Shown here: positions 1 through 14,441 of the stretch, one piece after another
How positions within the stretch are numbered: the stretch's first letter is position 1
Layout: each line of letters starts with the position of its first letter
Assembly: GCA_028700905.1 (NCBI GenBank)
Contig: JAQVRT010000014.1
Location: 1 to 14,441 of the forward strand
Reading direction: 5' to 3'
Length of the DNA: 14,441 nt
DNA from: Candidatus Iainarchaeum sp.
GTDB lineage: Archaea; Iainarchaeota; Iainarchaeia; Iainarchaeales; CSSED10-239
Notes under the pieces: generated by a model
Database searches by the model: none
Told to the model about the DNA's origin: nothing
What the model saw: only the letters and a program-made list of their open reading frames with translations
Program-made: the position numbers and the translations under genes

Positions 1-502
1 CAGTTCTCCAATCATAAACATCATATGAAATATCTAAAGCATCATAAGAATTGTGTTTATAAAATTCACTTACACTTATACCTTCACCAGATAAATAATT
101 ATTTGAATTATAAACATCATCATAAACTGATGCAGTTAAACCTGCATCAGGAGAAAGATCTGGAAATTTAACTAATAAAACAGGGATACTGTAATTACCG
201 GTTGTAGGGGAAGTTCCTATTTTATTATCTAAAGTAGTGGTTTCAAAATCTCTTACAGAAAGGTTTGAAGAATAATTTAAACCTAAACTTGCAGGAGTTT
301 CTCCTGGAGGAAGACAAATACTTCCTGAACAATAACTTGAAAGAATTGGTGGAATTTCAAAGACAGGAGGTTTGGATTTTGTAACTGATTTTATTACTGC
401 AATATTTTCTGCACTAGAAGAAGCTTCCTTAGAATAAACTAAAGGAAGAAGTAAAAAAGTTAAGAAAATTATTATAACTACTAAAAATATTCTTTTATCC
501 AT
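1..502 (-). CDS. Secreted protein, N-terminal part only (gene continues beyond the left edge); possible M6/InhA-like metalloprotease N-terminal domain
   Basis: ATG at 502..500 opens a minus-strand frame that stays open to position 1. It is missing from the ORF track because it is partial. My translation starts MDKRIFLVVIIIFLTFLLLPLVYSKEASS, a Sec-type signal peptide. Later comes ...GNYSIPVLLVKFPDLSPDAGL...GISVSEFYKHNSYDALDISYDVYDW, which resembles the start of M6 (immune inhibitor A-like) protease domains as I remember them. The catalytic HEXXH region would lie outside the window. Confidence 0.5.
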   Translation of the reverse strand, partial: MDKRIFLVVIIIFLTFLLLPLVYSKEASSSAENIAVIKSVTKSKPPVFEIPPILSSYCSGSICLPPGETPASLGLNYSSNLSVRDFETTTLDNKIGTSPTTGNYSIPVLLVKFPDLSPDAGLTASVYDDVYNSNNYLSGEGISVSEFYKHNSYDALDISYDVYDWRT

Positions 503-527
503 ATATATTTATTGATTTAACTTATAT

Positions 528-551
528 AAAAAGTTAACTTATTAACTTTTT
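528..551 (-). terminator. Hairpin with flanking T-run between the pilin-like gene and the downstream secreted-protein gene
   Basis: AAAAAGTTAA-CTTA-TTAACTTTTT forms a perfect 10-bp inverted repeat with a 4-nt loop, 10 nt after the stop of the 561..1604 gene. A TATA-like TTTATATAAG (minus strand, 521-530) for the downstream gene follows directly. Confidence 0.4.
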
Positions 552-560
552 AAAATAACT

Positions 561-1604
561 TTAATTTAAACCTAATGAAAAACAAACTTCTCCATTTGAA
601 TTTGTAACACATACTGGTTCTAAATCATAGTATTCAGATAAATCTGGATGACTTACATAAAATGTAGCATCTCCTTCTGAAGAACTATCTGATGCTGAAA
701 ATCTATTAAGACAAAGATTTATAGAACCATTAGAATTTGTTTGTTCACTACAAAGTGCATATTCTGGTGGAGATTGTACAGGAAGAGTAAATTCTAATAT
801 TTTTTCATCAGAAATACCAGAATCAGTATTTTGATCTACCCCTGTAAAATAAAAATTAAAAACTCCTTCTTGATTACAAGAAATATTACTTGCAAGTTCT
901 TCTTCTGGATTAAGACTTGAGAAAGTATGTATGAATAATCCTTCTGCTGTTGCAGGAACTTGAGTTCCATCGTAACTACATGCATCTGATAACATCATAG
1001 AACCTAAAGAATTTTGTGTACTTACAACTAAACTAACATCAACTAATTGTTCTTGAGTTGTATTAAAATCTATACTTAAAGTTGTTGGATAAGGTTGATT
1101 TACATTTGCACTTGCAGTTGGAAATGGAGTTAAATCTAAAAAGAATGCATTTGGAAGTGAATTTCCATATTCACAAGAAGAATAATCTACTTCACAAGAA
1201 AAACAATCATAACCATCAGCATCACCTATTAAAAAATAACCAAATGGAACTTGACTTATACAATCACTATAACCTGGACCTAAAACAATAGAACCATTAA
1301 CCCATTCACATTCCTCGCCAGTATTTAAAACATTATCTCCACAAACACCACCTGGTATTGGGTCAGGATCATCATTACCAGCTCCTCCATCACCATTGTG
1401 ATCTCCATCTCCACCACCTACAGAAATACCACCATCATCTCCAGGGAAATAATTAGATAGATCTACTTCTGGTATGTCTTGAGTATTATCTATTTTTTTA
1501 TTAATATTAGATAAATAAAATGTTGCAAAAACAACACTACCTAAAACTATAACACCTATAATAATTATTGCTTCTAAAGAAACCTGTCCTTTATCTCTAA
1601 TCAT
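561..1604 (-). CDS. Archaeal type IV pilin-like surface protein with class III signal peptide, Gly/Asp-rich linker and cysteine-rich repeat
   Basis: The N-terminus MIRDKG|QVSLEAIIIIGVIVLGSVVF matches the archaeal prepilin peptidase site: basic residue, then Gly, then Gln at +1, Glu at +5 and a hydrophobic helix. The next segment is GDDGGISVGGGDGDHNGDGGAGNDDPDPIPGG. After it, CGDNVLNTGEECEW resembles the CGDGxxxxGEEC cysteine-rich repeat seen in Myxococcus-type repeat proteins. A GGTGG RBS lies 7 nt upstream of the ATG. Confidence 0.7.
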   Translation of the reverse strand: MIRDKGQVSLEAIIIIGVIVLGSVVFATFYLSNINKKIDNTQDIPEVDLSNYFPGDDGGISVGGGDGDHNGDGGAGNDDPDPIPGGVCGDNVLNTGEECEWVNGSIVLGPGYSDCISQVPFGYFLIGDADGYDCFSCEVDYSSCEYGNSLPNAFFLDLTPFPTASANVNQPYPTTLSIDFNTTQEQLVDVSLVVSTQNSLGSMMLSDACSYDGTQVPATAEGLFIHTFSSLNPEEELASNISCNQEGVFNFYFTGVDQNTDSGISDEKILEFTLPVQSPPEYALCSEQTNSNGSINLCLNRFSASDSSSEGDATFYVSHPDLSEYYDLEPVCVTNSNGEVCFSLGLN

Positions 1605-1655
1605 AAATCTTCCACCTAAATCATTAAAATATATTATTATTTGTAAACGGAAATA

Positions 1656-1668
1656 TTTATAAACTATT
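1656..1668 (-). promoter_or_regulatory. BRE/TATA-like promoter element (AATAGTTTATAAA on the minus strand) for the pilin-like gene
   Basis: The minus strand reads gcAATAGTTTATAAATATTT about 55 nt upstream of the ATG at 1604, leaving room for a roughly 28-nt leader that contains the GGTGG RBS. The same AATAG-n-TTTATAAA arrangement occurs at 7685-7698 and 10486-10499. Confidence 0.5.
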
Positions 1669-1676
1669 GCAAAAAG

Positions 1677-2291
1677 TCATTTTTTAATATACGGACGTCT
1701 TGGTTTCTTTTGGGACTTATCCAAAATTTTATTTTTTGATTTGGATTTAAGAAAATTAATTATTTGTTTAATTAAAACAGACTTAACACCTTTTTCTGTA
1801 GCGTTTAATAATTCTAATTTTGAGTTAGAATTATTTTTAATTATTAAATTAGCATACTTTTTAACTTCATCTACTCCCATTATTTTTGATCTAAAAAAAT
1901 CACTTTTTGCGACATTGTTAATAGCTTCTTTTTTAGATTTATAATTAGATCTTAATTTTATTCGGTTTATTCTATATGTTTTATTAGAGTGGGTATAAAT
2001 TATATGAAAATCAGAAATAAACTTTTTGAGAAAAAAAATTTCATCTTTACTTAAAATACCTTCAATTATAATATTTTTGCTAACCTTTAATTCATTTATA
2101 ATATAAGGCATGGTTAATTCTAACACTTTTGTTTTTCGTTCAGCATAATAAACACTAGATTTATTTTTATGTTCAGGAATAGAATTTAATACACCCCTTA
2201 TTTCTATTAATTTAAATCCATTATCCATTAAATAATTGCCAACTATAGTCTTTCCAACCCCATTCTTACCAACAATTACAAATACAGTCAT
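1677..2291 (-). CDS. P-loop NTPase, nucleoside/nucleotide-kinase-like, with a basic C-terminal tail
   Basis: A Walker A motif sits at the extreme N-terminus (VIVGKNGVGKT). The size of about 200 aa and the layout are typical of small NMP-kinase or dephospho-CoA-kinase-like proteins. The ATG overlaps the upstream stop as ATGA. The substrate cannot be inferred. Confidence 0.5.
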   Translation of the reverse strand: MTVFVIVGKNGVGKTIVGNYLMDNGFKLIEIRGVLNSIPEHKNKSSVYYAERKTKVLELTMPYIINELKVSKNIIIEGILSKDEIFFLKKFISDFHIIYTHSNKTYRINRIKLRSNYKSKKEAINNVAKSDFFRSKIMGVDEVKKYANLIIKNNSNSKLELLNATEKGVKSVLIKQIINFLKSKSKNKILDKSQKKPRRPYIKK

Positions 2292-2782
2292 AATAATCTA
2301 TTTAATATATTTAACAACAATAAAATTCTAATCATAAATGAGCCATCACCACTAATATTTAGAGTGAGTTGCTCATCAAAATAATTTTTTAAAATTAAGT
2401 TTAATCTGGCTGCCAAATTATTTAAAAATAATTGCTCATCAAAATTTGCCTTAGAATTAGATATATTTTTTTGAAATTTATTTATAGAACATAGTGAAAA
2501 TAAATAATATTGAATTTGCCTCAAAACCTGATAAATATCTTTTTTTGAATTACAAACAAAAAAAAGATTATTTTTTAAAAAAATATAATTAATAATAAAC
2601 AAATCATGAGGGTCTAAAAAAATTAGTTTAATATCCTCGATAGAAAAATTATTTTTATCTAACACACTATTAATTTCGGCGACATTAATTGGATTTACAT
2701 TTAAAAAAACAATAAATTGTTGACCCTCATAATAAAATTGGTGCCAAGAAAGTGAGCAAAAATTATTTTTTATAATGACCAC
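2288..2782 (-). CDS. Hypothetical protein (orphan ORF inside the operon, GTG start)
   Basis: A 164-codon open frame with no ATG start. The start is GTG at 2782..2780, inside a GGTGGTC string. Its stop overlaps the next start as ATGA, which supports real translation. It has an internal repeat, NFDEQLFLNNL / YFDEQLTLNI. I recognise no domain. Confidence 0.35.
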   Translation of the reverse strand: MVIIKNNFCSLSWHQFYYEGQQFIVFLNVNPINVAEINSVLDKNNFSIEDIKLIFLDPHDLFIINYIFLKNNLFFVCNSKKDIYQVLRQIQYYLFSLCSINKFQKNISNSKANFDEQLFLNNLAARLNLILKNYFDEQLTLNISGDGSFMIRILLLLNILNRLL

Positions 2783-3632
2783 CTTTTTTTTTAAATGTAA
2801 TAAAATAGTTTTTAGAATAATAAATCTTTTTTTTTAAACCTGGTTTTGTAGAAGGAATGTCTTTCCAATAATTAAAACCAAACCATTTTAATAAAAACAA
2901 ATAATAAACATAAATTTTTGCAATTAAATCTAAAAAATAATTATATATTTTAATCAATCTAATTTTAAATGGAAATCCACTAATTAAATAACGCCCTAAT
3001 AATGTCCTCGCATGCTGATTAACCCGATCTTTAAAAGTACTTGGTAAAAAATAAAAATAATATGCAAAAAAACAAGGAATAAAATCAAATTTATACTTAG
3101 AATAAATCCAACGATCTTCATTAATTTTTGAAATATTTTTAAAAATTATTTTATTAAAAAAAACAGATTTAAACAAGATAAATGCGCCATGAGGTTTTAT
3201 TTTAAAAACAGTGGATTCAAACTCTATTTTTAATATATTTTGTTTTTCTAAAAGAGAAGGATGCTTAGAAATATAAGTTATGGGCAAGGCGCTTGCAGAA
3301 GTGTAATTATAATTAGAATTATTTAAAGTAGCCACTAAATTATAAATACATTTATCTGATAGAAAAAGATCAGAATCAGAAAACAAATAAAATTTATAAC
3401 GCAAATTTAATGACTGAACATATTTAAAAACATATAATTTTCCAATATCACAACTAACAAAATTATGCACAATTACACCTTTAAATGAATTGCAATCGAT
3501 AGGCTTATTAGAATGAATTATAATATGTATATTAAACAACACACCTTTTTGTTTATTTAATTCTGAAACAATATGAGGAATATACTTTAAATCAGATTCT
3601 CTTACACAAACAAAAACACCTAAATTAACCAT
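2763..3632 (-). CDS. Putative GT-A (family 2-like) glycosyltransferase
   Basis: An N-terminal beta-strand start (LGVFVCVRES) is followed by a DxD-like FLFSDSDLFL and a later NEDRW (ED motif), in the order expected for GT2 enzymes. The sequence is very divergent and low in complexity. Confidence 0.45.
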   Translation of the reverse strand: MVNLGVFVCVRESDLKYIPHIVSELNKQKGVLFNIHIIIHSNKPIDCNSFKGVIVHNFVSCDIGKLYVFKYVQSLNLRYKFYLFSDSDLFLSDKCIYNLVATLNNSNYNYTSASALPITYISKHPSLLEKQNILKIEFESTVFKIKPHGAFILFKSVFFNKIIFKNISKINEDRWIYSKYKFDFIPCFFAYYFYFLPSTFKDRVNQHARTLLGRYLISGFPFKIRLIKIYNYFLDLIAKIYVYYLFLLKWFGFNYWKDIPSTKPGLKKKIYYSKNYFITFKKKGGHYKK

Positions 3633-4632
3633 TATTAATCACATTTAAAAAAAAAGCAATATTTTTACTTAAATCAAACTTAGTCCTTGATAGCAAATAA
3701 ACTTTTAAAGACTTTCTTTGTATATCTGCAAAATCTAAAAAAGGTAATTCATTAGGAAAAATAATATTACTCTCAAATAAATCAATTGCAACAAAATTAG
3801 AGGGCAAAACCACTGGAACACAACCATAAAATCCGCCTTCTACCAATGAATTAGAAAAAGTTTCTAAATAGCCTAATGAAAAATTTAGAATAGCTTTTTT
3901 ATAATAAGGAATTATTCTTTCAAAAGATGGTGCTTGCTTATAAAACAATTTATTACTAATATTATGAGAATTAATTTTTTTATTATCTGTAAAATAATAA
4001 CATTTGTTTAAATATAATAAAAATTTATTTATTTTATTATTATTTTTATATTTTTTAAGTCTAGTCGCGAATATTCCATTCATTTGTTTTTTATCCCAAG
4101 CATAATTATCAGAAATTAATCCAATCGGAGTAATAATGTATTTAGCAGTAGTTTTAAAAAAACAATTAGCCAACATTTTATGAGAACTACAACTAACATG
4201 TAAAAAATCTATTTTTAAAAAGTTAATTTTTTTAAAAAAAATAGATTCTATTTTTAGTTTTTTTTGACAACTACGATCTAATTTAAATCTATAGTGTTCA
4301 ATATCAGGAATAGAAGCAATTAATTTAAAATTTTTATTTTTTAACAAAACAGGGTCTAATGATAAAATATGCCTATAATCTATAAAGTAAACAAAATCAA
4401 CAGGATTATTTTTCAGAAAGTTATTTAATTCTAAATGCAAATCACTCACTTCTGAAAAATTCATTATTAATTTATCATCATAATAAAAAGGGTTGTTAAA
4501 ATATAAATTAAAAACAATTACATCATAAGAACTATATTTATACAAGCCAACTAAAAATCTATATGCTCGATTTTGAACTCCCCCTACAGAATCTCTTGAA
4601 AGATCATAAACAACAATTACAAATTTACTCAT
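3625..4632 (-). CDS. Putative GT-B (family 4-like) glycosyltransferase
   Basis: The N-terminal FVIVVYDLSRDSVGGVQN resembles the GT4 GGv..h motif. The C-terminal LETFSNSLVEGGFYGCVPVV fits the GT4 E-x7-E signature followed by G.P.V. Confidence 0.55.
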   Translation of the reverse strand: MSKFVIVVYDLSRDSVGGVQNRAYRFLVGLYKYSSYDVIVFNLYFNNPFYYDDKLIMNFSEVSDLHLELNNFLKNNPVDFVYFIDYRHILSLDPVLLKNKNFKLIASIPDIEHYRFKLDRSCQKKLKIESIFFKKINFLKIDFLHVSCSSHKMLANCFFKTTAKYIITPIGLISDNYAWDKKQMNGIFATRLKKYKNNNKINKFLLYLNKCYYFTDNKKINSHNISNKLFYKQAPSFERIIPYYKKAILNFSLGYLETFSNSLVEGGFYGCVPVVLPSNFVAIDLFESNIIFPNELPFLDFADIQRKSLKVYLLSRTKFDLSKNIAFFLNVINNG

Positions 4633-5773
4633 AAACTATACCGTGTTTTTTAAGAAAAACATCTAGAACAAATTTTAATCCATTAGATGTAACATAGTTA
4701 GGTACCTCAGAAGGATTAAGCCAAAGAAAACTATTGTGTTCTTCTGAAAGAACTACTTGAGATGTATTACAGAAAACCGAAAAGAATTCTGTTTTAGTTT
4801 TTCTATAAACATAATTAGATTTCTTGAAATAATGATTAATTTCAAATAATTTATCTAAATCTATTTTGACATCAGTAATACCCACTTCCTCAGCAATTTC
4901 TCTTTTAATTGTTAATGAAGGATCATCAAATTCGCCCTTTTCAACACCTCCTTTGGGATATGCCCACCAACCTCCACCTCCAAAGGAATGTTCTATTACT
5001 AAGACTTTTTTATGTTCTAAATTATATAATATACCTCCTCTTGCAAGGCCAACTAATACATTTAATTGTTTAATATCTTCAAATAATTTTTCAAAATTAA
5101 ACTCATTATAAATACTGTATATTTTTGAAAAAATCGAAAGCAACGATTCAGTTGTATTTTTATCAACATTTTCTTTAACTTTAAAACTATTTTCTAATTT
5201 AAAATCAAAATTAACCCCGAATAAATTTAAAATTCGATAAAAATCATAAATTACATCTGACATCTTATATTTATCTGAAATAAAATAAGCATCATAAAAA
5301 TTTTGTTTTAAAACATAAAAAGTGGTTTGAAGTTCATAAAAAAAATCTTCTTTTGATTTATTTTTTAACATTTCGACAAACTTATATTCAATTCTTTCTC
5401 CAAAAATACAAAAACTATTTATGGTTAAATCAAATAAATAAGGTACAAACAAATCTTCAGAAATGATTTTTGAACTTAACTCATCTAAATTATGTATTCT
5501 AAAAACCATAGGAATATCATATTTTTGCCTAATAGTTGAATTTAATTCATTAATTAAAAGTAAATTTTCATTAGATATCTTTTCTTTATTCACAAAAAAC
5601 ATTACATCTAAATCACTTAAACCAGGTATAATTTCATCTCTCGCAAAAGAACCATAAATATAAACCGAATGAATGAAATCAATGTTTTTAGAAGTTAACA
5701 AGTCCTGAAGATCTTTAACCATATAATAATAATTACTAATATCTTTATTTAAAATTGTTTTCAAAAAAATCAC
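4625..5773 (-). CDS. Fusion protein: Pol-beta-superfamily nucleotidyltransferase (AadA/ANT-like N-terminus) plus C-terminal Nudix hydrolase
   Basis: VYIYGSFARDEIIPGLSDLDVMFFV is the GS...(S)DxD minimal nucleotidyltransferase motif, with spacing like aminoglycoside adenylyltransferases. The C-terminal GGVEKGEFDDPSLTIKREIAEEVGI is a Nudix box (G-x5-E ... REUxEExGU) with a slightly long spacer. The start is uncertain: the track start at 5773 is GTG, an in-frame TTG at 5764 sits 6 nt after GGTGA, and an in-frame ATG lies at 5722. Confidence 0.7.
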   Translation of the reverse strand: MIFLKTILNKDISNYYYMVKDLQDLLTSKNIDFIHSVYIYGSFARDEIIPGLSDLDVMFFVNKEKISNENLLLINELNSTIRQKYDIPMVFRIHNLDELSSKIISEDLFVPYLFDLTINSFCIFGERIEYKFVEMLKNKSKEDFFYELQTTFYVLKQNFYDAYFISDKYKMSDVIYDFYRILNLFGVNFDFKLENSFKVKENVDKNTTESLLSIFSKIYSIYNEFNFEKLFEDIKQLNVLVGLARGGILYNLEHKKVLVIEHSFGGGGWWAYPKGGVEKGEFDDPSLTIKREIAEEVGITDVKIDLDKLFEINHYFKKSNYVYRKTKTEFFSVFCNTSQVVLSEEHNSFLWLNPSEVPNYVTSNGLKFVLDVFLKKHGIVYE

Positions 5774-6602
5774 CTTTATTTATTTTTTTATTCAAGTATA
5801 AATAGAATTGATCAAAAGTGTTAAACATAACAGATGATGATGCAATTTTATTTGCAAATTTCAAAGATTTTTTAAGAGAAGCTTTTTTTAGATAATATCC
5901 AACAAAAGAATATAAAAAAACATCTCCGGCTCCAACAGATGACTTTTCAATCACATCATAACCCGAATCAGAAAAAAATAAAACATTATTTTTTAAAATG
6001 TCAGCACCATTGCAACCTTTTGTTAATAAGATATAATCCATATTTTCTAAAATATTTTTATCTAAACCAAAATATTCTTTATCAGATAATTTAAAAAACA
6101 CTTTTACAAAATATTTTTTAGACAGAGCAATAATTTGTTTTAATAATAGTAATTCTTGTTTTTTAAAACCACCATCATCATTATTAAAAAGATCTAAAAA
6201 AATAAACTTAGGTTTTTGAGAAAATATTTTTTTAAAAAATAAAATATTAAATTCATTTATTATTGGAGATACAATAATTGTTGCATTAGTTAAATTTAAA
6301 TTTAGATTAGAGCTAATTCTAAATGGTTTTGAATTTAATTTTACAACACGATTATTTTTAAATTGTTTTAAATTAAAACAAACTGTTTCTGGAACATAAT
6401 TAGGAATAATGTGCTTTAATAAAATTATATTTTCATAAAAGTCTTTTTTAGATATATTTGAAATATTAATAAAATTTAAATTGAAATTATTGCTAAGTAG
6501 ATGCAATATTGAACCGCCATAATTTGGAGGCCCTCCTAAAAAAACATTGTTATTTATCAAATCAATAGAAACACTAGAAAATGAAAAAATATTATTTTTC
6601 AT
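5745..6602 (-). CDS. PfkB/ribokinase-family carbohydrate kinase
   Basis: The N-terminal LGGPPNYGGS (GG..N motif) and the C-terminal SSVGAGDVFLYSF (GAGD anion-hole motif) appear in the canonical order. The length of 285 aa fits the family. The ATG at 6602 overlaps the upstream gene by 11 nt. Confidence 0.75.
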   Translation of the reverse strand: MKNNIFSFSSVSIDLINNNVFLGGPPNYGGSILHLLSNNFNLNFINISNISKKDFYENIILLKHIIPNYVPETVCFNLKQFKNNRVVKLNSKPFRISSNLNLNLTNATIIVSPIINEFNILFFKKIFSQKPKFIFLDLFNNDDGGFKKQELLLLKQIIALSKKYFVKVFFKLSDKEYFGLDKNILENMDYILLTKGCNGADILKNNVLFFSDSGYDVIEKSSVGAGDVFLYSFVGYYLKKASLKKSLKFANKIASSSVMFNTFDQFYLYLNKKINKGDFFENNFK

Positions 6603-7659
6603 AAATCCACTTTTTCAATTTTTTAAAAACAAAATCATCTGTATATTGCTCATTATTTGTTTTAAAACCGTAATTATTAATAATAGGCACAGTCCCTACT
6701 AAATTACGATCTTTTGCAATTTTTGCTAATCTAATTATATCTATAATAACGCCAGCACTATTAGGAGAATCAGTAACAGATAATTTTAATTCAATATCAA
6801 TTGGCTGCCCACCAAAACCCAATCCACGTAAATTGATATAGGCAATTTTATTATCGTTTAAATAATGAATATATTCTGCAGGGCCAGCATATAAGTTATT
6901 TAATTTATAATCATATTGACTGTTTACACTATTAATTTTACTTTCCCATTTTAATTTTAATCTTTCTTTATTCATCATATTCAGAAAGTCTGTATTTCCA
7001 CCAATATTCAATTGATAAGTGTTTTTTAATAAACACCCACGTTCTAAGAACAAATTAACTAATACTCGATGAATTATGGTTGCGCCTATTTGAGATTTTA
7101 CATCATCTCCAAAAACCAATAATTTTGCAGACTTAAATTTATCTATCCATTTTTTATCAGATGCAATAAAAACAGGCATCGCATTTATAAAACCAACATT
7201 TGCTTTAATAGCAGCATCAGCATAGAACTTAACTGCATCAGACGATCCTACGGGCAAGTAACAAATAACAAAATCTGGCTTAGTTTTTTTAAAAAGATTA
7301 ATAATATCTACAGGTTCTTTTGTTGAAGGAATTACTTTTTTATCTAAAGAATTATCAATTACATGACCTGATAAGCCATCTAATATAGGCCCCATTTGAA
7401 CAATTACTTTTTCTTTTATATCTTTACAAAAAATAGTAGTACAATTAGGCCTAGAAAATATAGCTTTAGATATTGGTTTTCCGACTTTTCTTTGATCAAC
7501 ATCAATTGCACATACAACATCTATATCTTTAATAGAATAACCTTTTAAATTTGGGTGTAATAAACCTATAAAATCCTTTTTTAAATAATAATTAAGGCCC
7601 TGTACTAAACTACTTGCGCAATTACCTACACCTATAATACCTATTTTTATTTTAGACAT
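6592..7659 (-). CDS. ino1: Inositol-3-phosphate (myo-inositol-1-phosphate) synthase, short prokaryotic type
   Basis: IGIIGVGNCASSLVQGLNYY is the characteristic N-terminal Rossmann motif of bacterial and archaeal MIPS. FGDDVKSQIGATIIHRVL and LNIGGNTDFLNM match the conserved catalytic-core motifs. The length is 355 aa. Confidence 0.9.
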   Translation of the reverse strand: MSKIKIGIIGVGNCASSLVQGLNYYLKKDFIGLLHPNLKGYSIKDIDVVCAIDVDQRKVGKPISKAIFSRPNCTTIFCKDIKEKVIVQMGPILDGLSGHVIDNSLDKKVIPSTKEPVDIINLFKKTKPDFVICYLPVGSSDAVKFYADAAIKANVGFINAMPVFIASDKKWIDKFKSAKLLVFGDDVKSQIGATIIHRVLVNLFLERGCLLKNTYQLNIGGNTDFLNMMNKERLKLKWESKINSVNSQYDYKLNNLYAGPAEYIHYLNDNKIAYINLRGLGFGGQPIDIELKLSVTDSPNSAGVIIDIIRLAKIAKDRNLVGTVPIINNYGFKTNNEQYTDDFVFKKLKKWIYEK

Positions 7660-7684
7660 AATATTAAATTATTATATAAAAATA

Positions 7685-7698
7685 TTTATAAAACTATT
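7685..7698 (-). promoter_or_regulatory. BRE/TATA-like promoter of the inositol operon (AATAGTTTTATAAA on the minus strand)
   Basis: The TATA box lies 26-33 nt upstream of the ino1 ATG at 7659, which implies a leaderless or near-leaderless transcript. The motif is shared with 1656-1668 and 10486-10499. Confidence 0.5.
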
Positions 7699-7715
7699 TA
7701 GTTTGGAATTTCACA

Positions 7716-7739
7716 ACATATGATAAATAAATCATATGT
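7716..7739. promoter_or_regulatory. Perfect 9-bp inverted repeat (ACATATGAT-N6-ATCATATGT), candidate transcription-factor operator
   Basis: A perfect palindrome in the divergent ino1/dsbA-like intergenic region. It ends 1 nt before a second TTTATAAA box (7741-7748) and sits about 20 nt upstream of the ino1 TATA box. Confidence 0.4.
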
Positions 7740-7832
7740 CTTTATAAACATTTACAACCAATATATATTTTGAAAACAAAAAAATCACCTTATACCAACA
7801 CCTCAAAAAATGTTTTTAAAAAGAAAAACTAA

Positions 7833-7873
7833 TTTGCCATAAATTAAACTAATGGCAAAAATTTTCTTTTTTT
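7833..7873 (+). terminator. Terminator- or attenuator-like hairpin plus T-run in the dsbA-like upstream region
   Basis: TTTGCCAT (7833-7840) pairs with ATGGCAAA (7852-7859), giving an 8-bp stem with three G-C pairs and an 11-nt loop. It is followed by aATTTTCTTTTTTT. The function and the strand are both uncertain. Confidence 0.3.
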
Positions 7874-7925
7874 AAAAAACAAAATATTTAAAATTTATAA
7901 TTAAAAGAAAGAGGAGAGAAATATC

Positions 7926-8576
7926 ATGACAAAAAAAGAAAACAATTTAATGTATATTAAAATTCTTTTAGGAGCTATCTTAGCAGTTTTAGTTTTATTA
8001 TTAGTATTAAATCTATCAAACAATAATAAAACAACAGATGCTTTTTTAAAAGAAACAACAAGTAAAACAGATAACCAAGCAAATCATTTTTTAGGAAATG
8101 AAGATGCACCTTTAGTAATGTATGAATATTCTTCTTTTACATGTCCTTTTTGTAAAAGATATCAAATAGATGATCAAACTTTTGAAACTATTAAAAAAGA
8201 ATATATAGATACAGGAAAAATAAAATATGTTTATCAACACTTTGTAAGAAATGAAGTTGATATTAAAGCTGCAAATGCTGCTGAATGTGCAGGAGAACAA
8301 GATATGTTCTTTGAATATAAAAAGAAACTTTATGAAAATCAAACAGATTTACCAAAAGAAGAATTTTCAAAGTATGCACAAGAACTTGATTTAGATGTTA
8401 CAGCTTTTGAAAGTTGTCTTGCAGAAAACAAATATATAAACAAAATTACACAAGATAAACAAGATGGTGTTAATAAAGGAATTAGTGGAACACCAGGATT
8501 TATTGTTGGAAACCAAAGAATATCTGGTGCTCAAGACTATCAAGTCTTTAAAGCAGCAATAGATGAACAACTATGA
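7926..8576 (+). CDS. Membrane-anchored DsbA/BdbD-like thiol-disulfide oxidoreductase (thioredoxin fold)
   Basis: An N-terminal TM helix (ILLGAILAVLVLLLVL) is followed by the CPFC active site in YSSFTCPFCKRY. Later motifs FVRNE...AANAAECA and GISGTPGFIVG (cis-Pro loop region) are typical of DsbA-family proteins. A strong GAGGAG RBS lies upstream of the ATG. Confidence 0.85.
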   Translation: MTKKENNLMYIKILLGAILAVLVLLLVLNLSNNNKTTDAFLKETTSKTDNQANHFLGNEDAPLVMYEYSSFTCPFCKRYQIDDQTFETIKKEYIDTGKIKYVYQHFVRNEVDIKAANAAECAGEQDMFFEYKKKLYENQTDLPKEEFSKYAQELDLDVTAFESCLAENKYINKITQDKQDGVNKGISGTPGFIVGNQRISGAQDYQVFKAAIDEQL

Positions 8577-8725
8577 ATCTAAATTTACATCTATTAAAAA
8601 TAATAGATGCTAATAAAACAAAGAAAGATAAATTAATTTTTATTCTTTCTTCTTTTTTTTATTTAACATCAATAATAATAGTAAATAAAGTATACATCAC
8701 TTATAAAAACATTATTTTTATTTGA
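8573..8725 (+). CDS. Small (50 aa) single-TM ORF translationally coupled to the dsbA-like gene; possibly the 5' part of a split gene
   Basis: Not in the ORF track. The ATG at 8573 overlaps the dsbA-like TGA as ATGA. My translation is MNLNLHLLKIIDANKTKKDKLIFILSSFFYLTSIIIVNKVYITYKNIIFI*. Its TGA (8723-8725) overlaps the TTG start of the next ORF. Confidence 0.4.
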   Translation: MNLNLHLLKIIDANKTKKDKLIFILSSFFYLTSIIIVNKVYITYKNIIFI

Positions 8726-9069
8726 AAAAAACTTTTTTTATAACATTTATTTTTATAAATATAATAATTGCTATTCTTTTTGGAATAATTATTAATTTAC
8801 TTAGAAAAAGAATAAAAGATTCAAAAGAGATAAGACAAAAAATAGGTCTTGCACCTGTTGGCGTTTTTTTAGGAATCTTAGGTGGTGCATGTCCAGGATG
8901 TGTAACTGGCTTATTACCTTTAATACTTAGTTTATTTGGAATAAGTTTTTCTTTATTATCATTACCATTTAATGGTTTAGAATTATTGTTACTTTCAATA
9001 ATATTAATGATGGTTTCTATTTATTATTTAACAAAAGAACAAAGAGTTTGTAAAGTAAATTACTTATAA
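8722..9069 (+). CDS. Small polytopic membrane protein with a membrane-embedded CPGC motif (TTG start, or continuation of the preceding ORF)
   Basis: Three predicted TM helices, the second carrying GILGGACPGCVTGLLPLIL. There is no in-frame ATG upstream. The only start candidate is TTG at 8722, just after a T5 run and before an A7 run. The frame opens only 15 nt upstream of that TTG. Confidence 0.5.
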   Translation: MKKTFFITFIFINIIIAILFGIIINLLRKRIKDSKEIRQKIGLAPVGVFLGILGGACPGCVTGLLPLILSLFGISFSLLSLPFNGLELLLLSIILMMVSIYYLTKEQRVCKVNYL

Positions 9070-9338
9070 ACATTGTCATGATGATCTACTCTTTCAAAAA
9101 GAATAAATTTTTCTTTTTTAAAAACTTTAAAAATAATTACAAAACTTTTTAAGACATGTACTCTTTTATATTCTTTTAAATCATATCTTAAATTTTTATA
9201 AAAATCAATAGTAATTTCATCTATAGAAATAATTTCATTTATTTTTTTAAAAACAGATTCATAAAGTAACTTGTCTTTCTTATAAATTATAGAAAGGTTA
9301 TTTTCAAATAAATTACTAAAAGAATAATTAAAAGACAT
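9060..9338 (-). CDS. relE: RelE/ParE-superfamily toxin (mRNA interferase-like)
   Basis: The protein is 92 aa. The C-terminal part YKRVHVLKSFVIIFKVFKKEKFILFERVDHHDNVYK follows the RelE pattern yR.R.g.yRiiy.v......i..v.hR..vY. It lies immediately downstream of a small partner ORF, with the partner's stop and this start adjacent. Confidence 0.7.
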   Translation of the reverse strand: MSFNYSFSNLFENNLSIIYKKDKLLYESVFKKINEIISIDEITIDFYKNLRYDLKEYKRVHVLKSFVIIFKVFKKEKFILFERVDHHDNVYK

Positions 9339-9602
9339 TTATTTTTCCTCTATAGATTTTCTAAGTTCAGAAATAGTTTTAGATTTAAAACCTTTTTTTT
9401 TAATATGATAATCACAAGATTTAATTACATCTTTTAAAACTTCTTCTTTTATTTCTCTATCAATAAATTCATCTCCAAACAATTCAACAAATTTATTTAA
9501 AGCATCTCCTTTATCACGTAATCCATATTTTTCTTTAATAACACCTAAAACTCTATTAGTATAAGGATTAATTTTTATATTTAAACCCACATATTTATCC
9601 AT
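9339..9602 (-). CDS. Putative cognate antitoxin (small DNA-binding-type protein)
   Basis: The protein is 87 aa and sits directly upstream of the RelE-like gene with no gap. INPYTNRVLGVIKEKYGLRDKGDALNKFV resembles a motif (YTNRvL..iK.KYGL.dK..Ain) that I recall from small archaeal proteins found next to RelE-like genes. An AGGTGA RBS lies 7 nt upstream of the ATG. Confidence 0.6.
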   Translation of the reverse strand: MDKYVGLNIKINPYTNRVLGVIKEKYGLRDKGDALNKFVELFGDEFIDREIKEEVLKDVIKSCDYHIKKKGFKSKTISELRKSIEEK

Positions 9603-9728
9603 ATAATTTCACCTAATATAATATAAGTTAAACTAATATAAAAAGATATCTAAATTAGAAATATTTTAAAAAAAATAGAAAAGAAAGATTAAATAATATT
9701 TAACCTTTTTTATATTAATAGACAAAAA

Positions 9729-10400
9729 TTATTTTAATTTTTTAGATAAAATTTCATTTTTCTTCTTTAAATCATAAATCATTCCAGCATAACCATGAAC
9801 CATATCAACAATTGTTTGAAGAGAATTTTGAAGATCAGAAATCCCAACATTTAATTTTTCTGGTTTTAAAACATCAATTGCAGTTACACCATAATAATAA
9901 ATTAATCTAAATAAATTAAATAAATCAGCACAAGAAACTTCTGCAGAAATATATGTTGAAAAAAGATCATCATGAACAACTATATCTGCTAAAGTAGAAT
10001 CATACACAAAATATGCAGAATCTTCTTTAAGAGATTTTAATATTTTTTCCATAGCTTCTCTTAAAACTGTTTTATCATCAGATTTAGATTCAATAATTAT
10101 TGAAACTCTAATTGAATTTTTATCATTTTCTGATAATTCCTTTCTTCTTTCTAAAGTTTTTTTAATTTCATCAGATAAATGATACTTAACAGGAAAACCT
10201 TCTTTTTTAATTAATTTTAAAGAAAGCATATTTTTTAAAACAGTTAAAATTTCTTCATAACTTGCATTTGAAAACTCTTTTTTTAAATCATCATCTGTCT
10301 TTGGAGATTTATGAAGAGATTTTGCAATTAAGTCTCTTAAGTTTTTTAAATCATTTTCTTTTTTTATTTCTTGTTCTTTAAAGGATATTTCTTCAGCCAT
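9729..10400 (-). CDS. Hypothetical protein with a probable N-terminal winged-helix domain and a C-terminal coiled-coil
   Basis: SYEEILTVLKNMLSLKLIKKEGFPVKYHLSDE looks like a wHTH recognition helix plus wing. The central alpha/beta region and the final heptad-like tail are unassigned. A TATA-like ATATATATAAT lies about 30 nt upstream of the ATG. Confidence 0.4.
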   Translation of the reverse strand: MAEEISFKEQEIKKENDLKNLRDLIAKSLHKSPKTDDDLKKEFSNASYEEILTVLKNMLSLKLIKKEGFPVKYHLSDEIKKTLERRKELSENDKNSIRVSIIIESKSDDKTVLREAMEKILKSLKEDSAYFVYDSTLADIVVHDDLFSTYISAEVSCADLFNLFRLIYYYGVTAIDVLKPEKLNVGISDLQNSLQTIVDMVHGYAGMIYDLKKKNEILSKKLK

Positions 10401-10485
10401 AATTAATCATTTTTAATAAGTATATATATAATATAGAATACAAAATACTTAAAAATAGAAGGTAAAAATATATTTTGAGAAAAAC

Positions 10486-10499
10486 AATAGGTTTATAAA
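10486..10499 (+). promoter_or_regulatory. BRE/TATA-like promoter (AATAGGTTTATAAA) positioned for a transcript starting at about 10523
   Basis: The TATA octamer is at 10492-10499. Its centre plus 27 nt falls at 10522-10523, which is the first G of the closing stem of the downstream element. The AATAG-n-TTTATAAA arrangement matches the two minus-strand promoters at 1656 and 7685, but here it is on the plus strand. Confidence 0.5.
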
Positions 10500-10522
10500 C
10501 CTTATGTATATTAATATTATTT

Positions 10523-10648
10523 GGTGTGTAGACAAAAGTTAAAAGGTTTGCATCTTTTTTAACTAGTATGCTTTAAGCTAGACTTTATATTAAAGTTAAG
10601 GATTAGTTGCTTAGGTAAATTTTTCTTAATTTTAATCGTTTACACACC
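10523..10648 (+). ncRNA. Candidate structured non-coding RNA of unknown class (alternative reading: MITE-like element)
   Basis: GGTGTGTAGAC (10523-10533) pairs with GTTTACACACC (10638-10648), giving 11 bp with one G-U. Internal helices are AGTTAAAA/TTTTAACT (10537-44 / 10557-64) and ATTAAAGTTAAG/CTTAATTTTAAT (10589-600 / 10625-36, one G-U). Both wobble pairs are allowed only on the plus strand. A promoter sits at -27, and TTTTT follows 2 nt after the stem, with T8 at 10667-10674. No ORF is present. Confidence 0.5.
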
Positions 10649-10768
10649 ATTTTTAATTTAAACTATTTTTTTTAAAATTAATAATAATATTTTCATAAAT
10701 CTATAAAACAAAAAGTATTTATTTAATAAGAAATATAAAATATAAATAAACACAAATAAAGATTATTA

Positions 10769-11059
10769 ATGGATATATTATTTTTAGCAACAGAAGTTAC
10801 AAAAGAAAGTACAAAAGTATTAACATTAAATCCAATGTATTTGGTGTATGCAGTAATACTTATTATTTTAACTGTAATATTCATTAAAGTTTTTAAAAAT
10901 GTAATTGTAAATAGTATAATTGGTGTTGTTGCTTTATTATTTTTAAATTATGTTTTAAACATTAAACTCCCTTTTCTAATAACTTTAATAATAACAGTTA
11001 TTTTTGGTCCTGCAGGTCTTGGTGTTATGCTTGTTTTAAAATTCTTTGGTGTAGTGTAA
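10769..11059 (+). CDS. BofA-like small integral membrane protein
   Basis: The protein is 96 aa. NSIIGVVALLFLNYVLNIKLPFLITLIITVIFGPAGLGVMLVL parallels the conserved core of Bacillus BofA (..G..L....N......I..P.N..T.....G.PG...). Confidence 0.55.
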   Translation: MDILFLATEVTKESTKVLTLNPMYLVYAVILIILTVIFIKVFKNVIVNSIIGVVALLFLNYVLNIKLPFLITLIITVIFGPAGLGVMLVLKFFGVV

Positions 11060-11064
11060 GGTTT

Positions 11065-11862
11065 ATGAATTCAAGATTTATAAATTTTTTTAAACTTAAT
11101 AAAGAAAAAAAAACTACATTACAACCAAAAATAAACTTTAGTTTAAAAAAAGCAATTAAAGGAAAAAAAGAAAAACTAGAAATTACAACTAAAGAAAATA
11201 AATATAAAAAAATAATGTATACTAAAAAAGCAAAAGACTTAATTAAAAATACACCTGGACTTTTAAGAGAGATTAGAGAATATTTAGAAGGTAAAAAATA
11301 TAGGCCTAAAGTATACACTGTTTTTTTAGATAAAGAAAAAGTAAGACTTAGAATAGAAGAAATAAATAGACCTTCAAAAAACAGTATTTTAACAAATAAT
11401 TTTTATAAAATAGAAATTAAAGATGGAAAAGAAATCCATAAATTTTTTGTAAAAAAAAAGAAAATTACAACAAATACTCTTTGCTGCATAGGCACTAGAG
11501 AAATGCAAGCTTTAGATATTATTAATCAAGCAGGATTTAATATTATTAAACCACATTTTGCATATAAAATAAAAGGAAAAGAAAGTTTTATTTTTTATGA
11601 GTATCAAGATAAAATAATTGATGCTGAAAAAGCTTTTCTTGAAAGAAAAATAAACTCTGAAGATATTAAACAAATTTCAAGAAAATTAAATAATCTAGAA
11701 ACAAGAATTAATGATTTTATAAAAGTAAAATATCCTAATGAAAATTTTAAAATCACAGATATTTCTTCAAATACACAAAAAAATAAACATGCACTTCCTG
11801 TTTTTATTGATTTTGAAAACAAGAAACTATTTTTATTTGATCCAATACTTTCAAAAAATTAA
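11065..11862 (+). CDS. Atypical protein-kinase-like (RIO/Kdo-kinase-like) protein with a Lys-rich N-terminal extension
   Basis: It starts 5 nt after the BofA-like stop. The motif order fits a kinase fold: FYKIEIKDGKEIHKFFVKKKK (beta2-beta3 with Lys), GTREMQALDIINQAGFNIIKPHF (alphaC with Glu), SFIFYEYQD (hinge), and KITDISSNTQKN...PVFIDFE (catalytic D...N and metal-binding IDF). The usual His before the catalytic Asp is replaced by Thr. Confidence 0.4.
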   Translation: MNSRFINFFKLNKEKKTTLQPKINFSLKKAIKGKKEKLEITTKENKYKKIMYTKKAKDLIKNTPGLLREIREYLEGKKYRPKVYTVFLDKEKVRLRIEEINRPSKNSILTNNFYKIEIKDGKEIHKFFVKKKKITTNTLCCIGTREMQALDIINQAGFNIIKPHFAYKIKGKESFIFYEYQDKIIDAEKAFLERKINSEDIKQISRKLNNLETRINDFIKVKYPNENFKITDISSNTQKNKHALPVFIDFENKKLFLFDPILSKN

Positions 11863-11867
11863 AAATA

Positions 11868-11899
11868 AAGTTGATTCCTTTTTTTTAAAAAATCAACTT
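11868..11899. terminator. Bidirectional terminator-like hairpin between convergent genes
   Basis: AAGTTGATT (11868-11876) pairs with AATCAACTT (11891-11899). The loop CCTTTTTTTTAAAA can pair further with itself. The hairpin lies between the stops at 11862 (+) and 11915 (-). Confidence 0.45.
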
Positions 11900-11914
11900 A
11901 ATTTAATTTATTAT

Positions 11915-12397
11915 TTAATTAGCCCAAGTAAACTTATAACTTTTTGAAGTTACAATTTGGTTATTTTTAATAGAATCAATATATAAATAATATGAGTCTC
12001 CACATTTATTATCATATCCTTCTAAAATAACATATCCTTTAACACCTTTAGTCATTTTAGGATCAAGATATGCACCAGGAAAACCAACATTATCACTAGA
12101 AGTAACTTTTAATTCCATTAGATTTGCAGAAACATCTTTTAGATATACCTTATATCTTTGATCTTCTCCTTTAGGCATCCAATCAAAAGTAAAATATGCT
12201 TTATCACCTGCAACACAATCTTGATATTGTGCATTTACATTTATAATATCAGCAGGAAGAGGAGCACTATTACCTTGAGCAGTAATTTTAATTGCATCAC
12301 CAGTAGTATTTAATGTAGTGGTTAGAACAACACCTAAGATTAATCCTAAAAGTAAACCAAATAAACCATACACCATTATTTGTTTTTTATTTTTCAT
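11915..12397 (-). CDS. Small secreted or membrane-anchored protein of unknown function
   Basis: I place the start at the second ATG (12397..12395), which has GAGGT 8 nt upstream. The track start at 12412 would add MRFLK. The N-terminal MKNKKQIMVYGLFGLLLGLILGVVL is a signal anchor. The mature part is a beta-rich domain of about 125 aa with two Cys. Confidence 0.6.
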   Translation of the reverse strand: MKNKKQIMVYGLFGLLLGLILGVVLTTTLNTTGDAIKITAQGNSAPLPADIINVNAQYQDCVAGDKAYFTFDWMPKGEDQRYKVYLKDVSANLMELKVTSSDNVGFPGAYLDPKMTKGVKGYVILEGYDNKCGDSYYLYIDSIKNNQIVTSKSYKFTWAN

Positions 12398-12481
12398 TTT
12401 TAAAAACCTCATTTTTATTTTTATAAAATATAATTAATAAAAGATATTGTTATAGAAAACATTTATAAAATAAACTTTTTA
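12381..12481 (-). repeat. Copy A of a duplicated promoter/RBS/first-codons cassette
   Basis: It aligns with 13400-13500 at a constant offset of 1019 nt. By hand I count 6 mismatches in 101 nt, with a 58-nt identical core at 12390-12447. It contains two TATA-like boxes, the ATGAGGTTTTTAAAAATG start region and the Lys-rich first codons. Confidence 0.85.
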
Positions 12482-12495
12482 AAAAAAAAGAAAGA

Positions 12496-12518
12496 AAAGG
12501 TTTATTAAATAAACCTTT
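12496..12518 (-). terminator. Intrinsic-terminator-like hairpin plus T-run after the 304-aa secreted-protein gene
   Basis: AAAGGTTTATT-A-AATAAACCTTT is a palindrome overlapping the stop at 12519..12517. On the minus strand it is followed by TCTTTCTTTTTTTTT. This separates the two cassette-driven genes into independent transcription units. Confidence 0.5.
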
Positions 12519-13416
12519 ATCTTATATTTTTAGAAAAATCTTCTACACTATCTTTTTTCAAAAAATCTTCTTTAGCCATAGATTCTTCTTTAGATAAATT
12601 AGATGAAGAAAATAATTTATTGTTATTATATTCAAATTGAACTACCCTTCGAGCTGAACTAGTGTGAAGTAATTCTACTAATTCAGGAGTACTTTTTTTA
12701 TAATCAGCATGAACAGACAAATAAGCAGTATAAGTTCCATTTTCAAGTTTATTAGGAAACAAACTATATAAATCTAAAGTATGCTCAAAAACACCTGCTT
12801 TTTGAGGGATGTCAATATAATTAGCAAAAAGAAATTCATTATTTGAATTATTAACACTTAAATATAATCTTAAAATAGGCATTGCCTCAGGGTACAACTC
12901 ACCCTTAAAAGTAATCTTATTTGTTAATGGATCTAAAGAAAACTCATAGTAATTAGCAACAACATATTCAGAATTATTTAAATTAAATGATCTATCGTAT
13001 TTAACCCCATTTTCCTTTTCATAGATGTATCTTACATACGGATTTTGTAAATTTTGCTGATTTGCATAAACAGCATTATGAGTACCCATAAATCTTTTGT
13101 CTCCATGTCTATATGTACGTGCGTTAGAATAAGAATGATATCCATTTACATTTGGATAAATAAAACCACTTATAAAACCATTGCTATTAGTATATGCATT
13201 AAATGAAGTACGGTATATATAATAACGTGAATTGTCATCTGAATAAAAAATAGTATCACTGGACAATGCAGCACTGAAGTTATTTTTTTCTGAAACAGTA
13301 GGTTTTATTGCAAAACCTTCTTTTGATAAACTTGGAAGTAAAAATATTACAGCCAACGATAATACAACTACAGCAATTAGTATATATACTGCAGTTAAAT
13401 TTTTTTTCTTTTTCAT
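12517..13416 (-). CDS. Secreted or membrane-anchored protein of unknown function (Tyr/Asn-rich)
   Basis: I place the start at the second ATG (13416..13414), preceded by the same GAGGT RBS. The track start is 13431. The N-terminus is MKKKKNLTAVYILIAVVVLSLAVIFLL. I recognise no domain in the remainder. Confidence 0.6.
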   Translation of the reverse strand: MKKKKNLTAVYILIAVVVLSLAVIFLLPSLSKEGFAIKPTVSEKNNFSAALSSDTIFYSDDNSRYYIYRTSFNAYTNSNGFISGFIYPNVNGYHSYSNARTYRHGDKRFMGTHNAVYANQQNLQNPYVRYIYEKENGVKYDRSFNLNNSEYVVANYYEFSLDPLTNKITFKGELYPEAMPILRLYLSVNNSNNEFLFANYIDIPQKAGVFEHTLDLYSLFPNKLENGTYTAYLSVHADYKKSTPELVELLHTSSARRVVQFEYNNNKLFSSSNLSKEESMAKEDFLKKDSVEDFSKNIR

Positions 13417-13500
13417 TTTTAAAAACCTCATTTTTATTTTTATAAAATATAATTAATAAAAGATATAGTTATAGAAAGCATTTATAAAATTAACTTATTA
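13400..13500 (-). repeat. Copy B of the duplicated promoter/RBS/first-codons cassette
   Basis: See copy A. The two copies are in direct orientation, 1019 nt apart. Confidence 0.85.
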
Positions 13501-13554
13501 GAAAAATAATTTTAAAGAAAACAAATAAAAACATAAACTTCTTTAATATTAAAT

Positions 13555-14441
13555 ATGCAAACATTTAATTGTGATCTTCATTATCACTCTCCATATGCAG
13601 CAGCATGTTCTAAAAACATAACCATACCTTTACTTGCACAAGAAGCTAGAAAAAAAGGTTTAGATATTTTAACTACAGCAGACATCCTGCACCCTGTATG
13701 GCTTTCACACGTTAAAGAAAACTTAATTGAAGAAAATGGTTGTTTTAGATATAAAGAAATCATTGAAGGTAAAAAAATATATTTTCTTTTAGGAACAGAA
13801 GTTGAAACTGAAGGAAGAGTACATCATCTTCTTTATTTTAAAGATTATAAACATATTGAAAATTTTAAAAAAGAAACTAAAAACTTTTGTCAAGATATGT
13901 CTGTTTATGGAAGTGGAAGAACAAAACTTAAAACTACTGCAGAAAATTTATTAAACATCTGTAAAAAAATAGGTGTGATAATAGGGCCTGCACATGTTTT
14001 TACCCCTTATTTTGGAATATTCGCACATTTTAATTCTTTAAAAGAGGCTTATGGTAAAAACTGGGAATATGTTAAGTTTATTGAACTTGGACTTTCAGCA
14101 GATACAAAAATTGCAAACACAATTCCAGAACTTAAAAATATTAAATTTTTCTCATTTTCAGATTCACATTCTCCTTTAAGTTATAGGATAGGAAGAGAAT
14201 ATATATCTCTTGAAATGGAAAGAGCAAACTTTTCTTCTTTTAAAGATCTACTTGAAAATAAAAAAGGAAGATTACTTTATAATGTAGGATATAACCCAAG
14301 AGAAGGAAAATATGGTTTAACAGCTTGTTCTAAATGTTATCAACACTATACTTTAAAACAAGCAATTGAAAATAAATGGAAATGTTCTGTTTGTAAAAAA
14401 AGTATTAAAAAAGGAGTTTTAGAAAGAGCAGAAGAAATGGC
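13555..14441 (+). CDS. endoQ: Endonuclease Q (PHP-domain deaminated-base endonuclease), N-terminal roughly 295 aa; gene continues past the right edge
   Basis: The ATG at 13555 opens a frame that stays open to the window end, so it is partial and not in the track. My translation is MQTFNCDLHYHSPYAAACSKNITIPLLAQEARKKGLDILTTADILHPVW... It continues with GPAHVFTPYFG, IELGLSADT and FSDSHSP, then GKYGLTACSKCYQHY...WKCSVCKK (zinc finger). This matches the EndoQ PHP motifs and the C-terminal Cys4 arrangement as I recall them from Pyrococcus EndoQ. Confidence 0.8.
   Translation, partial: MQTFNCDLHYHSPYAAACSKNITIPLLAQEARKKGLDILTTADILHPVWLSHVKENLIEENGCFRYKEIIEGKKIYFLLGTEVETEGRVHHLLYFKDYKHIENFKKETKNFCQDMSVYGSGRTKLKTTAENLLNICKKIGVIIGPAHVFTPYFGIFAHFNSLKEAYGKNWEYVKFIELGLSADTKIANTIPELKNIKFFSFSDSHSPLSYRIGREYISLEMERANFSSFKDLLENKKGRLLYNVGYNPREGKYGLTACSKCYQHYTLKQAIENKWKCSVCKKSIKKGVLERAEEM

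Follow-up and report, generated by a model that had tools for sequence, protein, structure and literature searches.

A repeat-flanked accessory operon around inositol-phosphate synthase in Forterrea-like Iainarchaeota, tentatively assigned to the synthesis of an inositol-phosphate-derived glycoside

Seven tightly packed genes (g1 to g7) on the minus strand span positions 1677-7659 of the window, the whole 14,441-nt stretch of DNA that was analysed, and overlap at each junction. They are read here, with somewhat less than even confidence, as an accessory operon found in Forterrea-like Iainarchaeota (DPANN), co-transcribed and with coupled translation, that builds an inositol-phosphate-derived glycoside. 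The most likely product, as yet unproven, is a glycosylated and/or nucleotide-activated inositol-phosphate compound, and the gene set matches no described pathway. A preliminary description had reached a similar interpretation. Its operon, the conservation of the gene order and the lack of a known downstream route in the window stand, but the GT4 and GT2 identities given to g4 and g5 are not established, nor is a specific likeness of the PfkB kinase to the Thermococcus myo-inositol kinase.

The operon structure of g1-g7 is upheld, and the junction overlaps of 11, 29, 8, 8, 20 and 4 nt were reproduced exactly from the ORF coordinates. Both g3 and g6 have GTG start codons, which qualifies these lengths: with the alternative TTG start of g3 at codon 4 (NCBI call, 379 aa) its overlap becomes 20 nt, and with the ATG at codon 18 (JGI call, 365 aa) there is none. 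Relative to the orthologues in contig L015, dN/dS is 0.10-0.32 over all seven ORFs, including the orphan g6, and therefore all seven are real genes under purifying selection. Transmembrane segments were found in none of the seven proteins (0/7); the chemistry should therefore be cytoplasmic or peripheral, and we lean toward a soluble product.

The two ends of the operon each bear one copy of a 12-13-nt BRE/TATA-like motif, TAGTTT(T)ATAAAT, and the window has no further copy; 0.14 occurrences would be expected by chance. The upstream copy, TAGTTTTATAAAT (7684..7696, minus strand; wider similarity ~7661-7699), is presumed to be the operon promoter. Because it lies only ~25 nt ahead of the ino1 ATG, the transcript is probably near-leaderless. 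The other copy, TAGTTTATAAAT (1655..1666, minus strand; wider similarity ~1630-1668), is situated just past the g7 stop codon, directly after a T-run, and is the promoter of the next gene, which encodes a pilin-like protein at 561-1604. A single promoter for the whole block had been proposed; the strong motif is indeed confined to the two block ends, but the lack of internal promoters does not follow, since less perfect TATA-like strings are frequent in DNA this rich in AT (25 found vs 18 expected). Likewise, the reported AT-richness of the block holds against the left flank (GC 0.20-0.24 in g2-g7 vs 0.29, and vs 0.27 in ino1) but not against the right flank, which is equally AT-rich (0.226, compared with 0.231 for the operon). 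The operon lies between a DsbA gene and the gene for the pilin-like secreted protein. Genes for M6 peptidases and an S-layer protein are found nearby, as are a HicAB pair and a transposase.

The first gene, g1 (6592-7659, 355 aa), encodes a genuine myo-inositol-3-phosphate synthase (MIPS/Ino1), as had been proposed. It matches Pfam Inos-1-P_synth (2e-28) and, over its full length, TIGR03450 (1.8e-109); the score of 366 bits is below the 638-bit cut-off of that model, a mycothiol-specific equivalog. The similarity to Mycobacterium tuberculosis Ino1 (1GR0; E 8e-98) covers residues 3-352, and the conserved blocks GVGNCASSLVQG, NxGGNxDFLN and DSPNSAGVIID are shared by the two proteins. With 66-92% identity and a dN/dS of 0.10, ino1 is the best-conserved gene of the operon, and its start/stop codons overlap into the operon in every lineage.

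The PfkB gene g2 (5745-6602, 285 aa) is joined to ino1 in every lineage. The PfkB assignment is clear in the orthologues, which have unmarked PfkB matches in Pfam, but borderline in the protein of the window itself (25.6 bits vs a gathering threshold of 25.8). The family profile matches ribokinase 5zwy at 1e-6, and GGPxNYGG, TKGxNGA and GAGD are invariant throughout the family. In the ribokinase family a GXGD motif with a small second residue marks the ATP-dependent members, and RXGRGD the PPi-dependent type (PMC5931981). The g2 protein retains the former and lacks the latter; judged by its motifs, it is a divergent PfkB/ribokinase-family kinase of predicted ATP type. It belongs to the same family as the inositol-linked myo-inositol kinases TK2285/MI3K of Thermococcus kodakarensis and TM0415 of Thermotoga maritima, but it has no specific similarity to the Thermococcus enzyme: the g2 profile reaches TK2285 (3w4s/4xf6) at E=0.048 over the C-terminus only, and TM0415 (1vk4) is not matched.

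Pfam profiles confirm that g3 (4625-5773) encodes a nucleotidyltransferase (NTase) fused to a Nudix hydrolase. The N-terminal half (~aa 1-240; 5054..5773, minus strand) is a predicted Pol-beta-type NTase (GS...DLD), with 27.2 bits to NTP_transf_2 (cut-off 21) and 27.4 bits to Polbeta (cut-off 26.9); no database match was found for the ~130 aa after the NTase domain. The C-terminal half (~aa 241-382; 4625..5053, minus strand) matches Pfam NUDIX at 2.7e-11 and, among PDB profiles, the Ap4A hydrolases 5cfi (1.4e-10) and 3i7u (7e-9) and yeast DDP1 (1e-5), which assigns it by homology to the Ap4A-hydrolase/DIPP-like kind. R291, E292, E295 and E296 (REx2EE) are invariant, and a GGGGWW-x2-PKGG block is conserved. 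In lineage F the catalytic Asp pair of the fused NTase is replaced by Asn, giving SN(L/I)N in place of SDLD. Among lineage F contigs only L030 still has the downstream genes, and its operon includes a second, intact NTase, a stand-alone paralogue of 252 aa (41.5% identical). This pairing of a dead fused domain with an intact paralogue implies that the predicted NTase activity is needed.

Among PDB entries the NTase half finds only a faint match, to kanamycin NTase (E=1.3). In aminoglycoside NTases of the ANT(4') type the NTase domain is likewise followed by a further ~130 aa, and the L030 paralogue has about the length of kanamycin NTase (the 6p01 chain is 256 aa); Nudix fusion, however, is not an ANT feature. 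The known substrates of ANT enzymes are glycosylated cyclitols.

The GT4 and GT2 labels of g4 and g5 found no support from any sequence method (Pfam, PDB), and the evidence for both proteins comes from low-confidence predicted structures and from motifs. No member of the g4 family (3625-4632, 335 aa in the window) matched Pfam, NCBIfam or PDB sequences. In its AF2 model (pLDDT 51.6) only the N-terminal half is confident; the top Foldseek matches are PimB' (3oka, 5e-5) and MshA (3c48, 6.5e-4) at TM ~0.3, but generic Rossmann proteins also appear in the list at E ~2e-3. The invariant E257-x7-E265-GG-x-YG-x2-P resembles the EX7E motif of GT4, one residue longer. Thus g4 is probably a GT-B-fold, GT4-like glycosyltransferase, weak as this likeness is. 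For g5 (2763-3632, 289 aa) only three relatives were found among 1.84 billion representatives, and the only Pfam hit is Glyco_trans_2_3 at E=0.05. In the low-confidence model (pLDDT 53.7; ~59-83 over residues 1-110), the N-terminal domain clearly has a predicted GT-A fold of GT2-like type: nearly all of the 67 Foldseek matches at E<=1e-3 are GT-A glycosyltransferases (R699, GtrB, ArnC, ColGalT1, DPMS), and a DxD motif (D86, D88) is invariant.

The small protein g6 (2288-2782, 164 aa; dN/dS 0.32 relative to L015) has no family match in domain profile searches. Its orthologues occur in L015, L021, L028 and L030, and it carries the motif LRQxxYxLxSLCSxNxxQKNISN. The last gene, g7 (1677-2291, 204 aa), had been called a P-loop kinase, and AAA_18 (1.2e-5) and PRK08356 (1.2e-8) bear this out. 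With PDB matches at 3e-4 to SSO1041/UPF0200 and to an AdkA-like protein, together with an Arg-rich LID-like segment and a Walker A motif (GKNGVGKT) invariant across lineages, it is by homology a P-loop, NMP-kinase-like protein.

The ino1-PfkB-NTase/Nudix-g4 neighbourhood is conserved in at least six divergent lineages, and none of the genes resembles those of a usual O-antigen or S-layer cluster. The order ino1-PfkB-NTase/Nudix-g4(-g5-g6-g7) recurs at ~40-70% protein identity in L015, L006/7, L021/22, L009+L028, L010 and L030, with an extra SAM methyltransferase in one lineage. The g2 GAGD, g3 REx2EE, g4 E257/E265, g5 D86/D88 and g7 Walker A motifs are invariant across all of them. The lineage F variants L008 and L020 have ino1-PfkB-(dead NTase)-Nudix and lack g4 to g7, so that ino1-PfkB-Nudix is the only part found in all lineages and variants. 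This core may have a transferase-free function, which counts against the glycoside reading.

In the proposed pathway, g1, as its strong homology shows, cyclises glucose-6-phosphate to myo-inositol-3-phosphate, and g2 would supply the phosphorylated precursor, by making glucose-6-phosphate or by salvaging myo-inositol. Candidatus Forterrea lacks upper glycolysis, lipid synthesis and nucleotide synthesis (PMC5905446), and a self-contained precursor-supply kinase therefore makes sense. The two putative glycosyltransferases g4 and g5 may attach sugars to the inositol ring in the manner of MshA, PimA and PimB'. The Pol-beta NTase of g3 might nucleotidylate inositol phosphate or its glycoside, or make an activated donor; the Nudix domain could cut the resulting diphosphate linkage for product release or proofreading, and g7 and g6 may perform additional phosphoryl or other steps.

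The nearest parallels are the first step of mycothiol synthesis (Ino1 and MshA) and PIM synthesis (Ino1 and PimA/PimB') in Actinobacteria. There, a MIPS of the short bacterial/archaeal type, like that of g1, supplies a GT-B enzyme that is soluble or peripheral; the structural search with g4 also ranked PimB' and MshA highest. However, no sequence similarity of g4 to GT4 or Glycos_transf_1 could be detected, the operon lacks MshB, MshC, MshD and PI synthase genes, and nothing in these pathways corresponds to its PfkB kinase, NTase-Nudix, GT-A protein, g6 or P-loop kinase. The archaeal di-myo-inositol-phosphate and archaetidylinositol routes likewise start from MIPS and include a nucleotide-activation step. 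In contrast, the window has no gene for their GlmU-like IPCT (cytidylyltransferase) or for their CDP-alcohol phosphatidyltransferase, as had been noted, and the operon NTase has a Pol-beta fold and is Nudix-fused. In HldE-type logic, a PfkB kinase and a nucleotidyltransferase make ADP-heptose for glycosyltransferases. The operon likewise has a PfkB kinase, an NTase and putative downstream glycosyltransferases, and kinase-then-nucleotidylation is a plausible activation scheme, but the NTase of HldE belongs to the cytidylyltransferase-like enzymes with a HIGH motif and not to the Pol-beta type, and HldE comes with neither Nudix nor MIPS. An NDP-inositol, moreover, could not be a classical glycosyl donor, since inositol lacks an anomeric carbon. 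Several points count against a glycoside: no glycosyltransferase family is significantly similar in sequence to g4 or g5; phosphatase, transporter and NDP-sugar synthesis genes are absent from the operon; an NTase fused to a Nudix domain looks futile on paper; and no Pol-beta NTase is known to activate sugar or polyol phosphates.

The same chemistry might instead serve a membrane or surface target, a less likely reading: a decorated inositol-phospholipid head group (PIM-/GPI-like, on host-derived archaetidylinositol) or a lipid-linked donor for cell-surface glycans in host attachment. The closest structural neighbours of g4, the polyprenyl-phosphate glycosyltransferases GtrB, ArnC and DPMS among those of g5, and the flanking DsbA and pilin-like genes with the M6 peptidase and S-layer genes near them would fit, and surface traits are typically strain-variable, as is the presence/absence pattern here. 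However, transmembrane helices are absent from all seven proteins, with the C-terminal hydrophobic stretch of g5 peaking at only KD19 1.38, and fold matches as weak as these give no indication of an acceptor. CDP-alcohol phosphatidyltransferase, flippase and oligosaccharyltransferase are missing from the operon, and Candidatus Forterrea makes no lipids (PMC5905446).

We consider it unlikely, somewhat more so than a surface target, that the operon is an inositol phosphate/pyrophosphate or nucleotide-centred module in place of a glycosylation pathway. In such a module Ins-3-P from MIPS would receive further phosphates, including a diphosphate, from the PfkB and NMP-kinase-like kinases, and the Nudix domain would provide turnover; dinucleoside polyphosphates or nucleotidylated inositol would be made or used by the NTase and serve as a signal or phosphate store. 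The universality of ino1-PfkB-Nudix alone, with L008 and L020 lacking g4 to g7, agrees with this, as do the two kinases, of which the NMP-kinase-like one is of a type that acts on phosphate groups, and the nearest Nudix relatives, the Ap4A hydrolases. Yeast DDP1, a diphosphoinositol-polyphosphate phosphohydrolase, is also matched, but no better than many other Nudix enzymes. The lifestyle of the relatives is nucleotide-centred as well (PMC5905446). On the other hand, most lineages retain g4 and the GT-A-like g5, whose acidic motifs do not vary, and the operon shows no homology to known inositol polyphosphate kinases. A strain-variable defence or conflict island, in which a CD-NTase/MNT-like NTase, Nudix and ATPase act against viruses or host and ino1 is merely co-located, is highly improbable: presence/absence among near-identical genomes, the nearby HicAB pair and transposase, several orphan proteins and weak g3 matches to CBASS cyclase models and the PADLOC candidates PDC-S07 and PDC-S09 speak for it, but all matches are generic and domain-level with no PADLOC system-level match, no effector (nuclease, TIR domain, pore protein) is present, ino1 is the best-conserved gene and codon-overlapped into the operon in every lineage, and no relatives were found in viral contigs.

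For the inositol-phosphate operon itself, the new finding is its distribution among close relatives. The organism of the window, a tiny symbiotic archaeon, is closely related to Candidatus Forterrea multitransposorum, in whose closed genome, the closest complete one, the operon is precisely absent, with one copy of the flanking repeat left; a sister strain, 99.3% identical, has ino1 Q216* and a frameshift in g5. Both flanks of the operon in L015 carry the BRE/TATA-like motif, and the operon-less L025-L027 carry a single copy. The operon is thus an accessory, repeat-flanked block, and its loss in Candidatus Forterrea multitransposorum probably occurred by recombination between the two flanking promoter repeats. 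Its deletion or inactivation in close relatives shows that the operon is clearly dispensable, and its absence from that genome and pseudogenisation in the sister strain temper the view of it as a key trait of a reduced-genome archaeon.

The seven-gene operon is real, conserved and dispensable, and it brings known folds together in an undescribed combination that includes three extremely rare protein families. All seven genes lie on the minus strand: ino1, for the inositol-phosphate synthase MIPS (g1, 6592-7659), a PfkB-family kinase gene (g2, 5745-6602), an NTase-Nudix fusion (g3, 4625-5773, GTG start), two transferase-like genes (g4, 3625-4632, and g5, 2763-3632), an orphan (g6, 2288-2782, GTG start) and a P-loop kinase gene (g7, 1677-2291). 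The products are MDD4049759-65 in NCBI. The six overlaps of 11, 29, 8, 8, 20 and 4 nt given in the preliminary description are reproduced by the ORF coordinates; g3 has alternative starts at a TTG in codon 4 (the NCBI call) and an ATG in codon 18 (the JGI call), and with the latter its overlap is gone. The promoter pair described at the operon ends is also found: the BRE/TATA-like repeat TAGTTT(T)ATAAAT is present at exactly two places in the window against a chance expectation of 0.14, once about 25 nt 5' of the ino1 ATG (7684-7696, minus strand) and once directly past the g7 stop and a T-run (1655-1666, minus strand). The motif is not a generic promoter consensus of the organism, because within loci of 17-21 kb it marks the operon borders alone, and operon-less loci have one copy. 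The frequency of looser TATA-like matches does not exceed chance in this DNA of ~23% GC, and internal promoters may therefore exist within the operon. Its GC content (0.231) is lower than that of the left flank (0.294) but not than that of the right flank (0.226), so that the greater AT-richness noted by eye holds on one side; since operon GC equals right-flank GC, a compositional island was rejected. The window contains no detectable tRNA or Rfam element.

The first gene product has the hallmarks of a genuine MIPS, namely full-length similarity to a characterised MIPS, the N-terminal NAD-binding GxGxxA and the conserved catalytic blocks. Its match to M. tuberculosis Ino1 (1GR0) spans residues 3-352 (E 8e-98), and the NAD-binding and catalytic blocks (GVGNCASSLVQG, SQxGATIxHRVL, NxGGNxDFLN and DSPNSAGVIID) align. 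The Pfam Inos-1-P_synth score is 99 bits (cut-off 27). With 331 bits to 1GR0 and 182 bits to 6k96, g1 is by sequence clearly nearer to MIPS than to the MIPS-like synthases of five-membered cyclitol phosphates (Ari2 type). It also matches phrog_33138, a PHROG family with no assigned function (E 3.6e-99), and thus some prokaryotic viruses encode MIPS-like proteins.

The assignment of g2 to the PfkB kinases is borderline for the window protein, which scores 25.6 bits against a Pfam gathering score of 25.8 over its C-terminal 70 residues only, and clear for its orthologues, which carry unmarked PfkB matches. GGPxNYGG, TKGxNGA and GAGD (G224, G226, D227) are invariant across the family. An invariant S173-x-x-E176, placed by eye without a reference-kinase alignment, is the sole candidate for the NXXE Mg/phosphate motif. 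In this family GXGD supplies the catalytic Asp and the anion-hole glycines, and ATP-dependent members are recognised by a small second residue (PMC5931981). By these rules the GAGD of g2, together with the absence of RXGRGD, indicates a predicted ATP-dependent enzyme; a PPi-dependent kinase was ruled out on the latter ground. The link drawn to the Thermococcus myo-inositol kinase finds no sequence support, as g2 shows no specific similarity to the inositol kinases of Thermococcus or Thermotoga. The g2 profile reaches TK2285 (3w4s/4xf6) with E=0.048, at the C-terminus only and below many ribokinases, and TM0415 (1vk4) is not among its PDB profile matches. Recognition of a myo-inositol kinase calls for specific MI3K similarity and its five inositol-binding residues; in g2 that similarity is lacking.

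Both domains of the described fusion in g3 exceed their Pfam cut-offs. A Pol-beta NTase (GS...DLD) is followed by a region of ~130 aa without database match and then by the Nudix domain. The NTase motif, YGSFARDEIIPGLSDLDVMFF, fits hG[GS]-x9-13-Dh[DE]h, and the domain scores 27.2 bits for NTP_transf_2 (cut-off 21) and 27.4 bits for Polbeta (cut-off 26.9). The Nudix motif, GGVEKGEFDDPSLTIKREIAEEVGI, comprises G-x5-E and REIAEEVGI and corresponds to the box GX5EX7REUXEEXGU with the catalytic REx2EE, with a spacer of 9 residues instead of 7; R291, E292, E295 and E296 are invariant across the family, and the Pfam NUDIX score is 44 bits (cut-off 21). The closest solved relatives of this domain are Ap4A hydrolases, with yeast DDP1 and Dcp2 as more distant matches. 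The fused NTase motif is lost in a single lineage (L008, L020 and L030), where the catalytic Asp-x-Asp has become Asn-x-Asn (SNLN or SNIN). The only contig of this lineage that still has the downstream genes, L030, encodes an intact stand-alone NTase of 252 aa that is 41.5% identical to g3 residues 7-230. A dead fused NTase beside an intact separate copy argues, from these sequences, that NTase activity is required by the pathway and is separable from Nudix.

Neither g4 nor g5 has a Pfam, NCBIfam or PDB sequence match, even with family profiles, and the labels GT4 and GT2 given to them find no support at the sequence level. None of four members of the g4 family matches Glycos_transf_1 or Glyco_trans_4, PDB profile searches with full-length g4 and with its C-terminal half returned no match, and hhalign against an alignment of the E. 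coli GT4 enzymes WaaG, WaaB, WcaL, WcaI and WcaC gave a probability of 0.1%. A loose GT4 motif expression matches three of these five enzymes; in g4 one extra residue prevents a match. The E257-x7-E265 of g4 is invariant and GT4-like, and the G-x-P after it lies one residue out of register with WaaG, WaaB and WcaL. For g5, the best Pfam match is Glyco_trans_2_3 (E=0.05, 13.8 bits, cut-off 27), hhalign against the E. coli GT2 enzymes WcaA/WcaE gave a probability of 0.2%, and a PDB profile search gave no match. The AF2 models of both proteins have pLDDT values of only 52-54, because their alignments hold 3-4 sequences. In the g4 model (51.6, with the C-terminal half below 50), GT4 enzymes head the Foldseek list, PimB' (3oka) at 5e-5 and MshA (3c48) at 6.5e-4, with TM ~0.3 and generic Rossmann proteins close behind; we treat g4 as a probable GT-B-fold protein. 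The g5 model (53.7 overall, ~59-83 in the N-domain) has 67 Foldseek matches at E<=1e-3, nearly all of them GT-A glycosyltransferases (best 6e-6), including GtrB, ArnC, DPMS, ColGalT1 and mimivirus R699; a few sugar-phosphate nucleotidyltransferases, which share this fold, also appear at ~2e-4. These matches to the predicted structure and the invariant D86-x-D88 support a GT-A/GT2-like enzyme.

The orphan g6 has, as described, no detectable relatives beyond the operon family. The last protein, g7, is indeed a P-loop NMP-kinase-like protein and resembles SSO1041/UPF0200. Its Walker A motif, GKNGVGKT, is invariant and fits GxxxxGK[ST]; it matches AAA_18 at E 1.2e-5 (26.2 bits, under the cut-off of 29.4) and SSO1041/AdkA-like structures at 3e-4.

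The ino1-PfkB-NTase/Nudix-g4 neighbourhood recurs in related lineages, and all members of the fusion family occur in this same context. The families are small: g3 and g4 fall into five and four clusters, respectively, among 5.8 billion proteins, and g5 has three relatives among 1.84 billion representatives. GTDB representative genomes contain no relative of the fusion, the sole match being an unrelated Roseibium NTase, and a scan of JGI metagenomes added one new fragment. Relative to the window proteins, locus L015 (70-92% aa identity) has all seven genes and the same DsbA and pilin-like flanks. L009 and L028 (~41-73%), from the same sample and overlapping by 21 nt at their ends, jointly contain all seven. 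L006/L007 (~40-70%) have ino1-PfkB-fusion-g4-g5 and then the contig end, L021/L022 (~41-68%) ino1-PfkB-fusion-g4-g6-g7 without g5, and L010 (~43-50%) PfkB-fusion-g4. The order in L030 (~36-71%) is ino1-PfkB-fusion-g4-g5-NTase-methyltransferase-g6-g7; in this nine-gene version the NTase (252 aa, 4227-4985) and a class-I SAM methyltransferase (237 aa, 5018-5731) stand between g5 and g6. Operon genes overlap or are separated by gaps of <=20 nt in every lineage, and comparison of the window with L015 gives dN/dS values of 0.10-0.32 across the seven genes. Gene-poor variants also occur: L008 has lost everything from g4 on, at least g4, g5 and the stand-alone NTase are missing from L020, and both retain ino1-PfkB-Nudix wherever their upstream region can be seen. 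At synonymous sites the operon genes diverge from L015 by 0.27-0.55, DsbA by 0.92 and the pilin-like gene by 0.76; these values suggest that an exchange of the operon between lineages may postdate the divergence of the flanks.

Ca. Forterrea multitransposorum, a Diapherotrite (DPANN), has a closed genome of 839,632 bp (CP045477), with which the window flanks share 91-98% DNA identity. In this genome (locus L025) and in two further assemblies (L026 and L027) the seven genes are absent and the pilin-like gene adjoins DsbA. Window positions 1-1668 and 7661-7822 each align to L025, where they share the interval 9822-9860. Imperfect direct repeats of a promoter (1630-1668 and 7661-7699) border the 6-kb operon; loci with the operon, the more distant L015 among them, all have two copies of the motif, and loci without the operon all have one. 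The single copy in L025 is a hybrid, with the upstream context of the ino1-promoter copy and the downstream context of the pilin-promoter copy, and the junction lies inside ATAAATATTT. Because operon-less genomes keep a single hybrid copy, the simplest reading of these sequences is an ancestral operon followed by pop-out deletion between the two repeats; insertion of the operon with duplication of the repeat is a possible alternative.

Decay is seen in a sister strain with 99.26% identity to the window across the operon; its assemblies come from at least five JGI/ENA data sets and include a 368-kb contig. Its ino1 carries Q216* (CAA>TAA at codon 216; window 7014, C>T) and its g5 a 1-bp deletion in codon 187 (window 3072); g2, g3, g4, g6 and g7 are intact. 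The 47 differences from the window (46 substitutions and one deletion) are strongly clustered, with 20 in the first 160 codons of g2 (6125-6590), seven at the start of g6 (2726-2771) and none in g3 or g7. The Ca. Forterrea population is shaped by homologous recombination (PMC5905446), and these clusters look like recombination tracts of the kind reported there.

Several features of the flanks were also recorded. The pilin-like gene (561-1604, minus strand) encodes an N-terminal hydrophobic segment (residues 5-34) with, by eye, a type-IV-pilin-like signal (MIRDKGQVSLE...). The DsbA-like thioredoxin (7926-8576, plus strand) has its own N-terminal hydrophobic segment, and the 115-aa hydrophobic protein that follows (8722-9069, plus strand) has a CPGC motif and is possibly its redox partner. 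The stretch 9071-9641, with two short minus-strand ORFs of 92 and 87 aa, lacks a counterpart in L025 and is a second indel between these close relatives. A 304-aa secreted-protein gene (12499-13513) is replaced in L025 (14047-15009) by a DDE transposase gene; the 304-aa protein shares the N-terminus MRFLKMK with a 165-aa protein.

The preliminary description proposed a different route from inositol phosphate to an activated or glycosylated inositol compound. The operon and its conserved neighbourhood bear this out in part; GT4 and GT2 identities at the sequence level and a specific inositol-kinase similarity were not found. In a pathway of this kind g1 makes Ins-3-P, the one step shown, by strong homology. 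The kinase g2 would supply a phosphorylated precursor, either glucose-6-P, in a cell that lacks upper glycolysis, or Ins-3-P, by phosphorylating scavenged inositol, and g4 and g5 would glycosylate the inositol moiety. The NTase of g3 might nucleotidylate the inositol phosphate or glycoside, or make an activated donor, and its Nudix domain would cleave the diphosphate bond so formed. Further steps would fall to g7 and g6, with methylation of the product in one lineage.

Since all operon proteins are predicted to be soluble (none of the seven has a detectable transmembrane segment), we somewhat favour a soluble product, for example a compatible solute or a metabolite. The main rival, modification of host-derived lipids with a PIM- or GPI-like head group, has to reckon with this predicted solubility. 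A module centred on inositol phosphate and pyrophosphate, or on nucleotides, also stays in contention, as the ino1-PfkB-Nudix core survives in the gene-poor variants. A defence island is unlikely and was set aside for want of a PADLOC system match: PADLOC needs at least two components of one system, and the operon offers only generic domain matches in g3 and one match in g7 (E=0.017); moreover, ino1 is an integral part of the operon and better conserved than its other genes, and the viral contigs searched contained no relatives.

Among known systems, the nearest analogies are Ino1 with MshA (mycothiol) and Ino1 with PimA/PimB' (PIMs). The archaeal routes to DIP and archaetidylinositol have MIPS in common with the operon, but their defining enzymes, a GlmU-like cytidylyltransferase and a CDP-alcohol phosphatidyltransferase, are absent here, as was originally stated. 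The literature searched yielded nothing relevant on this gene combination or on MIPS in DPANN/Diapherotrites. A bolder proposal, to which we give a slim chance, is that the operon encodes an undescribed form of inositol-phosphate activation and transfer. A KNTase-like Pol-beta NTase with a fused Nudix editor or release enzyme would replace the cytidylyltransferase, and an extremely divergent pair of GT-B- and GT-A-fold proteins would replace the phosphatidyltransferase. Host-dependent DPANN archaea would then make inositol-phosphate compounds of a new class, nucleotide-linked or glycosylated and, in one lineage, methylated.

Clean deletion and pseudogenised alleles in the same aquifer populations provide a natural comparison of cells with and without the operon. 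Three of its protein families amount to three to five clusters in billions of proteins, so that solving their chemistry would annotate dark matter and could reveal a new nucleotidyltransferase/Nudix mechanism of polyol-phosphate activation. Forterrea-like DPANN archaea are described as nearly devoid of biosynthesis, lacking upper glycolysis as well as lipid, nucleotide and vitamin synthesis (PMC5905446). A conserved inositol-phosphate-synthase operon of seven to nine genes is among the few anabolic investments of such cells, and its role probably concerns protection against stress or the host interface.

Follow-up and report, generated by a model that had tools for sequence, protein, structure and literature searches.

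The 368-bp noncoding gap at 10401-10768 of the window (that is, the whole stretch of 14,441 nt which was analyzed) contains a 126-nt element with about an even chance of being a young, lineage-restricted and independently transcribed gene for a structured small RNA (sRNA) of a species-level Forterrea clade. As in independent archaeal sRNA genes in general, a promoter is located at the proper distance upstream and an oligo-T terminator follows. An earlier note on this DNA had left the choice between a structured RNA and a miniature inverted-repeat element (MITE). The former fits the promoter, the plus-strand fold, the invariant T5 tract and the strain changes that spare base pairs, while the transcript itself is a prediction. 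The element could be assigned to none of the described RNA families.

Genomic Context and Anatomy of the Element

The DNA comes from a DPANN archaeon (Diapherotrites) that resembles Candidatus Forterrea multitransposorum. The G+C content of the window is ~22-25% (DNA of ~78% A+T). Among the proteins encoded are a DsbA-like protein, a myo-inositol-1-phosphate synthase and one whose signal peptide is of the archaeal class III (pilin-like) type. The element lies between two divergent genes. The left neighbor, which occupies 9729-10400 on the minus strand, is a member of the Pfam family PF27325 (MJ0538). The complete genome of Candidatus Forterrea multitransposorum (CP045477.1) encodes a protein with 98% identity to the product of this gene. 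To the right, an operon encodes a 96-aa membrane protein and a 265-aa protein. No credible small ORF overlaps the element.

The gap, both arms of the repeat, the promoter motif and the ATTT flanks were all found at the positions which the earlier note had given. The features of the locus are as follows:

10486-10499, plus strand: BRE/TATA-type archaeal promoter motif AATAGGTTTATAAA, recognized by recurrence of the motif AATAG(N)TTTATAAA
10523-10533, plus strand: 5′ strand of the closing helix, GGTGTGTAGAC, and predicted transcription start; invariant across strains
10537-10564, plus strand: arm 1, a 10-bp hairpin of A-U and G.U pairs with the 8-nt loop UUUGCAUC (MFE fold); invariant across strains
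10570-10578, plus strand: weak arm 2, the mini-hairpin GCU-UUA-AGC (fold); base of the arm not conserved
10589-10636, plus strand: arm 3, a 14-bp helix joined through a 4x4 internal loop to a 4-bp helix with a UUAG loop (MFE fold)
10638-10648, plus strand: 3′ strand of the closing helix, GTTTACACACC; invariant across strains
10650-10654, plus strand: T5 tract, likely termination site of the archaeal RNA polymerase; invariant across strains

The 11-bp closing helix, in which the two strands pair around 104 nt, was thus recovered as described, and it extends to 12 bp when T10522-A10649 is included. Read as an inverted repeat, the arms differ at a single position out of 11 (or out of 12 when the flanking T/A is included). 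Several details had to be corrected. Instead of inner helices of 8 and 12 bp, the MFE fold gives one of 10 bp, one of 14+4 bp and a 3-bp mini-hairpin; the closing stem has one G.U pair and not two; and the T5 tract begins after a gap of 1 nt from the stem and not 2 nt. A second oligo-T tract, T8, is located at 10666-10673.

Strength and Strand of the Fold

On the plus strand, a 128-nt segment folds with -37.7 kcal/mol (z = -5.53), and none of 200 dinucleotide shuffles was as good. The minus strand is unremarkable (z = -0.59). After GC correction, the element ranks first among 3,580 sliding 128-nt windows of both strands. The long arm 3 by itself shows z = -4.46 (again 0 of 200 shuffles as good), whereas arm 1 folded by itself gives z = -2.2 and the entire 104-nt interior only -1.9. 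G.U pairs occur in every helix, which makes the structure specific to the plus strand.

Chance could account for the closing inverted repeat when it is taken alone. Repeats of similar quality (11 nt, no more than one mismatch, at least five G/C, spacing of 20-200) are expected ~0.9 times per Markov-simulated window, and another one is present at 2603/2720, within a gene. The G+C content of the element is ~27%; typical stable RNAs of A+T-rich archaea have a far higher one, and this is a point against an sRNA gene.

The second-best GC-corrected fold of the window is found at 185-328 on the plus strand (-37.2 kcal/mol for 201-328), opposite in strand to a duplicated Peptidase_M6-family gene which runs off the window start. 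It has no match in Rfam.

The Promoter Motif and Its Change in the Type Strain

No other single piece of evidence is as strong as the promoter motif, which is far beyond chance: AATAG(N)TTTATAAA has three matches in the window against 0.09 expected. At the element, the TATA box ends 24 nt before G10523. For the second copy the distance is 26 nt, counted to a leaderless ATG at 7659, and the third is upstream of the pilin-like gene starting at 1604. The earlier note had pointed to the same arrangement at two protein-gene promoters. Both sites do exist, but they are duplicates of a single promoter, because they form the direct repeats that bound a 6-kb island lacking in other strains.

This island (1669-7679) consists of seven minus-strand genes, including the one for myo-inositol-1-phosphate synthase, and is missing in three strains (L001, L003 and L013). 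It is flanked by direct repeats of ~19 nt (1650-1668 and 7680-7698) of the promoter sequence AATAGTTT(T)ATAAATATTT; strains without the island have one promoter copy, directly before the pilin-like gene. At the element, the TATA core GGTTTATAAACC (10490-10501) is a perfect 12-bp palindrome, and the plus-strand orientation of the promoter comes only from the upstream AATAG, that is, the BRE-like part. A scan for sigma-70 promoters and intrinsic terminators, which uses bacterial-type models on an archaeal host, gave nothing above the shuffled expectation.

In the type strain the TATA box is mutated to AATAAATTTACACA, a degraded sequence also written TTTACACA. Clustered substitutions turned TTTATAAAC into TTTACACAC. 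In the type-strain lineage (L013 at 3900-3925 of the minus strand, L031, L032, L033 and L042), the TATA region GGTTTATAAAC reads AATTTACACAC. Through the four to five clustered substitutions, this region has come to match 9 nt of the 3′ arm of the element. Such a change resembles a templated or gene-conversion-type event more than a set of independent point mutations. The type-strain promoter is probably weakened as a result. The degraded TATA box counts against an important or indispensable function of the element, or at least against its constant expression.

Comparison with Known RNA Families

The exclusion of tRNA, 5S rRNA, C/D and H/ACA RNAs, which had been proposed from the sequence alone, was upheld by ARAGORN and Rfam. 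No family matched at the gathering threshold over the whole window (Rfam 15). Searches of 371 and 146 nt at E ≤ 10 returned only noise, namely a 20.6-bit CRISPR-DR40 match outside the element and a 17-bit snoR29 match on the minus strand (E = 5.2). ARAGORN detected no tRNA or tmRNA gene in the window, and Rfam no tRNA. The plus strand has neither C (RUGAUGA) nor D (CUGA) boxes of a C/D guide. An H/ACA guide is rejected as well: no usable architecture was found, and the ACA triplets sit within the closing helix.

The element resembles 5S rRNA in its length (~120-126 nt) and in a closing helix of ~10 bp that opens into a multi-branch junction. Unlike 5S rRNA, it has no 5S model match, even at E ≤ 10 in the 146-nt search, and lacks the loop C and loop E signatures. 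This identity is not credible also because rRNA is universal and the element is absent from close relatives. Y RNAs and other RNAs closed by a long stem between their 5′ and 3′ ends share with it the end-to-end helix around branched hairpins and the size of ~100-130 nt; in contrast to them, the element matches neither the Y_RNA nor the YrlA model of Rfam, and no bulged-helix Ro-binding motif was identified in it.

The Hgc RNAs of Methanocaldococcus and Pyrococcus are independently transcribed archaeal sRNAs that stand out as structured islands in A+T-rich genomes. The element is similar to them as a stand-alone, strongly structured intergenic unit of 100-200 nt, with a BRE/TATA motif ~24-27 nt upstream and an oligo-T terminator. 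It differs in that no Rfam family, Hgc families included, matches it, its G+C content (~27%) is barely above that of the genome, it is limited to one species-level clade and its expression is predicted.

Distribution and Variation within the Clade

The element is present in every strain of a clade with ~94-100% nucleotide identity. Relatives with 84%, 78% and ~50-60% identity in the MJ0538-family protein mostly keep the same divergent gene pair, but the element is missing from their intergenic regions, which measure only 100-230 nt. At the syntenic loci of ~20 more distant Diapherotrites, searched over ~4 kb to either side of the flanking gene per relative, neither nhmmer nor a covariance model detected a homologue. 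Two promoter-region motifs common to the clade, ATACAAAATAC and AAAAAGTATTTATTT, are ~35 nt apart in the 78% relative and ~270 nt apart here. By this spacing, the Forterrea lineage has gained ~235 nt, which comprise the promoter, the RNA and the terminators. In a MAFFT alignment of the intergenic regions with those of element-free relatives, the sequences were too A+T-rich and divergent to place the boundaries of the insertion.

In a relative with 78% protein identity, three tandem AAsTTAAAAG repeats, ~11-12 nt apart, are located in the intergenic region upstream of the MJ0538-family gene (L039, 340-400, minus strand). The 10-mer AAGTTAAAAG, which otherwise occurs once among 40 loci (L022), forms the 5′ strand of the Forterrea arm 1 as well. 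In an ENA contig (L009, 1394-1546), the 96-aa gene is joined to another upstream neighborhood with GatC-like and SMC_N genes, and homology to the window starts at 10697, 48 nt past the element. Either the strain is rearranged or the assembly is chimeric; the junction is not a precise excision of the element.

Three sequence variants of the element exist in the clade, and further strains drawn from the flanking-protein cluster added no new one. The numbers of variable columns per region are:

Upstream intergenic, 10401-10485: 4 of 85
TATA box to start, 10486-10522: 9 of 37
Element, 10523-10648: 5 of 126
Downstream intergenic, 10649-10768: 21 of 120

Four of the five changes within the element are at unpaired positions and the fifth turns a U-A pair into U.G. 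In arm 3 the strain changes fall in the internal loop, and the in-pair change is the U-A to U.G one. C10583A in L013 abolishes a 3-bp extension of arm 2 predicted for the window strain. Past ~10669 the DNA has indels and substitutions between strains; the T5 tract has none. Of the 42 pairs checked for covariation among the three distinct sequences, all are kept, with no compensatory change and one one-sided change. Three variants without a compensatory change are too few for evolution to confirm the structure. The pattern appears compatible with a constrained RNA structure, short of proof. In addition, the upstream stretch 10401-10485, which holds the promoter of the neighbor, is as conserved as the element, so that constraint on the element is not clearly special.

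These data bear on a different explanation, namely that the segment is neutral young DNA, recently gained or reshuffled, with a chance promoter and fold and with any transcript spurious or dispensable. Its confinement to a clade of ~94-100% identity and its absence from relatives of 50-84% identity in the flanking protein are in accordance with such an origin, as are the degraded promoter of the type strain, the closing repeat expected about once per window, and the lack of covariation. The intergenic regions of the clade are also fluid, and strains differ in indels, in the 6-kb island and in a small insertion of two genes. Nevertheless, the motif at the right distance, the best fold of the window, the strand asymmetry and the invariant T5 tract are hard to combine by chance, and the element varies less than its immediate flanks. 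On this evidence we hold a neutral origin to be unlikely.

Two small adjacent minus-strand genes (9071-9641; 92 and 87 aa) beside the MJ0538-family gene show a presence/absence polymorphism; they are missing from L001 and L013 and have no match in Pfam. Elsewhere in the window, a direct repeat of 112 nt (12376-12487 and 13395-13506, 92% identical) spans the promoters and first codons (MRFLKMK...) of two paralogous minus-strand genes.

The Element as a Possible MITE

Prokaryotic MITEs are exemplified by the SM elements of Sulfolobus and the Correia elements of Neisseria. Similarly to these, the element is small (~126 bp), noncoding, intergenic and found in one lineage only, and its arms GGTGTGTAGAC/GTTTACACACC qualify as imperfect terminal inverted repeats of 11 bp. 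An element or relic of this kind, whose arms would be recognized by a host transposase and whose ATTT flanks would be a target-site duplication, also agrees with a lineage-specific insertion relative to the syntenic relatives. The host species is described as having many transposons, some of them in only a part of the population (PMC5905446), and MITEs can be abundant in DPANN genomes (PMC11602168).

Multiple copies, which this origin would predict, were not found in the compared loci, viral contigs or JGI metagenome contigs. The two-arm pattern GGTGTGTARAC-N(90-120)-GTYTACACACC was searched across the collections with exact arms at 90-120 nt spacing only, the complete genome CP045477.1 lying outside the scan. 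It had no match in the IMG/VR viral contigs and seven in the JGI metagenome contigs. Four of the seven represent this locus again, flanks included, and one of these is on a 368-kb Forterrea-like contig; a 487-kb Forterrea-like JGI contig with the locus showed no second site. Contigs of this size hold about half a genome. The remaining three matches are unrelated to the element in interior and host, and we regard them as chance occurrences of a 22-base pattern: one (L034) is a giant palindrome in DNA of 40% G+C, and the other two (L036 and L037) are in phage- or plasmid-like context.

The 11-mer GGTGTGTARAC was found solely at the element among 30 loci compared, and a covariance model of the element located no further copy in 208 kb of compared sequence. 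Phage and plasmid records had no match to it in distant-mode BLAST, and no transposase gene is present in the window or the compared loci. As the scan of these contigs with the two-arm pattern found the element only at this locus, a multi-copy MITE is not supported.

The putative target-site duplication is also unreliable. ATTT is indeed present at 10519-10522 and 10649-10652, but the type strain has TATT/ATTT, so the duplication is not conserved, and a flank match carries little weight because the DNA is ~78% A+T. Moreover, the gained DNA of ~235 nt includes the promoter and exceeds the 126 nt bounded by the repeats. Finally, unlike prokaryotic MITEs, the element is single-copy where searched and has neither a known partner transposase nor a palindromic interior; its pairing relies on G.U, which suits RNA rather than DNA. 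A MITE or its relic is therefore quite improbable, and we rate it somewhat below the neutral origin.

The Element as a Leader of the Downstream Operon

The element and the 96-aa gene, which starts 120 nt downstream, share a strand, and two oligo-T tracts follow the structure. It could thus be a cis-acting 5′ leader or attenuator of the operon, where a ligand or a protein would decide between a stop at T5/T8 and read-through. An alternative pairing of 17 nt, in which the 3′ strand of arm 3 would bind 10672-10688, could serve such a switch, but it is A+T-rich and unremarkable. The 96-aa gene also has its own promoter, AAAAAGTATTTATTT at ~10709-10723, which is kept in relatives without the element, and no Rfam riboswitch or leader model matched the plus strand at E ≤ 10. 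A leader function consequently has very little probability.

Two further candidates were rejected. A replication origin or ORB pair does not agree with the lack of a nearby cdc6 gene, with an interior not A+T-richer than the genome, and with a GC skew that follows gene orientation. An operator for the neighboring wHTH (MJ0538-family) protein was discarded because that gene is conserved across the phylum and the repeat is not.

Predicted Transcript and Its Significance

If the element is an independent sRNA gene, the archaeal RNA polymerase would start at ~G10523, directed by the AATAG-TTTATAAA (BRE/TATA) promoter, and would terminate in the T5 tract at 10650-10654, releasing an RNA of ~128-132 nt. 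The 5′ and 3′ ends of this RNA would be locked together by the helix of 11-12 bp. The closing helix would open into a multi-branch junction with the 10-bp hairpin, the mini-hairpin and the long 14+4-bp hairpin. We infer that the RNA is made, that its paired ends would guard it against exonucleases, and that it would act in trans, in regulation or protein binding, and not in cis. A screen for RNA duplexes with the starts of the 17 genes of the window, by a crude method, was indistinguishable from shuffled controls (|z| ≤ 2).

A more specific history would be that of an RNA gene born de novo in a minimal-genome DPANN symbiont, restricted to the species and still at an early stage, which would be expressed where the TATA box is of the consensus form and silenced in the type strain by the apparently templated copy of the 3′ arm. 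This scenario is about as unlikely as the neutral origin. If true, it would offer a natural on/off polymorphism for studying the birth and loss of new noncoding RNA genes.

If the segment is neutral DNA, it would illustrate how easily look-alikes of promoters, hairpins and terminators assemble in intergenic DNA of ~78% A+T. Either outcome has no bearing on a major open question. To our knowledge, almost no noncoding RNAs have been characterized in DPANN archaea, with their tiny genomes, beyond rRNA, tRNA and other universal RNAs. A stand-alone structured RNA with a polymorphic promoter in one species would be a small but concrete addition to these, and a tractable case of recent RNA-gene birth.
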